A stretch of 64,000 nt of DNA from Gammaproteobacteria bacterium (lineage in GTDB: Bacteria > Pseudomonadota > Gammaproteobacteria > Eutrophobiales > Eutrophobiaceae), in contig CBDEUK010000002.1 of assembly GCA_965243205.1 (NCBI GenBank), forward strand, positions 2,240,001 through 2,304,000. The letters are read 5' to 3'. Shown piece after piece: positions 1 through 64,000 of the stretch (positions are counted from its first letter, which is position 1; each line of letters begins with the position of its first letter). Made by a program: the position numbers and the translations under genes. Below the pieces are notes generated by a model. The model was not told the origin of the DNA and did no database searches. It saw only the letters and a list, made by a program, of their open reading frames with translations.

Positions 1-1442
1 TCTTCCGTTCTTGAACGTAATGGAACTGATTCAATAGGAAATACGTTTAGTCTGAAATATAAGTCCTCTCTGAATTTACCCTGTTGAACCAATTCTTTTA
101 AGTTACGATTGGTTGCAGCAATAATGCGCACATCAACTTTACGAGTTTTGGAATCACCTATGCGTTCAAATTGTTGTTCTTGTAATACTCGTAATAATTT
201 ACCTTGAAGGTTTAATGGAATTTCACCAACTTCATCTAGAAAAATTGTGCCACCATCAGCTAATTCAAATCGTCCGGGTCTATCAGAAGTTGCTCCAGTA
301 AAGGCACCTTTGATGTGTCCAAAAAATTCACTTTCAAATAGATCTTCAGGTATAGCAGCGCAATTTACTCTTATTAACGAACGATCGGAACGTTGGCTGG
401 TATCATGGATAGCACGAGCTATGAGTTCTTTACCTGTACCTGATTCTCCAGAAATTAAAACCGTTGCTTCTGTTTTTGAGACGAGATTTATTTGTTGAAT
501 AATATTTTGTATAGCGGGGCTTTTACCTAAAATTTGTTGATGGTTATATTCGGCGCTTATTTCCTCCTGGAGATAGGCATTTTCCATTTCTAAACGATTT
601 TTTAGTTGTTGTACTTCTGTTAATGCATTCAGTAATTTTTCTTTTACTTTACGTTTTTCAGTCACATCTCTAAAAACGATAACTGCACCGACAATAAAAC
701 CATTATCTCTAATAGGTGTGCTAGTGTATTCAACATGAATGGGCTTTCGTGATTTACTCCAAAAAATGTCATCTTCGACCGTGTGTACAGTACCGTCACG
801 AAATGCTGCAAAGATAGGACATTGTTCTACATTAAAATGTGTTCCATCTTCATGACTATGATGGATGATACTGTGCATGTTTCTACCTTCGAGTTCTTCA
901 GCTTTATAACCTAAGATCCTTTCGGCTTGTGGGTTGATAAAAGTTGTTAAACCATTAGCATCAACACCATATATCCCTTCGCCAACAGCATCTAAAATTA
1001 ATTCGTTTTGTCTCTCGAATTCTTGGAACACTTTATTCACGCGACTCCAATGTCCAATGCCAGATTTATAATGTTTTTCCGCATCTGAATAACTGCGATA
1101 CCTATCCAAATCTTCACAGGCTTGTAAGCTCATGAATAATAATTTATCTCCATTATCATCCATTGAACGACAACAGACTTCTAAACGAATGTCATTGTTT
1201 CGGCTTTTCATCATTAAATGATCACTCCATGCAAACCCTTTTGAAATAACTTGTTCGGAAAATACAAGTAACGATGGAAAAGAAGGAGAAAATAATTCAC
1301 TTACTTTTAAAGCTAATAATTCATTACGATGCATACCGATTAATCGACAGGCTTCTTGATTACAAGAAATGATTTCATTATCAGATGAATTGATGATGAG
1401 TTGAGCTGTAGCAGATTGATCAAAGTAATGTTCTAAAATCAT
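1..1442 (-). CDS. sigma54-dependent transcriptional activator with PAS domains (CynF/FhlA-like), 3' end runs off the window
   Basis: Not in the ORF track. Minus-strand frame from ATG at 1442 (MILEHYFDQ...) contains Walker [16 protein letters not shown] and [10 protein letters not shown]. Divergent from the cyanate operon. Confidence 0.9.
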
Positions 1443-1499
1443 TTTAAAAAATTCATTAATGAATACACACATTACTATTACAAGTTCGATACCAATTAC

Positions 1500-1552
1500 T
1501 ACGAAGCTTCGTAATATCTAAAACGATAGTTCGTTAATTACGAAATATCATA
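1500..1552. promoter_or_regulatory. three ACGA-N4-TCGT palindromes, candidate upstream activator sites
   Basis: ACGAagctTCGT at 1501-1512, ACGAtagtTCGT at 1523-1534 and ACGAaataTCAT at 1540-1551, about 70-120 bp upstream of a sigma54 promoter. Confidence 0.6.
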
Positions 1553-1620
1553 ACTATTTAACTATTTAAGTTTTTTATAAATAACTTTCAATAACAATAA
1601 CTTATTTGGTTTTTTTTGTT

Positions 1621-1635
1621 TGGCATCATGATTGC
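1621..1635 (+). promoter_or_regulatory. sigma54 (-24/-12) promoter of the cyanate operon
   Basis: TGGCAT-CATGA-TTGC matches TGGCAC-N5-TTGC, next to a sigma54 activator gene. Confidence 0.85.
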
Positions 1636-1772
1636 GATATTAGTTTTGAAATTAATTAATGCAGATTAAATAAAGAAAAAAAACTGCACCATTATTGAAG
1701 TAATACACATATGAAACTGGATCTACGCACTTTATTAGAGCGAACCTCGGTTCAGTTTTTGGAGGTAAAAAA

Positions 1773-3242
1773 ATGGCTATAAAAAGTTTAGGCGATCCAT
1801 ATGATTCAAATACAAGTCTGACACATAGTAAATCGTGTAACTGTGAAACCTGCAGAACTGAGTTAACACACGGTCATGAAATGACGGATAAAGAACGAAC
1901 CTTACTACTCGAAAAACAAGCTGAGCACATGGTTGTAGAACACTCAGAAGAAATAGTAGCAACCGAATCAAAAGAATTGGAAACAAATGAAGACTACATG
2001 GATCGAGTTGTTGAAAATGCGATTGTGCGAGGTGTTTTTAATCAGAACGATACCAGTCGTCGTCAGTTTATGAAGTTAATCGGTGGCGGTACTTTTGCCG
2101 CTGCATTGGCCAGCATTTTACCAATGGAGAAAATAAAAGCTGCTGTTAAAGATGGTATAGGGCCTCTTGAAAAAACGAAATTGAGTGTAGGTTTTGTTCC
2201 TATTACTTGCGCGACCCCAATTATCATGGCGCATCCAATGGGGTTCTATGCAAAGTATGGGCTTGACGTCGATGTGATTAAAACGGCTGGTTGGGCAGTT
2301 GCTCGTGATAAATCTTTAAACGGTGAATACGATGCGTCACATATGTTAACACCAATGCCATTAGCGATGACTATGGGCGCTGGTTCAACCGCTGAACCCT
2401 ATATTATGCCTGCAGTAGAAAACATTAATGGTCAAGCGATTGTGCTTCATAACAAACATATAGACAAACGTGATCCTAAAGATTGGAAAGGTTTTAAATT
2501 TGGTGTGCCGTTTGATTATTCAATGCATAACTTTTTGTTGCGTTATTATGTTGCTGAACATGGAATTGACCCAGATAAAGATATTCAAATACGCGTAGTA
2601 CCACCACCAGAAATGGTTGCGAACTTACGTGCAGGTAACTTAGATGGTTATCTATCTCCCGATCCATTTAATCAACGTGCAGTGTATGAAAAAGTCGGTT
2701 TCTTACATACATTAACGAAAGATATTTGGGAAGGCCATCCATGTTGTGCATTTGCTTGTAGTCAGAAATTCGCAACTGAAATGCCAAATACTTATGCAGC
2801 GTTGTTTAAATCAATAGTTGATGCGACTCATTTTTCAGCTAAGTCAGAAAATCGCGAAGAAATTTCTAAAGCAATAGCGCCAAAGAATTATTTAAACCAA
2901 CCTGAAGTTGTCATTAAACAAGTTCTTACAGGCCGTTATGTTGATGGTCTTGAGAAGAAAGTTTATGACGTACCAGATCGTATCGACTTCGATCCATTTC
3001 CATGGCATTCAATGGCTGTATGGATATTAACTCAAATGAAACGTTGGGGTTATATCGAAGGAGATGTGGATTACAAAGGTATTGCCGAACAAGTTTATGT
3101 TGCAACTGAAACAGGCAAGGTAATGGAAGAGCTAGGCTATACACCACCTGATAAAACGTATGAAAACTATACCATCATGGGTAAAGAGTTTGATTACAAC
3201 AAACCAGAAGAATACATATCAAGTTTTGCAATTAAAAGGTAG
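1773..3242 (+). CDS. cynA: NrtA/CmpA-family ABC substrate-binding protein, probably for cyanate
   Basis: GFVPITCATP and HPCC motifs, Tat-like SRRQFMK, upstream of cyanase. Confidence 0.85.
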   Translation: MAIKSLGDPYDSNTSLTHSKSCNCETCRTELTHGHEMTDKERTLLLEKQAEHMVVEHSEEIVATESKELETNEDYMDRVVENAIVRGVFNQNDTSRRQFMKLIGGGTFAAALASILPMEKIKAAVKDGIGPLEKTKLSVGFVPITCATPIIMAHPMGFYAKYGLDVDVIKTAGWAVARDKSLNGEYDASHMLTPMPLAMTMGAGSTAEPYIMPAVENINGQAIVLHNKHIDKRDPKDWKGFKFGVPFDYSMHNFLLRYYVAEHGIDPDKDIQIRVVPPPEMVANLRAGNLDGYLSPDPFNQRAVYEKVGFLHTLTKDIWEGHPCCAFACSQKFATEMPNTYAALFKSIVDATHFSAKSENREEISKAIAPKNYLNQPEVVIKQVLTGRYVDGLEKKVYDVPDRIDFDPFPWHSMAVWILTQMKRWGYIEGDVDYKGIAEQVYVATETGKVMEELGYTPPDKTYENYTIMGKEFDYNKPEEYISSFAIKR

Positions 3243-3247
3243 TTAAC

Positions 3248-4078
3248 ATGATGGCTTCATTGAATGTTAGAGCAGCGATTGTTTCCCTAGTGATTCTATT
3301 TGGATCGCTAGGGATATGGGAAATGTTAAATCGTCCGCCTGAAGCAAGTGAGGCTCTGTCCGAGTATGAATTACTGATGGGAGGGGCAGATCAAGAAGCG
3401 AGAGTGCCGCCACCTTCAAAAGTTATTCAGCATGCATATAACGAATTAAGTAATCCTTTTTACGATGCTGGTCCTAATGACAAAGGAATAGGTATTCAAT
3501 TAGCCTATTCTCTCTATCGCGTGTTAACAGGTTATTTTGCTGCAGCATTAGTTGCGATCCCACTTGGCTTTTTAATTGGTATGTCACCCTTGATGTACCG
3601 AGCTTTAAACCCTTTTATACAGGTGTTACGTCCCATATCGCCGCTGGCATGGATGCCTTTGGCGTTATTTATCATTAAAGATTCTGAACAGTCTGCTATC
3701 TTCGTAATTTTTATTTGTTCTATATGGCCAATGTTACTTAATACTGCTTTTGGAGTAGCAAATGTTCGTAAGGATTGGATCAAGGTTGCTATGACACATG
3801 AGTTAAGCCAAATACAAACGGCATTCAAAGTTATTCTTCCTGCAGCTGCACCAACTATCTTAACAGGTATGAGAATCTCTATTGGTATCGCATGGTTAGT
3901 GATTGTTGCAGCCGAAATGTTAGTTGGTGGTACTGGTATTGGTTATTACGTTTGGAATGAATGGAATAACTTGGACCTGAACAGCGTTATCTTTTCGATA
4001 TTAATGATCGGAATCGTTGGGATGATGCTTGATTTAATGCTTGGCTCAGTAGCAAAGCTAGTTCAGTTTGAGGAGTAG
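3248..4078 (+). CDS. cynB: NrtB-family ABC permease (cyanate)
   Basis: LRPISPLAW and GIAWLVIVAAEM motifs; hydrophobic. Confidence 0.85.
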   Translation: MMASLNVRAAIVSLVILFGSLGIWEMLNRPPEASEALSEYELLMGGADQEARVPPPSKVIQHAYNELSNPFYDAGPNDKGIGIQLAYSLYRVLTGYFAAALVAIPLGFLIGMSPLMYRALNPFIQVLRPISPLAWMPLALFIIKDSEQSAIFVIFICSIWPMLLNTAFGVANVRKDWIKVAMTHELSQIQTAFKVILPAAAPTILTGMRISIGIAWLVIVAAEMLVGGTGIGYYVWNEWNNLDLNSVIFSILMIGIVGMMLDLMLGSVAKLVQFEE

Positions 4079-4085
4079 TAAATAA

Positions 4086-5000
4086 ATGAGTAAAGATTTT
4101 GTGAGTGTTGAAAATCTTTCCAAGGTTTTTAATAAAAATAAAGATAATGAATTAACCGTTTTTAAAGACGTTAATATCACATTAGATAAAGGTGAGTTCG
4201 TTTGCATTATAGGACACTCAGGTTGTGGTAAATCAACAATATTGAATGTATTAGCTGGGCTTGATTCTGCAACAGATGGTGCTGTGATTATGGATGATAA
4301 AGAAGTATCTGGGCCTAGTTTAGATAGAGGCGTTGTATTTCAAAACTACAGCTTATTACCATGGCTAAGTGCGATTCAAAATGTGAATTTTGGTGTCAAG
4401 GCAAGGTGGCCTGAATGGAGTTCAGATAAAGTTTCCGAGCACAGTAAAACATATTTAGAAATGGTCGGCCTTGGACATTCAATTCATAAAAAACCATCAC
4501 AACTTTCTGGTGGTATGAGGCAAAGAGTTAGTATCGCAAGAGCCTTTGCTACCAACCCTAAATTATTATTATTAGATGAACCTTTCGGTGCGTTAGATGC
4601 ATTGACTCGTGGTGTAATTCAAGATGAGTTAATCAAGATATGGAGTGAAACACAACAGACAGTATTTATGATCACGCATGATGTCGATGAAGCAATCTTA
4701 CTATCCGATAGAATTTTATTAATGACTAACGGGCCAGAAGCAATGATTGCGGAATCAGTTGAGATCAATTTAGCAAGACCTCGTGATCGTGCCACGATTT
4801 TTGATAGCCCTGATTATTATGCTATTCGAAATCATTTAATGCATTTTTTAATTAATGGTTCCAAAGAAAAAATTATTATTGATGATGATATACCTTATGA
4901 ACCTAAGGTTATTGATCCAACAGTGATGTCAGATTCAACGGAATCTACTATTTCCAAAAACCAAATTAATACTCTTCAATTTGAGCGCGCAGCGCTTTAA
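4086..5000 (+). CDS. cynD: NrtC/D-family ABC ATP-binding protein
   Basis: GHSGCGKST, LSGGMRQR and LLLLDEPFGALD motifs. Confidence 0.85.
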   Translation: MSKDFVSVENLSKVFNKNKDNELTVFKDVNITLDKGEFVCIIGHSGCGKSTILNVLAGLDSATDGAVIMDDKEVSGPSLDRGVVFQNYSLLPWLSAIQNVNFGVKARWPEWSSDKVSEHSKTYLEMVGLGHSIHKKPSQLSGGMRQRVSIARAFATNPKLLLLDEPFGALDALTRGVIQDELIKIWSETQQTVFMITHDVDEAILLSDRILLMTNGPEAMIAESVEINLARPRDRATIFDSPDYYAIRNHLMHFLINGSKEKIIIDDDIPYEPKVIDPTVMSDSTESTISKNQINTLQFERAAL

Positions 5001-5019
5001 ACAAACACAGGAGAACATT

Positions 5020-5460
5020 GTGAATAAAATAGAAATGACAGAAAAATTAATAGAAGCCAAAATCTCTAAGGGCGTTAGTTGGGATGAAGTAGGAGAAGCA
5101 TTAGGCATGTCTCCAGTTTGGGTAGCATCAGCTTGTTTAGGAATGAATAGCGCTCCACCTGAAAAAGCTAAAGCAATCGCAGATTATTTTGGTTTTGGTC
5201 CTGATGTTGTAACAGCTTTAGAAATGTTTCCAATTAAAGAGTGGGATAAAGCTGTCCCAACCGATCCATTAATCTATCGTTTATATGAAGTTGTTGGTGT
5301 ATACGGCGAAACATTAAAAGAAGTCATTCAAGAAAAATTTGGTGATGGCATTATGAGTGCGATCGATTTTTCAATGGAGGTCGATAAAATAGAAGATCCT
5401 AAAGGTGATCGAGTGTTATTAACATTGAATGGTAAATTCTTACCTTACAAATCTTGGTAA
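5020..5460 (+). CDS. cynS: cyanate hydratase (cyanase)
   Basis: PTDPLIYRLYE, EKFGDGIMSAIDF and GKFLPY motifs; GTG start after AGGAG. Confidence 0.95.
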   Translation: MNKIEMTEKLIEAKISKGVSWDEVGEALGMSPVWVASACLGMNSAPPEKAKAIADYFGFGPDVVTALEMFPIKEWDKAVPTDPLIYRLYEVVGVYGETLKEVIQEKFGDGIMSAIDFSMEVDKIEDPKGDRVLLTLNGKFLPYKSW

Positions 5461-5505
5461 AGGTGTTTGGTTCTTTTCTGTTAACAATAAAATGAGGTTT
5501 ATTAA

Positions 5506-5976
5506 ATGTCTGAAAGTCGGCCACCTTTGCCACCGTTTGATTATGAAAGTGCCGTTATAAAAGTCCGTAAAGCTGAAGATGCATGGAATAATAAAAATCC
5601 TGAAGCGATATCAATGGCATATAGTCCGGATTCGGTTTGGCGTAATCGTTCTGAATTTTTACAAGGTCGCGCTGAAATCATCATGTTTCTGCAACGCAAA
5701 TGGATTCGTGAATTAAATTACAGATTAATAAAAGAAATATGGGCTTATCATGAAAATCGTATTGCCGTCCGTTTTGCTTATGAATGGCATGATGATTCTG
5801 GAAATTGGTATCGATCTTATGGAAATGAAAATTGGGAATTTGATGAATATGGTCTAATGAAAAAACGTTATGCAAGTATTAATGATCTGAGTATTAAAGA
5901 ATCAGAACGAAAATATTTTTGGCCTGAAGGCCCGAGACCGGAAGATCATCCTAGTTTAACTGAATTAGGTTTATAA
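5506..5976 (+). CDS. DUF1348 / NTF2-like (SnoaL-like) protein
   Basis: RPPLPPF, WRNRSEF and [11 protein letters not shown] motifs. Confidence 0.85.
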
Positions 5977-5982
5977 ATAATG

Positions 5983-7212
5983 TTATCCAAAAAACCAATA
6001 AGTTACTAAAATGGCAGTAAAGATACCTGCTATGTCTGCAGCCAAACCACAACCGATTGCATGACGTATATTTTTAATTCCTACCGCTCCAAAATATACA
6101 GCCAGTACATAAAAAGTGGTTTCAGTACTGCCTTGAACGATGGAAGATAAACGGCCTGCAAAAGAATCAGCGCCGTAAGTGTTCATGGTATCTACCATCA
6201 TGGCTCTAGCGCCGCTGCCACTGAACGGTTTCATTAAAGCGGTTGGCATAGCATCTATGAAACGTTCATCAATATTGACTGTTGTTACGAGAGAACGTAA
6301 GCCTCCTAATAATAAATCTAAAGCGCCACTGGCTCTGAACACTCCAATCGCCACAAGCATCGCAACTAGGTATGGAATGATTTTTATCGCGGTTTCAAAA
6401 CCTTCTTTCGCGCCTTCAATAAATGCTTCATAAGCATTTACTTTATTTATAACAGCACCACTGATAAACAGTATGACTAATGAAAATAAAATCACATTAC
6501 TGATTAAAGATGATTGCAGAAGCATTTCTTCTTTGGGCAAATTTGCAAAATAGCTTAATAATAAAAATACCAATAAACTGAAACCGCCGAGATAACTTAA
6601 AATGATTTTATCGAGCACATTGATTTTTTGTATCAAGGCCACAGTTAAAAAACCAATTAACGTTGAAGCGTAGGTTGCAATTAAAATCGGTATAAATACA
6701 TCAGTAGGGTTTACTGCTCCTAACTGTGCACGATATGTAAATATTGTGACTGGGAATAAAGTAACAGCTGAAGTATTTATCACTAAAAATAAAATCTGTG
6801 CATTACTGGCAGTATCTTTAACTGGATTCAAACGTTGTAACTCTTGCATGGCTTTTATGCCCAAAGGCGTCGCCGCATTATCTAAACCTAATGCATTTGC
6901 TGACATGTTCATGACGATTGCACCCAATGCAGGATGATCTTTGGGTACTTCAGGCATTAAACGTGAGAATAAAGGTGTTAAACCTTTAGTTAATAAATCG
7001 ATAAAACCACTACGTTCACCAATTCGCATGATGCCAAGCCATAAAGCAAGAATGCCAGTTAAGCCAAGGGAAATTTCAAAAGCGGTTTTGGATAGACTAA
7101 ACATTGCAGTCATTAATTGACTGAATATTTGTGTATCACTTAAAACAATTAATTTAAATAAAGCGATAACAAATGCTGAAATAAAAAAGAAAACCCAGAT
7201 TAGGTTAAGCAT
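5983..7212 (-). CDS. SpmA/SpmB fused nucleoside-recognition (Gate) membrane protein
   Basis: NALGLDNAATPLGIKAM and GSTETTFYVLAVYFG motifs. Confidence 0.85.
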   Translation of the reverse strand: MLNLIWVFFFISAFVIALFKLIVLSDTQIFSQLMTAMFSLSKTAFEISLGLTGILALWLGIMRIGERSGFIDLLTKGLTPLFSRLMPEVPKDHPALGAIVMNMSANALGLDNAATPLGIKAMQELQRLNPVKDTASNAQILFLVINTSAVTLFPVTIFTYRAQLGAVNPTDVFIPILIATYASTLIGFLTVALIQKINVLDKIILSYLGGFSLLVFLLLSYFANLPKEEMLLQSSLISNVILFSLVILFISGAVINKVNAYEAFIEGAKEGFETAIKIIPYLVAMLVAIGVFRASGALDLLLGGLRSLVTTVNIDERFIDAMPTALMKPFSGSGARAMMVDTMNTYGADSFAGRLSSIVQGSTETTFYVLAVYFGAVGIKNIRHAIGCGLAADIAGIFTAILVTYWFFG

Positions 7213-7230
7213 GAAATTATTTTTCTATAA

Positions 7231-7264
7231 ATGATTGCAGTAATGACATCACTACTGCAATCAT
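7231..7264 (-). terminator. strong hairpin between the doxX-like and spmAB-like genes
   Basis: ATGATTGCAGTA...TACTGCAATCAT 12-bp perfect stem with a weak U tract. Confidence 0.45.
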
Positions 7265-7271
7265 AGTTAAT

Positions 7272-7646
7272 TTATTTTTTATCCAAACTCCAAATGCCAG
7301 CGCCTTTAGTTGCAATAAATAAAAAGCAAAAACAAAATAGCGCCGCAAGTTCACCATGATTCACAATTGGAAAAAATGTTTTTGAACCATGGGCCATCCA
7401 ATATGCAACAGCCATTGTGCCACTACAGATAAAAGCAGCATAACGAGTTAATAGACCAATCATTATTAAAGTCCCACCAATTATTTCAATAGTGCCTGCA
7501 GCCATTAACAATGGATTCAAAGGCCCGTGTGCAAATTCCATTGGATAGTTAAAGAATTTAACGGTGCCATGCCAGATAAATAAGAAGCCACTGATAATAC
7601 GTAACAAGGCATAAGCTTGTTCTTGGTAATTAGATAGAAAATTCAT
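7272..7646 (-). CDS. DoxX-family membrane protein
   Basis: LLRI..G..F..HG..K and GAGIWSLD motifs; start chosen from GGAGG spacing. Confidence 0.85.
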   Translation of the reverse strand: MNFLSNYQEQAYALLRIISGFLFIWHGTVKFFNYPMEFAHGPLNPLLMAAGTIEIIGGTLIMIGLLTRYAAFICSGTMAVAYWMAHGSKTFFPIVNHGELAALFCFCFLFIATKGAGIWSLDKK

Positions 7647-7675
7647 AATCATTTCCTCCCTAGGAAAGTGTGTGA

Positions 7676-8554
7676 TTAGTTCTCGAACGCCCAACTCGCG
7701 AATGGTTCGATTTCATCCTGGTTCATTATAATTAGTGGATATTTATTTGGATTCATTGAATGATCGTTAGAGGTATCTACATCCATACGTTGTAATAGAT
7801 ACACGATCATCGCCCTACGAATAGTGACAGAAATAACACCATCAACTGCACCGTAATCATATAATAATATGGCCTGTTTTTTTTTCGCCAAATTAGGATG
7901 CGGTTGTAAATGTATAGTTATATGTTCTACCCAATCATCATCATAACTCGCATCAGATTCAGCAGCTTGATTTAATTGTTTAGCTGAAACAAAACGCGAT
8001 AATACAAAATCTCGAAAATCAAAGGTCTCTTCATTGTATGCTCTAACATGCCAACGGAATCCTGTATTCACCAAGGAGTGAGGCTCAATAATCCGCTCAG
8101 CATCGCTATCGCGTTCAGAAAGAGAATGGTACTGAACGTTAAGTTTATTCCGAGATTTAATGGATCGAGTTATTTCAGCAAGTACAGCCTTATCAGGATA
8201 ACGCGCTGGTAAAGGCAGGCTTTCAGAACGAATATCGAAGATAGCTTCATTACCATACGGCCCTTCGGACAAGGTCAGATTCGATTCCAATAAGGGTAAA
8301 ACCACAGCAGGGGAGAAATCAGCAAATACCTCCTTGAATTGTTTGCTGGGGATAAATCCAAACACCGCGTGCTTATATATCAGATTCTCAGGCGCAATAT
8401 CGTTATACAGCTTGAGATCTTTAGTCGCTGCGGCATCAGAGATACCAAAGGCTTTGGCCACATCACTGCGGCTGACCACACCAGCAAAATACGCCATTAA
8501 TTCGATGTATTGCAGTCGTTGTCGGGTTGCCCATTTGATATCGCTTAGTAGCAT
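7676..8554 (-). CDS. WYL-domain transcriptional regulator, CapW-like (wHTH-WYL-WCX)
   Basis: N-terminal RLQYIE...SRSD...FGIS..AATKDL..Y wHTH; PHSLV..GFRWHVRAY...FRDFVLSR WYL domain; DDDW..PHP..DYG C-terminal domain. Confidence 0.9.
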   Translation of the reverse strand: MLLSDIKWATRQRLQYIELMAYFAGVVSRSDVAKAFGISDAAATKDLKLYNDIAPENLIYKHAVFGFIPSKQFKEVFADFSPAVVLPLLESNLTLSEGPYGNEAIFDIRSESLPLPARYPDKAVLAEITRSIKSRNKLNVQYHSLSERDSDAERIIEPHSLVNTGFRWHVRAYNEETFDFRDFVLSRFVSAKQLNQAAESDASYDDDWVEHITIHLQPHPNLAKKKQAILLYDYGAVDGVISVTIRRAMIVYLLQRMDVDTSNDHSMNPNKYPLIIMNQDEIEPFASWAFEN

Positions 8555-8656
8555 TTCGTCGATTTTTGGAAAATGAATGGATTCAATTATATCGAATACT
8601 CTTATTCTCGAATAATAAATATTACCTAATAAAAAATATTAAGGTGATAAAAAATA

Positions 8657-8685
8657 TTGACATATAAAAAAGTATGGCCTAAAGT
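8657..8685 (+). promoter_or_regulatory. sigma70 promoter of recA
   Basis: TTGACA-N17-TAAAGT. Confidence 0.7.
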
Positions 8686-8756
8686 TCAATCATCAGCGGA
8701 TTTCATAGACATGCTGATATGGATATCAAACTCAAAACGTAACGGGGAGAACTCAA

Positions 8757-9821
8757 ATGGCAAAAGATACAAACACTAATGACGACAAACAAAAAGCATT
8801 AAGCATGGCGCTAAGCCAAATTGAAAAACAATTCGGTAAAGGCTCGGTCATGAAAATGGGTGAGCAGCCTGCTGCAAAAATCCCGACAGTAAGTACTGGC
8901 TCACTTGGTTTAGACATCGCCTTAGGCGCAGGTGGTTTACCGTATGGACGTATTGTCGAAATCTACGGACCTGAATCATCAGGTAAAACGACCTTAACGT
9001 TAACTGCTATTGCTGAAGCACAAAAACAAGGTAAAACCTGTGCCTTTATCGATGCTGAGCACGCATTGGATCCAGTCTATGCAGAAAAGCTTGGGGTGAA
9101 TATTGAAGAGTTATTGGTTTCTCAACCGGATACTGGTGAACAAGCCTTAGAAATTTGTGACATGTTAGTTCGTAGTGGCGCAGTTGAATTAGTGGTGATT
9201 GATTCTGTAGCCGCCTTGGTACCAAAGGCCGAGATTGAAGGTGAGATGGGTGATTCGCATATGGGCTTGGCTGCGCGTTTAATGTCGCAAGCTTTACGTA
9301 AGCTAACTGGTAATATCAAACGTGCGAATTGTTGTGTGATTTTCATTAACCAAATTCGTATGAAGATTGGTGTGATGTTCGGTAGCCCTGAAACCACAAC
9401 CGGTGGTAATGCTTTGAAGTTCTACTCATCGGTTCGTTTGGATATCCGTCGTATCGGAGCGATTAAGAAGGGCGATGAAGTGGTCGGTAACGAAACGCGG
9501 GTAAAAGTCGTGAAAAATAAAGTTGCGCCTCCATTCAAACAAGCTGAATTCGACATTTTATATGGTGAAGGCATTTCACGTTTGGGAGAGATTATCGATT
9601 TGGGTGTTAAGCATGACATTATCGATAAATCGGGTGCTTGGTACAGTTATGGTGATGATCGCATTGGCCAAGGTAAGGAAAACGTACGTAATTTCTTAAA
9701 AGAGAATAGTGCCATGGCCGAAGAGATAGAAGCACGTATTAAAGAAATTGTTTTACCAAACTTGGATGAGCTAACGATTGAAGATAATGATCAGGAAGAT
9801 CCAGAATTGTTAGAAGCATAA
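8757..9821 (+). CDS. recA: recombinase RecA
   Basis: GPESSGKTT and [28 protein letters not shown] motifs. Confidence 0.99.
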
Positions 9822-9839
9822 TATTAAAGGATAACAATC

Positions 9840-10286
9840 ATGGAACGGCATGTTGTTTTACAAAAGGCTTGTGATTATTTAGCTCGGCGCGAGCATAGTC
9901 GTAAGGAATTAGAACGGAAGTTGGCGCAAGGATGTGCTGATTCCGATCTAATCGATGAATTACTCAGTAAATTAGCCGAAGAAGGTCTGCAAAGCGATGA
10001 GCGTTTTACTGAAAGTTTTGTACATCATCGCTATCAAAAAGGTCACGGCCCACAAAAAATCCGTAATGAATTAAGCCAAAAAGGTGTAAAAAGTTGGCTT
10101 GTTGATGAATATCTTTCCAATCCTAAACTCGATTGGTATTCCCTTTGCTCAGAAATCAGACAAAAAAAATTTGGAATAGATCGCCCTAAAGACATAAAAG
10201 ATAAGGCAAAACAGTCTCGTTTTTTGTATTCTCGCGGTTTCGATTCTGAAATGATTATGTATGCATTGGAGATGTCTGAAGAGTGA
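9840..10286 (+). CDS. recX: regulatory protein RecX
   Basis: [16 protein letters not shown] and RFLYSRGF motifs; follows recA. Confidence 0.95.
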
Positions 10287-12889
10287 AAACCACAAACGAA
10301 ATACGCGAACTGTTTTTACAGTATTTTAAGAAGCAACAGCACCAGATAGTTGCCAGCAGTTCATTAGTTCCTGCGAATGATCCAACGCTCTTATTTACCA
10401 ATGCAGGTATGGTTCAATTCAAAGAAGTGTTCCTGGGGCAAGATGATCGAGGTTACTCTCGTGCCACCAGTTCCCAACGTTGTGTACGTGCGGGTGGTAA
10501 ACACAATGATTTGGAAAACGTTGGTTATACCGCTCGTCACCATACCTTTTTTGAAATGCTTGGCAATTTTAGTTTTGGTGATTATTTCAAAAAAGAAGCC
10601 ATTCAATTCGCTTGGGAGTTTTTAACCAAAGAGCTAGGTTTACCTGAAGAAAAGCTCTGGGTCACTGTCTACACTGATGATGAAGAAGCCGAGAAAATTT
10701 GGCTCAATGATATTGGTGTTTCTAAAGATCTCATGAGTCGTTGCGGTGAAAAAGATAATTTTTGGTCGATGGGAGATACAGGACCATGCGGACCATGTAG
10801 TGAAATTTTTTACGATCATGGACCCGAAATTCCTGGTGGTCCTCCTGGTAGTCCCGATGAAGATGCCGATAGATATATCGAAATTTGGAATTTAGTTTTT
10901 ACTCAATTTGATCGTGCTAAAGATGGAACCTTAAATCCGTTACCAAAACCATCTGTTGATACAGGTATGGGTCTAGAGCGTATCGCTGCCGTGATGCAAG
11001 GCGTTCACAATAATTATGATATCGATTTATTTAAGAACCTGATAAAAGCAATTCATGATTTAGCAGGCGGACGAGATTTAGAAACGATGTCGACACGCGT
11101 AGTCGCTGATCATATTCGTTCTTGTGCATTCTTGATTTCAGATGGCGTGATTCCATCAAACGAAGGACGAGGTTACGTGTTAAGACGAATCATCCGCCGC
11201 GCGATTCGTCATGGTAATAAGCTTGGCTTTAATGAACCGTTCTTTCATAAATTAGTTGCCGCTTTAGTAGTTGAGATGGGCGATGCTTATCCTGAGTTGA
11301 AAGATAATCAAGCTCAAATTGAAAAGGTTTTAAAACAAGAAGAAGAGCGTTTTGCAGAAACACTCGGACAAGGATTGAAATTGTTCAAAGATGTGATTGC
11401 CAAGATGGATGGCAAAGAAGTCCCAGGGGATGAGGTATTTAAACTTTATGATACTTATGGATTCCCTGTGGATTTAACGGCAGATATTGCACGTGAGCAA
11501 GGACTCACTATAGATATGAAAGGCTATGAGTCATCTATGGCAAATCAAAAAGCCAAAGCCCGAGCAGCCAGTAAATTTGAAATGGATGCGAGTCTATTTC
11601 CTCAAATAGACAAAGAGACTGAGTTCTTAGGTTATGTTTCGTTGCAAGAGAAAACCAAAATAGCGGATATATTTCAAGAAGGACGTTCAGTCAACGAGAT
11701 AAAAGCCGGTGAGTCAGGTGGTATAGTTTTGGATTCGACCCCCTTCTATGCTGAGTCGGGGGGGCAAGTGGGTGACCAAGGACTTATATTTGGTGGTGAT
11801 GCTGAATTTAAAGTTGAAGATACACTTAAACAGGGTAAGGCTCATATTCATATCGGTAAATTAGATAAGGGCGTTCTCAAAGTTGGTGAACAAGTTACGG
11901 CAGTTGTGAATGAGAACCGTCGCAGTGACATTGTTCGAAACCATTCTGCTACCCACTTATTACACGCAGCTTTAAGGACAATACTCGGTTCTCATGTTCA
12001 GCAAAAAGGTTCTCTGGTAGCACCAGAACGTTTGCGTTTTGATTTCTCGCATCCTGAGCCGATTCAAACTGAAAAATTACGTGAAATTGAGCGATTGGTT
12101 AATTCAGTCATTTTACGTAATGAAGAAGCTGAGATTCAGGTGATGGGATTAGACGACGCAAAGAAATCTGGAGCTATGTCTTTATTCGGTGAGAAATATG
12201 AATCAGAAGTACGAGTTTTGAATATTGGCGCCAGTTTTTCCATCGAACTTTGTGGTGGTACCCATGTAACTCATTCTGGTGATATCGGCTTATTTAAGAT
12301 CGTAACTGAAACTGGTATTGCTTCTGGCGTCAGAAGAATCGAAGCCGTTACAGGTCGTGGTGCAATGAATTGGGTTGAACAAAGTGAAACTCAAATATCT
12401 GAAATAAGTGAATTACTCAAAAGTGATCAGGACAATCTAGTTCAAAAACTGAAACAACAATTAGAAAAAAATAAACTACTGGAAAAAGAACTCGATCAAC
12501 TGAAATCCAAATTAGCCAGCAATGCTGGTAATGATATGGTGTCCGAAGCGGTTGAGATTGACGGAATCAAAGTTTTAGCCAAGCATTTAGAAAACGTTGA
12601 TCCAAAAACATTACGCGATACCGTTGATCAACTTAAAAATAAACTAGGTTCAGCGGCACTGGTATTAGCAACGGTTAAAGATAATAAAGTGAGTTTGGTC
12701 GCGGGCGTAACGAAAGACCAAACAGATAAGGTAAAAGCGGGTGAATTAGTGAATTTTGTTGCCCAACAGGTCGGTGGTAAAGGTGGTGGTAGACCTGATA
12801 TGGCTCAAGCTGGTGGTAATAATCCTGCTGAATTGGATAATGCTTTAACGGGTGTCAGCGATTGGGTTAAAGAACAACTATCGAAATAA
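10283..12889 (+). CDS. alaS: alanine--tRNA ligase
   Basis: [29 protein letters not shown] and [14 protein letters not shown] motifs. Confidence 0.99.
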
Positions 12890-13038
12890 TCATATATTAT
12901 TATTTATCTATATGAATATTGCATAAAGCAATAATAAATAAGCAAAAAATAAGCATTTCATTGGATTTTAGAGGATTTTACATTCCACTTTTTGGAAAAT
13001 TCAGCTAAAATCCCGCCTTTTATCTGCCCCTGGAGTAA

Positions 13039-14265
13039 ATGGCTCTTTTAGTACAAAAATTTGGTGGGACATCTGTAGGAACCAGCGAACGCATTTTGGC
13101 GATCACTGAACAGATTATTTCTAACCGAAATAAGGGTCATGATTTAGTAGTGGTTGTATCTGCCATGAGTGGAGAAACCAACCGTTTAGTTGATTTGGCT
13201 AGTTCCGTCAGCGAATCCCCTAATGAACGTGAAATGGATGTCCTGCTTTCAACCGGAGAACAGGTTACTATTGCTTTACTTAGTATGGCATTGCAGGCTC
13301 GTAATTGCCCTGCAATATCTTATACTGGTAGTCAGGTACAGATAAAAACAGATAATACTCATACTAAGGCACGAATTCTTGAAATCGATGCTGAAAATGT
13401 TAAAAGTGATTTAGCTAAAGGAAAAGTTGTCGTGATCGCTGGTTTTCAAGGAATTGATGAAAACGGTGATATTACTACCTTGGGACGTGGTGGTTCGGAT
13501 ACCACTGCTGTAGCAATGGCTGCTGCATTAGATGCAGATGAATGTCAGATATTTACTGACGTTGATGGCGTATATACAGCTGACCCAAGAATTGTTCAGG
13601 ATGCGTCAAAAATGGAACGCATCACCTATGAAGAAATGCTCGAAATGGCGAGCTTAGGATCAAAAGTTTTACAGATTCGATCAGTTGAATTTGCCAGAAA
13701 ATATAATGTCCCATTAAGGGTATTATCATCATTTACCCAAGGTACTGGTACACTGATTGGAGATGAGGAAAATAATGTGGAAGCAGCACTTATTTCAGGT
13801 ATTGCGCACAACCGAGACGAAGCAAAAGTAACGGTTGTTGGAGTACCAGATCAACCTGGAATTGCACACGCGATTTTAGGTCCAATTGCAGATATCAATG
13901 TCGAAGTGGACATGATAGTGCAAAATGTCGGTGTCGATAATACGACTGATTTTACCTTCACCGTACATAGAAATGATTACGACAAGTCTTTGCGAAAGCT
14001 AGAAGAAGTAGCAAATGAACTTGGAGCATCAGCAGTAAAAGGAGATGACAGAATAGTGAAAATATCGGTTGTAGGAGTCGGTATGCGTTCACACGCTGGC
14101 ATCGCGAGCAAGATGTTCAAGGCCCTAGCAGATGAAGGTATTAATATCATGATGATATCAACATCAGAAATTAAGGTTTCTGTCGTTGTTGAAGAGAAGT
14201 ATTTGGAGTTGGGTGTAAGAACTTTACATTCGGCCTTCGGCCTAGAAGGAGAAGCTGCAGCTTAA
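13039..14265 (+). CDS. lysC: aspartate kinase
   Basis: VQKFGGTSV and TLGRGGSDTTA motifs, two ACT domains. Confidence 0.97.
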   Translation: MALLVQKFGGTSVGTSERILAITEQIISNRNKGHDLVVVVSAMSGETNRLVDLASSVSESPNEREMDVLLSTGEQVTIALLSMALQARNCPAISYTGSQVQIKTDNTHTKARILEIDAENVKSDLAKGKVVVIAGFQGIDENGDITTLGRGGSDTTAVAMAAALDADECQIFTDVDGVYTADPRIVQDASKMERITYEEMLEMASLGSKVLQIRSVEFARKYNVPLRVLSSFTQGTGTLIGDEENNVEAALISGIAHNRDEAKVTVVGVPDQPGIAHAILGPIADINVEVDMIVQNVGVDNTTDFTFTVHRNDYDKSLRKLEEVANELGASAVKGDDRIVKISVVGVGMRSHAGIASKMFKALADEGINIMMISTSEIKVSVVVEEKYLELGVRTLHSAFGLEGEAAA

Positions 14266-14349
14266 GTATTAGTTGTTAGCTGGAAAGATCTGCGGAAGTA
14301 AATTAAGGAAGATATTTATAAAAAATGAGCGATAGTAGGAGATGTAAAA

Positions 14350-14553
14350 ATGTTAATTTTAACTAGAAGAGTTGGCGAATCGTTGATGATTGGCGATGAT
14401 GTCAATGTTACCGTTCTAGGTATACGTGGTAACCAAGTCAGAATTGGTGTTAATGCACCAAAAGAAGTTTCTGTACACCGCGAAGAAATTTACGAGCGTA
14501 TACAACAAGAAAAGAGCGGCAATGCACCATCGTCTCAAGACGAACAAGAGTAA
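14350..14553 (+). CDS. csrA: carbon storage regulator CsrA/RsmA
   Basis: [17 protein letters not shown]...VHREEIY. Confidence 0.99.
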
Positions 14554-14751
14554 TTAATATCAAGATATTTTTTTAAAAAAAGGATTTTTCTTGTTTAAAC
14601 AAAGCAAAATTTATTGCATTGCATGTGCACGTTAGTAAGGTTGCTATTTAAGCATGCAATATCATAAGTGTAGTTATCTATACCCTTAAATTTTTATTAT
14701 TGTCCTACTTTTTCTAGACTTTCAATGATCTAAAGATAAAATAAAACAAAC

Positions 14752-14875
14752 GGAGAGGTGGCCGACAATTTTGTCAGGAACAAAATTGGACATTTGAGCA
14801 AAGCGAAAATGGTACGAAGTACCGAAGCTCAGGATGAGCTGAGTCAACGGCTGAAGGTAATCGACGAAGTCGATT
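14752..14875 (+). other. truncated tRNA-Ser 5' duplicate with a structured CAGGA-hairpin insert in the D-loop
   Basis: GGAGAGGTGGCCGA [82-nt insert] CGGCTGAAGG matches the 5' end of the downstream tRNA-Ser; ends in the hairpin AATCGAC-GAA-GTCGATT. Confidence 0.85.
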
Positions 14876-14920
14876 TTAAGAGTAAGCTAAACAATATAAT
14901 ATTTTAATAATATATATAAC

Positions 14921-15012
14921 GGAGAGGTGGCCGAGCGGCTGAAGGCGCTCCCCTGCTAAGGGAGTATACGGTTTATCCCGTATCGAGGGTTCGAATCCCT
15001 CTCTCTCCGCCA
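14921..15012 (+). tRNA. tRNA-Ser(GCT)
   Basis: Cloverleaf with anticodon arm CTCCC-ctGCTaa-GGGAG, long variable arm, GGTTCGAATCC and encoded CCA. Confidence 0.97.
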
Positions 15013-15058
15013 TTTGACTATCTCGATCAAATCTATATTATTCGCCGTTCTTAATTAC

Positions 15059-15152
15059 GCGCCCGTAGCTCAGTGGACGACGTGCAGGAGCACAAGTGTC
15101 GCGAGAGGCAGGACGCCGATAGCGACGAGAGTACCGCAACACGAAGTGTTGC
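15059..15152 (+). other. truncated tRNA-Arg 5' duplicate with a structured CAGGA-hairpin insert in the D-loop
   Basis: GCGCCCGTAGCTCAG-TGGA [50-nt insert] AGAGTACC matches the 5' end of tRNA-Arg; ends in the hairpin GCAACAC-GAA-GTGTTGC. Confidence 0.85.
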
Positions 15153-15197
15153 TTAGATAGAACTTAAGTAAGTAACAATTTATACTTTTCATATAAC

Positions 15198-15274
15198 GCG
15201 CCCGTAGCTCAGCTGGATAGAGTACCTGGCTACGAACTAGGGGGTCGGAGGTTCGAATCCTTCCGGGCGCGCCA
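15198..15274 (+). tRNA. tRNA-Arg(ACG)
   Basis: 77-nt cloverleaf with ctACGaa anticodon loop, GGTTCGAATCC and CCA. Confidence 0.97.
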
Positions 15275-15283
15275 TTTAAAATA

Positions 15284-15305
15284 GCCACCTATCAGGTGGT
15301 TTTTT
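15284..15305 (+). terminator. intrinsic terminator after the tRNA cluster
   Basis: GCCACCT-atc-AGGTGGT followed by a T tract. Confidence 0.8.
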
Positions 15306-15482
15306 ATTTCATCAATAGTAAATCGTAATTCAAATACTCCATTTAATAATCATTGATATGCAAGAACTGCTTTGTATTTTTCTTGCAGTTACATAGATGC
15401 TCATCCACTTTAGTAATACCAATAGATAAATCGCAAACATTATCAAATCAATCCTCTTATTATGAAACTCCGAGGTAAATAG

Positions 15483-16364
15483 ATGAAAAAGAGCACAGGT
15501 CAAAATTATCGTAAGCGGCTAAGCAAAGTTGTTGATTATATTTATCAACATTTGGATGAAGATTTAGGTGTAAACACATTGGCTGAGATTGCGATGATGT
15601 CGCCATATCATTTTCATCGAATTTATCGTGAGATGGCACAAGAAACGGTGAATGCTACTGTCAGAAGATTACGTCTTGAGAGAGCAGCTTCGGATTTAAT
15701 CCGCACCAATTTGCCGTTATTAACTATTGCTAAGAGTGTTTCTTATGGAAGTTTAGAAGCGTTTAGTCGTGCATTCACTAATCAGTATGGAGAATCACCA
15801 AGTCAATATCGCGCAGATCGAAATGTTTCAACAATGAAACAGGAGATATCTATGCCAGTTATGTTAGATCCACAAGAGGAGTATTACGATATGTATGATG
15901 TAGAAATGTTAGATTTTGAAGGTGTTTATTTAGCAGGATATGAACATCAAGGAGACTATATGGAGATTGGTAACGTGTTTGAAAAAATATTTTTATATGC
16001 AAGTAGTCATGGGCTTATGAGTGAGAAAACTCGATCATTCGGTATCTATTATGATGATCCAAAATCTGTTGATGAAAAAGATTTGCGTTCAATGGCGTGT
16101 ATTAGTGTTGAACAGAGCTTGGAAAGTAAAGATGAAGATGCCCCGAACGATATCACGGTTCCTGCGAGTAAATGTGCGAGTGTTTTGTTTAAAGGTTCCT
16201 ATGCAGAGTTAGAGAAGCCATACGATTGGTTCTTTGGTCATTGGTTACCTCAAAGCGGCTATGAAGCTGCAGACTTCCCACCTTTTGAAGAATATTTGAA
16301 TGATCCTAAAACGACTCCGCCGAGTGAGTTATTAACCAGGATTTATTGTTTATTGGCTGAATAA
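15483..16364 (+). CDS. AraC-family regulator with a GyrI-like effector domain
   Basis: SPYHFHRIY and AFSRAF HTH motifs; C-terminal WLPQSG..EEYLNDP. Confidence 0.9.
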   Translation: MKKSTGQNYRKRLSKVVDYIYQHLDEDLGVNTLAEIAMMSPYHFHRIYREMAQETVNATVRRLRLERAASDLIRTNLPLLTIAKSVSYGSLEAFSRAFTNQYGESPSQYRADRNVSTMKQEISMPVMLDPQEEYYDMYDVEMLDFEGVYLAGYEHQGDYMEIGNVFEKIFLYASSHGLMSEKTRSFGIYYDDPKSVDEKDLRSMACISVEQSLESKDEDAPNDITVPASKCASVLFKGSYAELEKPYDWFFGHWLPQSGYEAADFPPFEEYLNDPKTTPPSELLTRIYCLLAE

Positions 16365-16576
16365 TCTATGCAATTTATTCGTATAGAAAAATACCATGAA
16401 CTCTAGCAGTTACGGGTTGGTAACTTAAATATTAAAGTGTTTTATTGTTGATCGAGATATTGAGGGTTTAAGTTCTTTTAAGCCTGCTAATTGCCAATTT
16501 GGTCACAAAAAAATCTAGATTAACTATCTAAACTCCTTGTCATAACAGTGTGTTATTAATTTACAAGAGAGTATCT

Positions 16577-17236
16577 ATGATAAAACAAACGATTAATAAA
16601 ACAGTTTTAGTGATTTCAATTGCAGCGTTAGCAGGTTGTACTACGCTCAATCCTAATACAGGTGAGAAAGAAGCAAACCGTACTGGTACTGGTGCTTTGG
16701 TTGGTGCAGCAACAGGTGCGGTTGCAGGTATTTTAATTGGTGACAGTAAAAAAGCTGCAATCATAGGCGCGGGTGTTGGTGCGCTAGGTGGCGCTGCGGT
16801 TGGTGCTTACATGGATAAGCAAGAAAAGGAATTGCGTGAAAGCCTTGCTAATACCAATGTTGAAGTTGAACGACAAGGTGACAATATTAAATTAAATATG
16901 CCGTCATCAATTACATTTGATGTTAATAAGTCAGACATTAAGCCTGCGTTTTATCCAGTCTTAGATGAGATTAGCCAAACCTTATCACAATATGAATCGA
17001 CGGTTGTTCATATTGCTGGTCATACCGATAGCACTGGTGCTGATGAATATAATCAGCAACTTTCTATGAACCGTGCAAATAGTGTGAGTAGTTATTGGGT
17101 GCCGCGTGGAGTCATTCAAGAAAGAATGGTGATAACAGGTTATGGAGAAACATTACCTATTGCTGATAATGCAACGAGTGAAGGACGACAAGCGAATCGA
17201 AGAGTGGAAATTACATTACAGCCTTTAACTCAATAA
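16577..17236 (+). CDS. OmpA-family lipoprotein with glycine zipper (YiaD-like)
   Basis: Lipobox LAGC; GHTDSTG and NRRVEI motifs. Confidence 0.9.
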   Translation: MIKQTINKTVLVISIAALAGCTTLNPNTGEKEANRTGTGALVGAATGAVAGILIGDSKKAAIIGAGVGALGGAAVGAYMDKQEKELRESLANTNVEVERQGDNIKLNMPSSITFDVNKSDIKPAFYPVLDEISQTLSQYESTVVHIAGHTDSTGADEYNQQLSMNRANSVSSYWVPRGVIQERMVITGYGETLPIADNATSEGRQANRRVEITLQPLTQ

Positions 17237-17256
17237 GAAGCAATATATACGCAAAT

Positions 17257-17282
17257 AAAAAACCCGCTTTTGCGGGTTTTTT
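17257..17282. terminator. bidirectional intrinsic terminator
   Basis: AAAAAACCCGC-tttt-GCGGGTTTTTT between convergent genes. Confidence 0.85.
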
Positions 17283-17338
17283 ATTAAGATGTATTTGAGT
17301 AGATTACCAGAAAGATAAAAGTTTTAAATTTACAGTGT

Positions 17339-18460
17339 TTATTCTTTAAACAATAAAGCTCTTTCTTCAGTATGAGGATGAGTTGAAAAATACGTAGACC
17401 AGTTACTAAAGGATTTTTCTTCTGGTTCTTTTTCATCGTTTATAGCAATGTCTTCTTTAACTTCAATAGTGGTTATATCTTCAATTTCAAGTTCATCACA
17501 ATCTTCTTCGCATTCTTCTTCAGGTGGTGTCCATTGTTCAAGTTTACGTAATATATCTGGAAAACTATTGAGCGGTATATCGTATTTCTTCATATAGGCA
17601 TGTGCGAAACTGTCTGCCTCACGTTCGAAATCTCTGGAATAACCCAGTTCCATAAACAACGCAGGGAAACCCAGTATATCTGCAGGTATTTGTGTTGCAT
17701 CGCCTGAAATCATGAGTATTGCGAATGAAACAAAGCTGCTTTGTACGATTCGTCTTAATGTATGTCTATAGTGAATGTGTCCAATTTCATGTGCGAGCAC
17801 GGCCGATATTTGATCGTCGTTATCAGCGAGTTGTATAAATTCATCTGTTGCGATAATTAAGCAAGGAGGTAAGGCAAAGGCGTTTGGTCCAAAGGAATCA
17901 ACAGCCGAATAAAATTTTAATTCGCAATTACTAGTTTGCATTTCAGAATTAATAACAATAGTTTCAAATAATTTACTAACTTGTTTTTGTTTTTCTTGGG
18001 ACAGAGTTGTTTCTTCAAAACTTGTGTAATCGATAAAAGAAAGAATTTGTTTCCCAAGCGACTCGGTCATGGATTCTGGTAGTTGGTAAGCAATATATTT
18101 AGAGGTTTTAGGTAAACCATCGGTTAAAAACCACCAGCTAAAAATACCTAGAAGGACAACGGCAGATAACCCAATCAATAAATTACTTTCAATGGTATGC
18201 AAAGTAAATTTTGATGAGTGTTGTTTAAATAATGAGTCGACTTCATCATTATCATTGGTTTCAAACATACAATCATCATCGAAGCGCAAACGCCTAGGTG
18301 TGTTGCCTAGGCGTGAAGACACTTCAATGCTGTTGAGGCTGTATTGTTTACTGGTAGATGGCGTAGAGATTTTTACATAACCACTATCATCATAAGATAA
18401 TGTGGCTTCTTCACTACCTGAACGCTGGCCATCAAACCATAGTCCTTTTATTTGGTTCAT
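17339..18460 (-). CDS. M48-family metallopeptidase
   Basis: NAFALP, HEIGH, YSRDFEREAD and STHP motifs. Confidence 0.9.
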   Translation of the reverse strand: MNQIKGLWFDGQRSGSEEATLSYDDSGYVKISTPSTSKQYSLNSIEVSSRLGNTPRRLRFDDDCMFETNDNDEVDSLFKQHSSKFTLHTIESNLLIGLSAVVLLGIFSWWFLTDGLPKTSKYIAYQLPESMTESLGKQILSFIDYTSFEETTLSQEKQKQVSKLFETIVINSEMQTSNCELKFYSAVDSFGPNAFALPPCLIIATDEFIQLADNDDQISAVLAHEIGHIHYRHTLRRIVQSSFVSFAILMISGDATQIPADILGFPALFMELGYSRDFEREADSFAHAYMKKYDIPLNSFPDILRKLEQWTPPEEECEEDCDELEIEDITTIEVKEDIAINDEKEPEEKSFSNWSTYFSTHPHTEERALLFKE

Positions 18461-19512
18461 AAACCAAGATCGAGATCTAATACATCAGCCATTTCTTGAC
18501 CAAACGCATTATCGTCCGATGATTGTTGTTGAACAAAACTATCAAGATCACCGTCAGCCAGAAAATGTGTGTGCTTTGTATAATATTTTGCCATGCGGAT
18601 AGTAACCCAAGGTATGGCTAAGCCAAATGTACATGCAATCGCAAGAAGGTTTGTAATCCATAAAAAGATAAGCGAACGCGCTGACACATTTGATTCTAAA
18701 GAATGTGATTCAATTAGAGTTGAGCTATAGATTAAATTTCGAGTTTTTGCTGTCGCATAAAGAAAAACAATCCCAAACAATGGGTATATAAGAAACGCTG
18801 CAGCAACTGACATCATGGCGTACATATTTTCATCTTCTATTTCTGATGGTATAGGTATGAATTCCGTTCCTATGTAAATAATTCCTATCAAGACAACAAT
18901 TCCTAGCAGTAATAAGCCTATAGTTTTTAAGAAAATCATATAGAAAGAAGAAGGTTTGGCATCCATTACAAATTGTCCATTGCCGTAATAGCTCGAATCA
19001 ACTAGAAACTTTGATTGTCTATAACGGATATATGGCATGATCAAGCCTGCTGTAGGTAATATGAGGATTGGCCAAAGCAGAAATTCTTTTACTGCATCGC
19101 CGATACTTCCTGCGAAATTAAATCGTATATTTCTATAACGCGAGTTTCTATATCGGTATCTTAAAGATGCCACTAATAAGAATGGTAAAACAATAAAGAA
19201 ACCAATAATAAAAACGAACTGTAAATAGGGCCAAAATTCAGAGACTGCAACATACGCAACTAAAATACTAACCGCAATAATTCTGCCTTTTAAGATGTCG
19301 ATTGGATTTGCAGTATATTCAAAGCTAGCATCTTCTAACTTTGTATGGCTGTAAATGTATTGTGTGTTTCTAACTTTTGCCCAAGCTGAATAAATACCTA
19401 GTGTGACTATCGTTAACAGTAAGTTAATGATCCAGATCCCAAAGTACTCACCAGTTTTCCCGGTAAACGTAAATGGAAGTAGTTTTTTTTGAGTATGATC
19501 TGGTAATGTCAT
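18457..19512 (-). CDS. YjgN/DUF898 inner-membrane protein
   Basis: FTGKTGEYFGIW..NLLLTIVTLGIYSAWAKVR; usual pairing with an M48 peptidase. Confidence 0.9.
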   Translation of the reverse strand: MTLPDHTQKKLLPFTFTGKTGEYFGIWIINLLLTIVTLGIYSAWAKVRNTQYIYSHTKLEDASFEYTANPIDILKGRIIAVSILVAYVAVSEFWPYLQFVFIIGFFIVLPFLLVASLRYRYRNSRYRNIRFNFAGSIGDAVKEFLLWPILILPTAGLIMPYIRYRQSKFLVDSSYYGNGQFVMDAKPSSFYMIFLKTIGLLLLGIVVLIGIIYIGTEFIPIPSEIEDENMYAMMSVAAAFLIYPLFGIVFLYATAKTRNLIYSSTLIESHSLESNVSARSLIFLWITNLLAIACTFGLAIPWVTIRMAKYYTKHTHFLADGDLDSFVQQQSSDDNAFGQEMADVLDLDLGL

Positions 19513-19640
19513 AGGAACCTCCTTATTTTTTTATTTATAAACCTTAATGTATTTGAAACTAATTAATCGAAATTAGTAGTATTAATACTTATAAAGTAGA
19601 TAGTTGAATTAATTAATGAGTTATAACTTTCAAGCAAAAT

Positions 19641-19665
19641 AAAACCCGCATTAGCGGGCTTTATT
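19641..19665 (-). terminator. intrinsic terminator after the YegP-family gene
   Basis: AAAACCCGC-atta-GCGGGCTTT. Confidence 0.7.
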
Positions 19666-19687
19666 TAGAGTATGAATAGTATGTAGT

Positions 19688-20017
19688 TTATACCTCTACC
19701 ACATCAGCATCAGCAGCATCTTTCATAACACATTTAACGCCATTATCACGGCTGCTTTCTGAAGCGTAAGATTGGCTAGTACCAATTACTTCCCCATTAC
19801 CCGCTTTCAAGTTAAACATAAACTTGCCTGCGTTGGTTTCTTTCTTTTCGAATTTAGATTCATCTTGTGAATTTTTTTTCACTGACTCAATGCCATTTTT
19901 ACAGCTGGCTTTCGCTTTATAGCCTTCACTAGCAAGGATGTTCTCACCATTACCCGCTTTTAAACGAAAACGAAATTCTCCGCCTTTATCAGTGTAAATC
20001 TCAAATTTTGCAGCCAT
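19688..20017 (-). CDS. YegP/DUF1508 family protein
   Basis: Duplicated F.LKAGNGE.I..S..Y repeat. Confidence 0.9.
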   Translation of the reverse strand: MAAKFEIYTDKGGEFRFRLKAGNGENILASEGYKAKASCKNGIESVKKNSQDESKFEKKETNAGKFMFNLKAGNGEVIGTSQSYASESSRDNGVKCVMKDAADADVVEV

Positions 20018-20231
20018 GATCTTCTCCAGGAATGAGTTCTTTTATTAGAACTATGAGTAAATCATATTATTTATTCACCAACAACTATTTGTTTACTATT
20101 CCTTAATAAAAATCTAAAGAAATAATATTTAAAATCAATAATATAGAAGAAGTTTAGAAAGACTTCATGGAATAATCTCTAAATATTTTATATAGTATTA
20201 AGTTACAAAAATAATCTTAAATTCTTATACC

Positions 20232-20465
20232 ATGAGATGCTATTACTGTAATAAGTTAGTTTGTGGTAAAGAAGGGATTACTCTACCGAAATTAGGTCCA
20301 GCACATACAGTTTGTTTTGAGGCAAACCAGTCAATCAGTCGCGTGTTTAAAAATTTAGTATTAACAGAATTAAGCGATAACGAACTGTCAGAATTAAAAG
20401 AGCTTGTTGTGGCTGAAGAAAATCATCGTAATAGAGATACCAGCGATGATATAGAGTTGTTCTAA
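20232..20465 (+). CDS. small zinc-finger-like protein (DUF2175-like)
   Basis: CxxC...HxxC motif and DIELF C-terminus. Confidence 0.6.
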   Translation: MRCYYCNKLVCGKEGITLPKLGPAHTVCFEANQSISRVFKNLVLTELSDNELSELKELVVAEENHRNRDTSDDIELF

Positions 20466-20498
20466 ATAATCATTTAAAAATACTCAGGAGTCTGCTCA

Positions 20499-20864
20499 AT
20501 GCCATTAGTAAACATTTCAATATTAAAAGGAAAATCACCTGAATATATTAAAGCCGTAACTGATGGGGTTAATTCCGCTGTGATTGAAACAATGGGCTTT
20601 CCTGATGATGATCGCTATCAGATTGTGCATGAAGTAGAGCCGCATTGTTTGCAGCTACAAGAAAGGGAAGGTGATCGAGTGATGATGTTTTTAATTATGC
20701 GTGCTGGTCGTTCTAATAAATCCAAACAAGCCTTTTATAAAAAGTGTGTTGAAAATTTAGCGAAGGATCCAGGCATTGATCCCGCGAATGTATTAATCAG
20801 TATTGTTGAAAACCACGATATAGATTGGTCATTCCGTGACGGCATCGCTCAATTTGTCGTTTAA
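20499..20864 (+). CDS. tautomerase family protein (MSAD-like)
   Basis: Pro-1 (MPLV), DDRYQI, GRS..SK and WSF..G motifs. Confidence 0.85.
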   Translation: MPLVNISILKGKSPEYIKAVTDGVNSAVIETMGFPDDDRYQIVHEVEPHCLQLQEREGDRVMMFLIMRAGRSNKSKQAFYKKCVENLAKDPGIDPANVLISIVENHDIDWSFRDGIAQFVV

Positions 20865-20894
20865 AAATTTATCGTAAAATATCTTTTCTATCGA

Positions 20895-22928
20895 TTAGAA
20901 AAGATATTTAACTTGAAAACGTAACATTCTTGGCTCAATTGGATGGAAGTGTCTATCTTCAATACCTGCTGCAGGCTCTCCGTTTAAACGAGAAGCATAA
21001 AAGTATTCGATATCACTATCATTGCTGTCGAATATATTTAATACATCTAATCCAAACTGCCAATTATCCGGTTTGTAATCAACACCAAGATTTACCACGG
21101 TAAGTGGATCGGATTCTACTTGACCAAAACTATCCAATGGCCGTTCACCAAAGTGTCTTACGCGCACGGTAGTACTCCAATCAGTGTACGGAGACCAAGT
21201 GAAACCAGTACTTAGCACGAATGGTAAGGAACCTTGAATTTCATTACCTTCACCCACAGCATCTTCAGAAAATTCTGACTCAGTCCAAGCGAGTTCAAAA
21301 TCCACACTGAAATCTTTACCTAACCAATAATACGCAGCTAATTCAAGACCATAACGTTCTGAGGAGCGACTGGCTTCGGTATTACCCGCATCACCGACAA
21401 ATAATAATTCAGAATCCAATTGTAAGTACCATAATGCAAGAGAGATATTGAAATGATTCGGATCGAAATAACGGATACCGATTTCTGTTCCTTCCCCACG
21501 AACTAATAAATCAACAGGATCGGTTGGATTACCTGAGCTTGGATCAACTGAGATCGTAGAACCACGTGCGTCGTTAGAATGAAATGATTGGCCCGCGTTG
21601 AAGTAAGTTTCCCAATCTTCGTCAATGGTGTAGCGCAAGCCAGCATTGAAACTGACTAAACTATCATCTGCATCACCACTATTCGCAGCCAAGTTACTAT
21701 CGACTTCTGCAGAGAGATAATCGTAACGCACACCTATTGTTGAAGCTAACTTCTGGGTTAGAGCAATTTCAGTTTCCCAAAACAAGCCAACCGAATATTC
21801 ATCAACACTATCTTGTCTAACAGTACTTAAGCGTTGGCGATTTCGTGTGCGATTTAAAGCAACTTCGTCAATTTCATCATAACGAAATTGAACACCGTAA
21901 TAATGTTGAACAGGTAAGTTTAATAGTGAATGATTCATGTAATGACTGACATCACCACCGTAGATCATACGATCATCTACTTGCTCGAATTGGTCACCAT
22001 TCACAGGGTCGTCTAAGAAATAGGTAAAGTTTGAAAATAGATCTAATTGAGAGTGAATGGCATAAGCATTAACTGTCCAGCCTGAATATTGCCAACTACC
22101 AGATACACTGTAACGTTCAGAATCACCACCAACGGTAGTATCAAGTGAACCTAATTCTGAGATTAATCCGCTATCAACCGCACGTTGAGGAATTTGATCT
22201 GCAGAATTCCATTCATTGTTGTACGCCATAAAGGTTAAAGAAAGTTTGCCTTTGGACAGAGATTTATTCCACCGCGCTAAACCATTAAATTTTTTCACGC
22301 CTTCTTCGATATCATCCCAAGGACCATCATAGAAATGCGACTCTATGCCAAGTAACAATTCACTATCTTCTAATTCAAAACTCTTTCCCGCCACATTACG
22401 AAAAAAATTATATTCACCAATTTCTGATGATATAAATGCATTATCTAGCCTGTTCATTAAAAAGAAATCAGCAGCACCGGCTGTTGAGAAGTCTCCATTC
22501 TCACTGTGGTAAGGTCCTTTTTGATAATCAATGCGATCTATGAATTCGGGAATAATAAAATTAAGGTCGGTATAGCCTTGACCATGACCATGTGTACGCA
22601 TATTAATCGGCATCCCATCAATGGTGGTTCTAAAATCAGTTCCATGATCTAAATTAAACCCACGTAAAAAATACTGATTGGCTTTGCCAGAACCACTGTG
22701 TTGGGTCACTACCATGCCAGGAATAAACTCTAATATTTCGCCAGAACGTAACAAGGGCCGATTTTCAATTTCATTACGACCAATGATGCCCTCTGACGCT
22801 GTAACCGCTTCTCCAATTAAATTAGTTTCATGACCCACAATCACAACTTCATCCAACTCCGCTGAGTGAGCGTGTACATTACTTGATATGCAAGTTGTAG
22901 TGACCAATAACATGGCTTTTTTAATCAT
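20895..22928 (-). CDS. TonB-dependent receptor with a His-rich plug, probably for a transition metal
   Basis: QHSGSGKANQYFLRGFNLDHGTD and THGHGQGY plug motifs, HFHPIEPR, terminal Phe. Confidence 0.9.
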   Translation of the reverse strand: MIKKAMLLVTTTCISSNVHAHSAELDEVVIVGHETNLIGEAVTASEGIIGRNEIENRPLLRSGEILEFIPGMVVTQHSGSGKANQYFLRGFNLDHGTDFRTTIDGMPINMRTHGHGQGYTDLNFIIPEFIDRIDYQKGPYHSENGDFSTAGAADFFLMNRLDNAFISSEIGEYNFFRNVAGKSFELEDSELLLGIESHFYDGPWDDIEEGVKKFNGLARWNKSLSKGKLSLTFMAYNNEWNSADQIPQRAVDSGLISELGSLDTTVGGDSERYSVSGSWQYSGWTVNAYAIHSQLDLFSNFTYFLDDPVNGDQFEQVDDRMIYGGDVSHYMNHSLLNLPVQHYYGVQFRYDEIDEVALNRTRNRQRLSTVRQDSVDEYSVGLFWETEIALTQKLASTIGVRYDYLSAEVDSNLAANSGDADDSLVSFNAGLRYTIDEDWETYFNAGQSFHSNDARGSTISVDPSSGNPTDPVDLLVRGEGTEIGIRYFDPNHFNISLALWYLQLDSELLFVGDAGNTEASRSSERYGLELAAYYWLGKDFSVDFELAWTESEFSEDAVGEGNEIQGSLPFVLSTGFTWSPYTDWSTTVRVRHFGERPLDSFGQVESDPLTVVNLGVDYKPDNWQFGLDVLNIFDSNDSDIEYFYASRLNGEPAAGIEDRHFHPIEPRMLRFQVKYLF

Positions 22929-22997
22929 TTATATACACCTTTAAAAATTTTGATTCTCGTAATTTGACATGTGTTTACATATGTTAGGGTTTACCAT

Positions 22998-23026
22998 ATG
23001 CAAATAATAATTGTTTTCATTTGCAT
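22998..23026. promoter_or_regulatory. Fur-family-like box inside the inverted repeat ATGCAAAT-N13-ATTTGCAT
   Basis: Minus-strand AATGAAAACAATTATT resembles the Fur core AATGATAATCATTATC (12/16). Confidence 0.5.
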
Positions 23027-23050
23027 TTGGGGTATATTAAACGAGAAAAA

Positions 23051-23073
23051 AAAACCGACAATACATCGGTTTT
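23051..23073. promoter_or_regulatory. inverted repeat, candidate operator of the BlaI-family regulator
   Basis: AAAACCGA-N7-TCGGTTTT about 35 bp upstream of the BlaI-like gene. Confidence 0.5.
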
Positions 23074-23107
23074 ATTGGGTTTTATTCATAGCCATAAACG
23101 GTAATTC

Positions 23108-23497
23108 ATGTCGTATAAACAACTACAACTTGGTGAAAGAGAAATCTCAGTATTAGAGATTTTATGGCGTGATGGTATGCACAGCGCTAAGTCGGTGCGT
23201 GAGAAACTTGCAGAAAATACTGACCTTGCCTTAAGTACCGTACAATCTACTCTGGAGCGTCTTTATAAAAAAGGGATTCTGATTCGTGAGAAAAAAAGTC
23301 ACGCGTATGTATACGAATGTAATATCAGTCGACGTGAGTTGTTAGGAGATTTATTAGACGATGTTATAGGGCAACTTAATAATGGACACCACGAGCCTGT
23401 GCTTTCCAGTTTTATCGATTATGCTGAACGTCTTGATGAAAATTCATTAAACGATTTAGAGCGGTTAATTCAAAAGCGTATAGAGGAACGAAAATAG
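23108..23497 (+). CDS. BlaI/MecI/CopY-family transcriptional repressor
   Basis: LGEREI.VLEILW and LSTVQSTLERLYKKG motifs. Confidence 0.9.
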   Translation: MSYKQLQLGEREISVLEILWRDGMHSAKSVREKLAENTDLALSTVQSTLERLYKKGILIREKKSHAYVYECNISRRELLGDLLDDVIGQLNNGHHEPVLSSFIDYAERLDENSLNDLERLIQKRIEERK

Positions 23498-23499
23498 TC

Positions 23500-24444
23500 A
23501 TGGGAGTTTATACACATCTCGCTATTTATTGCGTTAGCTTTATGCTTTTGTTTGTAATCCTATCTATGGTCGCCTTATCTTTAAATCATAGTGTTATCCG
23601 ATCGATAGAAGACATTGTGCCTGAACAACGTGTAAAAATATTAGGCGTTTTTGCGTTTTCACCATTGTTAATTAGCTCCATGACTTCCAGCTTTTTGTTT
23701 TCACCTATTGGCAATCAACTGATCGATACACATTGTCATCTGGATGAATGTGGGCGACACATACCATTCACATCAACTGAAACCTGGTTATTTTCTATAG
23801 CGCCTATTTCCATACTACTTGGTTTAATGGTGATGTTTTTGATGATTAAATTACTGCGTCAACATTGGCAACAATCCCGTTTATGGCGAAAATTTTCCAG
23901 TAACAATGGTGGATATTATTTAATTGATCATGAATCACCAGTTGCTTTTACATTAGGATTGTTCAAACCTGATATTTATATTTCCAAAGGCTTAGTTGAC
24001 AACTTACAACAAGAAGATATTAATGTTGTTATTCAACATGAAACAGCACATATAAAAAGACATGATAATTTCTTTCGTTTAGTCGTTTCGATGAGTACCG
24101 TTCTCTTTTTTAAAAATGCTCGTGCTCATTTAATAGAACAATTTAACCTCGCACAAGAAATGGCATGCGATAATTACGCTGCAAAAAAAGTTAAAGACAA
24201 GCTCACAGTTGCTCAAACACTATTAAAAGTGAACCGTTGCGTGGTGGCCGATGACAATATTGCATTGTGCGGCATTAAAGGCGACGGTACTAAGATTGAA
24301 CAACGTATAAGGGCCTTATTAGATTCGGATAACTTCATGGTTCCTGCTTTTCTATTACCATTACTATTGACTGCAGTATTTTTAATTCCATCTCTTTTAA
24401 CCGATCCTGTTCATCATATTATTGAACACCTACTTCGCATCTAA
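23500..24444 (+). CDS. M56 (BlaR1-like) membrane metallopeptidase without a penicillin-binding domain
   Basis: AFTLGLFKP, HETAH (HExxH), E.ACD and RI motifs; transmembrane segments. Confidence 0.9.
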   Translation: MGVYTHLAIYCVSFMLLFVILSMVALSLNHSVIRSIEDIVPEQRVKILGVFAFSPLLISSMTSSFLFSPIGNQLIDTHCHLDECGRHIPFTSTETWLFSIAPISILLGLMVMFLMIKLLRQHWQQSRLWRKFSSNNGGYYLIDHESPVAFTLGLFKPDIYISKGLVDNLQQEDINVVIQHETAHIKRHDNFFRLVVSMSTVLFFKNARAHLIEQFNLAQEMACDNYAAKKVKDKLTVAQTLLKVNRCVVADDNIALCGIKGDGTKIEQRIRALLDSDNFMVPAFLLPLLLTAVFLIPSLLTDPVHHIIEHLLRI

Positions 24445-24458
24445 TCTGCCTAATAGCT

Positions 24459-27400
24459 TTAGGCAGAAGCACCTGTCGTTCTTGATTGTCTGAACATTCC
24501 AAGTAATACAAAGAACAGCATTACTAAACCAGCAATAATAAGAATCCAATCATAAGGAGTTTCTGTTTCTTCCATTTCGTTTTGTTCTACTTTTTCCAAC
24601 TGTTGTCCTTCTACTTGTTGAGCACCTGAGCTTGGCGCTTCTGCACTAGCAGCTTGTGGGGCAGGGATGTTTAAATTCAATCCAAACCCAGTCGCTGATT
24701 GATTAATAAACTCGCGCAGTTTTTCATTATCAACATAATGATCAAACTCTTTCACGATTTCATCATAACGCTCAATCATTTTTTTAATGGTCGTTTCGTC
24801 AGCTTGCCAATATTCCTTACGTACAGCTTCAAGCATACGTTCTAACATTCTCGCTTGCGCATTTGGATTCACTTCTTCAAAGAATTTATCGATATCTAAT
24901 TCTAATGAATCTTCTATGTATACTTCGAAGAAGCTTTGCCATTGATCATCACGCACGATATTTGGATCCATGACTTGCCAACCCCAAAAATTATCAATGC
25001 GGGCGCTCATCTCTACTGCGCCACTATAACCTTCTTCCATCATCTCTGTTATCCAACGAGGATGAAAATTTCGAGTGCGTAATTCTTTTGCTAAGAATAT
25101 ATCAGCGGTTTCAGTTTTGACTTTATTTGGGTTACGTAAATTACTGATGACCATTTCAGGACTTTTGCCATCGATGCTTCTAACAGCTAATGATAAAGAA
25201 CCAAAATATTCAAAAGGGTCGTCAGTGCTTAACATGCCATAAAGATTAGATGAGCGTGAGTGCATAGCGATGTCAGTACCAGAAAGTTGTTTGGCAAATA
25301 GATTGACGTTTTCAACTTTTTTACCATAGCGTTCGTTATCAGAACCATAATAGCTGCCCATATTATTCATAAATAAATCGGCAATAACTTTATCGTCTTC
25401 CCATGTGTCACTAGCAAATGTAGCATCATCAGCGCCAGAACCATGTTTGCCAGGAGCATTAGAGAAGACGCGCACAGATGATAAGTATTCTGCTTCTTCT
25501 GCTTCAATACCTTCGGCTTTGAGTTCTTCAGCAATACGTTGACTATTACGCCAAACAGGGTTGCCTTCTTCTTTTAGTTTGGCAATCTTTTCAATTCCTT
25601 TTGCAAGGTATTGCATAATGTTAGGAAAGGCATCGCGGTATAAACCAGTAGCAGATAACACTACATCAACACGAGGACGTTTGAGTTCTGATGCAGGAAT
25701 GATTTCGGAATCTACGACTCGACCATCTGGCGACCAAATCGGTCGTAAACCTAAAGCTCTTAATGCTTGCGCTTCAGTAACACCATACTGGCGCATAGTT
25801 TCAATCGACCATAATGTAAAAGCTAATTTATCTGGGTATTCGCCATGTTTGGCGTAGTAATTTGCAATCGCTTCTTCAACTAATTCTTCACCTTGCTCAT
25901 AAGCGGCTTTCGTTGGAACTCGAGCTGGATCAAAACCGTATAAGTTATAGCCGGTTGGTATAGCATCCGCATTGCGTAGTGGATCACCACCATTGGTTAC
26001 TGGGATATATTTTCCATTTAGAAAAGCAATAGTATTATCCAATTCTTTCATCGCTAGAAGATTACGATAGTTCTGTCGGCCTTCTTCAATAAATGTTTTT
26101 AATTCATCTGATAATTTTTCAAATGCGACAGGAGGTTCATGTTGATGATTATGATCAGATTCATGTTCGTGATCATGAGAATGTTCATCTTCATGTTTAT
26201 GATCTCCATGATCATGGTCATGAGTTTTGTTCTCTTCTTTATCGATAGCAGCAACCACATAATCTCTTACAGTTTTAAATCCAGCGAGTTGAGATAAATC
26301 TGTTTGCTCTTCATGAAAGCCATGATCTGTATCTTTGCCATGCTCATGTTCATCATGAGAGTGATCCTGTTTACCATGATCATGGTCGTGTTCATCATGG
26401 TCACCATGACTATGAGAGCCGCCATGGGCGTTACCCTTATAGTATTTTTTCTCAAACTTAGCAGCTTCGCCAATAAAGTCAGAGCCTAACATTTGTACTA
26501 TTGTTGAAATGACTAATTCTTTACGTGGTAATTCACCGAATGAATGCAAACCGAGTGGTTGACTCATACCTGATAACTCACCCATATAATCATGTAATTG
26601 TTTTAAGAAAGCAGGAAAATCAGCATTGATTTGTTCTTTATTTAAATCTAAGTCATCACAAATATTATTTTCATAGCAGACCTTAACAATTTGTTCACCC
26701 GTTTTTGCTTTCACACCACCTTCAGCTAATGCATTGTATTCATGCATTAGGTTATGAATGTCAGCCAAGTCGCCTTGTAAACCTGAAGCAGCAAATGGAG
26801 GCGTCATGTGTGAGATAACAGTGGCACGACCGCGACGTTTGGTTTGCATAGCTTCACCAACATCATCAACAATAAAAGGATAAAGAATCGGTGTATCCCA
26901 TACCGCTAAGTTAGGATGATCATACATACCCGGCACGCGTTCTTTACCATATAAATATTCTTGCGAACCATGCGTTCCATAATGAATGATTGCATCACTG
27001 TTCCAATGTTCACGGGCATAGTAATAACCCGCTAAATAAAAATGGTTAATTGGAATTTCTTCATCATGGTAAATACGTTCAGCTTCTTCTTTGTTATCTG
27101 CTCTTGGAGGTTGGCGCATCACTAACATATTGCCGTTATGAATACGTGGGATCAGTAAATAGTGTTCGCCATCGCGCTCAACGGTCATAAAGCTGTCTTT
27201 TGGATGTCCCCAGTAATCCATGATTTTTTTCGTTATAGGTTCTGGTAAGTCATTAAACCATTTCATGTACTCATCTATAGGTAATAGCTCAGCGAGATCA
27301 TCTTTAAGTAACACATCAATATTTTCACCTAATCGATCATCACGATAAAATGGTTCTAAAATCGCTTTAGCGCGGTCGCTATAAAAATCGTATTCATAAG

Positions 27401-28661
27401 GTTCGATGTTATAGCCTTCGTTATTTAAACGATGGGCTAAGGTATGTAAACTATCAGGCACATTTAAAAACGAAGCTCCTATATCTTCTCCACCCCAAAC
27501 CATGACAGTGATTTTTTTGTCTGCATTCGCTTTGTATTTTAAACTCGCCATTCGCATAGCTTTGGTTATCATATGATCAAGTTGATAATCGATACTTTGC
27601 CAGTTTGCTTCATTACTATTGCCCGATATCTGCTGCACTTCTTCTTCAGACATCGTCGCAATCGTCAAAGGATCAATCACGCCAGCTGATTCAGGAAGTA
27701 CTAACATGAAAGAAGTCATCATTGGCGAAATGCCTTGTATATCATCTTCCCAAGCTTTTTGATCGCCATCAAAATAGGTTAGCGCTTGTAAAACAGGCAC
27801 ACCAAATTTTTCAAACTCAGCTTTACGTTTATTGGCCCAATGCAGTAAACGAAAATTGATGATGACATCGACAAGTGTTTTGTCATCTTTTTGTATTAAC
27901 AAACTATAGTCACTGGCAAATGGACTTAATTCGAAATAGAAAGGCCAAGCAATTGCACCTTGCTCTTCAATACGTTTAATGGTTGCATCTATTACCGATG
28001 TTTGTATGGTTTCAATGGATGCACGTTGGATCATTACTCCAATCACAGGTGTTTTACCATCGATTGTTTTACCTTGTTTTTCTAGCCAAGTGATATAGCT
28101 TTCTTTACTAGGAAAGATCAGGTTTTCATTCTTTGGATGATAGAGACCAATTTTTGGAAAAACGACTGGAGGTAATATCGCTTGCTGAGTATTGTTATCG
28201 AATACACGATAACGTAAAAAATTTAAAAGCCTAGCGAAGTTCTTTTTACCGCCATTTTCATAGTAGGCAATAATTTCATTTGCATAATTTTCTGACAAGC
28301 CATTCAGATAACCTTCTTCCGTTTTCATTGCCATAGTTTGAGTTGCTACTTTAGAAATATAAGGTAAGAACTTTGCAAAACTTTGTTTATTATCATGACG
28401 TGAAACACCATCAAAAATAACGAGACGATGTTTATTAAATTCTTCTAGAGCAGCTAGCTCATCAGTAAAGTCTGCTGCAGCTTTTTGTTGAACTTTAATT
28501 CCGTAATCTAATGAATCTTGTTTTAAGAGTTGTACTTTAGCAGTATTGCTGTGAGAACCACTGACAAATAATATTGAATCTTCTGCTAATAGATTTGAAG
28601 TTAATACTGTGAATAGTAAAACAGATTTAACAATAATACGGATCATTGAAGAACGTAACAT
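24459..28661 (-). CDS. CobN/Mg-chelatase H-like protein with signal peptide, His-rich inserts and C-terminal TM anchor (HmuS/BtuS-like)
   Basis: H.GTHG..E, GE..Q.KRRG, PTG.N.YGFDP, RPRVDVV..G.YRD and HPRWI..MM..GY.GA motifs. Confidence 0.9.
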   Translation of the reverse strand: MLRSSMIRIIVKSVLLFTVLTSNLLAEDSILFVSGSHSNTAKVQLLKQDSLDYGIKVQQKAAADFTDELAALEEFNKHRLVIFDGVSRHDNKQSFAKFLPYISKVATQTMAMKTEEGYLNGLSENYANEIIAYYENGGKKNFARLLNFLRYRVFDNNTQQAILPPVVFPKIGLYHPKNENLIFPSKESYITWLEKQGKTIDGKTPVIGVMIQRASIETIQTSVIDATIKRIEEQGAIAWPFYFELSPFASDYSLLIQKDDKTLVDVIINFRLLHWANKRKAEFEKFGVPVLQALTYFDGDQKAWEDDIQGISPMMTSFMLVLPESAGVIDPLTIATMSEEEVQQISGNSNEANWQSIDYQLDHMITKAMRMASLKYKANADKKITVMVWGGEDIGASFLNVPDSLHTLAHRLNNEGYNIEPYEYDFYSDRAKAILEPFYRDDRLGENIDVLLKDDLAELLPIDEYMKWFNDLPEPITKKIMDYWGHPKDSFMTVERDGEHYLLIPRIHNGNMLVMRQPPRADNKEEAERIYHDEEIPINHFYLAGYYYAREHWNSDAIIHYGTHGSQEYLYGKERVPGMYDHPNLAVWDTPILYPFIVDDVGEAMQTKRRGRATVISHMTPPFAASGLQGDLADIHNLMHEYNALAEGGVKAKTGEQIVKVCYENNICDDLDLNKEQINADFPAFLKQLHDYMGELSGMSQPLGLHSFGELPRKELVISTIVQMLGSDFIGEAAKFEKKYYKGNAHGGSHSHGDHDEHDHDHGKQDHSHDEHEHGKDTDHGFHEEQTDLSQLAGFKTVRDYVVAAIDKEENKTHDHDHGDHKHEDEHSHDHEHESDHNHQHEPPVAFEKLSDELKTFIEEGRQNYRNLLAMKELDNTIAFLNGKYIPVTNGGDPLRNADAIPTGYNLYGFDPARVPTKAAYEQGEELVEEAIANYYAKHGEYPDKLAFTLWSIETMRQYGVTEAQALRALGLRPIWSPDGRVVDSEIIPASELKRPRVDVVLSATGLYRDAFPNIMQYLAKGIEKIAKLKEEGNPVWRNSQRIAEELKAEGIEAEEAEYLSSVRVFSNAPGKHGSGADDATFASDTWEDDKVIADLFMNNMGSYYGSDNERYGKKVENVNLFAKQLSGTDIAMHSRSSNLYGMLSTDDPFEYFGSLSLAVRSIDGKSPEMVISNLRNPNKVKTETADIFLAKELRTRNFHPRWITEMMEEGYSGAVEMSARIDNFWGWQVMDPNIVRDDQWQSFFEVYIEDSLELDIDKFFEEVNPNAQARMLERMLEAVRKEYWQADETTIKKMIERYDEIVKEFDHYVDNEKLREFINQSATGFGLNLNIPAPQAASAEAPSSGAQQVEGQQLEKVEQNEMEETETPYDWILIIAGLVMLFFVLLGMFRQSRTTGASA

Positions 28662-28737
28662 CTGAAACAAACTCCTAGTAAAATAAATATCGCTGTGTTC
28701 AACAACGTATAATTAACAATATAAATATTTAAATTCT

Positions 28738-29055
28738 TTATTTTGATTCTGATTCGGGCACGTAAACGATAGAACCATCAGGCATTTTGTAAGCAACCCC
28801 TGCACGCACACCTTCACCAGTTCCAATCTCACCACTGCTTTTGTAGGTTTCTATTTTTTCACCCTCTTTAATAGTGAGTTCCATATTAGGTTGTCCCGCA
28901 TTTTTTATAACGGTGACGGTTTCATCTGTGAAAGGATTTAAAGGGTTCTGGGCGATAGAGATAAGTAGTGCCGCAATTAATACAAGAAATACATCCACTA
29001 AATTAATGACGGATAAAATAGGATTACTGGATTCGTCTTCATCGAGCAAACGCAT
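28738..29055 (-). CDS. DUF2149-family protein (HmuV-like)
   Basis: NP..SV.NL.DVFLV and G.G.R.G.AY...DG..VYVPE motifs. Confidence 0.85.
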   Translation of the reverse strand: MRLLDEDESSNPILSVINLVDVFLVLIAALLISIAQNPLNPFTDETVTVIKNAGQPNMELTIKEGEKIETYKSSGEIGTGEGVRAGVAYKMPDGSIVYVPESESK

Positions 29056-29057
29056 TT

Positions 29058-29618
29058 CTATACTCCTTGCTCTTTGCTTTTGTTTTCTGCTTTATCTAAA
29101 GTCTTAGTGACATCGACTAATTCAGACGCAAGCCATTTCTTTTTTATACTGGCAATCCAAAACGTTACTGAAGCGATAACGAGACCGAATATCACAGCAG
29201 AAAATGCAATGATGAGATTTTCACTGATGCCTTGAATATTACCGTTAGCTAGGCTTTTTAATGCAGGCCCCATTGGAATCATAGTGGCAATTAAACCTAA
29301 CATTGGTGCCAGTCGACTCACTGCGCGAACTCCTTCAAGTTCTTTCATCGCTGCGACATCTAATTCATCTTTATTAATAATTGATTGGCTCTTTGCTAAC
29401 GTTAAGATTGGGTAACCTTTTGGAATAGAATGATCAGAATCATCTAAATTAGAAAGCATAGATTTGTATTGAGTACTACCCGACTTACGTTGCCAAAATT
29501 GCATTATGAAACAGCCGGTCTGATAGCATGTATAGGCGAATAAAATCACCAAAAGTAAAAGCACAGGCATCATGAAATAACCCGAAACCTGATACATTAA
29601 GTGTTCTAAGTAATTCAT
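29058..29618 (-). CDS. MotA/TolQ/ExbB proton-channel family protein (HmuU-like)
   Basis: APMLGLIATMIPMGPAL..L..G motif. Confidence 0.85.
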   Translation of the reverse strand: MNYLEHLMYQVSGYFMMPVLLLLVILFAYTCYQTGCFIMQFWQRKSGSTQYKSMLSNLDDSDHSIPKGYPILTLAKSQSIINKDELDVAAMKELEGVRAVSRLAPMLGLIATMIPMGPALKSLANGNIQGISENLIIAFSAVIFGLVIASVTFWIASIKKKWLASELVDVTKTLDKAENKSKEQGV

Positions 29619-29638
29619 AATGTAGGGTTGGTTATTGT

Positions 29639-29902
29639 TTAGTGAATTGAATGGTTTTTACTATTTTTGCAATAGGAAAAATTTTCGTGGGCATTTTTTA
29701 CTTTAGTTAGCCAGAACATCTTGCTTTGCTCTATTGCTACTTTTACTCCATTGTTTTTCTCATAGCTCGGGTGCTGCTGAATAAGATCAAATAGATGCAG
29801 CAAAGTCATGATCTGAGTTTCATGTGGCGATTGTATGTAATTTGTCGTCAATCGAAGTATTGAGGACATCAAGTCCGTTATTTCTACTGGGTTTTCTTGC
29901 AT
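29639..29902 (-). CDS. small hypothetical protein heading the CobN-like operon
   Basis: 87-aa ORF co-oriented with and 20 bp before the MotA-like gene, downstream of Fur-like boxes. Confidence 0.6.
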   Translation of the reverse strand: MQENPVEITDLMSSILRLTTNYIQSPHETQIMTLLHLFDLIQQHPSYEKNNGVKVAIEQSKMFWLTKVKNAHENFSYCKNSKNHSIH

Positions 29903-29949
29903 AAGGAATTATCAAAATTTGAGTTGTTTTATGTAATAGATTATAAATA

Positions 29950-29987
29950 GAAATAATTCTTATTTGCAAATAATAATGATTTTTATT
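29950..29987. promoter_or_regulatory. tandem Fur-like boxes
   Basis: AATAATAATGATTTTTATT (13/19 to the Fur consensus) plus the adjacent GAAATAATTCTTATTTGC. Confidence 0.6.
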
Positions 29988-30171
29988 AATATCTTTATTG
30001 TCATTTGATTGACAACACATGCTTTAGTCGGATGGAGAGGGCATCTTTTAAAAGCATGAAGTTCATTTATATAGAATGGCCAATATGTACGGAAAGACGT
30101 ATTTCGTCTTCAGGCGCTCCTAAATTACGGTCAGTTCGTAAATTTAATACGTAATTTTTGAGGATAAGAAT

Positions 30172-30867
30172 ATGTATAAGTCATTGATTTTACAGTCAGC
30201 TGTACTCACAGCTGCATTTGCCTTTAGTGCTTCAAGCTACGCAGCAACTGCATTCGAAGACCCATCAACAGCATCTTGGGGTGGTTGGACACGTGGTGAT
30301 ATAGGCACTGTCTATGCTCGTTGGGATGTGTTTGAGGGTGGTGGTTCATTTTCTAGCGACCATACACCAGATGTCGGTAATTTAGGTGCTGCTGTTTCAG
30401 GGTTAGTTGCAAATAATAGTGGCGCATTAGTTACTGGTACGAATAATATTTATTCGTTTTCTGATACTCCAGATTTCACATCGTATGTTCAACCAACCGT
30501 TCCATTATCAGGCCCAGTGACAGCTGCATTACAGATTTCTGTTACTGGTGTTGATGTTGATCAGTCGTCTGTAACAGCCATGGTTGGTGGTAGCCCAACT
30601 GCATATGATAGTGTAACCACTTTATTTTCTGGACAAGTAGATTCGAGTTTTGGAACTGTAGATGCTTGGGAATATTTATTTGTTTGGACTTTACCTAATC
30701 CAGAATCATTTTATCAGTTTGATTGGAATGCATTAGCTGTTCATTCATCTTTAACTGAAGTGTCCATTGATATAGGCCCTGCAGCTACAGCGGTTCCTAT
30801 TCCAGGAGCTGCTTTGCTATTTGGTTCAGCTTTGATGGGTATGGTCGGTGTCCGTAGAAGAAATTAA
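30172..30867 (+). CDS. PEP-CTERM/VPLPA-CTERM sorted surface protein
   Basis: Signal peptide; C-terminal VPIPGAALLFGSALMGMVGVRRRN. Confidence 0.85.
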   Translation: MYKSLILQSAVLTAAFAFSASSYAATAFEDPSTASWGGWTRGDIGTVYARWDVFEGGGSFSSDHTPDVGNLGAAVSGLVANNSGALVTGTNNIYSFSDTPDFTSYVQPTVPLSGPVTAALQISVTGVDVDQSSVTAMVGGSPTAYDSVTTLFSGQVDSSFGTVDAWEYLFVWTLPNPESFYQFDWNALAVHSSLTEVSIDIGPAATAVPIPGAALLFGSALMGMVGVRRRN

Positions 30868-30891
30868 TTGAATAGATTATTCTGTTAATAT

Positions 30892-30921
30892 AAAAAACCC
30901 GTATTTAGTTACGGGTTTTTT
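30892..30921. terminator. bidirectional intrinsic terminator
   Basis: AAAAAACCCGTA-tttagt-TACGGGTTTTTT. Confidence 0.85.
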
Positions 30922-30922
30922 A

Positions 30923-33343
30923 TTAGAAGTTATATTCCAAAGACAGTCTTAGTCCTCGGCCTGCTGCAGGCACTCCAGTCACTCCACCAAAACCCATTGT
31001 TGAATATTGTTTATTTGTAATATTGTCGAAGGTTAACCCTAAGAATAAATTATCATTAGGATACCAATTAAAAAATAAACCATGTGTCGTGTAACCTCCT
31101 TCCCGAACTTTGGTGATACAACTGGGTATTGAAAAAAATCCAGCTCCTGCACAACCTGGAATCGATGTATTATTTTCACCTGCCGCAATTCGAGTTCCAT
31201 TGATGCGTAGACGATAACCAAATTCCATAAAGTGAAGAGGAATTTTTTTCCCCAAGCTTAAACTTAGGCTATCACCAGGAACGTTAAATAATTCTGATTC
31301 ACCCTGGTCTTCAACTCCTATAGCTTGCACACTTGGATTAGAATTATTTTCGAAATAGTTGAAAGAAACATGACCGTCAAGCAATGAAATAGCTAATGCA
31401 CTAAACCAAGTATCACTGTCATAATTTAATTCGTATTCCCAGCCATATCTTTCTTCTATTCCTGGTTGGCTTATTTCACCAGTTACACTGTTTTGATAGA
31501 TCGATTCGATTAAGTTTTCAGTATTAATAAAAAAGAAAGTCATCTTGGTACGTAGCGAATCAGATTTTGAAAACAGATTTTGTTTTTCGAAAGATAAACC
31601 AATTTCATGAGTATAGGTTTTTTCTGGTTCATAAAAATCACCACAAGATGCACGAGTATCTCTAAAAGGATTTGCTTCCCATGCAATAAGATCTAAAGGA
31701 GTTGCTGGAGGAATTACGGGTCTAGGTACAAAGGTGGAAAAAGTTCGGCAGCGGCTGGTTGCGCCTAGCGTGTAATATTCATCAATCAATGGCGCTCTAA
31801 ATGAGGTGCCAAAATTATAAAATAATAGTAACGGCCCGCCGTTTGGTTTAAAGCTTAAGCCCGTACCAAAATTAAACATGTCGAAACCGTTTTTCTTAGA
31901 ACGGTTTTGTAATTCCAATGCTTCTTCAGTAGCACCACCAGCTGAAACGGAATAATCATCATAACGTACCCCACCATTCCAACTCCAATTATTCCAACTC
32001 AGTTCGGTATCTACATAAGCTCCATAGCTTTGTTTTTCGCCAGGTGGTTGCGCCTCATTGAATCCGACTGTTCCATTTGGAGCAATACGTAAATATTCTC
32101 GACGTTCACGACTGCTTTGAATACCGATATCAACTATGCCTAGTAATTGGCCTTTGGAAAATTCAGAACGATTTTTTAAATCAAGGTTTAAAATTTTATA
32201 TTCAACTTGATCAGTTCCACCACCATTAGCAAAACTGCTTTCTTCATCAATGACTGCTTGGTCATTGTAAGCAATAGTGGCATCTATATTTAACCATAAC
32301 GGTTTGGGATCCCAATTTAGATTCAAGGTAGGCGAACGAGTTGTACGAGTCCTTCTGACTAAACCTCCGATACCAGAATTACCTGTAATATCGAATGGCT
32401 CTAAGACGGATTCATTTGAATATCGATAGCCAATATCAATATCAAAATCGATTCCAAAGATACCAATTTTACTAAGGCTGCTTAATTGTTTGGTTTGAGA
32501 GTTTTCAAGTCTGGAGCCGTCTGGAAGGGTAATATCATTACTAGAGTTTTTGATGATGTTAAACAAAAAGTCTGTATGTTTTAAGGGTTGAGCGTAAGCT
32601 GTAAAGCCACCTTTCCTGAGATTATCATTTGTGTTGTAACCTGTTTTTAATTCCAAACCATATTGTTGTTGAGGTTGTAATAAATCACGGGCGTTTTTCG
32701 TTTCCATTAATATCGAACCTCCAACTGTTCCAGAACCTCCTGAACGTACACTATTTCCACGGACAACTTCGATTTGTTTTAATAGGTCTGGTTCTATATC
32801 AACCCCAGAACCATAACGATAGCGTTCGAAGTTTTGCCTTGCCCCATCAATAGTTACTAAGATATCTTCGTTATCTGAAAAACCACGTATGTTAAAACCC
32901 TGGCCATTAGTTCTGGTTCCGCCAACAGTTGTGACTCCAGCAACATCTTGAACAAGTTCCATCACATTTATTGGGTTGCGACGTTTAATTTCCTCCAATG
33001 AGATTGTAGTAGATGAGTTATTAGGATCGATATCAAAAGATGGAGCAACTTCTTCGACACCAAGTACTTCAATGTCATCTAAATTTTCAGTGTTTTGATT
33101 AGTTTCAATTGTTGAAATAGATTCAATTTCCTCTTCTGGTTCTATTATTTCTAGAGCAGGTCCAACTTCTATTATGGACTCTTCAAGTACCTCTTCTGGT
33201 TCAGTAATAATTTCATCTTCTTCTAATGGCGCAATCTCATATCCATCAAAATCGATACCTAACGGTTCATCATTTTCTTGTGCACTGACTAATTCACAAG
33301 CAACTGAAAATAACAAAGATAAGACTAGGAGGTATTTTTCCAC
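30923..33343 (-). CDS. TonB-dependent receptor, heme/hemoglobin receptor-like
   Basis: FNIRGF..DGARQNF and LLKQIEVVRG plug motifs, FRAP motif, terminal YNF; strong Fur box upstream. Confidence 0.85.
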   Translation of the reverse strand: MEKYLLVLSLLFSVACELVSAQENDEPLGIDFDGYEIAPLEEDEIITEPEEVLEESIIEVGPALEIIEPEEEIESISTIETNQNTENLDDIEVLGVEEVAPSFDIDPNNSSTTISLEEIKRRNPINVMELVQDVAGVTTVGGTRTNGQGFNIRGFSDNEDILVTIDGARQNFERYRYGSGVDIEPDLLKQIEVVRGNSVRSGGSGTVGGSILMETKNARDLLQPQQQYGLELKTGYNTNDNLRKGGFTAYAQPLKHTDFLFNIIKNSSNDITLPDGSRLENSQTKQLSSLSKIGIFGIDFDIDIGYRYSNESVLEPFDITGNSGIGGLVRRTRTTRSPTLNLNWDPKPLWLNIDATIAYNDQAVIDEESSFANGGGTDQVEYKILNLDLKNRSEFSKGQLLGIVDIGIQSSRERREYLRIAPNGTVGFNEAQPPGEKQSYGAYVDTELSWNNWSWNGGVRYDDYSVSAGGATEEALELQNRSKKNGFDMFNFGTGLSFKPNGGPLLLFYNFGTSFRAPLIDEYYTLGATSRCRTFSTFVPRPVIPPATPLDLIAWEANPFRDTRASCGDFYEPEKTYTHEIGLSFEKQNLFSKSDSLRTKMTFFFINTENLIESIYQNSVTGEISQPGIEERYGWEYELNYDSDTWFSALAISLLDGHVSFNYFENNSNPSVQAIGVEDQGESELFNVPGDSLSLSLGKKIPLHFMEFGYRLRINGTRIAAGENNTSIPGCAGAGFFSIPSCITKVREGGYTTHGLFFNWYPNDNLFLGLTFDNITNKQYSTMGFGGVTGVPAAGRGLRLSLEYNF

Positions 33344-33381
33344 AAATTATTAGCTACAAAGTTTAGTTATTAAGATCAATT

Positions 33382-33411
33382 ATTGTAATGATAATCATTA
33401 TCAATTACAAT
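33382..33411. promoter_or_regulatory. Fur box inside symmetric divergent sigma70 promoters
   Basis: TGTAATGATAATCATTATC (17/19 to the Fur consensus); TTGTAA-N17-TACAAT on both strands. Confidence 0.85.
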
Positions 33412-33417
33412 TAGATC

Positions 33418-33545
33418 AGTGGTTTTATTAGCTAATAAACTGAAATAAAAGGACTTTTATAGACTACTTCAGAATGAATTGATTATTCTTCGCGCCTGAT
33501 GAATATATCGTTCGTTTTGGAGGACGGCCCTTCGGGGCCGTTTTT
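33418..33545 (+). ncRNA. candidate Fur-repressed small RNA (RyhB/PrrF functional analogue)
   Basis: Plus-strand promoter under the Fur box, then ~128 nt without a credible ORF, ending in ACGGCCC-TTCG-GGGCCGT-TTTT with a U tract on the plus strand only. Confidence 0.6.
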
Positions 33546-33593
33546 CATTTCACTGAAAGGAAACTCCTAAACCAATCAATTTTATCGATAGGC

Positions 33594-34490
33594 TTATCGA
33601 GCACCTTGTAAACCACCTGAATGATAGGCGATGATAGTTTGGCCTGCCTGAAAATAATTCTTTTGAACCAAATTAAATAACCCGAAGAATAATTTGCCTG
33701 TGTAAACTGGTTCGATCGGAATGTTTGTTTGGCTTGTGAAATGTTTTATGAATGTAACTAATTCAGGATTGCTTTTTGCGAATCCACCAAAATGATAATC
33801 ATTGAATATTTCAAAGTTTGAATAAGTTTCTGAAGTGAATTGTTTAATTTCAGTTTCAATAAACCCAGTATTTTTTAAAGCGGAAATTCCGATAAGTTTC
33901 TTATTAGGTGGTATGCGTTTTGATAAACCCGCTAGTGTTGTTCCAGTTCCACAGGCGGTAGCAATGAAATCATAATTTAGAGTGATTTCTTCAAGTAGTT
34001 CATTTATTCCGAGCAATGCTTCTGATGTTGCTCCTCCTTCTGGAATCCAGTAACCAGAGTATTCAGTATTATTAAGTGAGTTATAGTTTTTTAGTGATCG
34101 CAATTCACGAAATTGACTACGTTCAATAAATACACACTTCATACCCCAGTGTTTTAAATCATTAATCGTTGGGTTATCGTTTTCTTCGCCACGAATAAAT
34201 GCTGTGCACTTTATATTTAACTTGTGACAAACGAATGCTAAAGCATGAAGATGATTTGAATAAGCTCCGCCCATGCTTACGAGATGATCAAGTCCCAGTT
34301 CTAAAGCATGATGAATAATGTATTTAAGTTTACGCCATTTATTACCTGAAATTATAGGATGTAATAAATCATCACGTTTAACGAATAAGGTAATCTCTTT
34401 TTGATTTAAAACAGGGTGGTGTATTTGTTCAAGCTTTGTCTTTGAATAATCAATTCCTAACGTGTTTTCTATTTTCTTGAGGGCATCCAT
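33594..34490 (-). CDS. ACC deaminase/D-cysteine desulfhydrase family PLP enzyme
   Basis: KRDDL..ISGNKWRKL, GGAYSNH, EPVYTGK and HSGGLQG motifs. Confidence 0.9.
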   Translation of the reverse strand: MDALKKIENTLGIDYSKTKLEQIHHPVLNQKEITLFVKRDDLLHPIISGNKWRKLKYIIHHALELGLDHLVSMGGAYSNHLHALAFVCHKLNIKCTAFIRGEENDNPTINDLKHWGMKCVFIERSQFRELRSLKNYNSLNNTEYSGYWIPEGGATSEALLGINELLEEITLNYDFIATACGTGTTLAGLSKRIPPNKKLIGISALKNTGFIETEIKQFTSETYSNFEIFNDYHFGGFAKSNPELVTFIKHFTSQTNIPIEPVYTGKLFFGLFNLVQKNYFQAGQTIIAYHSGGLQGAR

Positions 34491-35044
34491 TACATGCCTT
34501 TCACTGCGTATATCCCATCTCCATTACGTAGATAATCTTTATAATCCATTCCATAACCGAATACATATCGATCAGGCACGACTAAACCAGTGAAGTCAGC
34601 TTTTTCAATACCACTTTCACGTTGAGTTTCTTTATCAACTAACACAGCCGAAAAAACTTCACTGGCTTGATGATCTTTACACTCATCAATGATGCAAGAA
34701 AGCGTAATACCTTTATCTAAAATATCATCTATGACTAAAACAGCGCGGTCTTTTAAATCAATATGTGGACTTCGTAGCCATGTAATTTCTCTACCGACAG
34801 TATCGCCTGCGTAACGTGTGGCATGAACATAGTCGAGTTGTAATGGAAAATTAAGGCGTGGTAACAACATGCCAGTTGGCACAATACCGCCAGTCATAAT
34901 GCAAAGTAATACAGGGTTTTTTGTGGCTAGTTTATCAGTGATTTCAAGCGCCATTTTATCCAATGATTGTTCAACTTCTTGTCTGCTAAACAGTAAATCG
35001 GCTTCACTTAAAACGTTTTCAACTTCTTGGGTAGAGACAGTCAT
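34490..35044 (-). CDS. hpt: hypoxanthine-guanine phosphoribosyltransferase
   Basis: VLVIDDILDKGITL and YVFGYGMDY motifs. Confidence 0.92.
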   Translation of the reverse strand: MTVSTQEVENVLSEADLLFSRQEVEQSLDKMALEITDKLATKNPVLLCIMTGGIVPTGMLLPRLNFPLQLDYVHATRYAGDTVGREITWLRSPHIDLKDRAVLVIDDILDKGITLSCIIDECKDHQASEVFSAVLVDKETQRESGIEKADFTGLVVPDRYVFGYGMDYKDYLRNGDGIYAVKGM

Positions 35045-35190
35045 GAGAGTTTGAATTTTATGTAGTCATTAATAATGGCATTTAGTCTATATAAGTATTG
35101 AATTAATAAAAGCAGAATCTGTCTAGGACTATAATAATTGTTAATTATTATAATCAGAGTTAATATTTCCGGCCGGTCAAAAATCGCCCC

Positions 35191-35472
35191 ATGAAACTTC
35201 GACAAAATTATTTTACGTTACTCGTATTATTGATACTCGTACTTTGTCGAGTAGGAGCGGTTGCGCACGCCGTTGAACATACATTTGAAGATCATGACGA
35301 TTATTGTGAAGTCTGTTCTTTAGCCGAACACAACTCCGATGGTCTGGTTTCAGCATTCCACGATGTCGTCCCATATGAAGTTACAGAATCATCCCATTTT
35401 TATCAGTCTCTTCGACTAGCTACTCAACTAATTTGGGATGGCTTATCTCGAGCACCCCCCGTTATTTTCTAA
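35191..35472 (+). CDS. DUF2946-like leader protein with CxxC and a C-terminal RAPP motif
   Basis: Hydrophobic N-terminus, HAVEH..HDDYCEVC, ends SRAPPVIF; directly upstream of a TonB receptor. Confidence 0.8.
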   Translation: MKLRQNYFTLLVLLILVLCRVGAVAHAVEHTFEDHDDYCEVCSLAEHNSDGLVSAFHDVVPYEVTESSHFYQSLRLATQLIWDGLSRAPPVIF

Positions 35473-35549
35473 ATACATTTGTACAATTTTTCTTTGACGT
35501 TGGTTTTTAGTACTGACGTTGTTTTGTATTGTTTTTTAGGGGAATTTTC

Positions 35550-37526
35550 ATGAATAAATTATTCATATTATGTGCATCAATAGCATTACCCAGTTTGGTA
35601 ATGGCAGATGATGTCAGAGAAGTAGATGATGTGGTGGTGACAGCACGACCAATTAGCTCGCAAAGTTTAGAGCATATAACCCAACCTGTTAAAGTTTTAA
35701 AAGGCGAGGAATTAGAACGTAAACAGACAATAACGATTGGTGAAACATTGGCGAATGAGTTGGGTGTTACCAGTTCGGATTTTGGTCAAGGCGCGAGTCG
35801 ACCCATTATTCGTGGTTTGGGTGGTCCGAGATTACGAATTTTACAAAATGGTTTAGGCAGTATGGATGTGTCGTCAATCAGTGTGGATCATAATGTATCT
35901 ATTAATCCGTTTCAGGCTGAGCAGATAGAAATTGTACGTGGACCTGCCAGTTTACTCTATGGCAATGGAAACAGTGCTGGTGTGGTGAATGTAGTTTCGA
36001 ATCGCATTCCAGATAAAATACTACCGTTTAAGGCTAAATTTCATGCAGGTTATCAATCAGCTCTGGATGCTGGAACAGGTGCATTTTCAGTTGAGGGTTC
36101 ACCACATGACAATTTAGCATTTCATATAGATGGTTTACATTTTGAGTCGGAAAATTACGACGCTGAACAGGGTGAGATCTTAAATTCAGAAATTGACACT
36201 CAGGATGTCAATCTCGGAGGTTCCTTTATCGGTAGTCGAGGTTCTATAGGATTATCTTACGGACGCTATCAATCAGAGTATGGCTTAACATTTAATCCTG
36301 AAGAGCCAGATGAATTAGTCTTCATCGATTTACTACAAGATCGTTTTGATTTAGCTGGTGAATTGAAAAATCCTTTACCCGGTTTTTCTCAAGCAAATAT
36401 ACGTGTCGGCTATAACGATTACACTCACACTGAATTTGAAGGCCCTGGCGAACCTGGAACAGTGTTTAATAATGAAGAATGGGAGACGCGATTAGAGATG
36501 GCGCATAACCCTATTGGTGTTTTCAATGGTGTGGTGGGCTTGCAATTCATTGACCGGGATTTTGAAGCCGTTGGTGATGAGGCCTTTGTACCTGCTGTAG
36601 AATTATATTCAATTGGTGGGTTTATCTTTGAAGAAACGGATTGGAATGATTGGCATTTCGAGTTTGGAGCGAGATTGGAACATCAATCAGCTGATCCAGT
36701 TGGTTCAGCCACACTTAATGAAGTTGATCATGATACATATTCTATCTCTTTCGGCACTCATTGGGATTTTCGACCTGGATATCATTTAGCGTTGAATACT
36801 TCACGTTCGCAACGCGCACCATCATTGGAGGAATTATTTGCTGGGGGACCACACTTGGCAACAGAAACCTTTGAAGAGGGAGATGTTAATTTAGATGAAG
36901 AAACATCGAATAATATCGATCTTTCTTTAGCTAATACTGATGGAAATATTACCTGGACAGCAAATCTATTTTTAAACTACATTGAAGATTTTATTTTCTT
37001 ACAATCTTTAGATGAAAATAATGATGGTGAGGCCGATGAGGTTGATGACGAAAGAACCCTCGGTGCGGGAGATCTATTATTAGTAAATTACCAACAACAG
37101 GACGCTATCTTTTATGGTTTCGAGTTCGAGACCAACATTGGTTTGTATCAAGGTAATTATGGAAATCTAAGTTCAAGATTATTCACAGATTATGTTCGAG
37201 GTGAATTTACAGATGGTGGAAATATCCCCCGTATTTCTCCTCCGCGTGTTGGTCTAGGTTTTCAATGGACAAAACAAAAATGGTCATCGAATTTGGATTT
37301 TATTCATGTGTTTGAACAAGATGATGTTGCTGCTCTAGAAACAGATACGGATGGTTATGTATTATTAAATGCCTATGTGCAATACGATGTGCATAAAAAC
37401 GGTAGTGTCTATTTTAGAACCACGAACTTATTAGATGAAGATGCCAGACGTCATACATCATTTATAAAAGAAAGAGCGCCATTACCTGGGCAGTCGTTTG
37501 ACGTGGGTGTAAATCTGCGCTTTTAG
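35550..37526 (+). CDS. TonB-dependent receptor, ZnuD-like
   Basis: GASRPIIRGL, SVDH, DYTHTE, GPHLAT, RRHTSFIK motifs; terminal Phe. Confidence 0.85.
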   Translation: MNKLFILCASIALPSLVMADDVREVDDVVVTARPISSQSLEHITQPVKVLKGEELERKQTITIGETLANELGVTSSDFGQGASRPIIRGLGGPRLRILQNGLGSMDVSSISVDHNVSINPFQAEQIEIVRGPASLLYGNGNSAGVVNVVSNRIPDKILPFKAKFHAGYQSALDAGTGAFSVEGSPHDNLAFHIDGLHFESENYDAEQGEILNSEIDTQDVNLGGSFIGSRGSIGLSYGRYQSEYGLTFNPEEPDELVFIDLLQDRFDLAGELKNPLPGFSQANIRVGYNDYTHTEFEGPGEPGTVFNNEEWETRLEMAHNPIGVFNGVVGLQFIDRDFEAVGDEAFVPAVELYSIGGFIFEETDWNDWHFEFGARLEHQSADPVGSATLNEVDHDTYSISFGTHWDFRPGYHLALNTSRSQRAPSLEELFAGGPHLATETFEEGDVNLDEETSNNIDLSLANTDGNITWTANLFLNYIEDFIFLQSLDENNDGEADEVDDERTLGAGDLLLVNYQQQDAIFYGFEFETNIGLYQGNYGNLSSRLFTDYVRGEFTDGGNIPRISPPRVGLGFQWTKQKWSSNLDFIHVFEQDDVAALETDTDGYVLLNAYVQYDVHKNGSVYFRTTNLLDEDARRHTSFIKERAPLPGQSFDVGVNLRF

Positions 37527-37567
37527 TCAAATCATGCTGTTCAATTAGAGTTTGACTCGTCATAATG

Positions 37568-37596
37568 AAAGGCCTGACAGTGATCAGGCCTTTTTT
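37568..37596 (+). terminator. intrinsic terminator after the TonB receptor
   Basis: AAAGGCCTGA-cagtga-TCAGGCCTTT followed by a T tract. Confidence 0.75.
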
Positions 37597-37601
37597 ATTT
37601 T

Positions 37602-38252
37602 ATGACGACTTTTTCTAACGCAACATTATCTGCAAATAATCTTAAAGCCATTCGCGGTTTAAGAACTTTATTCGAAAATATAAGTTTTGAGCTGAATTCT
37701 GGGACTGCACTTCGAATCGAAGGCGCAAACGGTGCTGGTAAAACAACCTTACTGAGAATGATTACTGGTTTAGGTTTTATAGCTGAAGGACAAGTGCTAT
37801 GGGATCAACGATCGATTAATAAAGTTCGTAGTGAATATAATCAATCATTACATTATTTGGGTCATCAACTCGGACTAAAGCATGCATTGACGGCGAATGA
37901 AAATTTATTATTTATGCAGTCTTTTCTTGGATTAACTCCTGATCAAGGTTTAATTAATGATGCACTCGATTTTTTTGAAATAAAAAATAAACAACATATA
38001 CCATGTCACGCTTTGTCAGCTGGACAAAAACAACGTGTTGCCTTAGCCAAGTTAAAACTTATTCCAAAACCATTGTGGGTTTTGGACGAACCCTTAACTT
38101 CGCTTGATAAAGATATTGTGGTGAAGTTAGTTTCATTGATGCAAAATCATTTAAACTCAAATGGTTTGATCATTTTTACATCGCATCAAGAGTTACGCGA
38201 ACAGTCGTTTGATTATCAAAGTTTAATGCTTAATAAACAGGTGAACGCATGA
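37602..38252 (+). CDS. ccmA: cytochrome c biogenesis ABC ATPase CcmA
   Basis: GANGAGKTTLLR, LSAGQKQRVALA, WVLDEP and TSHQ motifs. Confidence 0.95.
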   Translation: MTTFSNATLSANNLKAIRGLRTLFENISFELNSGTALRIEGANGAGKTTLLRMITGLGFIAEGQVLWDQRSINKVRSEYNQSLHYLGHQLGLKHALTANENLLFMQSFLGLTPDQGLINDALDFFEIKNKQHIPCHALSAGQKQRVALAKLKLIPKPLWVLDEPLTSLDKDIVVKLVSLMQNHLNSNGLIIFTSHQELREQSFDYQSLMLNKQVNA

Positions 38253-38914
38253 GTGTTTATTGGGCAATCATTAAACGTGATTTGATGCTCGCAATGCGTT
38301 CATTAAATCAAGTATTGAATCCATTACTATTTTTTGTAATGACGATTTCTTTATTTCCATTAGGAATTGGTCCGGAAAAAGTGACATTACAATTAATTGC
38401 TCCAGGTATCATTTGGATAGCTGCCTTATTAGCAACATTACTCACATTAGATGCTGTATTCCGTACTGATTATGAGGACGGTAGTTTGGATGTAATGTTA
38501 CTTAACCAAGAACCATTAGCGGCAATCGTACTATCAAAAGTATTCGCGCATTGGTTGTTAACAGGATTACCTCTGATCATTATTAGCCCTATTACTTGTT
38601 ACTTACTCTACATGGATTGGTCGAGTACCCAGCTTTTGATGCTAACATTACTGATAGGCACACCGATTTTAAGTTTAATTGGTAGTATCCATATGGCACT
38701 CACGGTCGGTTTGGGGCGTGGTAATTTATTGCTTACGATTTTAACGATTCCATTTTATGTTCCTGTTTTGATTTTCTCTACAATGATCATTGATTTAGCC
38801 AAAAATGATTTGCCAATATTCGGTCATCTGCAGTTAATGATAGCTATGTTATTGTTGACTCTTGCCTTAGCACCTTTGGCAACAGCAATGGCCTTGCGTA
38901 TCAGTACTGAATAA
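38249..38914 (+). CDS. ccmB: heme exporter protein CcmB
   Basis: LFPLGIGP, DYEDGSL and K..AHWL.TGLP motifs. Confidence 0.95.
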   Translation: MSVYWAIIKRDLMLAMRSLNQVLNPLLFFVMTISLFPLGIGPEKVTLQLIAPGIIWIAALLATLLTLDAVFRTDYEDGSLDVMLLNQEPLAAIVLSKVFAHWLLTGLPLIIISPITCYLLYMDWSSTQLLMLTLLIGTPILSLIGSIHMALTVGLGRGNLLLTILTIPFYVPVLIFSTMIIDLAKNDLPIFGHLQLMIAMLLLTLALAPLATAMALRISTE

Positions 38915-39085
38915 TCCTATTTCAATCTAAAGTTTTAACTTAAGGCCTCAAACGTCGTCGATTGATGACGCCTGAGACAGTTTTCCAAATACTACAAATC
39001 AATAAGTGATTGAAATATTTGGGTATTAAATTTGGCACAAAACATGTGACAGTTTAGATGTCTTGGAAATAAATGAGGGTATGCG

Positions 39086-39220
39086 ATGAAACGGAATATA
39101 TCGTTAAATGAGTCAGAACCAGTCGATAAGAATAGTATTGGTCGTGCTCGTAATATTCTAATATTGATAATTGGTTCTATGTTGGTAATTTCTTCAGGAA
39201 TTATCGAAATAATTTTATAG
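39086..39220 (+). CDS. putative 44-aa small membrane protein
   Basis: GAGG RBS, ATG...TAG, hydrophobic C-terminal half (NILILIIGSMLVISSGIIEIIL), followed by a terminator. Confidence 0.45.
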   Translation: MKRNISLNESEPVDKNSIGRARNILILIIGSMLVISSGIIEIIL

Positions 39221-39258
39221 TTTTCTTTAACTCTGTATTTGATTGCTTAATACCAAAT

Positions 39259-39285
39259 AAAAAAGGCCGGTGTAAACCGGCCTTT
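39259..39285. terminator. intrinsic terminator, mainly for the cupredoxin gene
   Basis: AAAAAAGGCCGG-tgtaaa-CCGGCCTTT. Confidence 0.8.
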
Positions 39286-39310
39286 GTCGTCTTTCTAAGT
39301 AGAAAACGAA

Positions 39311-39757
39311 TTATTTTACATAATTTTCAGCTTTTACTTTGTTAACTTTACCTAATAACTTACGAGCAAAGTCAGTTTGAGGCAATGCGCGTAGTCTTTC
39401 CATATAGACTTCTTTATCACCAGCATCACCAACTACAATCACGCCGTTCATGCCTAAACCAGCATGTGGTAAACATAAGTAACCATAAATACCTGGCTCG
39501 GTTAAAGTAACAGAAATGTTTTTATTCATTTCGCCTTTCCAGCCTTCAACACCTTCAGGTGTGATAACAGATTCACTGTTGTGACCACCGTTTAATTTTT
39601 TGAAGTGTACTGTGTCGCCAGGAGCGATATAAATAATTGGTTTATCAAAAGCGGTCAAACCTTTTGCATTAACATCATGCTCTGCTGCAAAAGCACTGTT
39701 AAAAGAAACTAATAAAGCTAATAGAGCTGAAAAAGAAAAAATACGACTTAATTTCAT
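39311..39757 (-). CDS. pseudoazurin/plastocyanin-family blue copper protein
   Basis: Signal peptide; type-1 Cu ligands HN...C.PH...GM. Confidence 0.9.
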   Translation of the reverse strand: MKLSRIFSFSALLALLVSFNSAFAAEHDVNAKGLTAFDKPIIYIAPGDTVHFKKLNGGHNSESVITPEGVEGWKGEMNKNISVTLTEPGIYGYLCLPHAGLGMNGVIVVGDAGDKEVYMERLRALPQTDFARKLLGKVNKVKAENYVK

Positions 39758-40277
39758 GGGTAATCTCTCCACTGAGTAAAATTATTTTTAATAACCACAT
39801 CAATTTTATTGTGGGTGCGACAATATGCCACAGTCAGCAGTAATTTCACACCCTAGAGGCAAATATATCGACAAAATCACAGAATATTTACCCGATATTC
39901 ATCACTTTTACATTTTAAGATAAAGGCTAAATTGCACTAGTGATGTTTAATTGGAGATTCTGAACGTAAAAAAATTCCATAAAAAATGTTAACTTTTTCA
40001 CTAAACCCATGAATTTAATATAAAAATTGCTAGTTTTATCACTATTTTTCCCTAATTGGGTTAGGATATAGCTATCGATGGTTAAAAAATAACCAATTTC
40101 ATAAGTAAGCAAATCGACAGGATATTTTGTATCAGACAATATTTTGATGGGGCTAGAGTTACGGAGAATACATCAGATATACGTAATCCTGATGGATATT
40201 CGATTGAGATTTTTATAGGTCTATATGTTAGAGAAACAAGACAAAGCTTAGGAATTAGCTGAGTAAGGAAAGATTTG

Positions 40278-41246
40278 ATGAATAAATTTTTAATTTTTTT
40301 AATCTTCGCTGCAGTGATTGTATTAATTGAATGGGATCGTCATTCTAAAAATACACAAGAATTTGAAGAGTCGGCTGTTCAAGAAAAACAAGTGCAGCAA
40401 CATCAATACAGTGACGAAGATTTTGCTGAGATGGAAAGTATTACACCTGAAGGTAATTCTTTGGTGATGCGTTTAATTAAGGCAAACCCTCCGATCAATT
40501 CCGTAGAACAATCGCGTAATGCAACGGTCTTTCTTTCCACTCCTTGGGGCAATTCTGGATCTGGATTCATATTAGATGAACAGTGTAATGCGGTAACGCA
40601 TAAAAAATTATTTGAGATCGATGCATCTAAATTATTAATCGAACGTGAAAGCATGAAAAAATCAATCTCAACCATTCAGCAAGAATTGAAGGAGCTAGAA
40701 CAAGAATATGGTTATGTGTTGGAAGTAGAAGGTACAGGTGATAACTCTCGACGTCTGGATTTAGAAATGCGCCAATTAGCTCGATTAGAAAATAAATTCG
40801 AGTCGCAACTTAAAAAGTTAGATGTCTCGAGCACACGCAACGACTTCAAGGCTGTTTTAATCGATGGCACAGAATACGATATTTCCGGTTATAAACTTGA
40901 TGAAGAGTATGAATTGGCATTTTTTAAACTGCCTGAAAAACACTGTCCTATGGTGAATAAGAATTGCCCTAAGAATTTAGAGACGAATCAACCTCTAAAT
41001 ACGATCGTGAACGGTGTAAATTCTTACTATCGAATGTTAGATGGAGAATATATAGATTCTGAAAACTTGAATAACATAGAGTATTTTTCTATGACAACTC
41101 CGGTCACGCCGAACAATCTAGGCGGCCCTGTTTTAGATTCTCGCGGTAACGTGGTTGGGATCAATTCAAGAGTGACATCAGATGAAAAATCCTATGCTTT
41201 GCCTATGTACTTAGTAGAAAAGGCATATTTAAAGTACCAACCTTAA
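40278..41246 (+). CDS. membrane-anchored trypsin-like (S1) protein with a coiled-coil insert and degenerate catalytic triad
   Basis: GSGFI and GGPVLDSRGNVVGIN motifs, but THKKL, ELA and NNLGGP replace the H/D/S motifs. Confidence 0.75.
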   Translation: MNKFLIFLIFAAVIVLIEWDRHSKNTQEFEESAVQEKQVQQHQYSDEDFAEMESITPEGNSLVMRLIKANPPINSVEQSRNATVFLSTPWGNSGSGFILDEQCNAVTHKKLFEIDASKLLIERESMKKSISTIQQELKELEQEYGYVLEVEGTGDNSRRLDLEMRQLARLENKFESQLKKLDVSSTRNDFKAVLIDGTEYDISGYKLDEEYELAFFKLPEKHCPMVNKNCPKNLETNQPLNTIVNGVNSYYRMLDGEYIDSENLNNIEYFSMTTPVTPNNLGGPVLDSRGNVVGINSRVTSDEKSYALPMYLVEKAYLKYQP

Positions 41247-41339
41247 TAAACCATTACTAAAATCGCTGGGTTTCATTAACGACATCTTATAGAATGCCGC
41301 CCATCTTAATTTACTAATAAATTTATAAGTATTTACCCA

Positions 41340-42347
41340 ATGTTTGAAAATAAAGTTGCTCTTACTGGCATTAAGCCGACAGGAACACCGCATCTAGGAA
41401 ATTTGGTTGGTGCGATTCAACCGGTTTTAGAAATGGTGCATCAAGCAAGTCGCTCATATGTATTTGTAGCGGACTTACATTCATTAAATGCAATTCGCGA
41501 TCGACAATTAATTAAATCTTATACCTATGAAGTTGCAGCGACATTTTTGGCTTTAGGTTTAGATACAGAAAAGGCGATGTTATTTCGCCAATCGGATATC
41601 CCAGAAATTTATCAACTGAATACGTTGTTAATGAATGTAACAGCAAAGGGTTTAATGAATCGTGCGCATGCTTATAAGGCTAGTGTCGATAAAAATGTAG
41701 AGGCAGGTAATGATCCTGATGCTGCAATTAATATGGGATTGTTTACCTATCCGATTTTAATGGCCGCTGATATTTTGTTATACGGTTCAGATGTGGTTCC
41801 AGTCGGTAAAGATCAAAAACAACATGTTGAGTTTGCGCGTGATATCTGTGGTTGTTTCAATCACGCTTATAATAAGGAAGTACTCGTCACCCCTGAACCA
41901 GTTATTCAAGAGATTGCCAATGCGATTCCTGGTCTGGATGGTCGTAAGATGAGTAAGAGTTATGACAATACCATTCCTATTTTTATGGAAGCGAATCAAT
42001 TAAAGAAACGTGTGATGAAAATCATTACTGATTCAAAATTACCAGAAGAATCAAAAGACCCAGATGAATCGACTATCTATCAACTGTATTTAAATTTTGC
42101 GAATGAAGAACAAATACAATCGATGCGACAAGCTTTTATTGATGGAGGTATGGGTTATGGTGATGCGAAAAAATTATTGCTTGAAGCCATCAATGTAAAA
42201 CTAGCTGAACCGAGAGAAAAATATAAAGAATTGATGGCAAACCCAAAACAATTAGAAGAAGTTTTACAGCAAGGTGCAGAACGTGCTCGATATACTGCTA
42301 TAAAAACGATTCGCAAAGTTAAAAAAGCCATGCTTGGTACAGAATAA
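41340..42347 (+). CDS. trpS: tryptophan--tRNA ligase
   Basis: TGIKPTGTPHLGN, YPILMAADIL and KMSKS motifs. Confidence 0.97.
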   Translation: MFENKVALTGIKPTGTPHLGNLVGAIQPVLEMVHQASRSYVFVADLHSLNAIRDRQLIKSYTYEVAATFLALGLDTEKAMLFRQSDIPEIYQLNTLLMNVTAKGLMNRAHAYKASVDKNVEAGNDPDAAINMGLFTYPILMAADILLYGSDVVPVGKDQKQHVEFARDICGCFNHAYNKEVLVTPEPVIQEIANAIPGLDGRKMSKSYDNTIPIFMEANQLKKRVMKIITDSKLPEESKDPDESTIYQLYLNFANEEQIQSMRQAFIDGGMGYGDAKKLLLEAINVKLAEPREKYKELMANPKQLEEVLQQGAERARYTAIKTIRKVKKAMLGTE

Positions 42348-42378
42348 ATTTATTAAGACTATCTTTGGGAGAAATACT

Positions 42379-42660
42379 ATGACGACAGCAACAGCAAGAC
42401 ATATCTTGGTCGATACTGAAGAAGAATGTTTAGACTTAAAACAACAGATTGAAGATGGTACAGATTTCGCGGAAATCGCAGGCCAACATTCAAAATGCCC
42501 ATCTGGTCGTAATGGTGGTGATTTAGGATCTTTTGGGCCTGGTCAAATGGTAAAAGAGTTTGACGAAGCAGTTTTTAATGGTGAAATAAATCAAGTTATT
42601 GGACCAGTTAAAACCCAGTTTGGTTATCACTTATTAGAAGTTACTAGCCGTACCGATTAA
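42379..42660 (+). CDS. ppiC: parvulin peptidyl-prolyl isomerase
   Basis: ARHILV, SKCPSGRNGGDLG and KTQFGYH motifs. Confidence 0.95.
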   Translation: MTTATARHILVDTEEECLDLKQQIEDGTDFAEIAGQHSKCPSGRNGGDLGSFGPGQMVKEFDEAVFNGEINQVIGPVKTQFGYHLLEVTSRTD

Positions 42661-42728
42661 AACTCGGATGGTTATACCAAAACAATAAAAAAGCTTCTTT
42701 AGCTTCGTTTTTTATAGTTGCTATATTG

Positions 42729-42752
42729 AAACCCATCTTAATGATGGGTTTT
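42729..42752 (+). terminator. intrinsic terminator
   Basis: AAACCCATC-ttaat-GATGGGTTTT. Confidence 0.7.
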
Positions 42753-42850
42753 ATTTTATCCAATCTTTTAGATCTCATGTCCTGATATTAAATATTTTCT
42801 GAAAATGGCCGATATATCAGCTTTGGCAGATTTATGGATTATGCAGGGCT

Positions 42851-44155
42851 ATGAACCAACCAGCTGAACAATTGAACGAGTCTGATGCTAATCAAAGGAC
42901 CTACACCATTATGTGTGTGGATGATGAAAAAAGCATTCTTTCCTCATTGAATCGTTTATTACGTAAATACTCTTATAAGATTCTTCTCGCTAATAGTGGT
43001 GCAGAGGGATTGAAATTATTAGAACAGTCGCCAGTGGATCTGATTATTTCTGATATGCGTATGCCTGAAATGACTGGTGCGGTGTTTTTATCCGAAGTCA
43101 GTAAAAAATGGCCGGATACCATTCGAATTTTATTAACGGGTTATGCTGACCTTGAGTCAACTATTACAGCGGTAAACGATGGAGAAATTTATCGATACAT
43201 CAGCAAACCATGGGATGAAAACCATTTGGTCCAGACAATAAAACAAGCTCTGGAGGTTAAATATTTAGAAATTGAAAAAAATAGATTGGCTAAAGAACTC
43301 AGCGTAAAAAATAAAGAGTTAGAGGAATTAAATAATAATCTTGAAAAAATAGTAGATGAGAGAACTGAGAAAATTCAGAAAACCTATAACAAAATCGTTT
43401 CTGTTTTTACACAGATAGTTGAATTAAAAGAAGGCAATGATTTAGCTGGACATTCAAGACGGGTTTCAGATTTAACTAAAAAAATATGTAAAGTTCTTAA
43501 TGTGTCCAAGAAAGAAGAAGTTGACGTTTATTTAGCTTCTTTATTACATGATATTGGAAAAATTGGTATGGATGAAAAGATTGTAAATGAACCATACAAT
43601 CAATTGTCACCGAAAGGAAAAGAAGAATATCAAACACATGCCAGGAGAGGTTCATTATTACTAAAGTCATTACCATTAATTGAGGGTGCTTCACAAATCA
43701 TACACTCTCATCATGAAGCATATGATGGCTCTGGATTTCCAGAAGGTTTATCAGGTAATGATATTCCATTAGGTTCGATGATATTGGCGATTGCCAATGA
43801 TTATGACAATTTAATTATGGGAACAAAGTCGGGCAATAAAATGGAATGGGAGGAAGCGATAGAAATCATAAAAGAACGAAGTAATATTATTTATTCGTCA
43901 ACAGTTGTTGCAGCCTTTTTAAAGGTTATGGAAGAGTTAATAGAATCTGGCGAAACCTATGAAGTTTCAGAGTACATTGTTAGCTCTTCGAATATAAAGC
44001 CAGGAATGATTTTAGCAAGTGATGTTGTGACAAAGACAGATCTATTATTACTATCAAAGAAACAAAAGATCACCGAGAGTATGATAGAAAAAATTCATAA
44101 CTATGAAAAAAAATATGGGGAAAATTTAATCATCACTATTTATAAGGAACTCTGA
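42851..44155 (+). CDS. response regulator with an HD-GYP phosphodiesterase domain
   Basis: REC domain (VDDE, SDMRMP, KPW); LHDIGKIG and HHEAYDGSGFP motifs. Confidence 0.92.
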   Translation: MNQPAEQLNESDANQRTYTIMCVDDEKSILSSLNRLLRKYSYKILLANSGAEGLKLLEQSPVDLIISDMRMPEMTGAVFLSEVSKKWPDTIRILLTGYADLESTITAVNDGEIYRYISKPWDENHLVQTIKQALEVKYLEIEKNRLAKELSVKNKELEELNNNLEKIVDERTEKIQKTYNKIVSVFTQIVELKEGNDLAGHSRRVSDLTKKICKVLNVSKKEEVDVYLASLLHDIGKIGMDEKIVNEPYNQLSPKGKEEYQTHARRGSLLLKSLPLIEGASQIIHSHHEAYDGSGFPEGLSGNDIPLGSMILAIANDYDNLIMGTKSGNKMEWEEAIEIIKERSNIIYSSTVVAAFLKVMEELIESGETYEVSEYIVSSSNIKPGMILASDVVTKTDLLLLSKKQKITESMIEKIHNYEKKYGENLIITIYKEL

Positions 44156-44165
44156 TAGGAGCTTT

Positions 44166-45578
44166 ATGGAACAACCTATTCTCAATGACAATAATTATGC
44201 TGTGTTTAAAAAAGCCTACGAACAGGAGAAATCTAAGTGTTTAAAGCTTGAAAAACAAATAGCTGAATATGAAGAGAAACTAAACAGTCAAAATCATAAA
44301 CCCATATCTAATGAAGTTGATTCTGAGAAACAGAATAAAGCCATTTATTTAATAGAAAATACTCCTGCTGTGATTTATACCTGTGTTGCATCAGGTGATT
44401 TTAAAATCACCTATATCAGTAAAAATGTTGAAAGAATGTTGGGTTATCAAGATGAGGAAGTTTTATCTGATCCAGACTTTTGGTTTAACCACATTCATGA
44501 AAATGATCGAAATGAAATTTTTATGATATTACCCAGATTGTGGGAAACAGGGCAACAAGAGCATGAATATAGGTTCTTAAATAAAGAAGGGGAATATGTT
44601 TGGGTACTTGATACATTAAGAATTAGTTATGATGAAGATAAAAACCCATTAGAAGTAGTTGGTTCTTTAGTTAATATTACTAAACGCAAGGCGCTTGAAG
44701 AACAGTTGCAGGAAGAGAAAGATGAACAGGGAAAATTATTAGAACAAATTAATCAAACTCAAACACAATTAGTCCAATCTGAAAAGATGGCATCATTAGG
44801 TCAATTGGCAGCTGGAGTAGCTCATGAAATTAACAATCCAGTAGGTTTTGTTATGAGTAATCTATCAGTTCTTTCTGAATATTTTACTTTATATCACTCA
44901 TTAATTAATAAATATTCTGAAATAGTAGAAAAATATTCACAAACGTCAGAAAAGTTTGCACAAGAAATTAAAGAGATCGAAAAAATTAAAGAGGATGAGG
45001 ATTATTTATTTAAATCAGATGATACTAAAATGCTGATTACAGAATCAATGGAAGGGACAGAGCGAGTAAAAGATATTGTGCATCAACTAAAGTGTTTTTC
45101 ACATGTTGACCAGAATAGTATTTCCGAAGTTGATTTAAATGAAAATATAGAAAACACTATAAAAATAGTTTGGAATGAAATTAAATATAAAGCACAAATA
45201 GAAAAAGAATTTGGTGAATTACCTACACTAAAATGTTTTTCAGCTGAATTAAATCAGGTTTTTATGAATATGTTGGTTAATGCGGCACATGCAATTGAAG
45301 AGTGTGGCTTAATCAAAATATCAACCAAATTAGAAGATGAGAATATTATAATTTGTATTAGTGATACAGGCAGTGGTATTGATCCTGAAAATTTAAAAAA
45401 ATTGTATGATCCATTTTTCACAACTAAACCTGTAGGGCATGGTACTGGTTTAGGCTTGTCTATTTCTTATGGAATTATCGAAAAACATAATGGGAAAATT
45501 GATGTTGAGAGTGAACTTGGAAAGGGAACAAAGTTTACTATTACATTACCAGTTAATAATGATATAAAAAATGATTAA
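44166..45578 (+). CDS. PAS-domain sensor histidine kinase
   Basis: PAS/PAC, AGVAHEINNP, NA, DTGSG and GTGLGL boxes. Confidence 0.93.
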   Translation: MEQPILNDNNYAVFKKAYEQEKSKCLKLEKQIAEYEEKLNSQNHKPISNEVDSEKQNKAIYLIENTPAVIYTCVASGDFKITYISKNVERMLGYQDEEVLSDPDFWFNHIHENDRNEIFMILPRLWETGQQEHEYRFLNKEGEYVWVLDTLRISYDEDKNPLEVVGSLVNITKRKALEEQLQEEKDEQGKLLEQINQTQTQLVQSEKMASLGQLAAGVAHEINNPVGFVMSNLSVLSEYFTLYHSLINKYSEIVEKYSQTSEKFAQEIKEIEKIKEDEDYLFKSDDTKMLITESMEGTERVKDIVHQLKCFSHVDQNSISEVDLNENIENTIKIVWNEIKYKAQIEKEFGELPTLKCFSAELNQVFMNMLVNAAHAIEECGLIKISTKLEDENIIICISDTGSGIDPENLKKLYDPFFTTKPVGHGTGLGLSISYGIIEKHNGKIDVESELGKGTKFTITLPVNNDIKND

Positions 45579-45616
45579 GTGTTTAATCATTGATTAATTA
45601 TTCTGCATATATAAAT

Positions 45617-46819
45617 TTATTGAATAATTGAATCAATACTAATTGAAATGATTTCTTTTGTGTCGGTGGTAATATTATTAGCAATGCCTTGTAAATCACC
45701 TGTACTTGATTTAGCTGTACCTGAATGACTGATTAATGCAATAATATTAACAGTATCAAAGTTTGATAGTTTCATGTTTGGAGTCATAGCCATATCATCA
45801 TTTAGAATAATCTTTTCAGGTATATTCCTAGGATCAATTTTAGCAACTGCTAAAGGCATAGCAGGGCCTGAACTAGCTTTAGCATAAACAAACAATACTG
45901 AGTCGGCTTTAATAAGTTGTTTTAGTTCTTCATCGAGCGTTACTTCTACTGTTAGTTGTTTTATTTCTATTGGCGTATTTATATCAGTTGAAGTATTTTG
46001 ATTTTTAGTCGCGTCTATAATTTTTTGAATGGTTTTTCTTTGTGGAGCATCTTCTGGTATTTGATTCACTAGTGTTTCTAAATAAGCAATCTGTTGTGCA
46101 GTATTCTTTTTATAAGAAGCATCAATTGCGGCTAACCATAAAAGTTTAGGGTGCTCAGGGTTGACTTCTAGAGCTGTGTTTAATCTTTGAGTCGATTCCT
46201 CTGTAGGTTGGTTTTCATTCAATAACATTAATAATTCAATATAATCGGCTTCCATCTGCATATTCGATGGTTCTTGTTTTTGAGCTTCGTTTAGTGCTTT
46301 TAATGCTTCATCAAATCGTTTTTGGTCGCGATAGGTTTTTGCTAAGAAATACCATTGCTCGGCATTACCACCATCGGATTTAAGTTTTTCCTCGAAAGCG
46401 ATCAATAATTGTTCAGGATCTTGTTCTAGATCGGCCATTGTTGGGATATTATTTTGTAATGCTAATTCACCACCGCCGATAAGGAAGTAAATTCCGATTG
46501 CAAGTATGGGCGCTGAGAGAGCTATAAATAAATGGATGGGTTTGTTTGAACTAGATGATATATTGTTTTTAGAGGATGGGTTTTGTTTAAGATCCAAATA
46601 CAGTTGTTTTTGATAACTTTCTAAAATTTCATCGTATTGTTTTTCATCTATATTTTGGTTTTCTAATTCGAGCTCTAATTCATGTTTACGTTGTTTGTAT
46701 AAATCTGTGTATTCATTATCAGATTCGATATTTATAGTGTTGTCTTGTTGAAGTGGTTTATATAAAACTAAAAAAGCAGCCAGAGACAACAGCGCTGAAA
46801 TGAATAAAAATATTATCAT
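45617..46819 (-). CDS. ccmI: cytochrome c biogenesis protein CcmI (TPR)
   Basis: N-terminal TM, TPRs, GPAMPLAV and L.DDMAM.P..LS motifs. Confidence 0.9.
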   Translation of the reverse strand: MIIFLFISALLSLAAFLVLYKPLQQDNTINIESDNEYTDLYKQRKHELELELENQNIDEKQYDEILESYQKQLYLDLKQNPSSKNNISSSSNKPIHLFIALSAPILAIGIYFLIGGGELALQNNIPTMADLEQDPEQLLIAFEEKLKSDGGNAEQWYFLAKTYRDQKRFDEALKALNEAQKQEPSNMQMEADYIELLMLLNENQPTEESTQRLNTALEVNPEHPKLLWLAAIDASYKKNTAQQIAYLETLVNQIPEDAPQRKTIQKIIDATKNQNTSTDINTPIEIKQLTVEVTLDEELKQLIKADSVLFVYAKASSGPAMPLAVAKIDPRNIPEKIILNDDMAMTPNMKLSNFDTVNIIALISHSGTAKSSTGDLQGIANNITTDTKEIISISIDSIIQ

Positions 46820-46829
46820 GAATTAATGG

Positions 46830-47279
46830 TTATTTATCGAGTTTATTTAGGATGTTTTTGAGTTCTTCTTGTTCAGAAGATGATAACTCAGTGGATTGAG
46901 CTTTATGTTTTTTTAAAAAATTAACTAAAAATAAAATACCAAACACTAAGAATAAAATTGGGCCAAACCATAGTAAGTAATTGACAGGTTTTAATTGTGG
47001 TCTGTAAATAATAAAGTCACCATAACGTTGCACCATAAACTCTATAATTTCATCGTTATTTTTACCCTCTGAAACTTGATTAAAAATTTCCTGTCTCAAG
47101 TCATCTGCTAAACCTGCACCAGAATCCGCTAAGTTTTGATTTTGACAAACTGGACATCGAAGTTCTTCGGTCAATTTTTTGAATTGTTGAGTTTGTTCAG
47201 GTGTCTCAAACTCTACGACATCAATTGCCATAATTGAAGGGGATAACAATAATAAAATATATATTATGTATTGTTTCAT
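46830..47279 (-). CDS. ccmH: cytochrome c biogenesis protein CcmH
   Basis: LRCPVCQNQ and RYGDFI.Y.P motifs. Confidence 0.95.
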   Translation of the reverse strand: MKQYIIYILLLLSPSIMAIDVVEFETPEQTQQFKKLTEELRCPVCQNQNLADSGAGLADDLRQEIFNQVSEGKNNDEIIEFMVQRYGDFIIYRPQLKPVNYLLWFGPILFLVFGILFLVNFLKKHKAQSTELSSSEQEELKNILNKLDK

Positions 47280-47281
47280 TT

Positions 47282-47809
47282 TTAGCTATTATTTAACCGT
47301 TGAATTAAAGGTAGCAATTCAGAATGCATAATTTCTTCTGATAACGGCCCAATAATTTTGTGTTGAATAATACCTTGTTTATCTAGAACAAATGTTTCTG
47401 GTACACCATAAACACCCCAGTCAATTCCAACCTTACCTTGTAGGTCAAAAGCAATTTCCGAATAAGGGTTTTTAAATTCTTTAAGCCATGCTTTGGCATC
47501 AACAGCTTCATCTTTATAATTTAATCCAATAAGTTTCACATGATGTTGTTCTTGTAACTCAACTAATAGATGATGCTCTTGACGACAAGCTGTGCACCAA
47601 CTGGCCCATACATTCATTAAGACAACTTCACCTTTAATACTCTCATTACTAATTATTTTATTCGCATCGAACAATGTTGGTAATGAAAATGCTGGTGCAG
47701 GTTTACCAATAAAAGGAGAAGGAATTTTTTTTGGGTCGCCGTAAAGTGCGATTATAAAAAATCCGACTATGACAAAAAAAATAACAACAGGTATGAATAC
47801 TTTTTTCAT
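47282..47809 (-). CDS. ccmG: thiol:disulfide interchange protein CcmG/DsbE
   Basis: NVWASWCTAC and GVYGVPETF motifs. Confidence 0.95.
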   Translation of the reverse strand: MKKVFIPVVIFFVIVGFFIIALYGDPKKIPSPFIGKPAPAFSLPTLFDANKIISNESIKGEVVLMNVWASWCTACRQEHHLLVELQEQHHVKLIGLNYKDEAVDAKAWLKEFKNPYSEIAFDLQGKVGIDWGVYGVPETFVLDKQGIIQHKIIGPLSEEIMHSELLPLIQRLNNS

Positions 47810-49785
47810 TAAGCCAAACTAGCGTTATTAGTTTCAGGATTTTTTACAGATCGTTTTAAGGTATATCGTTTATCAGATAATGAAACGAATCCTGCGATAA
47901 ACATTAATAAAGCACCTAACCATATCCAGCGAATGAATGGTTTGTAGTAGACTCTAATACTCCAAGCGCCATTAGGATCGTCGGTTAATGGTTTCCCTAA
48001 AGAAATATATAAATCGCGTAAAAAACCAGCATCAATTGCGGCTTCTGTCATAGGTGATTGTTGACGTAAATAAAAACGTTTTTCTGGTGAAAGAGTAGCG
48101 ATGACTTTTCCATCTTTTAATACATCAAAGGAGCCGCGAACATATTGATAGTTTGGCCCTTGATTTTCGCTGATACCATTAAACCGATATTCATAGGGCC
48201 CTAATTCATAACTGTTTGATGGAGTCATAGCCAAATCAGTTTCAACTTCAAGAGTTTTTAATAAGGTCACACCAGCAATACAAAATGCAAAGCCTAAATG
48301 CCCTAATAACATGCCATAAAAAGATAACGGTTGTTTAAAGAAATCTCTTATCTTATGTGTTCGATTCTTTAAACGTTCTTTAATTAAAGAAAAACATGAA
48401 ACGACGAGCCAAAGAGCACAGGCAAGCCCGATTAAAGTTTGAATAGAAAAACCATTTACAACACACACGAACATAATACTTATAAAGGCAATAAAGTATA
48501 AAACTAGTAGAAATCTTTTTTTCATATTACTCAATGAATCAGATTTCCAGTTAAGCAACGGTCCAATGCCTGTAAAGATTGCAAGAAACAAAAATAATGG
48601 CACAGTAACGGTATTAAAATAAGGCGGGCCAACAGAGACTTTACCTAAACCTAAAGCATCCAGTAATAGAGGGTAGAGAGTGCCCAGTAATACCGCTCCA
48701 GCAATCGTTACTAATAGAATATTATTAATCAGTAATAAAGTTTCTTTAGAGATTTTATCTGCTGAACTTGCAGAACGAATATGACTGGCTCTTAATGCAT
48801 ATAATAATAATGAACCACCAATCACGATCGATAAGAAAATTAATATTGCTAAGCCTCTTACTGGATCGGTTGCAAATGAATGCACTGATGTTAATACACC
48901 AGAACGTACTAAAAAGGTTCCAAGCAAACTCAGTGAAAACGCCAAGATTGCTAAGAGTACAGTCCAGCTTTTAAATGTACCGCGTTTTTCACTCACGGCT
49001 AAGGAATGAATCAAAGCAGTCCCAACAAGCCAAGGCATGAACGACGCATTCTCGACTGGATCCCAAAACCACCAGCCACCCCAACCTAGTTCATAATAGG
49101 CCCACCAACTGCCAAGCCCGATACCTAAACTCAAAAATGCCCAAGCGGCAAGTGTCCAAGGTCGCGACCATCTTGCCCAGGTTGAATCCAGTTGATTACT
49201 TAATAAAGCAGCAATAGCAAAACTAAATGCGACTGAAAAACCGACATATCCCATATAAAGAACTGGTGGATGAATAATCAAACCAAAATCTTGCAGCAAA
49301 GGATTTAAATCGTTGCCATCAACGGCTGCAGGAATCAAACGCTCAAACGGGTTAGAAGTAAATAGTAATAAACACAAAAAGCCAAAACTTACAAAACCCA
49401 TCACACCTAAAACACGCGCGGTGAATATAGGCGATAAACTGTGATTGAATAAGGAAACAGCTAAGGTCCATAAAGCGACAATAAGACACCAAAGTAACAA
49501 GGATCCTTCATGCGCTCCCCAAACAGCTGAAATACGGTAATACCAAGGCAGAGCAGAGTTAGAATTTTGCGCTATGTAGTTAACGGAAAAATCTTGAGTA
49601 TAGAATCCATAACATAATGCTAAGAAGCCAATTAAGACAAATTGAAATTGTAATAAGGCGGCCGGTTTTGCAACGGCTATCCAATTTGTGTTGTGGTAGT
49701 GCGCGCCCAGTATCGGGACGATGAATTGTATAAATGCAATAACTAAGGCAAGAATGACAGCAAAATGGCCGATTTCAATGATCAT
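47809..49785 (-). CDS. ccmF: heme lyase CcmF
   Basis: WGAHEGSLL and WAYYELGWGGWWFWDPVENASF motifs. Confidence 0.98.
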   Translation of the reverse strand: MIIEIGHFAVILALVIAFIQFIVPILGAHYHNTNWIAVAKPAALLQFQFVLIGFLALCYGFYTQDFSVNYIAQNSNSALPWYYRISAVWGAHEGSLLLWCLIVALWTLAVSLFNHSLSPIFTARVLGVMGFVSFGFLCLLLFTSNPFERLIPAAVDGNDLNPLLQDFGLIIHPPVLYMGYVGFSVAFSFAIAALLSNQLDSTWARWSRPWTLAAWAFLSLGIGLGSWWAYYELGWGGWWFWDPVENASFMPWLVGTALIHSLAVSEKRGTFKSWTVLLAILAFSLSLLGTFLVRSGVLTSVHSFATDPVRGLAILIFLSIVIGGSLLLYALRASHIRSASSADKISKETLLLINNILLVTIAGAVLLGTLYPLLLDALGLGKVSVGPPYFNTVTVPLFLFLAIFTGIGPLLNWKSDSLSNMKKRFLLVLYFIAFISIMFVCVVNGFSIQTLIGLACALWLVVSCFSLIKERLKNRTHKIRDFFKQPLSFYGMLLGHLGFAFCIAGVTLLKTLEVETDLAMTPSNSYELGPYEYRFNGISENQGPNYQYVRGSFDVLKDGKVIATLSPEKRFYLRQQSPMTEAAIDAGFLRDLYISLGKPLTDDPNGAWSIRVYYKPFIRWIWLGALLMFIAGFVSLSDKRYTLKRSVKNPETNNASLA

Positions 49786-49787
49786 AC

Positions 49788-50213
49788 TTATTCGTCTGAG
49801 TTAGCCAAAGCATCGGCGACTTCGGGCGGCATATAGTTTTCATCATGCTTTGCTAGAACTTCTTCAGCTATAAAAGTACCGTCTTCGTTTAATATGCCGT
49901 GTGCCACAATTCCCTGACCTTCACGAAATAAATCTGGCAAGATTCCAGTGTATTCAACTTCAACGGATTGTTTAAAATCAGTTAAGGCGAAACGAACTTT
50001 TAAACTATTTTCTTCTTGTTTGAATGAACCGTTTTCTACCATACCGCCAAGACGAAATTTATAGTCTTTCGGTGCTTCTCCAGCTACGACTTCAGATGGG
50101 CTGTAAAAGAACATTAAGTTTTGCTGAAACGCAGTCAGCGCTAAAGCAACAGCAGTTGCAATAACAATGACTAATAGACTGATATAAATGATACGTTTTT
50201 GGCGAGGTTTCAT
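49788..50213 (-). CDS. ccmE: heme chaperone CcmE
   Basis: LPDLFREGQG and LAKHDENY motifs. Confidence 0.97.
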   Translation of the reverse strand: MKPRQKRIIYISLLVIVIATAVALALTAFQQNLMFFYSPSEVVAGEAPKDYKFRLGGMVENGSFKQEENSLKVRFALTDFKQSVEVEYTGILPDLFREGQGIVAHGILNEDGTFIAEEVLAKHDENYMPPEVADALANSDE

Positions 50214-50365
50214 GACTCGATATCTTTACTGGATTTAATTAGTCGAATGATTTGTTTCATTTTATTTTTAGCAAAAAATACATTACCGATTAATACCACA
50301 CCAGCAATGCCATAAGCGGTCCATACATAAAAACCATAACCACCCATATGAAAAAAATCAGCCAT
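50210..50365 (-). CDS. ccmD: heme exporter protein CcmD (51 aa, below the ORF-track cutoff)
   Basis: MADFFHMGGYGFYVWTAYG...; start and stop overlap ccmC and ccmE. Confidence 0.92.
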   Translation of the reverse strand: MADFFHMGGYGFYVWTAYGIAGVVLIGNVFFAKNKMKQIIRLIKSSKDIES

Positions 50366-51105
50366 TACTTCAGTACCTCATCAACCCAATTTGATTGTTG
50401 TTCGCGTTCTAGTAATTCTGCGCGAGATCGCATGAATAGCATTGTAAAGAAATACAGCTTGAACGCGATTGTCATGATTAATAAAGGAATCAGCATACTT
50501 GGATGTACGGATGGTGCTGATACATCGTTGAAAATTGAACCTTGATGTAAAGTATTCCACCAAACGACTGAATAATGAATGATTGGAATATTAATAACGC
50601 CTACGATTGCTAATAAGGAACAGGCACGAGAGGCTTTCCGCTTATCGAGAATAGATGAGTCCAACGCGATGATTCCAAGGTAGATAAAGAACAAGAGCAA
50701 TTCGGAAGTCAATCTTGCATCCCATACCCAGTAGGTTCCCCACATGGGTTTGCCCCACAACATACCGGTTGCTAAAGCAATAAAGGTAAATGAAGCGCCT
50801 AGGGGTGCACAGCAAGAGACAATGACTTCAGCAACCTTAATTCGCCAGATTAGGGCAATAATTGCTGCAACTGTCATCGAAATATATGTAAATAACGATA
50901 ACCATGCTGCAGGCACATGGATAAAGATAATTCGGTAGCTTTCGCCCTGTTGGTAATCTTCAGGTGCTACGAATAATCCACCGTATAAGCCAACCGCAAA
51001 ACACATTAAGCATGCAGTAGCCAGCCAAGGAATTAATTTTCCTGACCAATTATAGTAAGTAAGTGGGGCACCTAAGCGTTTTAAAAAAAGTGGTACATAT
51101 TTCAT
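50365..51105 (-). CDS. ccmC: heme exporter protein CcmC
   Basis: IHVPAAW and WGKPMWGTYWVWDARLT motifs. Confidence 0.97.
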   Translation of the reverse strand: MKYVPLFLKRLGAPLTYYNWSGKLIPWLATACLMCFAVGLYGGLFVAPEDYQQGESYRIIFIHVPAAWLSLFTYISMTVAAIIALIWRIKVAEVIVSCCAPLGASFTFIALATGMLWGKPMWGTYWVWDARLTSELLLFFIYLGIIALDSSILDKRKASRACSLLAIVGVINIPIIHYSVVWWNTLHQGSIFNDVSAPSVHPSMLIPLLIMTIAFKLYFFTMLFMRSRAELLEREQQSNWVDEVLK

Positions 51106-51469
51106 CGAATCTCCATAATAGCGTAATCTGATGATTTTTATGAATTATTTCATCGATAAATCGCAAAATTTAATAAACTGTTCGTAAAACTATTTTTTAA
51201 TATCTTGTCTGAGCAGGTTCTCTTAGCTGATTAATTCTTAAGCAAAATTTTTAAACAAAACTGTAATAAAAGAAAAAATAATCAATAAAATCAATATGTT
51301 GCTTCGCAGCATTTTGTCAAATACATTTGTAAAAAAGGTTTAAATTGATCTATTATTACAGTGCAGTTAGGAGAAGTCGTAAGAAGAAGATCAGATTAAT
51401 CCTTTTTTGCCTGCGACAGTTCGTAGCTGCTGAGTGCGAATTTTTATGTAATATGGGGAGGAAGTTTCA

Positions 51470-51676
51470 ATGAGTGCAGGTACTGTTAAATGGTTCAGTT
51501 CGTCTAAAGGATTTGGGTTTATCGAGCCACAAGGTGGAGGTGATGATATATTTGTACATTATTCAGTGATTAAGTCAGAGGGGTTTAAAACACTGAATGA
51601 AGGTCAAAATGTTTCCTATGAAGTTGAGGAAGGTCCAAAAGGCTATCATGCCACTGAAGTTCAGGTAGTGAACTAA
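51470..51676 (+). CDS. cold-shock domain protein (CspD-like)
   Basis: GTVKWF, KGFGFI and DIFVHYS motifs. Confidence 0.95.
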
Positions 51677-51708
51677 ATAAAAATAACAAATAAAATGTCA
51701 TAATTAAG

Positions 51709-51734
51709 AAACCTCGATTTATCGGGGTTTTTTT
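51709..51734 (+). terminator. intrinsic terminator
   Basis: AAACCTCGAT-tt-ATCGGGGTTT followed by a T tract. Confidence 0.75.
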
Positions 51735-51790
51735 CTGCCTTGAACACAGAAAGATCATACACTATCAATCATTATCACTAGGAGTTGCTT

Positions 51791-51991
51791 ATGATGGGTG
51801 AAATGCCTTTATGGCTAATAATACTTTGGGCCCTAGGTGGCTTGATGGCAATTTTTGTTTTCTTACCAGGTATCAAGGCGAGTATGGAACAAACACGCAA
51901 TGCGGAAAATAAAGATTGGGCAGGTTTTATGTTACCCATTGCTGTCGTTATATTATTTGTAGCGTTTTTAATTACCTTAGTACGCTCATAA
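51791..51991 (+). CDS. small two-TM hypothetical membrane protein
   Basis: AGGAG RBS; two hydrophobic segments. Confidence 0.7.
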   Translation: MMGEMPLWLIILWALGGLMAIFVFLPGIKASMEQTRNAENKDWAGFMLPIAVVILFVAFLITLVRS

Positions 51992-52058
51992 TGGAACAAT
52001 TAGTCGATTGCAATATCCAATCGACCGAACACACAATAAATAGAACAGGATTCATTTG

Positions 52059-52454
52059 ATGAAAAAATTATTATTATTGTTGAATTTATTACTGGCTTTG
52101 AGCCTATCTTTTTCAGTCTTTGCAGAAGAGGAAGCAGAAGAACAATTATTAACTGGCCAAGAATTATTTGATCGTTGTAACGAAGGCGCATCACCTGGAA
52201 ATCCAAGTCAATTTTGTATGCAATATGTATTTGGGTATCTCCAACAAATTGAAATGTTGATGCAAATGGATCCTTCTCAAAAACGATTCATCTGTCTAGA
52301 TCCACAGAAAGTTGGTCCCCATGAGGCTACTGAGAAAGTTCGTAATTGGTTAGGTGGCGTTCCTGATAGACTTGGGCAAGAAGCACAGATATTAGTAGGT
52401 GAAGCCTTAGCTAAAAATTATCCATGTGAAACCAGCGGTCCATCTCCATTCTAA
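52059..52454 (+). CDS. Rap1a/Tai-family (T6SS amidase immunity-like) exported protein
   Basis: Signal peptide; TG.EL...C, C..Y..G, IC and AL...YPC pattern. Confidence 0.7.
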   Translation: MKKLLLLLNLLLALSLSFSVFAEEEAEEQLLTGQELFDRCNEGASPGNPSQFCMQYVFGYLQQIEMLMQMDPSQKRFICLDPQKVGPHEATEKVRNWLGGVPDRLGQEAQILVGEALAKNYPCETSGPSPF

Positions 52455-52463
52455 AGATATTCA

Positions 52464-53264
52464 GTGACTGAACTCGCTCGCAAACAACAATACGACTTCA
52501 ATAAGCTACAAAAACGCCTACGTCGTAATGTAGGTAAAGCGATTGAAGATTTCTCGATGATTGAATCGGGAGATAAAGTTATGGTGTGTTTATCAGGTGG
52601 AGCTGACTCTTACACCATGCTGGATATACTTTTAAAGTTAAGAGAAAGTGCGCCAGTTGATTTTGAATTAGTTGCAGTAAATCTCGATCAAAAACAACCA
52701 GGATTCCCTGAACACATACTTCCAGACTACTTATCTAACTTGGGTATTCCATTCCATATTCTTGAACAGGATACATACAGTGTAGTTAAAGGTGTGATTG
52801 CTGAGGGCAAGACCATGTGTGGTCTTTGTTCAAGATTGCGTCGAGGTATTTTATACACGTTTGCTAAAAACAATGGTTTTACCAAAATTGCCTTAGGCCA
52901 TCATCGTGATGATATCGTTGAAACATTATTTTTAAATATGTTTTATGGTGGCAAGATAAAATCTATGCCGCCTAAACTTTTAAGTGATGATGGCGATAAT
53001 ATTGTGATTCGACCATTAGCTTATTGCAAAGAAACTGATATTAAACGTTATGCAGAAGTACAAGAATTTCCTATCATTCCATGTACCTTATGTGGCTCGC
53101 AAGATAATTTACAAAGACAAGTGATAAAGCAAATGTTACAAGATTGGGATAAACAATATCCTGGTCGTGTTGAGCATATTTTTAGCAGTATGCAAAATAT
53201 TGTGCCATCACATATGTTGGATCATGAACAGTTCGACTTTTCAGATCTAAAATTAAATTCTTAA
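52464..53264 (+). CDS. ttcA: tRNA 2-thiocytidine(32) synthetase
   Basis: [23 protein letters not shown] and IIPC.LCGSQ motifs. Confidence 0.97.
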
Positions 53265-53293
53265 TTTACATATAAACTCTAATTCTTCATTTC

Positions 53294-53950
53294 ATGTTAG
53301 AAATTGCAATCATTATTAAATATGTATTCATTGCTATCCCTATTGTTTTTGCTGTGACGATTCATGAGGTAGCTCATGGTTGGGTAGCAAAAATAAATGG
53401 TGATAACACTGCGGCGAGTTTAGGACGTTTAAGCATTAACCCGATCAAACATATCGACCCTATAGGTACAGTGTTAGTACCAGTTATATTAATGTATTTA
53501 TTTGGAACACCGTTTGGTTGGGCAAAACCCGTTCCTGTCAGTTGGAATAAATTAAATAAACCCAAACGTGATATGGCGTTCGTAGCTGCAGCTGGTCCAA
53601 TAGCAAATTTGATGATGCTAATTTTTTGGGCAATTATATTTAAATTAGCAGATGGTTTTAGTGTTGATTGGTGGAATGTAAGTCAGATAATAATTTATAT
53701 AGCAAATATTGGAATCTTAATTAATGCTGTAATTATGATACTAAATTTGATTCCAATTCCACCTTTAGATGGCTCAAGGATTGTATCAAGCTTAATGCCT
53801 GATAAATTCTCTGAAACATATTCACGTATTGAACCTTATGGTATCGTTATTGTAATAGTTTTGATGGTTTCAGGCGTATTGGGTAAAGTTTTGATGCCAA
53901 CGATTTATGCAGTATCAGATACAGTAATTTCTATTTTGGCTATTATTTAG
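53294..53950 (+). CDS. site-2 protease (M50) family protein
   Basis: HEVAHG and NLIPIPPLDG motifs. Confidence 0.93.
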   Translation: MLEIAIIIKYVFIAIPIVFAVTIHEVAHGWVAKINGDNTAASLGRLSINPIKHIDPIGTVLVPVILMYLFGTPFGWAKPVPVSWNKLNKPKRDMAFVAAAGPIANLMMLIFWAIIFKLADGFSVDWWNVSQIIIYIANIGILINAVIMILNLIPIPPLDGSRIVSSLMPDKFSETYSRIEPYGIVIVIVLMVSGVLGKVLMPTIYAVSDTVISILAII

Positions 53951-53995
53951 CAAAATATAATAAAAATTGATTCTAACCTTAGGAGAGGATAGGTT

Positions 53996-55042
53996 ATGAA
54001 TAATTTACCTGAGTTGTTGACTCAGTTTTCCAATCTTGATTATTTTATTTTTACAATCAATTTATTGTTGTTTGTATTTTCGAAACCGATTATTTCTGGT
54101 TTTAAGTCGCAAAACGATGGTAGTGCTACCAAGTTAATTACCTTAAGAACGATCAATATTATATTGATCTTATTATATGTCAGTGCTTTTTTTCTGGATG
54201 ATGTTGCAAAATTAATTTCTAAGACGGGTTTAACATTATTATTAAGTTTCTTGTTTGTGCATTTCGCACATATATTTACCTTACGTAAGTTTGGTCGAGA
54301 AAAAGAAATCGACGGAACAGTCTATAGAACCGAAACCTATCAATCAGAAATGTTCAATCTATTAATTGTACTTATTACATTAATAACAGCATTTGTATTA
54401 ATAATAAATATATGGGGTTTAACGGATTGGTTAAAGGCTACTAGTGTATTAGGTATATTAGCTTTAATAGTTTTCTCAACCAAAGATGTATGGGCACCAG
54501 ATAATATTAATGGTTTGATCCTTTTATATAATGGCGATATAGAGCCTGGTGCGGTTGTCAAAGTAGACGAACTAAATTTGTTTGCTATTTTAATGCAAAC
54601 TACGTTAACCCAAACTTCTTTTAGAGATCTGCGTAGTAAACATTTGATTGTGATTCCTAACTCTAAATTACGTAATAGTAAAATTGAGGTGTTAACAAAA
54701 TCACCAAACAGCGGTTTGATATGGTTTATTGATTATAATATTGGTTATGGCATTACGCCTGAACAAGTAGAAGAATTTTTCAATGCGGTTTGGGAGATGG
54801 CGGCTGAACAACATGCCTCTATTAATTCAGAGAAACCAGCTGTAGTAAAATGTTTTCAAACGGCCGATCATGCAGTGACTTGGCGATTAGGTTATTGGGT
54901 AAAAAATATCTACAGTGTATTGGACACAGAATTTACAGTGAACAAATGTGCTTATACATTGTCTTTAGAAAAGGGAATTGAGCTAGCAACACCGTTAACT
55001 CACCATATCGTGGCTAATAATTATGATGAAACCAGTAAATAA
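53996..55042 (+). CDS. MscS-family mechanosensitive channel protein
   Basis: Several TM helices, then a G..V...IPNS beta domain and C-terminal GI...P. Confidence 0.75.
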   Translation: MNNLPELLTQFSNLDYFIFTINLLLFVFSKPIISGFKSQNDGSATKLITLRTINIILILLYVSAFFLDDVAKLISKTGLTLLLSFLFVHFAHIFTLRKFGREKEIDGTVYRTETYQSEMFNLLIVLITLITAFVLIINIWGLTDWLKATSVLGILALIVFSTKDVWAPDNINGLILLYNGDIEPGAVVKVDELNLFAILMQTTLTQTSFRDLRSKHLIVIPNSKLRNSKIEVLTKSPNSGLIWFIDYNIGYGITPEQVEEFFNAVWEMAAEQHASINSEKPAVVKCFQTADHAVTWRLGYWVKNIYSVLDTEFTVNKCAYTLSLEKGIELATPLTHHIVANNYDETSK

Positions 55043-55844
55043 TCACTTATTAAATTCATTTATACTTTCTATCGTTTTAATTTCTAATGCTTATGCAGAT
55101 TATGAATCTAGTTATCAAGCTTATAAAGCGGGCGATTACGAAACAGCTTATACTGGTTTTATTGAATTAGCGGAAGACGAATCCCATCCTAAAGCGATGT
55201 TTTATTTGGGAACGATGTATCGAGAAGGTAAAGGCGTAGAACAGAATTACTCTGAAGCATTATCTTGGTATAAAAAAGTTGCAGACCAAGGTGAGCCAAA
55301 AGCTCAACATAACGTAGCAATGTTTTACCATAATGGTATATCTGTAGAACAAGATTATGTTATTGCTAAAGAATGGTATGAAAAAGCTGCCGCCCAAGAT
55401 TATATTCCATCTATAACTAACTTAGCTTTATTGCATTATCGTGGTCAAGGCATCTCAAAAAATATTCCAAAAGCAATTGATTGGTGGCGAAAGTCTGCCG
55501 ATTTAGGTAACAAAGGTGCTCAGCATAACTTAGGTTTAATGTATTACCTAGGTCAAGAAGTGGAACAAGATTACCAAGAAGCCTATAAATGGTATCGCAT
55601 GGCGGCTGAAAATGGTTCTAAAGAAGCTCAGAACAGTTTAGGTAGTATGTATCATGATGGTATTGGCATTGAAGAAAATTATATAGAAGCCTATGCATGG
55701 TTTCGCTTAGCAAAAGAACAAGAATTTGAAAGTGCTAAAGTGAATGTTGCGATCATTGAATCAAAAATTTCTGCAGAAGATTTAGAAAAAGCAAAATTAT
55801 TATACGAAGACTATGCAATAAAATATGCAGTAGCTGACAATTGA
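55023..55844 (+). CDS. Sel1-repeat (TPR-like) exported protein
   Basis: Repeated A..LG.MY..G.GV..DY..A..WY..AA units. Confidence 0.92.
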   Translation: MMKPVNNHLLNSFILSIVLISNAYADYESSYQAYKAGDYETAYTGFIELAEDESHPKAMFYLGTMYREGKGVEQNYSEALSWYKKVADQGEPKAQHNVAMFYHNGISVEQDYVIAKEWYEKAAAQDYIPSITNLALLHYRGQGISKNIPKAIDWWRKSADLGNKGAQHNLGLMYYLGQEVEQDYQEAYKWYRMAAENGSKEAQNSLGSMYHDGIGIEENYIEAYAWFRLAKEQEFESAKVNVAIIESKISAEDLEKAKLLYEDYAIKYAVADN

Positions 55845-56219
55845 TCAGCTATCTGCAATCGCAAACATTTGTAACACTTCTAATTCAACATGTTGTAAAA
55901 CAGACTCATGTGTTGAACGTAAATAAATTTTGGGCGCAATACCTGCTTCTAAGGCTTCAATCCAACGACCAAGACAAATACACCATTTATCACCAGGCTT
56001 AAGGCCAGGGAAATCATAATCTTCATTTGGTGTCATCAAATCATTGCCTTGCTTTTTAGAGAACTCTAAAAATTCTTGCGTCATAACCGCACAGACAGTA
56101 TGTTGACCTAAGTCTTCATCACAGCCAATGCAATTACCGTCACGAAAAAATCCTGTGCGATTTTCCATACAACAATCATGTAAAGGTGTTTTTAATACGT
56201 TCATCGTCATAAACTCCAT
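55845..56219 (-). CDS. DUF2237-family protein
   Basis: TGFFRDG.C, H.VCA, GNDL.TP and FPGLKPGDKWC motifs. Confidence 0.9.
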   Translation of the reverse strand: MEFMTMNVLKTPLHDCCMENRTGFFRDGNCIGCDEDLGQHTVCAVMTQEFLEFSKKQGNDLMTPNEDYDFPGLKPGDKWCICLGRWIEALEAGIAPKIYLRSTHESVLQHVELEVLQMFAIADS

Positions 56220-56263
56220 TGCAACTTTATTAAACTAAAAATTCAAGTGTTTTTTATTATTAA

Positions 56264-57373
56264 TTAATTGTGTAATGCACGAACTAAATCTTTCCATGCA
56301 TTAATAGTTAATAAACCACGGTGATGAAAAAATATTGTTTGGGCGATTGAGCGAAATACTGGGTTAGTCAGAATTATATCGTATACTTTATTAGGTATAT
56401 GAATATGGTCATGAGCCCAACGTAGTAACTGCTTGGTTTGATAATTAGGTATAATAGTCTTTAAATTATAGATATGATTGATATCATCATCATATAAATA
56501 TTGACTTATCGCTTCTCCAGAAAATTTCCCTATTTCTATCGCGGGATGAATCCCTCCTGCAGTCAAAGGTGATACCATGCCTGCAGCGTCGCCAATTAAC
56601 ATGACATTATCTTTGTAATATTGCTTTACCACACCACCACACGGTATTAGACCTCCTCTATATCCAAGTAATTCAGCTTTATCAAATTTAAATAAGCGGT
56701 GTAGTTTTTTAATAAAACCATGCAGATTAATCTTACTAGGGTATTTGCATGCCAAACCGATTTGAGTACATTCAACGCCTGGTGCAATCCAACCGATATA
56801 ACCATTAGCGAATTCTGAATCTAGAAACACATGTAAGCGGCTTTGATCAACGTCTTCCATTGTTTCGTATTCAGCTTCTGCACCGATCAAAAAATGTTTG
56901 TTTTTACCAAGTTGATAATTTCTGGCAACGGAAGAACGTGCACCATCACAACCTAAAACAAAACGAGACTTTAATTTGTTAAATGGAAATACATGATAAT
57001 CATCGTTGAGGTAAGAGCCTCGGTAATTCGTATTCGTTACAATTTCAACACCAAACTGTTTCACATCATTGGCATACCATTGCAGTAGATTTGAAGTATC
57101 GGTGGTATAAAATGAATATCCTGGAGATTCTAAATCAATCCAGTCTAGTGAAGGACTATATAAACGTATACCGGTTATTTGTTTTAATAGTGAAGATGGT
57201 ACATTCCATTGCTCAATAATTTCTTTTACTAAAATACCTGTGGTATGAATTTTTTCTCCAACGTTGGTTTTTTTCTCAAGGATAATAGTTTCGCACCCAC
57301 CTAATGCCGCTGACTTAGCAGCAGATAAACCAGCAAAACTTGCTCCTACTATACTTAAATCGTATTTTTTCAT
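56264..57373 (-). CDS. geranylgeranyl-reductase-like FAD-dependent oxidoreductase
   Basis: IVGASFAG, DGARS, GWIAP and GDAAGMVSPLTAGGI motifs. Confidence 0.85.
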   Translation of the reverse strand: MKKYDLSIVGASFAGLSAAKSAALGGCETIILEKKTNVGEKIHTTGILVKEIIEQWNVPSSLLKQITGIRLYSPSLDWIDLESPGYSFYTTDTSNLLQWYANDVKQFGVEIVTNTNYRGSYLNDDYHVFPFNKLKSRFVLGCDGARSSVARNYQLGKNKHFLIGAEAEYETMEDVDQSRLHVFLDSEFANGYIGWIAPGVECTQIGLACKYPSKINLHGFIKKLHRLFKFDKAELLGYRGGLIPCGGVVKQYYKDNVMLIGDAAGMVSPLTAGGIHPAIEIGKFSGEAISQYLYDDDINHIYNLKTIIPNYQTKQLLRWAHDHIHIPNKVYDIILTNPVFRSIAQTIFFHHRGLLTINAWKDLVRALHN

Positions 57374-57978
57374 AGCAATAATCCTTGTGGTTTATTACTA
57401 GGAACTGCTTGCACTACATAACGTAATGGTCCCCCTGGAATAACGGCAGTAAATGGGTAACACGTTATAAGTGAGAGTTGTTTAATGTTACTTGTGTAAA
57501 GTTGCGCTGTATCATTTTCATCCGCAATATAAATATTTTTAACTAGGTATGTATCAATAACACCATCATCACGTTGAATAGTTATTTCATCGCCTAATTT
57601 TAATTCACGTAAAAAAGCAAAATGCGTATCACGATGTCCTGCAACAATGCTATTCCCCTTGCTAGAAAATGTATGCGAATTAAAAAGGTGCCCTGGACCG
57701 AAGGCCAATGTAGAACCATTGGCTCCGGCCAGGACAATGCGGTGTAAATCCAGCCGTGGCACAGTAAGACGAGCAACAGGCCAGGTATCCGCCCATGGCC
57801 AGGGCTTAACAGCAGAGTGTTTCTCTAATGTTTGTTGCCATGCTGTCTCTAGGAGGAGCTGTGCCACATAGGCTTTTGTAGGTATATAAGCGGCTTGCGC
57901 TATATTCCATAAACCGCAAAGGGGGAGAGCGATGAGTAAACTTTTAAGAATAAAATTTTTGATTGATCGGTTAAACAT
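57370..57978 (-). CDS. class GN (marine proteobacterial) sortase
   Basis: KPWPWADTWPVARL, LAFGPG, AGHRDTHF and LITCYPF motifs. Confidence 0.95.
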   Translation of the reverse strand: MFNRSIKNFILKSLLIALPLCGLWNIAQAAYIPTKAYVAQLLLETAWQQTLEKHSAVKPWPWADTWPVARLTVPRLDLHRIVLAGANGSTLAFGPGHLFNSHTFSSKGNSIVAGHRDTHFAFLRELKLGDEITIQRDDGVIDTYLVKNIYIADENDTAQLYTSNIKQLSLITCYPFTAVIPGGPLRYVVQAVPSNKPQGLLL

Positions 57979-57979
57979 A

Positions 57980-60064
57980 CTATCTGTTCCTCCAACGTTT
58001 AATAGGAAAGCTGATTCCCATCAGAAACAAACCAATTAATAAATGTAGTAATGCAGGAGTCGCAGTTTGTGGCATTGGGCCAAACACTTTGTCGTGTTGC
58101 CATCCATTAGGAAGGTTGGTTTTTAATGCGTGAGTTTTTAAATCAGTCTGATTATTTCGAGATGGAGTAATATCAACAGCTACGAGAGATGTAAACTTAC
58201 TCACCAAATGATGTTCTAAAGCGACATCCGTTATTTGATTTTCAATCGTTTCTCTTTCAGAGCTTCCAATGCGCAAATCCATTAGCGCAGAAATTTTCCG
58301 TCTGGCCCATAATTTAGCGATACCATTCTGACTTTGACCGCTGTTCAAATACAATTTTTGGTTCCATGATTGTTCTGACGTATTTCCATTGACAGTGAGT
58401 GACGTTGGTAATTGTTCAGACTTGATAGCAACTAAAAGTGGTTCGCCCTGATATAATTCTGGAATGGATTGTGGCCATGTTTCAATTTTCGATTGATGAG
58501 TGCTATCCCATTGTAAATTGATATTCGTTAGCACTGGGTTTTCGATCTTAGTAAATAGATTCAACATCTTTTGTTGGACTTCGGTAATTTTACCAATATA
58601 GGTAAACGTACCTCGGCCAAATTTAGCGGCACGATTCATAAAGTGAGAGTTTGGTGCTGAACCAATGCCGACTGGAAATAGGCGAGTATCATCTAATTGA
58701 TTTTTAATAACGTTAAACAAAGCATCTTCATTACCAATACTGCCATCGGTCATAAAAATGACTTGCCTTAATTGATAATTTTGATTGTGTTTTTGTAATG
58801 CGGCTTTCATTGCTGATAACATTTCAGTGCCACCATCTGCGGTTAGTCCATTAATGTATCGACGGGCTTTTGAAATTGAATCGAGTGAATAAACTTCAGG
58901 TGTATTAAATAATGAGTCAGTGTAAGAATTAAACTGAATAATATTAAATCTATCTCCAGGTTGTAATTGATCCAATGCCAATAACAAAGCAGATTTGGCT
59001 TGCTGAATAGATTCACCCGCCATAGACCCTGATGTATCGATCACAAAAATCATTTCTCTTTGTAAACGTTCAGGGGAATGTTGAATGTTTGGTAATAACA
59101 TTAATAAGGCGTAATCATCGCCATGAATATTTTCATTGAACATAGCTGCATTGATGGTTTGATCTAATTCAGGTTGCCAAACCAATTCAAAATCTCGATT
59201 AGCCGGTGTCGTATGCTTTTTTAGTGAGATGTTATAAATTAATTCATCTGTTTCATTGATATTAATATCATGATACGGGCTATGTATTTGATCTAACTTA
59301 AACCCTGCATTTAAATTAATTGAAATGCTCACGGGATTTATATCTTTTTTATTAGGTTCGATAACAGGAGGTGTTATTCTGGATGCATCTTCAACTTGAT
59401 CAGTATTTATGGCCCAGCCGGTACCTGAAAAACCTTTTACTTCAATGTTGCCTGGTATATATCTGGGCGCAACTACCATTGGAAAGCGTACACTAAATTT
59501 TCCAGAGTCATAGCGAATGATTTCTTGATATTCGATTTCGATAATTATTTTTTCGCCGGGTCCTATATTGGCGACAGAGTTAGTAAAGATATTAGGTCTT
59601 TCTTGCTCAATTAAACTGGCTTTTTTTCCAGCTTTTTTTGCTTCTTGATATATTTTTTTAGCTTGTTCACGTTGTTTGATTTGACCTTCGATAATACGCT
59701 CACCAATGATCATACGTAGCTGATCAACGGCAGCTTCTTCAGGTAAAGGAAATACATAAACGCCTTCTTGCCATTCGTTGGTTATATTTTCGAATTCTTG
59801 TTTAACCGTTGCTCTAGCGACCATGCCATTGATGACATATTCAACATTTGTGTTAAGTAAAGGCGCAATAGAAAAAACATTATCAGATTTAAATAATAAC
59901 TGACCCTGTTTTACATCCTCTTTATGATTCAGTTGCATGAGTGCAACTGAATCCGAGGAAAGAATTTCTTCTGCATAACCATTGCTGGCTATAAGAAAAG
60001 TTGAAAAAAATATTAATAATGTAATTGTTAATGAGGTTGTTATTGCTTTTAGTACAATACTCAT
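57980..60064 (-). CDS. marine proteobacterial sortase target protein (VIT + vWA domains)
   Basis: VIT domain, DTSGSM MIDAS motif, C-terminal MPQTA-TM-basic sorting signal. Confidence 0.93.
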   Translation of the reverse strand: MSIVLKAITTSLTITLLIFFSTFLIASNGYAEEILSSDSVALMQLNHKEDVKQGQLLFKSDNVFSIAPLLNTNVEYVINGMVARATVKQEFENITNEWQEGVYVFPLPEEAAVDQLRMIIGERIIEGQIKQREQAKKIYQEAKKAGKKASLIEQERPNIFTNSVANIGPGEKIIIEIEYQEIIRYDSGKFSVRFPMVVAPRYIPGNIEVKGFSGTGWAINTDQVEDASRITPPVIEPNKKDINPVSISINLNAGFKLDQIHSPYHDININETDELIYNISLKKHTTPANRDFELVWQPELDQTINAAMFNENIHGDDYALLMLLPNIQHSPERLQREMIFVIDTSGSMAGESIQQAKSALLLALDQLQPGDRFNIIQFNSYTDSLFNTPEVYSLDSISKARRYINGLTADGGTEMLSAMKAALQKHNQNYQLRQVIFMTDGSIGNEDALFNVIKNQLDDTRLFPVGIGSAPNSHFMNRAAKFGRGTFTYIGKITEVQQKMLNLFTKIENPVLTNINLQWDSTHQSKIETWPQSIPELYQGEPLLVAIKSEQLPTSLTVNGNTSEQSWNQKLYLNSGQSQNGIAKLWARRKISALMDLRIGSSERETIENQITDVALEHHLVSKFTSLVAVDITPSRNNQTDLKTHALKTNLPNGWQHDKVFGPMPQTATPALLHLLIGLFLMGISFPIKRWRNR

Positions 60065-60065
60065 T

Positions 60066-60764
60066 TTACACCTCGTCTAACAAAGTCAGTTCAATATCGA
60101 CTCTTCTGTCGAATACATAGCTGTCTAAATCGTTTAACTCACTGGAATCATTTTCACCAAAGGCATGAATTTGTATACGATTAGAGTCGAGTCCATTTGC
60201 AATCAGTTGTTGAGCAACTGATTGAGCACGTTGCTGACTGAGCTCAAAATTGTAATGTCCCGATCCTCGAGTATCGCTATAAGCATTAATCTGAACATTA
60301 ATTTCAGGGTGTTGTTCAATCAAAGACACTAAATTACTAATAGAATCTTCAAATCTTTTTTCTACGGATGAGCTGGCAGTTCGAAAGAAAATAGACATTG
60401 AAACACCATCACTGAGACTTTGTATTTCTTTATACGCAGTATCGAGTTTTACTTTTTGTAGAGCTTGTTGATGTTCAGAATTAATTCTCACCATTTCTGC
60501 TGCGACTTTTTCAAACTCCATTTTATTTTTTGATAATTCCTGTTCCAATGAATCAATGGATTTTTTGGTTTCTTCTTGTTCACCAACTCCAGAACCAATC
60601 GCAGCTCCAATAATTAATCCTGGAGGACCAGCAATGATGCCGCCAACTAATGCACCAATACCAAAGCCTTTAACTTGCTCAGGTGTCTGCTCTTGTTCAT
60701 TAGCAAAAAGGTTCGGTTGATATAAACTTAACGTTAGTAATGGAATGATTAGTTTGTTTTTCAT
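60066..60764 (-). CDS. pdsO: sortase-associated OmpA-like protein PdsO
   Basis: GALVGG..AGPPG glycine zipper, OmpA domain, FDRRV; position in the locus. Confidence 0.85.
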   Translation of the reverse strand: MKNKLIIPLLTLSLYQPNLFANEQEQTPEQVKGFGIGALVGGIIAGPPGLIIGAAIGSGVGEQEETKKSIDSLEQELSKNKMEFEKVAAEMVRINSEHQQALQKVKLDTAYKEIQSLSDGVSMSIFFRTASSSVEKRFEDSISNLVSLIEQHPEINVQINAYSDTRGSGHYNFELSQQRAQSVAQQLIANGLDSNRIQIHAFGENDSSELNDLDSYVFDRRVDIELTLLDEV

Positions 60765-60835
60765 AATGTTTGCCTCTGTGTATCTTGCGTTAAAAGAAAT
60801 CACTGTTTTAGTGATAACAATTAAAAACCATTGAA

Positions 60836-60903
60836 ATGGCGATAAGAGGTGTCTAAATGGGAAAACTACTGACGAATTATGGCAAAAATATGGCAATTGC
60901 CAT
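60836..60903. promoter_or_regulatory. phased ATGGCAA-like direct repeats, candidate PdsR sites
   Basis: ATGG(C/G) at 60836, 60857, 60879 and 60890 (spacing 21, 22, 11). Confidence 0.45.
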
Positions 60904-60976
60904 TTAATGGTTAAATAGCTGTTGAGTTTGTTCTAAACTTGCATCGCACAATTAAAATATCAATAAAAATGAGAAA

Positions 60977-61669
60977 GTGATGCCTAAACGAATTGTCTTA
61001 GTTGAAGATGACCCTGCTCTTAGAGAAAACTACGCCTCTGCGATCCTTCGTCAAGGATATGAATTAGAATCGTTTGATAATAAAGTGACCGCAACAGAGT
61101 CATTTAATAAACAGTTACCTGACTTAGCTATTCTAGATATCAGTTTAGGCGATGAACCTGAGGCCGGGTTTGAATTATGTCGTCTATTGCGAGCTAAGTC
61201 TGAACAAGTTCCAATTATTTTTTTTACAGCGAGAGATTCGGAATTGGATACTATTTCTGGTTTACGTTTAGGTGCGGATGATTATTTAACCAAGAATATA
61301 ACACTTGAACAATTAACTGCGAGAGTTGCAGCTTTATTAAGAAGAGTTGATGCATTAACTAAATCGACGAACCAATCACAAATAATAGAACAAGGTAATT
61401 TACTCATCGACACTGATTGCATGACTATAAAGTGGCAAGATAAAGCGGTTGATTTAACGTTGACTGAATTTTGGATAGTACATTCTTTAGCGAAAATTGC
61501 GGGTCATGTGAAAAGTCGTGAACAACTTATGCAAGATGCAAAAATATTTGTTGATGATGGTACGGTGACATCTCATATAAAACGCATACGTAAAAAATTT
61601 AAAAAAATTGATGAACAATTCGATTCAGTCGAAACTATTTACGGTATGGGATATCGTTGGAATATCTAA
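60977..61669 (+). CDS. pdsR: dedicated sortase system response regulator (OmpR family)
   Basis: REC plus wHTH; GLRLGADDYLTK, LTLTEFW and TSHIKRIR motifs. Confidence 0.9.
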   Translation: MMPKRIVLVEDDPALRENYASAILRQGYELESFDNKVTATESFNKQLPDLAILDISLGDEPEAGFELCRLLRAKSEQVPIIFFTARDSELDTISGLRLGADDYLTKNITLEQLTARVAALLRRVDALTKSTNQSQIIEQGNLLIDTDCMTIKWQDKAVDLTLTEFWIVHSLAKIAGHVKSREQLMQDAKIFVDDGTVTSHIKRIRKKFKKIDEQFDSVETIYGMGYRWNI

Positions 61670-61686
61670 GTATCTAAGTATTTAAG

Positions 61687-63777
61687 ATGAAAACAAAAAA
61701 GTCTTTTCGATTCTCTTTACGATCAAAGCTGTTTATATTGTCGCTGACATTCTTACTGGTTCCTTATGTAGCTTATCGTTCATTAGTCGAGTTGGAAAAT
61801 AGCTTACGATTCCGCTTAGAAGATACATTATTAGAAGTCGGCAATTCGATTTCTGCTTTCTTGAGTGATAGAGATGAATTATTAAGACATGATGTTTCAA
61901 CAGCAAATGATTACATTTTTGTCCATGACTTAAAGTATCCAATATTATTAGATGGATATGGAGATGAATGGAGTGAATTATTACCTTGGGCTAATCGTTA
62001 CCAAAGTGATTTGAATAGCGAATTTTCTTATCGATTAATGTTTGGTCGCTACAATAATTCATTATATATATTAATTGACGTTAACGATTCTACGCAGATA
62101 TATCAAAATCCAAGTCAATCTACCATAAAAAATAGTGACCATATTTCTCTGGTTGTCCAAAATCAAGATAACGAATCGAAAACATATGAATTAGCGCCTG
62201 AAGCTCCAGGTAAATTTTTTCCATTCATTTTGGAACCTTATTGGTTACAACAACAAGATATAGGTTTAACGGATCCTGAATATCGAAAAATTTATTTGAC
62301 GAATATTCAAGCCTATTGGCAAAGAACAGAGAAAGGTTATACCGTAGAATTAGAAATACCTTGGAACATCGCACCAAAATTTTTAGGCACGATAGTGCAT
62401 GATGCGACTTCAAAACAGGATGAACCAATTTCAATTGCCAGTTTTGATCAAGATAGCACAAATAATTTAAGCCAATTAATTCAACAATCAAAAGAATTAA
62501 ATACGATCATTCGTAGTTTAGGCGTGACAAAAAATCGTCGAGTTTGGGTTTTAGATACAATAGGGCAGGTTGTTGCGGTTGATGGCACCTTGAAAGCAAA
62601 ATTAAAGAAAACGCCAGTCAATTTATTATATGAAATTTTATTACCAAAAACATATGAACGGTTTAATGATGAATTAAGTGAAGCCTCGCGTTTACAAGGT
62701 AAAGAAATACAAGCAGCGTTGAATGGAACAGCACAAAGTCGCTGGCGAGCATCCAATGATGATAAGGCAGTCATTTTATCGGCAGCTGTACCAATAGTAC
62801 AAGATGGTATTGTGAAAGGTATTGTGGTCGTTGAAGAAACTACTAATAGTATTCAGTTGTTAAAACGAGATGCGTTAACTAATTTAATTAATAAAACTTT
62901 AATTGTATTTATTGCCATTACCGCGATGATCTTATTGTTTGCGAGTTATTTATCATTTCGTTTACGCAAACTATCTCAACAGGCAGAACAAGCCATTGAT
63001 GAACATGGTCGCGTGGTTGGAGAAATCACATTAAAAGAATCAAATGATGAACTTGGTGAGCTGGTCGCAAATTACAAAAAGATATTGTCTCGTTTAAAAC
63101 AATATCATCACTATTTAGAAACAATGGCGAGTAAATTATCTCACGAATTACGCACACCAATAACAGTTGTTAAGTCTTCATTAGATAATTTTGAACAGGA
63201 AGATAATGCAGTAAAACAAAAAGAATATCTTGAACGAGCAAATCAAGGTATAGAACAATTAAACCATATAATCTCACGTCTCAGTGAAGCCACACGTCTA
63301 GAAAATATCTTAAATGATTCGGAATTAGAATCGGTAGATATAATAAAATTAGTATCGGATTGTGTTTCAGCCTATCAAGATGCCTATGCTCCAGTCCTTA
63401 TAAAACTAAAAGTAAACTCAGAAAAAAGTTTTATGAAAGTAGCCCCTGATTTAATTGTGCAAATGCTAGATAAATTAATTCAAAATGCAGTCGATTTTCA
63501 TGCAGAAGGTTCGACCATAGATTTTATTCTTTCTGAAAATGATAAGGCTTTTAATATCGATATCGTTAATCAGGGCCCGATTCTTTCTGAAGAAATTTCA
63601 TCGCAACTATTCCAATCAATGACCACACAGCGTAGTAATAATACTAATGGCCAACCTCACTTAGGTTTAGGTTTGTATATTGTAAGAATGATTGTCGAAT
63701 TTCATTTAGGAACAGTACAAGCGAGCAATTTGGATGATCAAATAGGAGTTCGTTTTTCGGTTAAGTTACCGAAATAA
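61687..63777 (+). CDS. pdsS: dedicated sortase system histidine kinase
   Basis: LDGY..EW periplasmic motif, LSHELRTP and HLGLGLYI. Confidence 0.9.
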   Translation: MKTKKSFRFSLRSKLFILSLTFLLVPYVAYRSLVELENSLRFRLEDTLLEVGNSISAFLSDRDELLRHDVSTANDYIFVHDLKYPILLDGYGDEWSELLPWANRYQSDLNSEFSYRLMFGRYNNSLYILIDVNDSTQIYQNPSQSTIKNSDHISLVVQNQDNESKTYELAPEAPGKFFPFILEPYWLQQQDIGLTDPEYRKIYLTNIQAYWQRTEKGYTVELEIPWNIAPKFLGTIVHDATSKQDEPISIASFDQDSTNNLSQLIQQSKELNTIIRSLGVTKNRRVWVLDTIGQVVAVDGTLKAKLKKTPVNLLYEILLPKTYERFNDELSEASRLQGKEIQAALNGTAQSRWRASNDDKAVILSAAVPIVQDGIVKGIVVVEETTNSIQLLKRDALTNLINKTLIVFIAITAMILLFASYLSFRLRKLSQQAEQAIDEHGRVVGEITLKESNDELGELVANYKKILSRLKQYHHYLETMASKLSHELRTPITVVKSSLDNFEQEDNAVKQKEYLERANQGIEQLNHIISRLSEATRLENILNDSELESVDIIKLVSDCVSAYQDAYAPVLIKLKVNSEKSFMKVAPDLIVQMLDKLIQNAVDFHAEGSTIDFILSENDKAFNIDIVNQGPILSEEISSQLFQSMTTQRSNNTNGQPHLGLGLYIVRMIVEFHLGTVQASNLDDQIGVRFSVKLPK

Positions 63778-63783
63778 TCGAGC

Positions 63784-64000
63784 TTAATACCAATTTTGAA
63801 TGCTTTTTTCTGCCTGAGAATTAAGTGGTCTTGCAATTAAGCCTGTTTGAGTAAGTACCAGTTCAAATTCAGCCTGATCTTGCATGGGAAGATAACTGGC
63901 AGTGCCATAGAGCGCATCGATTAGCGGTAAGTATGTTTGATATTGTCTAATTAATGGCCAGATATCGGTGGTAGCTTGTTCGGTGAGCGCAAATACCGTG
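63784..64000 (-). CDS. 3' end of a conserved hypothetical protein (partial)
   Basis: Open minus frame ...IDALYGTASYLPMQDQAEFELVLTQTGLIARPLN...WY*, stop at 63784. Confidence 0.7.
   Translation of the reverse strand, partial: TVFALTEQATTDIWPLIRQYQTYLPLIDALYGTASYLPMQDQAEFELVLTQTGLIARPLNSQAEKSIQNWY

What the first reader, a model, noticed from the sequence alone, without database searches (positions are those of the whole stretch)
14715..15305. Repeated 'tRNA 5'-duplicate + CAGGA hairpins' leader module before both tRNAs, immediately downstream of csrA
Seen: two different tRNA genes each have the same upstream architecture. It is [copy of the tRNA's own 5' acceptor strand and D-stem] - [multi-hairpin insert in the D-loop with two CAGGA-loop hairpins] - [3' side of the D-arm] - [7-bp cGAAg hairpin replacing the anticodon arm] - [similar linker TTAAG(A)GTAAG..AACAAT...ATATAAC] - [intact tRNA]. 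Each unit has a promoter-like element just upstream (TAGACT-N16-TAAAAT at 14715-14742; TTGACT-N16-TATTAT at 15014-15041). Established: CsrA/RsmA binds ANGGA in hairpin loops, as in CsrB/RsmZ, and csrA is the adjacent gene. Inference: these could be tRNA-leader RNAs that titrate CsrA. Alternatively the duplicate 5' strand could compete for the real tRNA's acceptor 3' strand and switch its processing, or the units could be footprints of a tRNA-targeting non-autonomous element. The two inserts differ in sequence but share structure, which argues against one accidental duplication.
Basis: partly seen in the sequence, partly recalled or inferred. Interest (0 to 1): 0.9.

Follow-up and report, generated by a model that had tools for sequence, protein, structure and literature searches.

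The report
tRNA-linked repeats with CsrA-type hairpins
The two "leaders" are broken copies of each tRNA's front end that carry small repeated hairpin cassettes. They are the same kind of thing as E. coli's long-unexplained tRNA-linked repeats, one type of which is known to bind the regulator CsrA.

Summary
Before tRNA-Ser(GCT) and tRNA-Arg(ACG) lies a copy of that tRNA's first ~26 nt with a structured insert in the D-loop, then a 7-bp GAA-loop hairpin and an AT-rich linker.

The inserts are not private to this locus. They belong to two repeat families that I modelled here.
- R1 (unit 1, ~84 nt, four hairpins) occurs in 88 of 126 genomes of the family and in 74 of 151 sampled families of the class.
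- R2 (unit 2, ~50 nt) occurs in 79 of 126 family genomes.
- Copy number runs from 0 to at least 44 per genome.

Copies sit mostly in D- or T-loops of partial tRNA copies beside intact tRNAs, in sense orientation. Some form tandem arrays. R2 also lies in frame inside ORFs.

R1 hits exactly three places in E. coli K-12: the RrA/RrB/RrF sRNAs after 5S rRNA. These are members of the "tRNA-linked repeats" (TLR), and RrB binds CsrA through GGA loops (PMC8144298). GGA is kept in both R1 loops in 81 of 94 copies.

Adjacency to csrA is inherited synteny; E. coli has the same gene order.

Best reading: TLR-type cassettes, probably mobile in origin, that most likely yield CsrA-binding leader RNAs. It is a new variant of a known kind (5'-side, D-loop form). 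No RNA data were available.

The parts
14350..14553 (+). csrA gene (67 aa)
   Evidence: ORF. Pfam CsrA 95.4 bits.
14715..14742 (+). Promoter-like site TAGACT-16-TAAAAT, about 9 nt upstream of unit 1
   Evidence: 9 of 12 matches. This is a consensus match only.
14752..14765 (+). Copy of tRNA-Ser(GCT) nt 1-14 (acceptor 5' strand plus D-stem 5' side)
   Evidence: exact 14-mer repeat, 169 nt upstream of the tRNA.
14764..14847 (+). R1 cassette. It has four hairpins: H1 (9 bp, CAGGA loop), H2, H3 (GAA loop) and H4 (GGA loop).
   Evidence: Covariance model R1 scores 89.6 bits here. Covariation is shown. The same model hits E. coli RrA/B/F.
14848..14857 (+). Copy of the tRNA-Ser D-loop 3' part and D-stem 3' side (CGGCTGAAGG)
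   Evidence: RNAfold pairs it with 14760-14764 to close the cassette.
14859..14875 (+). 7-bp hairpin with a GAA loop, standing where the anticodon arm would start
   Evidence: An equivalent hairpin with a different sequence occurs in relatives.
14876..14920 (+). AT-rich linker to the intact tRNA
   Evidence: It aligns with the unit-2 linker better than all 500 shuffles.
14921..15012 (+). Intact tRNA-Ser(GCT)
15014..15041 (+). Promoter-like site TTGACT-16-TATTAT, directly after tRNA-Ser
   Evidence: 10 of 12 matches. The same sequence block precedes the Arg unit in relatives.
15059..15077 (+). Copy of the tRNA-Arg(ACG) 5' end (acceptor 5' strand, D-stem 5' side, start of D-loop)
15078..15127 (+). 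R2 cassette: a GGA-loop hairpin, then a 5-bp helix enclosing a second GGA-loop hairpin
   Evidence: Model R2 scores 62.6 bits here.
15128..15135 (+). Copy of the tRNA-Arg D-arm 3' side (AGAGTACC)
15136..15152 (+). 7-bp hairpin with a GAA loop
15153..15197 (+). AT-rich linker
15198..15274 (+). Intact tRNA-Arg(ACG)
15283..15301 (+). Intrinsic-terminator-like hairpin plus T run, ending the tRNA operon

Best explanation
Each 'leader' is a partial upstream copy of its tRNA (nt 1 to about 26). Its D-loop carries one cassette of a widespread repeat family: R1 before tRNA-Ser and R2 before tRNA-Arg. These are the gammaproteobacterial relatives of E. coli's tRNA-linked repeats (TLR). R1 is the conserved core of the E. 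coli sRNAs RrA/RrB/RrF.

Shown here:
- Both inserts belong to repeat families.
- The cassettes are structured and strand-specific.
- GGA is conserved in the loops.
- The cassettes are associated with tRNAs, in the tRNA's orientation.
- R1 is homologous to RrA/B/F.

Inferred:
- The tRNA promoter upstream of each unit transcribes fragment, cassette, hairpin, linker and tRNA as one precursor.
- RNase P cleavage at the tRNA 5' end releases the leader.
- The leader's two GGA loops bind a CsrA dimer, as the homologous RrB does.
- A small CsrA-titrating RNA is therefore made in step with stable-RNA transcription.
- The tRNA-derived flanks provide the closing helix for the cassette, and perhaps handles for processing.

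The cassettes themselves probably arrived as mobile or recombining DNA. The position next to csrA is inherited synteny, not a dedicated circuit.
For: Repeat families:
- R1 is found in 88 of 126 family genomes and in 74 of 151 class-level genomes, one per family. Without the two unpublished genomes G164 and G266 the class count is 72 of 149.
- R2 is found in 79 of 126 family genomes.

Structure:
- On 94 distinct R1 copies, 94.4% of cells are paired and 17 of 17 pairs show compensatory changes.
- None of 500 shuffles reach the observed values, and slid controls give 19-43% paired.
- There are 52 G:U-type pairs against 6 A:C-type, so one strand carries the structure.

Loops:
- GGA is present in the H1 loop in 86 of 94 copies, in the H4 loop in 83 of 94, and in both in 81 of 94.
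- R2, a different fold, also carries two GGA-loop hairpins.

tRNA link:
- Of 97 distinct R1 copies in my loci, 69 have a tRNA within 400 nt, and 67 of those 69 are on the same strand.
- 24 have a copy of the downstream tRNA's 5' end just upstream.

Known homologue:
- R1 hits E. coli K-12 only downstream of rrfA, rrfB and rrfF at E <= 0.01 (47.6 bits each). A fourth, weak match had E 0.06.
- These are RrA/B/F, which are TLR members. RrB binds CsrA with KD about 100 nM, and a triple GGA mutant loses binding (PMC8144298, sections 3 and 24 read).
- In rrnB the cassette sits inside a copy of the 5S 3' end, with the same junction as here.

Context:
- No CsrB, RsmZ or RsmY reaches its Rfam threshold in this genome, so other CsrA antagonists are not evident.
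- Promoter-like sites precede both units.
Against: - No transcript data exist for this organism, so transcription, processing and CsrA binding are all inferred.
- Six of 94 R1 copies lack GGA in both loops, including the csrA-adjacent Ser unit of G016.
- In E. coli, deletion or overexpression of rrA/B/F changes CsrA phenotypes only modestly, and the other 19 TLRs score below 0.01 as predicted CsrA binders (PMC8144298, sections 24 and 27).
- Copy numbers swing from 2 in this genome to 39 R2 copies in the same-genus genome G001.
- Three of 8 tested non-tRNA R2 copies lie in frame in ORFs. The same-genus genome has a different arrangement at this locus. All of this fits selfish spread as well as function.
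- R1 occurs in 9 of 28 sampled genomes in which no csrA was found, against 65 of 123 with csrA. Most of those 9 are fragmented assemblies.
- The fold energy of unit 2 is not exceptional.
- The region has no excess of promoter-like sites over shuffles.
Confidence: 0.55

Rival explanations
1. Selfish footprints only. R1 and R2 are small non-autonomous mobile palindromic elements that favour exposed loops of stable-RNA genes. The partial tRNA copies are debris of insertion into one copy of a local duplication. The units have no host function in this genome. The GGA loops would serve the element, for example in recognition by its mobilising enzyme, rather than CsrA.
For: - Copy number ranges from 0 to at least 36 (R1) and at least 44 (R2), both scoring caps, among related genomes.
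- Tandem arrays occur with periods of 155-175 nt.
- R2 is nested inside R1.
- R2 lies in frame in a class-I tRNA synthetase gene, a DUF7948 gene and a Toprim gene, that is 3 of 8 tested copies.
- Junctions are precise.
- The arrangement at this locus differs in the same genus.
Against: - No mobilising gene has been identified. The Y1 transposase is present in 61 of 126 genomes and does not track copy number: G065 has at least 36 R1 copies and none, while G001 has 4 R1 copies and 23 transposase hits.
- No terminal inverted repeats or target duplications are seen.
- Two structurally different cassettes share only the GGA-loop hairpins.
- The E. coli homologue binds CsrA specifically (PMC8144298).
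- The same Gly-linked copy is kept in two genera.
Confidence: 0.3
2. Processing switch. The duplicated 5' acceptor strand of the leader pairs with the 3' acceptor strand of the downstream tRNA. This holds the precursor in a fold that RNase P cannot mature at the true 5' end. Protein binding to the cassette would shift the balance.
For: - RNAfold puts the leader copy, not the tRNA's own 5' strand, on the 3' acceptor strand in the minimum-energy fold of both precursors. For Ser the energies are -85.1 against -79.9 kcal/mol with the real stem enforced. For Arg they are -73.5 against -65.6 kcal/mol.
- In each relative the leader copy tracks the sequence of its own tRNA isoacceptor.
Against: - Nearest-neighbour folding ignores tRNA tertiary structure, modifications and co-transcriptional order.
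- The common 3'-side form of the repeats (E. coli TLRs, and this genome's Thr-linked copy) has no such decoy strand.
- Many copies are mismatched to their tRNA.
- Nothing experimental supports it.
Confidence: 0.1
3. Chance or a one-off accidental duplication with no wider meaning.
For: Within this genome each insert is nearly unique.
Against: The same cassettes and the same architecture recur in dozens of genera, with covariation.
Confidence: 0.01

Closest known systems
E. coli RrA/RrB/RrF sRNAs (TLRs between the dual terminators of rrnA, rrnB and rrnD; PMC8144298)
   Same: The four-hairpin core is the same: H1 with a GGA loop, H2, H3 and H4 with a GGA loop (47.6 bits to R1). The cassette is embedded in a copy of a stable-RNA end with the same junction. 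It is co-transcribed with stable RNA. CsrA binding through GGA loops has been shown for RrB.
   Different: RrA/B/F lie downstream of 5S rRNA after a leaky terminator, and repeat its 3' end. Unit 1 lies upstream of a tRNA, repeats the tRNA's 5' end, and sits in a D-loop. Unit 2 (R2) has no match in E. coli K-12 at E <= 1.
E. coli tRNA-linked repeats in tRNA operons (Egan and Landy 1978 and Rudd 1999, both cited through PMC8144298 and not read)
   Same: They are repeats inside tRNA operons that carry a piece of the neighbouring tRNA. The csrA-adjacent serV-argV-argY-argZ-argQ operon of E. coli has them after argV and argZ, with recognisable H2, H3 and tail of R1. This genome's Thr-linked copy (contig C2 664048-664125) has the classic form.
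   Different: The hallmark of E. coli TLRs is 18-19 bp of the upstream tRNA's 3' end. The window's units instead copy the downstream tRNA's 5' part. The E. coli arg TLRs have lost the GGA loops.
CsrB/CsrC/RsmY/RsmZ sponge sRNAs
   Same: GGA motifs presented in hairpin loops. The proposed action is titration of CsrA.
   Different: There are no Rfam matches. Each unit has only two sites. There is no own terminator. The units lie inside tRNA transcription units. Whether a GacA/UvrY-type promoter is present was not tested.
3'ETS-leuZ of E. coli (tRNA-operon spacer acting as an sRNA sponge; named in PMC8144298, section 3)
   Same: A regulatory RNA made as a by-product of tRNA precursor processing.
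   Different: It sponges sRNAs by base pairing and does not bind a protein. It is a 3' spacer and carries no repeated cassette.
Palindromic repeat elements that insert in frame into genes (Rickettsia palindromic elements, recalled and not checked here) and the QMITEs of Coxiella (PMC5896051, passages read)
   Same: They are small structured repeats with very variable copy number. R2 lies in frame in ORFs.
   Different: QMITEs have terminal inverted repeats and 7-9 bp direct repeats, and none is seen here. Neither family is reported to be tied to tRNA loops or to carry GGA-loop hairpins.

Membership tests
tRNA-linked repeats (TLR) | Located inside a tRNA or rRNA operon | tested here: met
   Both units lie between a promoter-like site and an intact tRNA in the csrA-Ser-Arg cluster.
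tRNA-linked repeats (TLR) | [quoted passage not shown] | tested here: not met
   The window's units repeat the 5' part (14 + 10 nt and 19 + 8 nt) of the downstream tRNA. The feature is met by this genome's other R1 copy: 17 nt of the tRNA-Thr 3' end.
RrA/RrB/RrF | Conserved sequence and secondary structure of the sRNA core | tested here: met
   This holds for unit 1 only. R1, built without any E. coli sequence, scores 89.6 bits on unit 1 and 47.6 bits on each of rrA, rrB and rrF. R2 (unit 2) finds nothing in E. coli K-12.
RrA/RrB/RrF | Lies between two terminators downstream of 5S and is made by read-through | tested here: not met
   The units are upstream of tRNAs. No terminator-like site separates them from the tRNA.
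RrA/RrB/RrF | Binds CsrA through GGA motifs in single-stranded or loop positions | not testable with these tools
   GGA loops are present and conserved (81 of 94 copies). Binding itself needs EMSA or CLIP.
CsrB/RsmY/RsmZ-type sponges | Match to the curated RNA families | tested here: not met
   No match in the window at gathering score, nor at E <= 10 over 14554-15320. In the whole genome, none is above the cut-off for RF00018, RF00166 or RF00195.
CsrB/RsmY/RsmZ-type sponges | Promoter activated by the GacA/UvrY-type response regulator | not tested
   The motif search could not be run. The question stays open.
MITE | Terminal inverted repeats and target-site duplication | tested here: not met
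   Junctions in D-loops, T-arms, ORFs and inside R1 are precise and have no flanking direct repeat. This was judged by eye on the printed flanks of the R2 copies (28 shown) and the R1 copies, not by a formal scan.
REP/RAYT-type repeats | Co-occurrence with a Y1 (RAYT/IS200-type) transposase | tested here: inconclusive
   PF01797 is present in 61 of 126 family genomes. About 47 of the 88 R1-positive genomes have it, against 14 of the 38 R1-negative ones. The genome with the most copies (G065) has none.

The most novel reading that the evidence does not exclude
The TLR/RrB-type cassettes are an ancient, class-wide family of mobile CsrA-binding RNA modules. They home into the D- and T-loops of stable-RNA genes (tRNAs, 5S) while leaving an intact gene copy beside them. 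Bacteria thereby acquire, lose and amplify growth-rate-coupled CsrA sponges as cassettes. In the 5'-side form found here, the decoy acceptor strand additionally gates maturation of the downstream tRNA.
Probability: 0.2. Interest if true: 0.85.

Novelty: new variant of a known kind. Interest (0 to 1): 0.6.

Why it matters
tRNA-linked repeats have been known in E. coli since 1978 and, apart from RrA/B/F, have no assigned function. PMC8144298 reports conservation of RrA/B/F only within Enterobacteriales.

This locus led to three results.
- The same cassette occurs in about half of the sampled gammaproteobacterial families.
- Its two GGA loops are kept in most copies.
- It comes in 5'-side (D-loop) and 3'-side (T-loop) forms and in arrays, and a second cassette type behaves like mobile DNA.

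If the CsrA link holds, many bacteria that lack recognisable CsrB/Rsm RNAs may tune CsrA with cassettes tied to stable-RNA synthesis. The origin of TLRs also becomes a tractable comparative question.

Tried and rejected
- RNA evidence. The run search found no clear RNA run of this organism. Laying three 'RNA?' runs of the same species label gave no contig on the stretch. The one DNA holder shows only presence. One of its contigs, from a more abundant organism, joins tRNA-Ser to tRNA-Arg with 39 other letters and no unit 2. Coming from a metagenome, it is not used as evidence.
- REP or MITE within this genome. BLAST of both units finds no further copies. The models find one extra copy each.
- A crude genome scan for clusters of GGA hairpins returned coding regions and was dropped.
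- Y1 transposase as mobiliser: no clear association.
- Phyletic link of R1 to csrA: weak and confounded.
- Dot/Icm marker PF11393 to place the organism: no hit, but the control rang nowhere, so it is uninformative.
- Organism name. The aspartokinase-based search returned only MAGs labelled Gammaproteobacteria, Legionellales or Thiotrichales.
- Literature. The searches, and a search for the cassette sequence itself, found no description of this cassette outside PMC8144298. 'tRNA-linked repeat' occurs in only that paper of the library. Rudd 1999 and Egan and Landy 1978 were not readable here. The supplements of PMC8144298 (TLR list, BLAST conservation) were not seen. Either may bear on how new the wide distribution is.
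- A search for a response-regulator box upstream of the units could not be run.
- The enforced 'leader copy' energies were mis-registered: the Ser figure and the Arg figure. Neither is used.

Full report
What is there

The window carries recA, recX, alaS, a 408-aa aspartokinase-like ORF, csrA (14350-14553), tRNA-Ser(GCT) (14921-15012) and tRNA-Arg(ACG) (15198-15274).
- Unit 1 repeats tRNA-Ser nt 1-14 (14752-14765). An 84-nt insert follows, then the D-arm 3' side (14848-14857), a 7-bp GAA-loop hairpin (14859-14875) and an AT-rich linker.
- Unit 2 repeats the tRNA-Arg 5' end (15059-15077). A 50-nt insert follows (15078-15127), then AGAGTACC (15128-15135), a GAA-loop hairpin (15136-15152) and a linker.
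- CAGGA occurs four times in the two inserts, against about 0.1 expected.
- The linkers align better than all 500 shuffles.
- Of the 43 tRNA/tmRNA genes of the genome, only these two have a copy of their own 5' end upstream.
The region as a whole has no excess of such sites (4 against 2.5 +/- 1.5 in shuffles).
- RNAfold closes the unit-1 insert with the D-stem copy into a four-hairpin junction (z -2.8). The fold energy of unit 2 is unremarkable (z -0.8).

The inserts are members of repeat families

Within this genome the inserts look unique by BLAST. Relatives showed the same architecture before other Ser and Arg isoacceptors.

R1 family:
- I aligned 14 copies of the unit-1 type (A1). Twelve of 17 predicted pairs had compensatory changes. 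I built model R1 from this alignment.
- R1 finds two copies in this genome: unit 1, and one downstream of tRNA-Thr(CGT) on contig C2 at 664048-664125.
- It finds copies in 74 of 151 genomes sampled one per family across the class. Two of the positives, G164 and G266, are unpublished; without them the count is 72 of 149.
- On 94 distinct copies, 94.4% of cells pair and all 17 pairs show compensatory change. No shuffle reaches the observed values, and slid controls give 19-43%.
- There are 52 G:U-type pairs against 6 A:C-type, so the structure belongs to one strand.

R2 family:
- The unit-2 insert defines a second family (A3, R2).
- The same-genus genome G001 has 39 copies, and this genome has 2.
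- The second copy in this genome lies just after a groEL-like gene, outside the window.

Where the copies sit
- Of 97 distinct R1 copies in the loci I held, 69 have a tRNA within 400 nt, and 67 of these 69 are on the tRNA's strand. This sample is biased towards the best-scoring matches.
- Twenty-four have a copy of the downstream tRNA's 5' end just upstream, as in the window.
- Other copies lie after a tRNA and its terminator. They sit inside a T-arm remnant that ends in the tRNA's 3' end and is followed by another terminator.
- Some copies interrupt nearly full pseudo-tRNAs. One pseudo-tRNA-Ser carries inserts in both the D-loop and the T-loop.
- Both forms amplify in tandem: five units of 174 nt after a tRNA-Ser, and three 5'-side units before another.
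- About a fifth of copies are in ordinary intergenic regions, sometimes as inverted pairs.
- R2 is also found nested in R1. Three of 8 tested non-tRNA R2 copies lie in frame inside ORFs: a class-I tRNA synthetase, a DUF7948 protein and a Toprim protein.
- Junctions are precise and have no visible target duplication.
- The Y1 transposase (61 of 126 genomes) does not track copy number.

The known relative

R1 was built without any E. coli sequence. At E <= 0.01 it hits E. coli K-12 in exactly three places, at 47.6 bits each: downstream of rrfA, rrfB and rrfF. A fourth, weak match had E 0.06. The three places are the sRNAs RrA, RrB and RrF of Stenum et al. 2021 (PMC8144298; abstract and sections 3, 23, 24 and 27 read).

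The paper states the following.
- They belong to the 'tRNA-linked repeats', first seen in 1978. There are 22 in E. coli. Their hallmark is 18-19 bp identical to the 3' end of the upstream tRNA or rRNA, and they otherwise have no known function.
- RrB is made by read-through of terminator T1.
- RrB co-purifies with CsrA and binds it at about 100 nM. It loses binding when three GGA motifs are mutated.
- Knock-out and overexpression phenotypes are modest.
- Conservation was reported only within Enterobacteriales.

In rrnB the cassette sits inside a copy of the 5S 3' end, with the same junction as in the window. The E. coli operon next to csrA (serV-argV-argY-argZ-argQ) also has such repeats after argV and argZ. 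They keep H2, H3 and the tail of R1 but have no GGA loops. R2 has no E. coli match.

CsrA
- In R1, GGA is in the H1 loop in 86 of 94 copies, in the H4 loop in 83, in both in 81 and in neither in 6.
- R2, a different fold, again presents two GGA-loop hairpins.
- This genome has two csrA genes and no CsrB, RsmZ or RsmY above threshold.
- Against a strict dependence, R1 is found in 9 of 28 sampled genomes without a detected csrA, against 65 of 123 with one. Most of the nine are fragmented assemblies, and none of the ten near-complete csrA-less genomes has R1. This is weak and phylogenetically confounded.
- The position beside csrA is explained by inherited gene order.

How it most likely works

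Shown: the two inserts are TLR-type cassettes, unit 1 is homologous to a CsrA-binding sRNA, and both are embedded in a copy of the downstream tRNA's 5' part.

Inferred:
- The tRNA promoter transcribes leader and tRNA together.
- RNase P releases the leader.
- The leader's two GGA loops bind a CsrA dimer, so CsrA is titrated a little in step with stable-RNA synthesis.

The cassettes probably spread as DNA. The architecture U-a-insert-b-linker-a-b-c is what a single crossover of a small circle, or unequal exchange between short tRNA repeats, would give. In several relatives the duplicated unit includes the upstream promoter region.

A purely selfish reading fits the copy-number swings, the in-ORF copies and the different arrangement in the same genus. 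I give it 0.3.

The decoy-strand idea is energetically allowed: the minimum-energy folds of both precursors put the leader copy on the tRNA's 3' strand. It rests on nearest-neighbour folding alone, and I give it 0.1.

No RNA data could be had.

Verdict

This is a real feature, correctly described. The csrA adjacency is incidental, and the 'non-autonomous element' alternative is also partly right.

It is a new variant of a known kind. It fails the TLR hallmark, because the repeat is of the 5' end of the downstream tRNA and not the 3' end of the upstream one, but it carries the same cassette.

The wider result may be new: class-wide distribution, conserved GGA loops, D- and T-loop forms, and a second cassette that enters ORFs. 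I found no description in the searches. However, Rudd 1999, Egan and Landy 1978 and the paper's supplements could not be read.

Noticed in passing
Own genome contig C2 664048-664125 (-), outside the window: A second R1 copy in the classic TLR form. It follows tRNA-Thr(CGT) and its terminator, ends in 17 nt of the tRNA-Thr 3' end, and has its own terminator.
   Followed up: yes
Own genome contig C2 1432507-1432557 (-), outside the window: A second R2 copy, directly after the Gly-Gly-Met tail and stop codon of a groEL-like gene and before its terminator. The best sub-threshold RsmY match of the genome (25.8 bits) overlaps it.
   Followed up: partly
Own genome contig C1 26538-26693 (-): A second csrA gene (89 bits) on the 460-kb replicon.
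   Followed up: no
Loci L174, L180, L182, L185, L186, L191 and others, 15-30 nt upstream of 3'-side R1 copies; also downstream of some 5'-side copies (L156, L159, L187): A recurrent short hairpin whose 7-nt loop reads ATGAGAA or GTGAGAA, closed by G-C pairs. It is conserved across families. It looks like a degenerate T-arm or an anticodon-arm mimic, and its role is unknown.
   Followed up: partly
L149 (G085 contig C190) 1480-1870: A nearly whole pseudo-tRNA-Ser(GCT) with an R1 copy in the D-loop and a long multi-hairpin insert, including an R2 copy, in the T-loop. The start of an intact tRNA-Ser follows at the contig end.
   Followed up: partly
Window 21867-21950: A weak R1 match (19.1 bits, E 0.44), probably chance.
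   Followed up: no
Window 14611-14667: An imperfect palindrome built on ATTGCATGC...GCATGCAAT, lying between csrA and unit 1. It could be a protein-binding site or the csrA terminator region.
   Followed up: no
Own genome contig C2 1024569-1024724 and contig C1 284365-284456: ARAGORN calls an 84-nt tRNA-Ile(TAT) abutting a tRNA-Met, and a 92-nt tRNA-Cys. These are odd lengths that may be miscalls or unusual tRNAs.
   Followed up: no
E. coli K-12 NC_000913.3 2818276-2818472 and 2817861-2818058: The 198-nt spacers after argV and argZ, next to csrA, are TLRs that keep the R1 hairpins H2 and H3 and the tail but have a GCAA loop where GGA stands elsewhere.
   Followed up: partly

Follow-up and report, generated by a model that had tools for sequence, protein, structure and literature searches.

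The csrA-proximal unit and its neighbours

The window (the whole stretch of DNA analyzed, 64,000 nt) carries recA, recX, alaS, an aspartokinase gene and csrA in a conserved order, followed by tRNA-Ser(GCT) and tRNA-Arg(ACG). The unit described here lies between csrA and the intact tRNA-Ser(GCT) gene, and the features of this region are as follows.

14350-14553, + strand: csrA, 67 aa, directly upstream of the unit (Pfam CsrA, E 1.9e-27)
14715-14742, + strand: promoter-like site TAGACT-16-TAAAAT (9/12 matches in a consensus scan; a consensus match only)
14752-14765, + strand: copy of tRNA-Ser(GCT) nucleotides 1-14 (5' strand of the acceptor stem, U8, 5' strand of the D-stem, A14), identical to 14921-14934
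14766-14847, + strand: 82-nt insert, an RrB-type four-hairpin module (covariance model R1, folds, covariation)
14766-14788, + strand: hairpin H1, loop CAGGA, GGA at 14777-14779 (fold)
14792-14810, + strand: hairpin H2 (fold)
14811-14823, + strand: hairpin H3, GAA triloop (fold)
14826-14840, + strand: hairpin H4, GGA at 14832-14834 (fold)
14841-14847, + strand: tail of the insert (fold)
14848-14857, + strand: copy of the remaining tRNA-Ser D-loop and the 3' strand of the D-stem, 10 nt, identical to 14936-14945
14859-14875, + strand: fifth hairpin, 7-bp stem and GAA triloop, followed by TTTT (RNA and ssDNA folds; compensatory changes in four relatives)
14921-15012, + strand: intact tRNA-Ser(GCT) (ARAGORN; Rfam tRNA, 55.6 bits)

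As originally predicted, the unit proved to be a 5' partial copy of tRNA-Ser(GCT) with an 82-nt insert in the D-loop. Its flanks of 14 and 10 nt are identical to the intact gene, relative to which one D-loop G is absent, and the 5' copy was also recovered by a genome-wide scan for 13-nt tRNA ends. Neither ARAGORN nor Rfam, even at E<=10, called a tRNA in 14752-14880, and neither an anticodon arm nor a T-arm nor the 3' strand of an acceptor stem was found after the insert before the intact tRNA-Ser, which begins 45 nt past the fifth hairpin; the earlier statement that this is not an intron-bearing tRNA was borne out. Since both flanks match the tRNA exactly, one might suspect an assembly artefact, a split tRNA or an intron in the D-loop of a tRNA. 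These explanations can practically be dismissed, given the missing arms and 3' strand, the intact gene close by and the occurrence of the same arrangement in other genomes. Logan contigs from four runs of one sample also spanned csrA, the fragment, the insert and the spacer into the intact tRNA with 0 differences (one contig of 62 kb spans 14300-14957, and another, of 20.6 kb, reaches 14966), although this sample is probably the source sample, so that they represent a second assembler on non-independent data, with 15040-15187 lying outside contig cover. The runs found to contain the locus are metagenomic, and none is an RNA run.

The terminator scan predicted no terminator-like sites on the + strand from the csrA stop codon to 14752. 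Transcription from the promoter-like site at 14715-14742 is predicted to start at about 14749-14751, just 5' of the tRNA-Ser copy. In the consensus scan, promoter-like sites stood before both tRNA fragments at this locus, and none was reported directly before the intact tRNA-Ser or tRNA-Arg. The fifth hairpin, which received no call in the terminator scan, is modelled as a weak terminator-like or processing hairpin standing in place of the anticodon arm.

Folding of 14752-14880 as RNA gave -35.5 kcal/mol (z -3.62; none of 200 shuffles did as well), whereas the ssDNA fold was more extreme, with z -6.56; both strands folded equally well. The four hairpins described in the original prediction were reproduced in the RNA and ssDNA folds. 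In the MFE and centroid folds, the D-stem copy at 14760-14764 pairs with 14848-14852 and closes the four-hairpin junction, and this closing helix is kept in relatives (alignment columns 10-12 with 106-108). In four close copies none of the five hairpins is lost and the closing stem persists, while 14 of 36 pairs there show both-side changes. Two GGA motifs are exposed in loops of the insert, those of H1 and H4. The original prediction was probably also right in regarding the unit as a structured element with a function at the RNA level.

A second element was observed ahead of tRNA-Arg(ACG), with the following features.

15014-15041, + strand: promoter-like site TTGACT-16-TATTAT, ahead of the tRNA-Arg 5' copy (consensus scan, 10/12)
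15059-15163, + strand: second element (sequence comparison, fold, 13-nt tRNA-end scan)
15059-15077, + strand: tRNA-Arg 5' copy (genome-wide tRNA-end scan)
15078-15152, + strand: type B insert, with GGA loops at 15087-15089 and 15111-15113 (fold)
15136-15152, + strand: GAA-triloop hairpin in the type B insert (fold)
15153-15163, + strand: D-arm remnant of tRNA-Arg (sequence)
15198-15274, + strand: intact tRNA-Arg(ACG) (ARAGORN, Rfam)
15283-15301, + strand: intrinsic terminator after tRNA-Arg(ACG) (terminator scan)

Relatives of the type B insert were present in 39 of 126 genomes of the bacterial family. Ten of these loci were inspected; eight inserts lay directly in tRNA-Arg 5' copies and two were accompanied by extra sequence. 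The fold of the type B sequence itself had a z of only -1.1. The type B insert is unrelated to the tRNA-Ser module but has the same design, with two GGA loops, a GNA hairpin and a tRNA 5' copy as host, and the likeness is one of convergence.

The module family and its E. coli members

Covariance model R1, which represents H1, H3 and H4 together with the linker and the tail, was built from 55 copies over 79 positions, with RrB absent from the seed alignment. It matched the window copy at 14764-14850 (60.3 bits, E 6.7e-13, model positions 1-79) and E. coli K-12 at NC_000913.3 4171837-4171916 (60.9 bits, E 2e-15, all 79 positions). The E. coli match lies between the rrnB terminators T1 and T2, in the spacer that encodes RrB, and the order of parts there is T1, a partial 5S copy (3' region) with the module inserted after GA, the last letters of 5S, and T2. 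These matches showed by homology that the insert and the core of the E. coli sRNAs RrA, RrB and RrF belong to one family. RttR of E. coli K-12 was considered as another member and rejected, as R1, run with filters off, did not match its locus at E<=0.1.

The available part of the study of these sRNAs describes rrA, rrB and rrF as 3 of 22 tRNA-linked repeats (TLRs) of E. coli (PMC8144298). RrA/B/F are made by read-through of T1, co-transcribed with rRNA and processed to about 115 nt, and RrB is short-lived, with peak abundance in exponential growth (PMC8144298). CsrA was the protein most enriched in an MS2 pull-down with RrB, mixing CsrA and RrB-short in an EMSA gave a KD of about 100 nM, and binding was lost in an RrB mutant in which three single-stranded GGA motifs, including the two loop motifs, were changed to UUU (PMC8144298). 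RrB also binds Hfq weakly and is processed, and the 5S-end repeat has been proposed as an RNase E signal (PMC8144298). Deletion of rrA/B/F and over-expression of rrB produced modest phenotypes in the same direction (PMC8144298). Many vectors use the rrnB T1-T2 terminator, which contains an RrB-type module, and the 19 TLRs of E. coli tRNA operons scored <0.01 for CsrA binding (PMC8144298). In the part of that paper available, homologues of RrA/B/F are reported only downstream of 5S in Enterobacteriales (PMC8144298).

R1 gave 115 matches in 95 sources and was found in 81 of 151 sampled Xanthomonadales genomes. H1 recurs in relatives; an exact IUPAC pattern of H1 occurred in 47 of 126 genomes of the bacterial family, with 0 matches for the reversed control, and in at least 119 stretches of a species-genome collection. 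Among the matches listed for the H1 pattern were Citrobacter, Klebsiella, Serratia, Xenorhabdus, Pectobacterium, Hafnia and Vibrio, and also Rheinheimera, Arsukibacterium, Rhodanobacter, Dokdonella and many MAGs. Judged from these sequences, the insert is one of a large gammaproteobacterial family of modules that are 72-90 nt long and unannotated. In 148 unique copies, GA is followed by H1, a 9-bp stem with the loop C-N-G-G-A. A purine-A-C linker leads on to H2 and H3, whose stems are short and whose loops are mostly C-GNA-G; then come H4, with a freely variable stem and a C-A-N-G-G-A-U-G loop context, and a GA-containing tail. The family signature consists of the H1 loop CNGGA and the H4 loop CANGGAUG.

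Rfam has no family for the module, either as it stands in the window or at 20 loci; at L095, a TwoAYGGAY match lay on the opposite strand and adjoined the module. Literature on CsrA, mobile repeats, ERIC insertions, tRNA T-loop MITEs and tRNA-linked repeats yielded no description of the wider family. Nor did that literature yield an account of how the family is spread through the Gammaproteobacteria, which hosts it has, or how it apparently inserts into the loops of spare copies of stable-RNA genes.

In an alignment of the 115 copies, which was fitted to R1 and to that extent favours the structure, 96.5% of cells pair, compared with 77.5% when shuffled and 29-50% in slid controls, and 0 of 500 shuffles equalled this value. 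Both-side changes occurred at 16 of the 17 pairs. A separate MAFFT/RNAalifold run on the 55 copies gave double changes in 10 of 17 pairs. The original prediction had named a lack of conservation or covariation of the hairpins in relatives as one thing that would refute it, and compensatory changes were seen both here and in the four close copies. These findings indicate that the structure of the module is under selection.

The two GGA loops differ in how their counts can be read. H4 lay outside every search pattern, and its loop holds GGA in 107 of 115 copies; the H1 figure (114/115) is biased upwards by the GGAA-containing pattern through which most loci were found. The H1 stem hardly varies across orders at six of its nine pairs, and such conservation exceeds the need of a CsrA site and points to another partner or to recent spread. 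Setting one G-U pair aside, wobble pairs numbered 15 G-U and 13 A-C, which is no strand bias. Variants without a GGA loop were found in the 3' elements of G014 and G138, with the overall architecture kept. The over-conservation of H1, the GGA-less variants, the lack of wobble strand bias and the folding of both strands were all counted against a CsrA decoy, as were the modest, same-direction E. coli phenotypes.

Some of these points would suit a different task at the RNA level, in which the module would serve as a signal for folding, stability or processing of the tRNA precursor (through RNase E, RNase P or Hfq, for example) or as a site for a protein that reads the H1 stem, and CsrA binding would be incidental. 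The conservation of the H1 stem sequence well beyond the loop and the GGA-less variants agree with such a task, and so do the weak Hfq binding and processing of RrB, the proposed RNase E role of the 5S-end repeat and the modest CsrA-related phenotypes in the available account of E. coli (PMC8144298). We nevertheless regard it as quite unlikely, because the GGA in 107 of 115 H4 loops comes with the full C-A-N-G-G-A-U-G context, the top protein in the RrB pull-down is given as CsrA and not Hfq (PMC8144298, available part), and the 5' copy in the window lacks the proposed RNase E signal, the 3'-end repeat.

Copies, hosts and signs of mobility

The 2.79-Mb source genome contains two clear R1 copies, at tRNA-Ser and tRNA-Thr, and blastn of the insert against this genome found it once. 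The other copy (C2:664035-664126, with the R1 match at C2:664045-664125) follows intact tRNA-Thr(CGT) and lies in a 3' copy with 17 nt of the tRNA 3' end. No R1 match was found at the rrn operons of this genome. A further R1 match of 20.8 bits, at 21867-21946 of the window, has no GGA loop.

The module occurs in a 5' tRNA-Ser(GCT) copy downstream of csrA in G000, G095, G015, G060, G089, G012, G085 and G086, which represent eight genera, and R1 matches nothing besides this csrA-locus copy in the complete genome G060. The hairpin after the Ser module has a GGA loop of its own in five relatives (G012, G015, G042, G060 and G089). The exact H1 pattern stood beside csrA in 4 of 47 pattern-positive genomes. 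R1 placed 11 of 20 loci beside csrA, loci that had been chosen partly with the knowledge that the genomes carry modules, and neither this figure nor the other locus shares for csrA, for which genomes were picked after the fact, is a fair test. The adjacency may only reflect the conserved gene order csrA-serV-argV.

No match to CsrB, RsmY or RsmZ was found in the source genome at gathering score. Crude genome scans for clusters of GGA hairpins or for ANGGA motifs returned mostly coding regions and no CsrB-like locus, and no GacA/UvrY- or LetA-type box (by consensus motif) followed by GGA-rich sequence was found in the genome. RsmU of Xanthomonas, placed in the comEA 3' UTR by the available part of its description (PMC7694677), was examined as a possible relative and rejected: nothing alike was seen in the comEA 3' regions of two Rhodanobacter genomes, and R1 found nothing at E<0.5 at 30 Xanthomonadales comEA loci, the comparison being made by comEA locus.

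The module is nearly always enclosed by a host helix. Among the 148 unique copies, 26 lie in T-loops of 3' tRNA fragments placed after an intact tRNA and a terminator (Ser, Thr, Arg and others, the automatic sort having put tRNA-Pro cases with a TTCA junction under 'other'), and 7 by the automatic sort, more by eye, lie in the D-loop of a 5' fragment. ERIC repeats host about 20 copies, after two mis-sorted rows were set aside, in Citrobacter, Klebsiella, Serratia, Xenorhabdus, Pectobacterium and Vibrio; further hosts are other local hairpin repeats and the 5S 3' end. An ERIC-hosted copy was present in 618 of 5426 complete E. coli genomes, with no annotated feature under the matches listed, and the single E. 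coli hit inspected, in O157:H7, lies in the panC 3' region, just downstream of panC. Antisense insertions into T-loops account for 6 of the 148, and one antisense copy sits in a full-length tRNA-Lys duplicate that is tandem to the intact tRNA-Lys. Such antisense copies are not expressible with the host RNA, which was counted against a CsrA decoy.

Copy number varied widely. G065 has 64 exact H1 matches, and 12 of 23 genomes of its genus have 0. In G065, near-identical 72-bp units stand in tandem, up to 20 to an array. One array of the family is nested inside an antisense degenerate copy. The near-identical arrays and nested insertions look like selfish DNA and were likewise counted against the decoy. 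The 72-bp-spaced H1 matches in G065 and G078 had raised the possibility of a CRISPR array, which was rejected on finding whole-unit tandem repeats without spacers.

Among the 148 unique copies, the 5' flank of the module nearly always ends in GA and the 3' tail contains GA, and no target duplication or terminal inverted repeat was evident. A non-exhaustive search found no autonomous form, and no transposase linked to the module was found. Y1/HUH matches occurred in 15 of 23 genomes of the genus of G065 and in G065 itself there was none, so they did not track copy number. The RAYT/HUH gene search called for by the original prediction returned one weak Y1_Tnp-like ORF in the source genome (C2:173028-173360, 49 bits) with no module copy beside it, and ORFs of this type are common in relatives whatever their copy number.

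These observations bear on the possibility that the unit is a relic of selfish DNA. A non-autonomous mobile element would target DNA hairpins (tRNA D- and T-arms, the 5S end, ERIC and its own copies) and enter their loops after GA, the mobility machinery would use the element's hairpins and GGA loops as ssDNA, and the copy in the window would be a neutral scar in a dead tRNA duplicate. Insertions in both orientations into many unrelated hosts, the GA junction, the span from 64 exact H1 matches to none within one genus, and the arrays, one of them within an antisense degenerate copy, are what such an element would leave. H1 is moreover near-identical in sequence across Enterobacterales, Xanthomonadales and Eutrophobiaceae. 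C-GNA-G triloops, which are frequent in the family, are very stable as DNA, and the ssDNA fold is the more extreme. The missing transposase, the failure of Y1/HUH matches to follow copy number and the lack of an evident target duplication or terminal inverted repeat argue the other way. So do the retention of the csrA-proximal copy in eight genera with compensatory changes and the convergence of the unrelated type B module on the same loops and host context. According to the available part of its description, the homologue in E. coli is expressed and processed as an RNA, and its binding of CsrA depends on GGA (PMC8144298); mobility is in any case compatible with an RNA function. We give the selfish relic a minority chance that should not be neglected.

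The original prediction had also proposed REP-like recognition at the DNA level by a RAYT/HUH enzyme. Its remark on very stable triloops was apt, in that C-GNA-G loops recur in H2 and H3 of the family and the ssDNA z-score is more extreme than that of the RNA, and the stable GNA-triloop hairpins, the strong ssDNA z-score and the one Y1_Tnp-like ORF would fit this proposal. With two clear copies in 2.79 Mb, one blastn hit and neither copy beside that ORF, with no Y1_Tnp match in G065, the genome richest in copies, and with an 82-nt unit of four different hairpins where a palindrome of 20-40 nt would be expected, the REP-like explanation did not hold up and is very improbable.

A proposed link to CsrA and comparison with known systems

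On the present sequence evidence, 14752-14875 is probably a structured RNA domain in the leader of tRNA-Ser(GCT), driven by a tRNA promoter and titrating CsrA. This function is proposed because the module is homologous to E. coli RrB, with its GGA-dependent CsrA binding. Our confidence was raised because the type B insert shows the same design, because the hairpin after the module has acquired a GGA loop in five relatives, because the csrA-locus module is present in eight genera and is the sole R1 match in G060, and because the source genome has no gathering-score match to CsrB, RsmY or RsmZ.

If CsrA is titrated in this way, transcription would start at the promoter-like site at 14715-14742, perhaps joined by read-through from csrA. 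The transcript would cross the module and then either stop at the weak hairpin at 14859-14875 or run on into the tRNA, and in the latter case cleavage by RNase P at the tRNA 5' end would free the leader. By homology with RrB, the free leader may bind one CsrA dimer across the GGA loops of H1 and H4, and the level of free CsrA would thereby depend on how active a stable-RNA promoter is. The second, unrelated two-GGA module, in the leader of tRNA-Arg next door, would follow the same design. As to origin, the module may have entered a redundant tandem tRNA copy after the GA of the D-loop, with the rest of the copy decaying afterwards.

Mobility and CsrA binding may both hold. A broader proposal, offered tentatively and as one that may well not stand, is that the RrB-type module is a mobile, self-contained CsrA-binding cassette, that Gammaproteobacteria have repeatedly wired CsrA to stable-RNA promoters with it, and that csrA-serV-argV is an ancient decoy unit. 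If this were true, the cassette would spread at the DNA level into the hairpin loops of spare tRNA and 5S copies, of ERIC hairpins and of its own copies; free CsrA would be wired to stable-RNA promoters from enterics to Xanthomonadales to the Eutrophobiaceae lineage; and csrA would sit beside its own growth-rate-coupled decoys at the csrA-serV-argV locus. What looked like the oddity of half a tRNA can be read as a putative regulatory RNA with an experimentally studied homologue. The account of RrA/B/F is widened from three rrn-linked sRNAs of Enterobacteriales in print to 47 of 126 genomes of the bacterial family, 81 of 151 sampled Xanthomonadales genomes and numerous further genera of Gammaproteobacteria, the host being of one kind, a loop within a partial copy of a stable RNA. 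This suggests that coupling of CsrA availability to stable-RNA synthesis may be a general principle, and it raises the question of how an 80-nt cassette enters tRNA loops in both orientations.

Compared with known systems, the element resembles CsrB/CsrC/RsmY/RsmZ in carrying GGA motifs in hairpin loops and in being a presumed CsrA decoy. It differs from them in having no sequence or Rfam relationship (no Rfam match in 14540-15300 at E<=10), in having 2 sites where they have 9-22, and in apparently using a stable-RNA promoter where theirs is of the BarA/UvrY-activated type. Long ERIC/IRU variants with internal insertions of about 70 bp were reportedly described by Sharp and Leach in 1996 and by Wilson and Sharp in 2006. 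To our knowledge, those papers draw no link between the insert and CsrA or RrB. The module is the insert in ERIC copies, and the difference lies in the host, which is an ERIC hairpin there and a tRNA copy here. With REP/RAYT and IS200/IS605 elements the module shares a hairpin-rich, intergenic character and apparent insertion at the DNA level, but it is of low copy number here, has no linked HUH gene and consists of four distinct hairpins with conserved GGA loops.

As in TLRs, including RttR, a partial repeat of a tRNA end stands beside the intact gene in the same operon (PMC8144298, available part). The hallmark of TLRs is a 3'-end repeat downstream of the gene, a layout seen in the tRNA-Thr(CGT) copy of the source genome, whereas the window unit repeats the 5' end upstream (14 + 10 nt). 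3'ETS-leuZ is likewise a by-product of a tRNA precursor that acts as a sponge (Lalaouna 2015, as cited in the available part of PMC8144298), but it sponges sRNAs by base-pairing from a position 3' of the tRNA, and the window element would sponge a protein from a position 5' of it.

The closest likeness is to RrA/B/F, with which the window copy shares the four-hairpin core (R1 60.3 bits here and 60.9 in E. coli), the two GGA loops, and the placement after GA within a partial copy of a neighbouring stable RNA, the transcription unit being that of a stable RNA in E. coli and putatively so in the window. In E. coli the copies are found 3' of 5S, flanked by two terminators, and finish with an 18-bp repeat of the 5S 3' end; the window copy lies 5' of a tRNA and next to csrA, and the repeat around it is of the 5' end and D-arm of the tRNA. 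RrA/B/F are reported, in the part of the source available, only in Enterobacteriales (PMC8144298), whereas the source organism here is a distant AT-rich gammaproteobacterium. Because it lies upstream of tRNA-Ser and not between dual terminators past 5S, the window unit is best described as a 5'-linked variant and not as an orthologue of rrA/B/F.

The csrA region and the type B insert

An inverted repeat with 7-bp arms approximately 28 nt apart was observed at window positions 14606-14660, between csrA and the promoter-like site. The same genome carries a second csrA-like gene on a 460-kb replicon (C1:26511-26693), whose product showed 74% identity to that of the window csrA over 61 aa.

A second insert, type B, which is unrelated to the four-hairpin module, was found in a tRNA-Arg 5' copy at window positions 15059-15163, with the intact tRNA-Arg downstream. 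This insert contains two GGA loops and a hairpin with a GAA triloop. Relatives of type B were detected in 39 of the 126 family genomes, and tRNA-Arg 5' copies were the direct host at 8 of the 10 loci read. Elsewhere in the genome, two small GGA-loop hairpins were located ahead of a terminator on the minus strand (C2:1432452-1432537), downstream of a gene whose end encodes a glycine/methionine-rich tail. One of these hairpins was similar to the first of the type B hairpins, and the site gave a sub-threshold RsmY match of 25.8 bits.

Divergent copies, arrays and an ERIC-hosted module

Searches with R1, the covariance model of the module family, also returned low-scoring sequences. The 3' elements after tRNA-Ser at L274 (G014) and L267 (G138), two loci in other genomes, scored only 14-26 bits; the four-hairpin layout was kept within a T-loop copy, and the loops of hairpins H1 and H4 were without GGA. 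A weak match at window positions 21867-21946, which may lie inside a coding region, scored 20.8 bits (E 0.07) and contained an H1-like hairpin without GGA; it was taken as a chance match.

Module units of 72 bp, near-identical to one another, form tandem arrays of up to 20 at G065:C1:1947645-1949035 (L068/L069), and further arrays were found on G078:C3 around 2323468-2324210 and 2120410-2120792. The sequences flanking the G065 array read, on the opposite strand, as a degenerate module, which gives this array the look of a nested insertion.

An ERIC-hosted module was located between panC and rpnC in E. coli O157:H7 (NZ_AP018488.1, 153601-153702; L259), in sense orientation and approximately 50 nt downstream of panC. 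Among 5426 complete E. coli genomes, 618 carried this module, and no annotated feature lay under it at the listed E. coli matches.

Modules in tRNA duplicates

Modules also occurred in full-length or nearly full-length tRNA duplicates. At G015:C51:9921-10196 (L194), an intact tRNA-Lys(TTT) is followed in tandem by a second copy carrying the module antisense within its T-loop, and the duplication extends to the downstream spacer. The locus has the appearance of a fragment-plus-module arrangement at an early stage. Downstream of csrA on G085:C190 (L059), an extra, near full-length tRNA-Ser(GCT) has two of its loops occupied, the D-loop by one module and the T-loop by a long composite insert; the next tRNA-Ser begins after it, at the contig end.

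The genome containing the window also has two stray copies of the tRNA-Met 3' end. That at C2:66476-66488 retains its T-arm, as expected of an integration-site remnant, and that at C2:93866-93878 is preceded by unrelated structured sequence.

The second canonical module copy of this genome was found outside the window at C2:664035-664126 (L002), in the T-loop of a tRNA-Thr(CGT) 3' copy. Intact tRNA-Thr(CGT), a hairpin, the module-bearing 3' copy and a strong terminator follow one another at this locus, a layout that corresponds to the classical tRNA-linked repeat arrangement.

Follow-up and report, generated by a model that had tools for sequence, protein, structure and literature searches.

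Introduction

Selfish repeats that lie in frame within essential genes are a textbook oddity, described mainly from Rickettsia, where the palindromic elements (RPEs) are roughly 100–150 nt long and belong to one genus. Short repeats of another kind are left by integrating elements at tRNA genes, where a direct repeat of part of the tRNA stands beside a restored intact gene; known tRNA-targeting integrases duplicate the 3′ part of the tRNA, not the 5′ part. In Coxiella, an A+T-rich gammaproteobacterium, one report describes QMITEs, small non-autonomous repeats with reported effects on proteins and small RNAs (PMC5896051). Hairpin repeats also build the sponge RNAs of CsrA: in CsrB, about 18 copies of CAGGA(U/A/C)G occupy hairpin loops, and one CsrA dimer can span a pair of sites separated by 10–63 nt, best when these are more than 18 nt apart (PMC7652899). 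The SELEX consensus of high-affinity CsrA ligands is RUACARGGAUGU, with the GGA in a hairpin loop (PMC4347634).

Here we analyse a unit upstream of tRNA-Arg(ACG) in a 64,000-nt stretch of gammaproteobacterial DNA (the window, meaning the whole stretch). This Arg unit is a composite cassette made of the truncated front of tRNA-Arg, a repeat in its D loop (type B) and a covarying tail hairpin, and we identify it with high confidence as a copy of an RPE-like, class-wide repeat residing in a conserved pseudo-tRNA leader cassette. With RPEs the repeat shares a short, hairpin-forming sequence dispersed in many copies, a place in frame in housekeeping genes and also in RNA genes, and the lack of its own coding capacity; many dispersed copies, in-frame gene copies and presence or absence at orthologous sites were all found. 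Unlike RPEs, it measures about 51 nt, occurs in many families of Gammaproteobacteria, carries CsrA-type GGA motifs in its loops and has a sub-lineage in the loops of partial tRNA copies beside intact tRNAs.

The locus also resembles the remnants of integrating elements in that a direct repeat of part of a tRNA stands beside the intact gene. Here, however, it is the 5′ part that is repeated, 139 bp away and with no integrase ORF or island, which does not fit an integrase-made attachment-site repeat; the repeat moreover sits inside a loop of the displaced fragment. Like Coxiella QMITEs (PMC5896051), the element is a small repeat, but on inspection it lacks terminal inverted repeats and target duplications. 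Compared with CsrB and RsmZ (PMC7652899), the unit likewise has GGA of the CAGGA(U/A/C)G type in hairpin loops, two sites within the bridging distance of a CsrA dimer and a build of repeated hairpin modules. It differs in having two sites only, in lying in a probable pre-tRNA leader and not in a separate gene, and in matching no Rfam model.

Architecture of the csrA–tRNA-Ser–tRNA-Arg locus

The window carries recA, recX, alaS, an aspartokinase-like gene and csrA, followed by tRNA-Ser(GCT) and tRNA-Arg(ACG) (Table 1). The csrA product gave a Pfam CsrA match of 94.8 bits at genome positions 2254350–2254508 (window 14350–14508). The Arg unit opens with the first 15 bases of tRNA-Arg(ACG) and then D-loop bases, one base fewer than in the tRNA, and holds tRNA positions 1 to about 27 only. 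Its start is a 13-mer identical to the start of tRNA-Arg, 139 nt upstream of it; among the 42 tRNAs of the genome, such exact 13-mer matches occur only at the Arg and Ser units. The sequence-only reading had described a tRNA-Arg 5′ copy with a two-hairpin D-loop insert and a trailing hairpin, and this description is borne out by the sequence, the tRNA calls and the centroid fold, which shows both insert hairpins and the tail hairpin. It was also right that the unit follows the plan of the Ser unit with a different insert, and that it is rich in G+C while the genome around it is A+T-rich (G+C contents: unit 62.8%, insert 64.7%, whole genome 36.7%). The tail hairpin derives from neither the tRNA nor the repeat.

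Table 1. Features around the two tRNA genes, in window coordinates
Feature	Position	Strand	Evidence or remark
csrA, 67 aa	14350..14553	+	ORF; directly upstream of both tRNA units
Promoter-like site 5′ of Ser unit	14715..14742	+	9/12 hexamer matches, 16-nt spacer; consensus match only
Ser unit, four pieces	14752..14875	+	Sequence, fold z, covariation, model R3
tRNA-Ser(GCT) 5′ copy within Ser unit	14752–14765	+	
Type A four-hairpin module, D loop of Ser unit	14766–14847	+	
D-arm 3′ part of Ser unit	14848–14858	+	
Tail hairpin of Ser unit	14859–14875	+	
tRNA-Ser(GCT)	14921..15012	+	ARAGORN; Rfam tRNA 55.6 bits
Promoter-like site just 5′ of Arg unit	15014..15041	+	10/12 hexamer matches, 16-nt spacer
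tRNA-Arg 5′ copy: acceptor 5′ strand, D-stem 5′ strand, D-loop start	15059..15077	+	
Type B repeat copy, 50 nt, two-hairpin	15078..15127	+	R2 model, alignment with 81 other copies, pair counts
First hairpin of type B insert	15082–15093	+	GGA at 15087–15089
Second hairpin of type B insert, with internal loop	15098–15126	+	GGA at 15111–15113
D-arm 3′ strand and next tRNA-Arg bases, copied	15128..15135	+	D-stem pairs kept in related units
Tail hairpin of Arg unit, 7 bp, 3-base loop	15136..15152	+	Centroid fold, covariation
A+T-rich spacer, Arg unit to tRNA, 45 nt	15153..15197	+	
tRNA-Arg(ACG)	15198..15274	+	ARAGORN; Rfam tRNA 62.2 bits
Terminator-like hairpin 3′ of tRNA-Arg	15283..15301	+	Sole one on + strand from csrA to here

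Several simpler identities were set aside. Apart from the two intact genes, neither ARAGORN nor the Rfam tRNA model calls a tRNA here, so the unit is not a tRNA gene or a full pseudo-tRNA; a tRNA intron was dropped because the copy is truncated, and a known ribozyme because Rfam gave no match, here at E values up to 10. The folding energy of the Arg unit is unremarkable (z = −0.90; 42 of 200 shuffles fold equally well), and support for its structure comes from comparison across genomes instead. Contigs from the sequencing runs that hold the locus cover 14560–14957 and 15246–15340 and not the Arg unit, and those of four runs leave 15046–15180 uncovered. Two possible RNA runs gave no cover, and the run search turned up none of RNA from this organism, the small shares found being parts of tRNAs.

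Between the Arg unit and tRNA-Arg we found neither a promoter-like site nor a terminator-like hairpin, and the plus strand from the copy to the tRNA holds no ORF of 50 aa or more; one 72-aa minus-strand frame overlaps tRNA-Arg itself. There is no integrase or recombinase gene near the unit. Because it lies 45 nt 5′ of the tRNA, behind a promoter-like site, the Arg unit is probably a transcribed 5′ leader of tRNA-Arg, judging from these consensus elements. More generally, a promoter-like site 5′ of each unit and a sole terminator-like hairpin after tRNA-Arg make transcribed pre-tRNA leaders the simplest predicted state of both units. The leader sequence containing the promoter-like site of the Arg unit is conserved at orthologous loci, lies directly 5′ of tRNA-Arg in relatives that have no unit, and is present also in a spacer of another organism in the sample. 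On the plus strand between csrA and the Ser unit (window 14560–14750) no terminator-like hairpin was found and a 9-base inverted repeat is present; csrA transcripts might run on into the Ser unit.

The Arg unit is a recurring cassette in the family

We built a covariance model of the unit (R1) from four units and searched 126 family genomes with it. Twelve of them, our own among these, gave full-length matches of at least 70 bits, and many more gave weaker or partial ones (64 of 126 at E values up to 0.01); R1 also matched many places by its middle part only. Our genome has one match and the sister species 12. In an alignment of 24 units, which was fitted to the model and so favours the structure, 96.1% of the cells are paired and both sides have changed in 14 of 23 pairs, a result that none of 500 shuffles reached; in slid controls the paired fraction drops to 18–46%. 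The tail hairpin (helix 5) covaries most, with six of seven pairs changed on both sides, and the D-stem pairs (helix 1) are kept in related units.

A downstream tRNA was present in the stored locus of 17 of 21 units, and three of the other four reach a contig end. These tRNAs are Arg ACG (6), CCG (3), TCG (4) and CCT (2) and Leu (2), the gap to the unit being 38–45 nt in 15 of the 17. The first 14 bases have at most two mismatches to the unit's own tRNA in 12 of 17, and in two of 17 the acceptor-strand match is lost while the module is retained. We conclude that the tRNA part of the cassette matches its own downstream tRNA, and that the cassette stands about 40 nt 5′ of Arg (ACG, CCG, TCG, CCT) and Leu tRNAs in relatives. 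Tandem units occur.

The orthologous arrangement of csrA, tRNA-Ser, Arg unit and tRNA-Arg was found at five loci, a sixth being a public record identical to one of them. The sequence-only reading had proposed comparing such loci for presence or absence of the units, and the outcome was divided: the unit is there in some genera, decayed or replaced in others and absent from still others. One genus has a decayed Arg copy that has lost both GGA loops, one has a different GGA-hairpin module at the same D-loop site, and in one 28 nt of the leader are repeated along with the tRNA front. The Arg unit is absent at this locus in one genus of the family and in the sister species, and another sampled organism has a 39-nt spacer where it would be. 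The leader 5′ of the Arg copy resembles the leader that lies directly 5′ of tRNA-Arg where the unit is absent, which indicates that the copy holds the original position and that the working tRNA stands behind inserted material. Units occur also at Arg, Leu, Ser and Thr loci distant from csrA, so adjacency to csrA may only mirror a conserved csrA–Ser–Arg gene order.

Sister cassettes and partial tRNA copies

The Ser unit shares the plan of the Arg unit and has a different, longer insert (type A). Its folding z score is −2.66, 12 of 19 pairs covary across 11 copies, and it scores 97.6 bits with model R3. Matches to the type A insert were found in 90 of 126 family genomes, with at least 34 in the richest. 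The second type A copy of our genome is housed by a partial 3′ copy of tRNA-Thr(CGT), in its T loop, on the minus strand outside the window (contig C2, 664045–664129), after the tRNA and a hairpin; this copy ends with the acceptor strand of the real tRNA and CCA, mirroring the 5′ units. Sister cassettes built on the type A repeat sit in the D loop where the copy is of Ser and in the T loop where it is a 3′ copy.

The suggestion that other tRNA loci be searched for 5′ duplicates turned up none beyond Ser and Arg: a 5′ copy within 400 nt upstream accompanies two of 42 tRNA genes (Ser GCT and Arg ACG), and a 3′ copy within 500 nt downstream accompanies one of 42 (Thr CGT). All three partial tRNA copies of the genome carry a module. 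Across the sample, modules are inserted in the D, T, variable and anticodon loops of tRNAs, which are the exposed loops of the folded molecule. Three unrelated modules (type A, type B and a third) all place GGA in hairpin loops, and three different GGA-loop modules share the same D-loop site at orthologous loci.

Two further tRNA-related loci were noted. In L058 (genome G086), a nearly full tRNA-Gln-like copy, scoring 31.2 bits with the Rfam tRNA model and just over threshold, has both kinds of insert, the type B repeat in the variable region and a type A module in the T loop. In our genome, outside the window, five tightly clustered tRNA calls (Phe, Lys, Leu, Met and Ile-TAT; C2:1023781–1024724) duplicate tRNAs found elsewhere in it and are possibly of phage or island origin.

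The insert belongs to a repeat dispersed across Gammaproteobacteria

The second-hairpin pattern of the insert, scanned over one genome per prokaryote species, matched at least 120 stretches, and those listed are nearly all from Gammaproteobacteria, in many orders; with 16 fixed bases a few hundred chance matches are expected, and about a dozen of those listed look random. The second hairpin closes in 109 of the 125 matches evaluated. An 82-row alignment of copies gave a consensus of about 51 nt, with strong covariation in the first hairpin and next to no variation in the second. A model of the element alone (R2) was run on our genome and on 151 genomes of the class, one per family. It scored 64.1 bits on the insert of the Arg unit (15077–15127) and found matches in 30 of the 151, with at least 37 copies in the richest genome, 38 candidates being scored per genome, and many copies of identical score in one. 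Our genome has two copies, the insert and a weaker one (27.8 bits) that is intergenic and outside the window (C2:1071802–1071855, minus strand). The latter follows closely on a terminator-like hairpin; a gene starts about 60 nt further on, so this copy could be in a 5′ untranslated region.

Copies without tRNA flanks occur in ORFs, in intergenic DNA and in tandem arrays with a 51-nt period, which is what the sequence-only reading had itself named as evidence against an insert specific to tRNA-derived units, and that claim falls. A crude placement of 91 placeable copies gave 33 in sense, 17 in antisense (three of them tandem copies in a trehalase gene that are really sense), 32 outside frames and 9 ambiguous, with 14 more at locus edges. 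Pfam families were recognized in 14 of 16 spanning frames tested, the repeat adding 17 residues and tandem copies 34 and 51. The confirmed hosts are ClpB, Tgt, HsdM, DnaE, IleRS, NrdA, PheT, MetE, trehalase, a GH94 enzyme, a Mur ligase, YhdP, an FAD monooxygenase and an RDD protein. One host gene contains two copies of opposite orientation, one sense and one antisense. A frame of more than 900 aa in the sister species also contains a copy; no gene-borne copy was found in our genome. Antisense copies next to 3′ tRNA fragments were seen in one genus, and in three genomes of family genus g7 (L056, L060 and L067) the repeat occurs in one conserved non-tRNA context with no Rfam RNA.

All eight tRNA-loop copies in the 82-row alignment have a loop one base shorter than that of the gene-borne 51-nt form, and they come from the family Eutrophobiaceae as well as from distant orders. 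The shorter loop marks them as a separate lineage, free of a length divisible by three. Neither terminal inverted repeats nor a target-site duplication were seen on inspection of the insert borders against intact tRNAs or of the flanks of about 100 copies, which does not fit a classical MITE, and no transposase gene was linked to the copies in the flanks inspected. An integron attachment site and a REP element were considered and dropped, no matching end motifs being known to us. Rfam gave no match to canonical copies, hairpin arrays or recurrent loci in non-tRNA contexts, and keyword and sequence-string searches of the literature, within a scope of main texts and open journals, found neither the repeat nor the pseudo-tRNA units described. 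The behaviour of the repeat is that of mobile or selfish DNA.

GGA loops and the Csr context

The GGA triplets of the window copy are 24 nt apart. GGA is present in the first hairpin of 103 of 109 repeat copies of the class, a feature that the search pattern did not impose; 88 of the 109 have the form CANGGANG, and 12 match the whole 12-base SELEX consensus. The apical loop of the second hairpin is of the CsrB kind. Among the family units, GGA is found in the first loop of 21 of 24 and in the second loop of 22 of 24, even where the stems differ. The Arg unit thus has several GGA motifs in hairpin loops, as CsrA sponges do, with two sites being few for a sponge.

RsmY and RsmZ models had no match above cut-off in our genome. 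Sub-threshold matches were terminators, with the exception of one partial copy of the first hairpin after a groEL-like gene. This lone hairpin (C2:1432452–1432537, minus strand, outside the window; a sub-threshold RsmY match) follows directly on the groEL-like stop, nested in a longer stem and followed by a terminator. A scan with two activator-box motifs known to us, a weak test, found no box followed by a GGA-rich stretch. Nor did the Arg unit look like a separate transcription unit of the GacA/UvrY/LetA-dependent type, since a promoter-like site leads on to the tRNA with no terminator between. Clustering of GGA-loop hairpins was dropped as a genome ranking because it does not discriminate: about 7,000 hairpins pass a loose test genome-wide, and the top clusters are coding sequence.

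Besides the canonical csrA, our genome has a second csrA-family gene outside the window, on another contig of 460 kb (C1:26538–26693, minus strand; Pfam 89.2 bits). Across the class, csrA is present in 27 of 29 element-positive and 95 of 121 element-negative genomes, tallies that include the unpublished genomes G164 and G266 (2 of 151); this co-occurrence is compatible with a role in CsrA binding and is not discriminating. Three other loci, L053 (G041), L062 (G024) and L063 (G012), have many consecutive GGA-loop hairpins made from repeat-like pieces with no Rfam match, and could be the true multi-site CsrA sponge genes of the family.

Discussion

We propose that the tRNA-Arg promoter transcribes the cassette as a 5′ leader, which RNase P, cutting at the 5′ end of the tRNA, would release; both steps are predicted from consensus sites. 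Released or nascent, the leader would display two GGA loops 24 nt apart, which would suit published CsrA sites and the bridging distance of a CsrA dimer. On the strength of these motifs it may bind CsrA, whose gene lies 500 nt upstream, and serve as a small CsrA decoy produced in step with tRNA transcription. The tRNA-linked form would then be a distinct, retained sub-lineage of a repeat that is presumably mobile or selfish elsewhere. We hold this full reading, cassette identity together with predicted CsrA binding, tentatively; the element may be selfish DNA, a regulator decoy or both. The persistence of a 65% G+C insert in a 36.7% G+C genome speaks for this reading. Against it stand the number of GGA sites, two where known sponge RNAs have far more, the unremarkable folding energy, the units far from csrA and the non-discriminating presence of csrA. 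The decayed orthologous copy without GGA loops in one genus and the sister species without an Arg unit at this locus also weigh against it, as do copies in genes in both orientations and antisense copies beside 3′ tRNA fragments in one genus; because of the antisense copies, RNA-level CsrA binding cannot account for the whole repeat family. A bolder version, in which the 51-nt repeat is a mobile double CsrA site that rewires or titrates the CsrA regulon, with a sub-lineage domesticated in pseudo-tRNA leaders, seems to us unlikely. Under it, the output of CsrA decoy from tRNA promoters would scale with growth rate, here beside csrA. A corollary bolder still is that insertion into the exposed loops of tRNAs hints at an RNA or single-strand intermediate.

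The repeat might instead be a purely selfish miniature mobile element and its leader RNA have no role, an explanation we consider credible if somewhat doubtful. A transposase or recombinase supplied in trans would recognize its hairpins and loops at the DNA level, probably in single-stranded form, and tRNA loops would be favoured or tolerated landing sites where insertions survive only in a spare partial copy. Multi-copy, patchy spread (30 of 151 families), copies of identical score within a genome, tandem arrays of 51-nt period, in-frame copies of both orientations within essential genes, presence or absence of the unit at orthologous loci and copy numbers that differ sharply within a genus (R1 matches: one here, 12 in the sister species) all agree with it, and so do the modules in three of three partial tRNA copies. 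Three-base loops closed by C–G are frequent, and such loops are very stable in DNA hairpins. However, no terminal inverted repeats, target duplication or linked transposase were seen on inspection, the tRNA-linked copies form their own sub-lineage, and across genera with A+T-rich genomes the unit preserves its stems through compensatory changes and retains GGA in its loops. GGA loops are common to the different modules found at one site, and selfish DNA alone leaves the joint origin of partial tRNA copies and insert unaccounted for. Alternatively, repeat, short tRNA piece, tail hairpin, spacer and replacement tRNA front might move together as a miniature integrative cassette. Site-specific or homology-guided recombination would bring it into the D loop, or into the T loop in the case of 3′ forms, and it would restore the tRNA while displacing a fragment, as genomic islands do at tRNA genes. 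The upstream copy retains the original promoter and leader and the real tRNA has a new one, 28 nt of leader are repeated with the tRNA front in one genome, tail hairpins at different Arg loci look homologous and covary, the spacing is a constant 38–45 nt, tandem units occur and the 3′ forms mirror the plan at the T loop. We still find it improbable: no integrase or recombinase gene is nearby, no ORF lies between copy and tRNA, known tRNA-targeting integrases duplicate the 3′ part and here it is the 5′ part, and the bare 51-nt repeat inserts alone in genes.

Little probability attaches as well to a cis-acting leader unrelated to CsrA that would act on pre-tRNA-Arg by tuning its transcription, its processing by RNase P or RNase E, or its stability; the copy's acceptor strand could, for instance, compete for the 3′ strand of the tRNA. 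In favour of this, all units stand in the leader at one set distance from the tRNA, the copy's acceptor strand tracks its own tRNA and the D stem is kept, but the idea leaves the conserved GGA loops and the same repeat in genes unaccounted for, and two of 17 units have lost the acceptor-strand match and kept the module. Chance resemblance or an assembly artefact has a negligible probability. The contigs of locus-holding runs do not span the Arg unit, but the unit recurs in 11 other genomes at 70 bits or more, covariation supports its structure, and the exact 13-mer tRNA-start match is confined to the Arg and Ser units among 42 tRNAs. For the joint origin of partial tRNA copy and module, the candidates are a cassette that brings along a substitute tRNA part, a transient duplication that receives the insert in one copy and is later trimmed, and a single-strand or RNA intermediate.

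What looks like an RPE-analogous element is present in a fifth of the sampled gammaproteobacterial families, and we found no Rfam family or paper for it. Its pairing with partial tRNA copies (three of three here) poses a mechanistic puzzle about how tRNA genes survive insertions. The loops of the repeat reproduce the best-characterized binding motif of CsrA, a master post-transcriptional regulator. If CsrA binds the repeat, transposition can carry regulatory sites for a global RNA-binding protein to new places, and tRNA leaders could yield CsrA antagonists; the latter would tie the Csr system to the transcription of tRNAs in organisms with no known sponge RNA.
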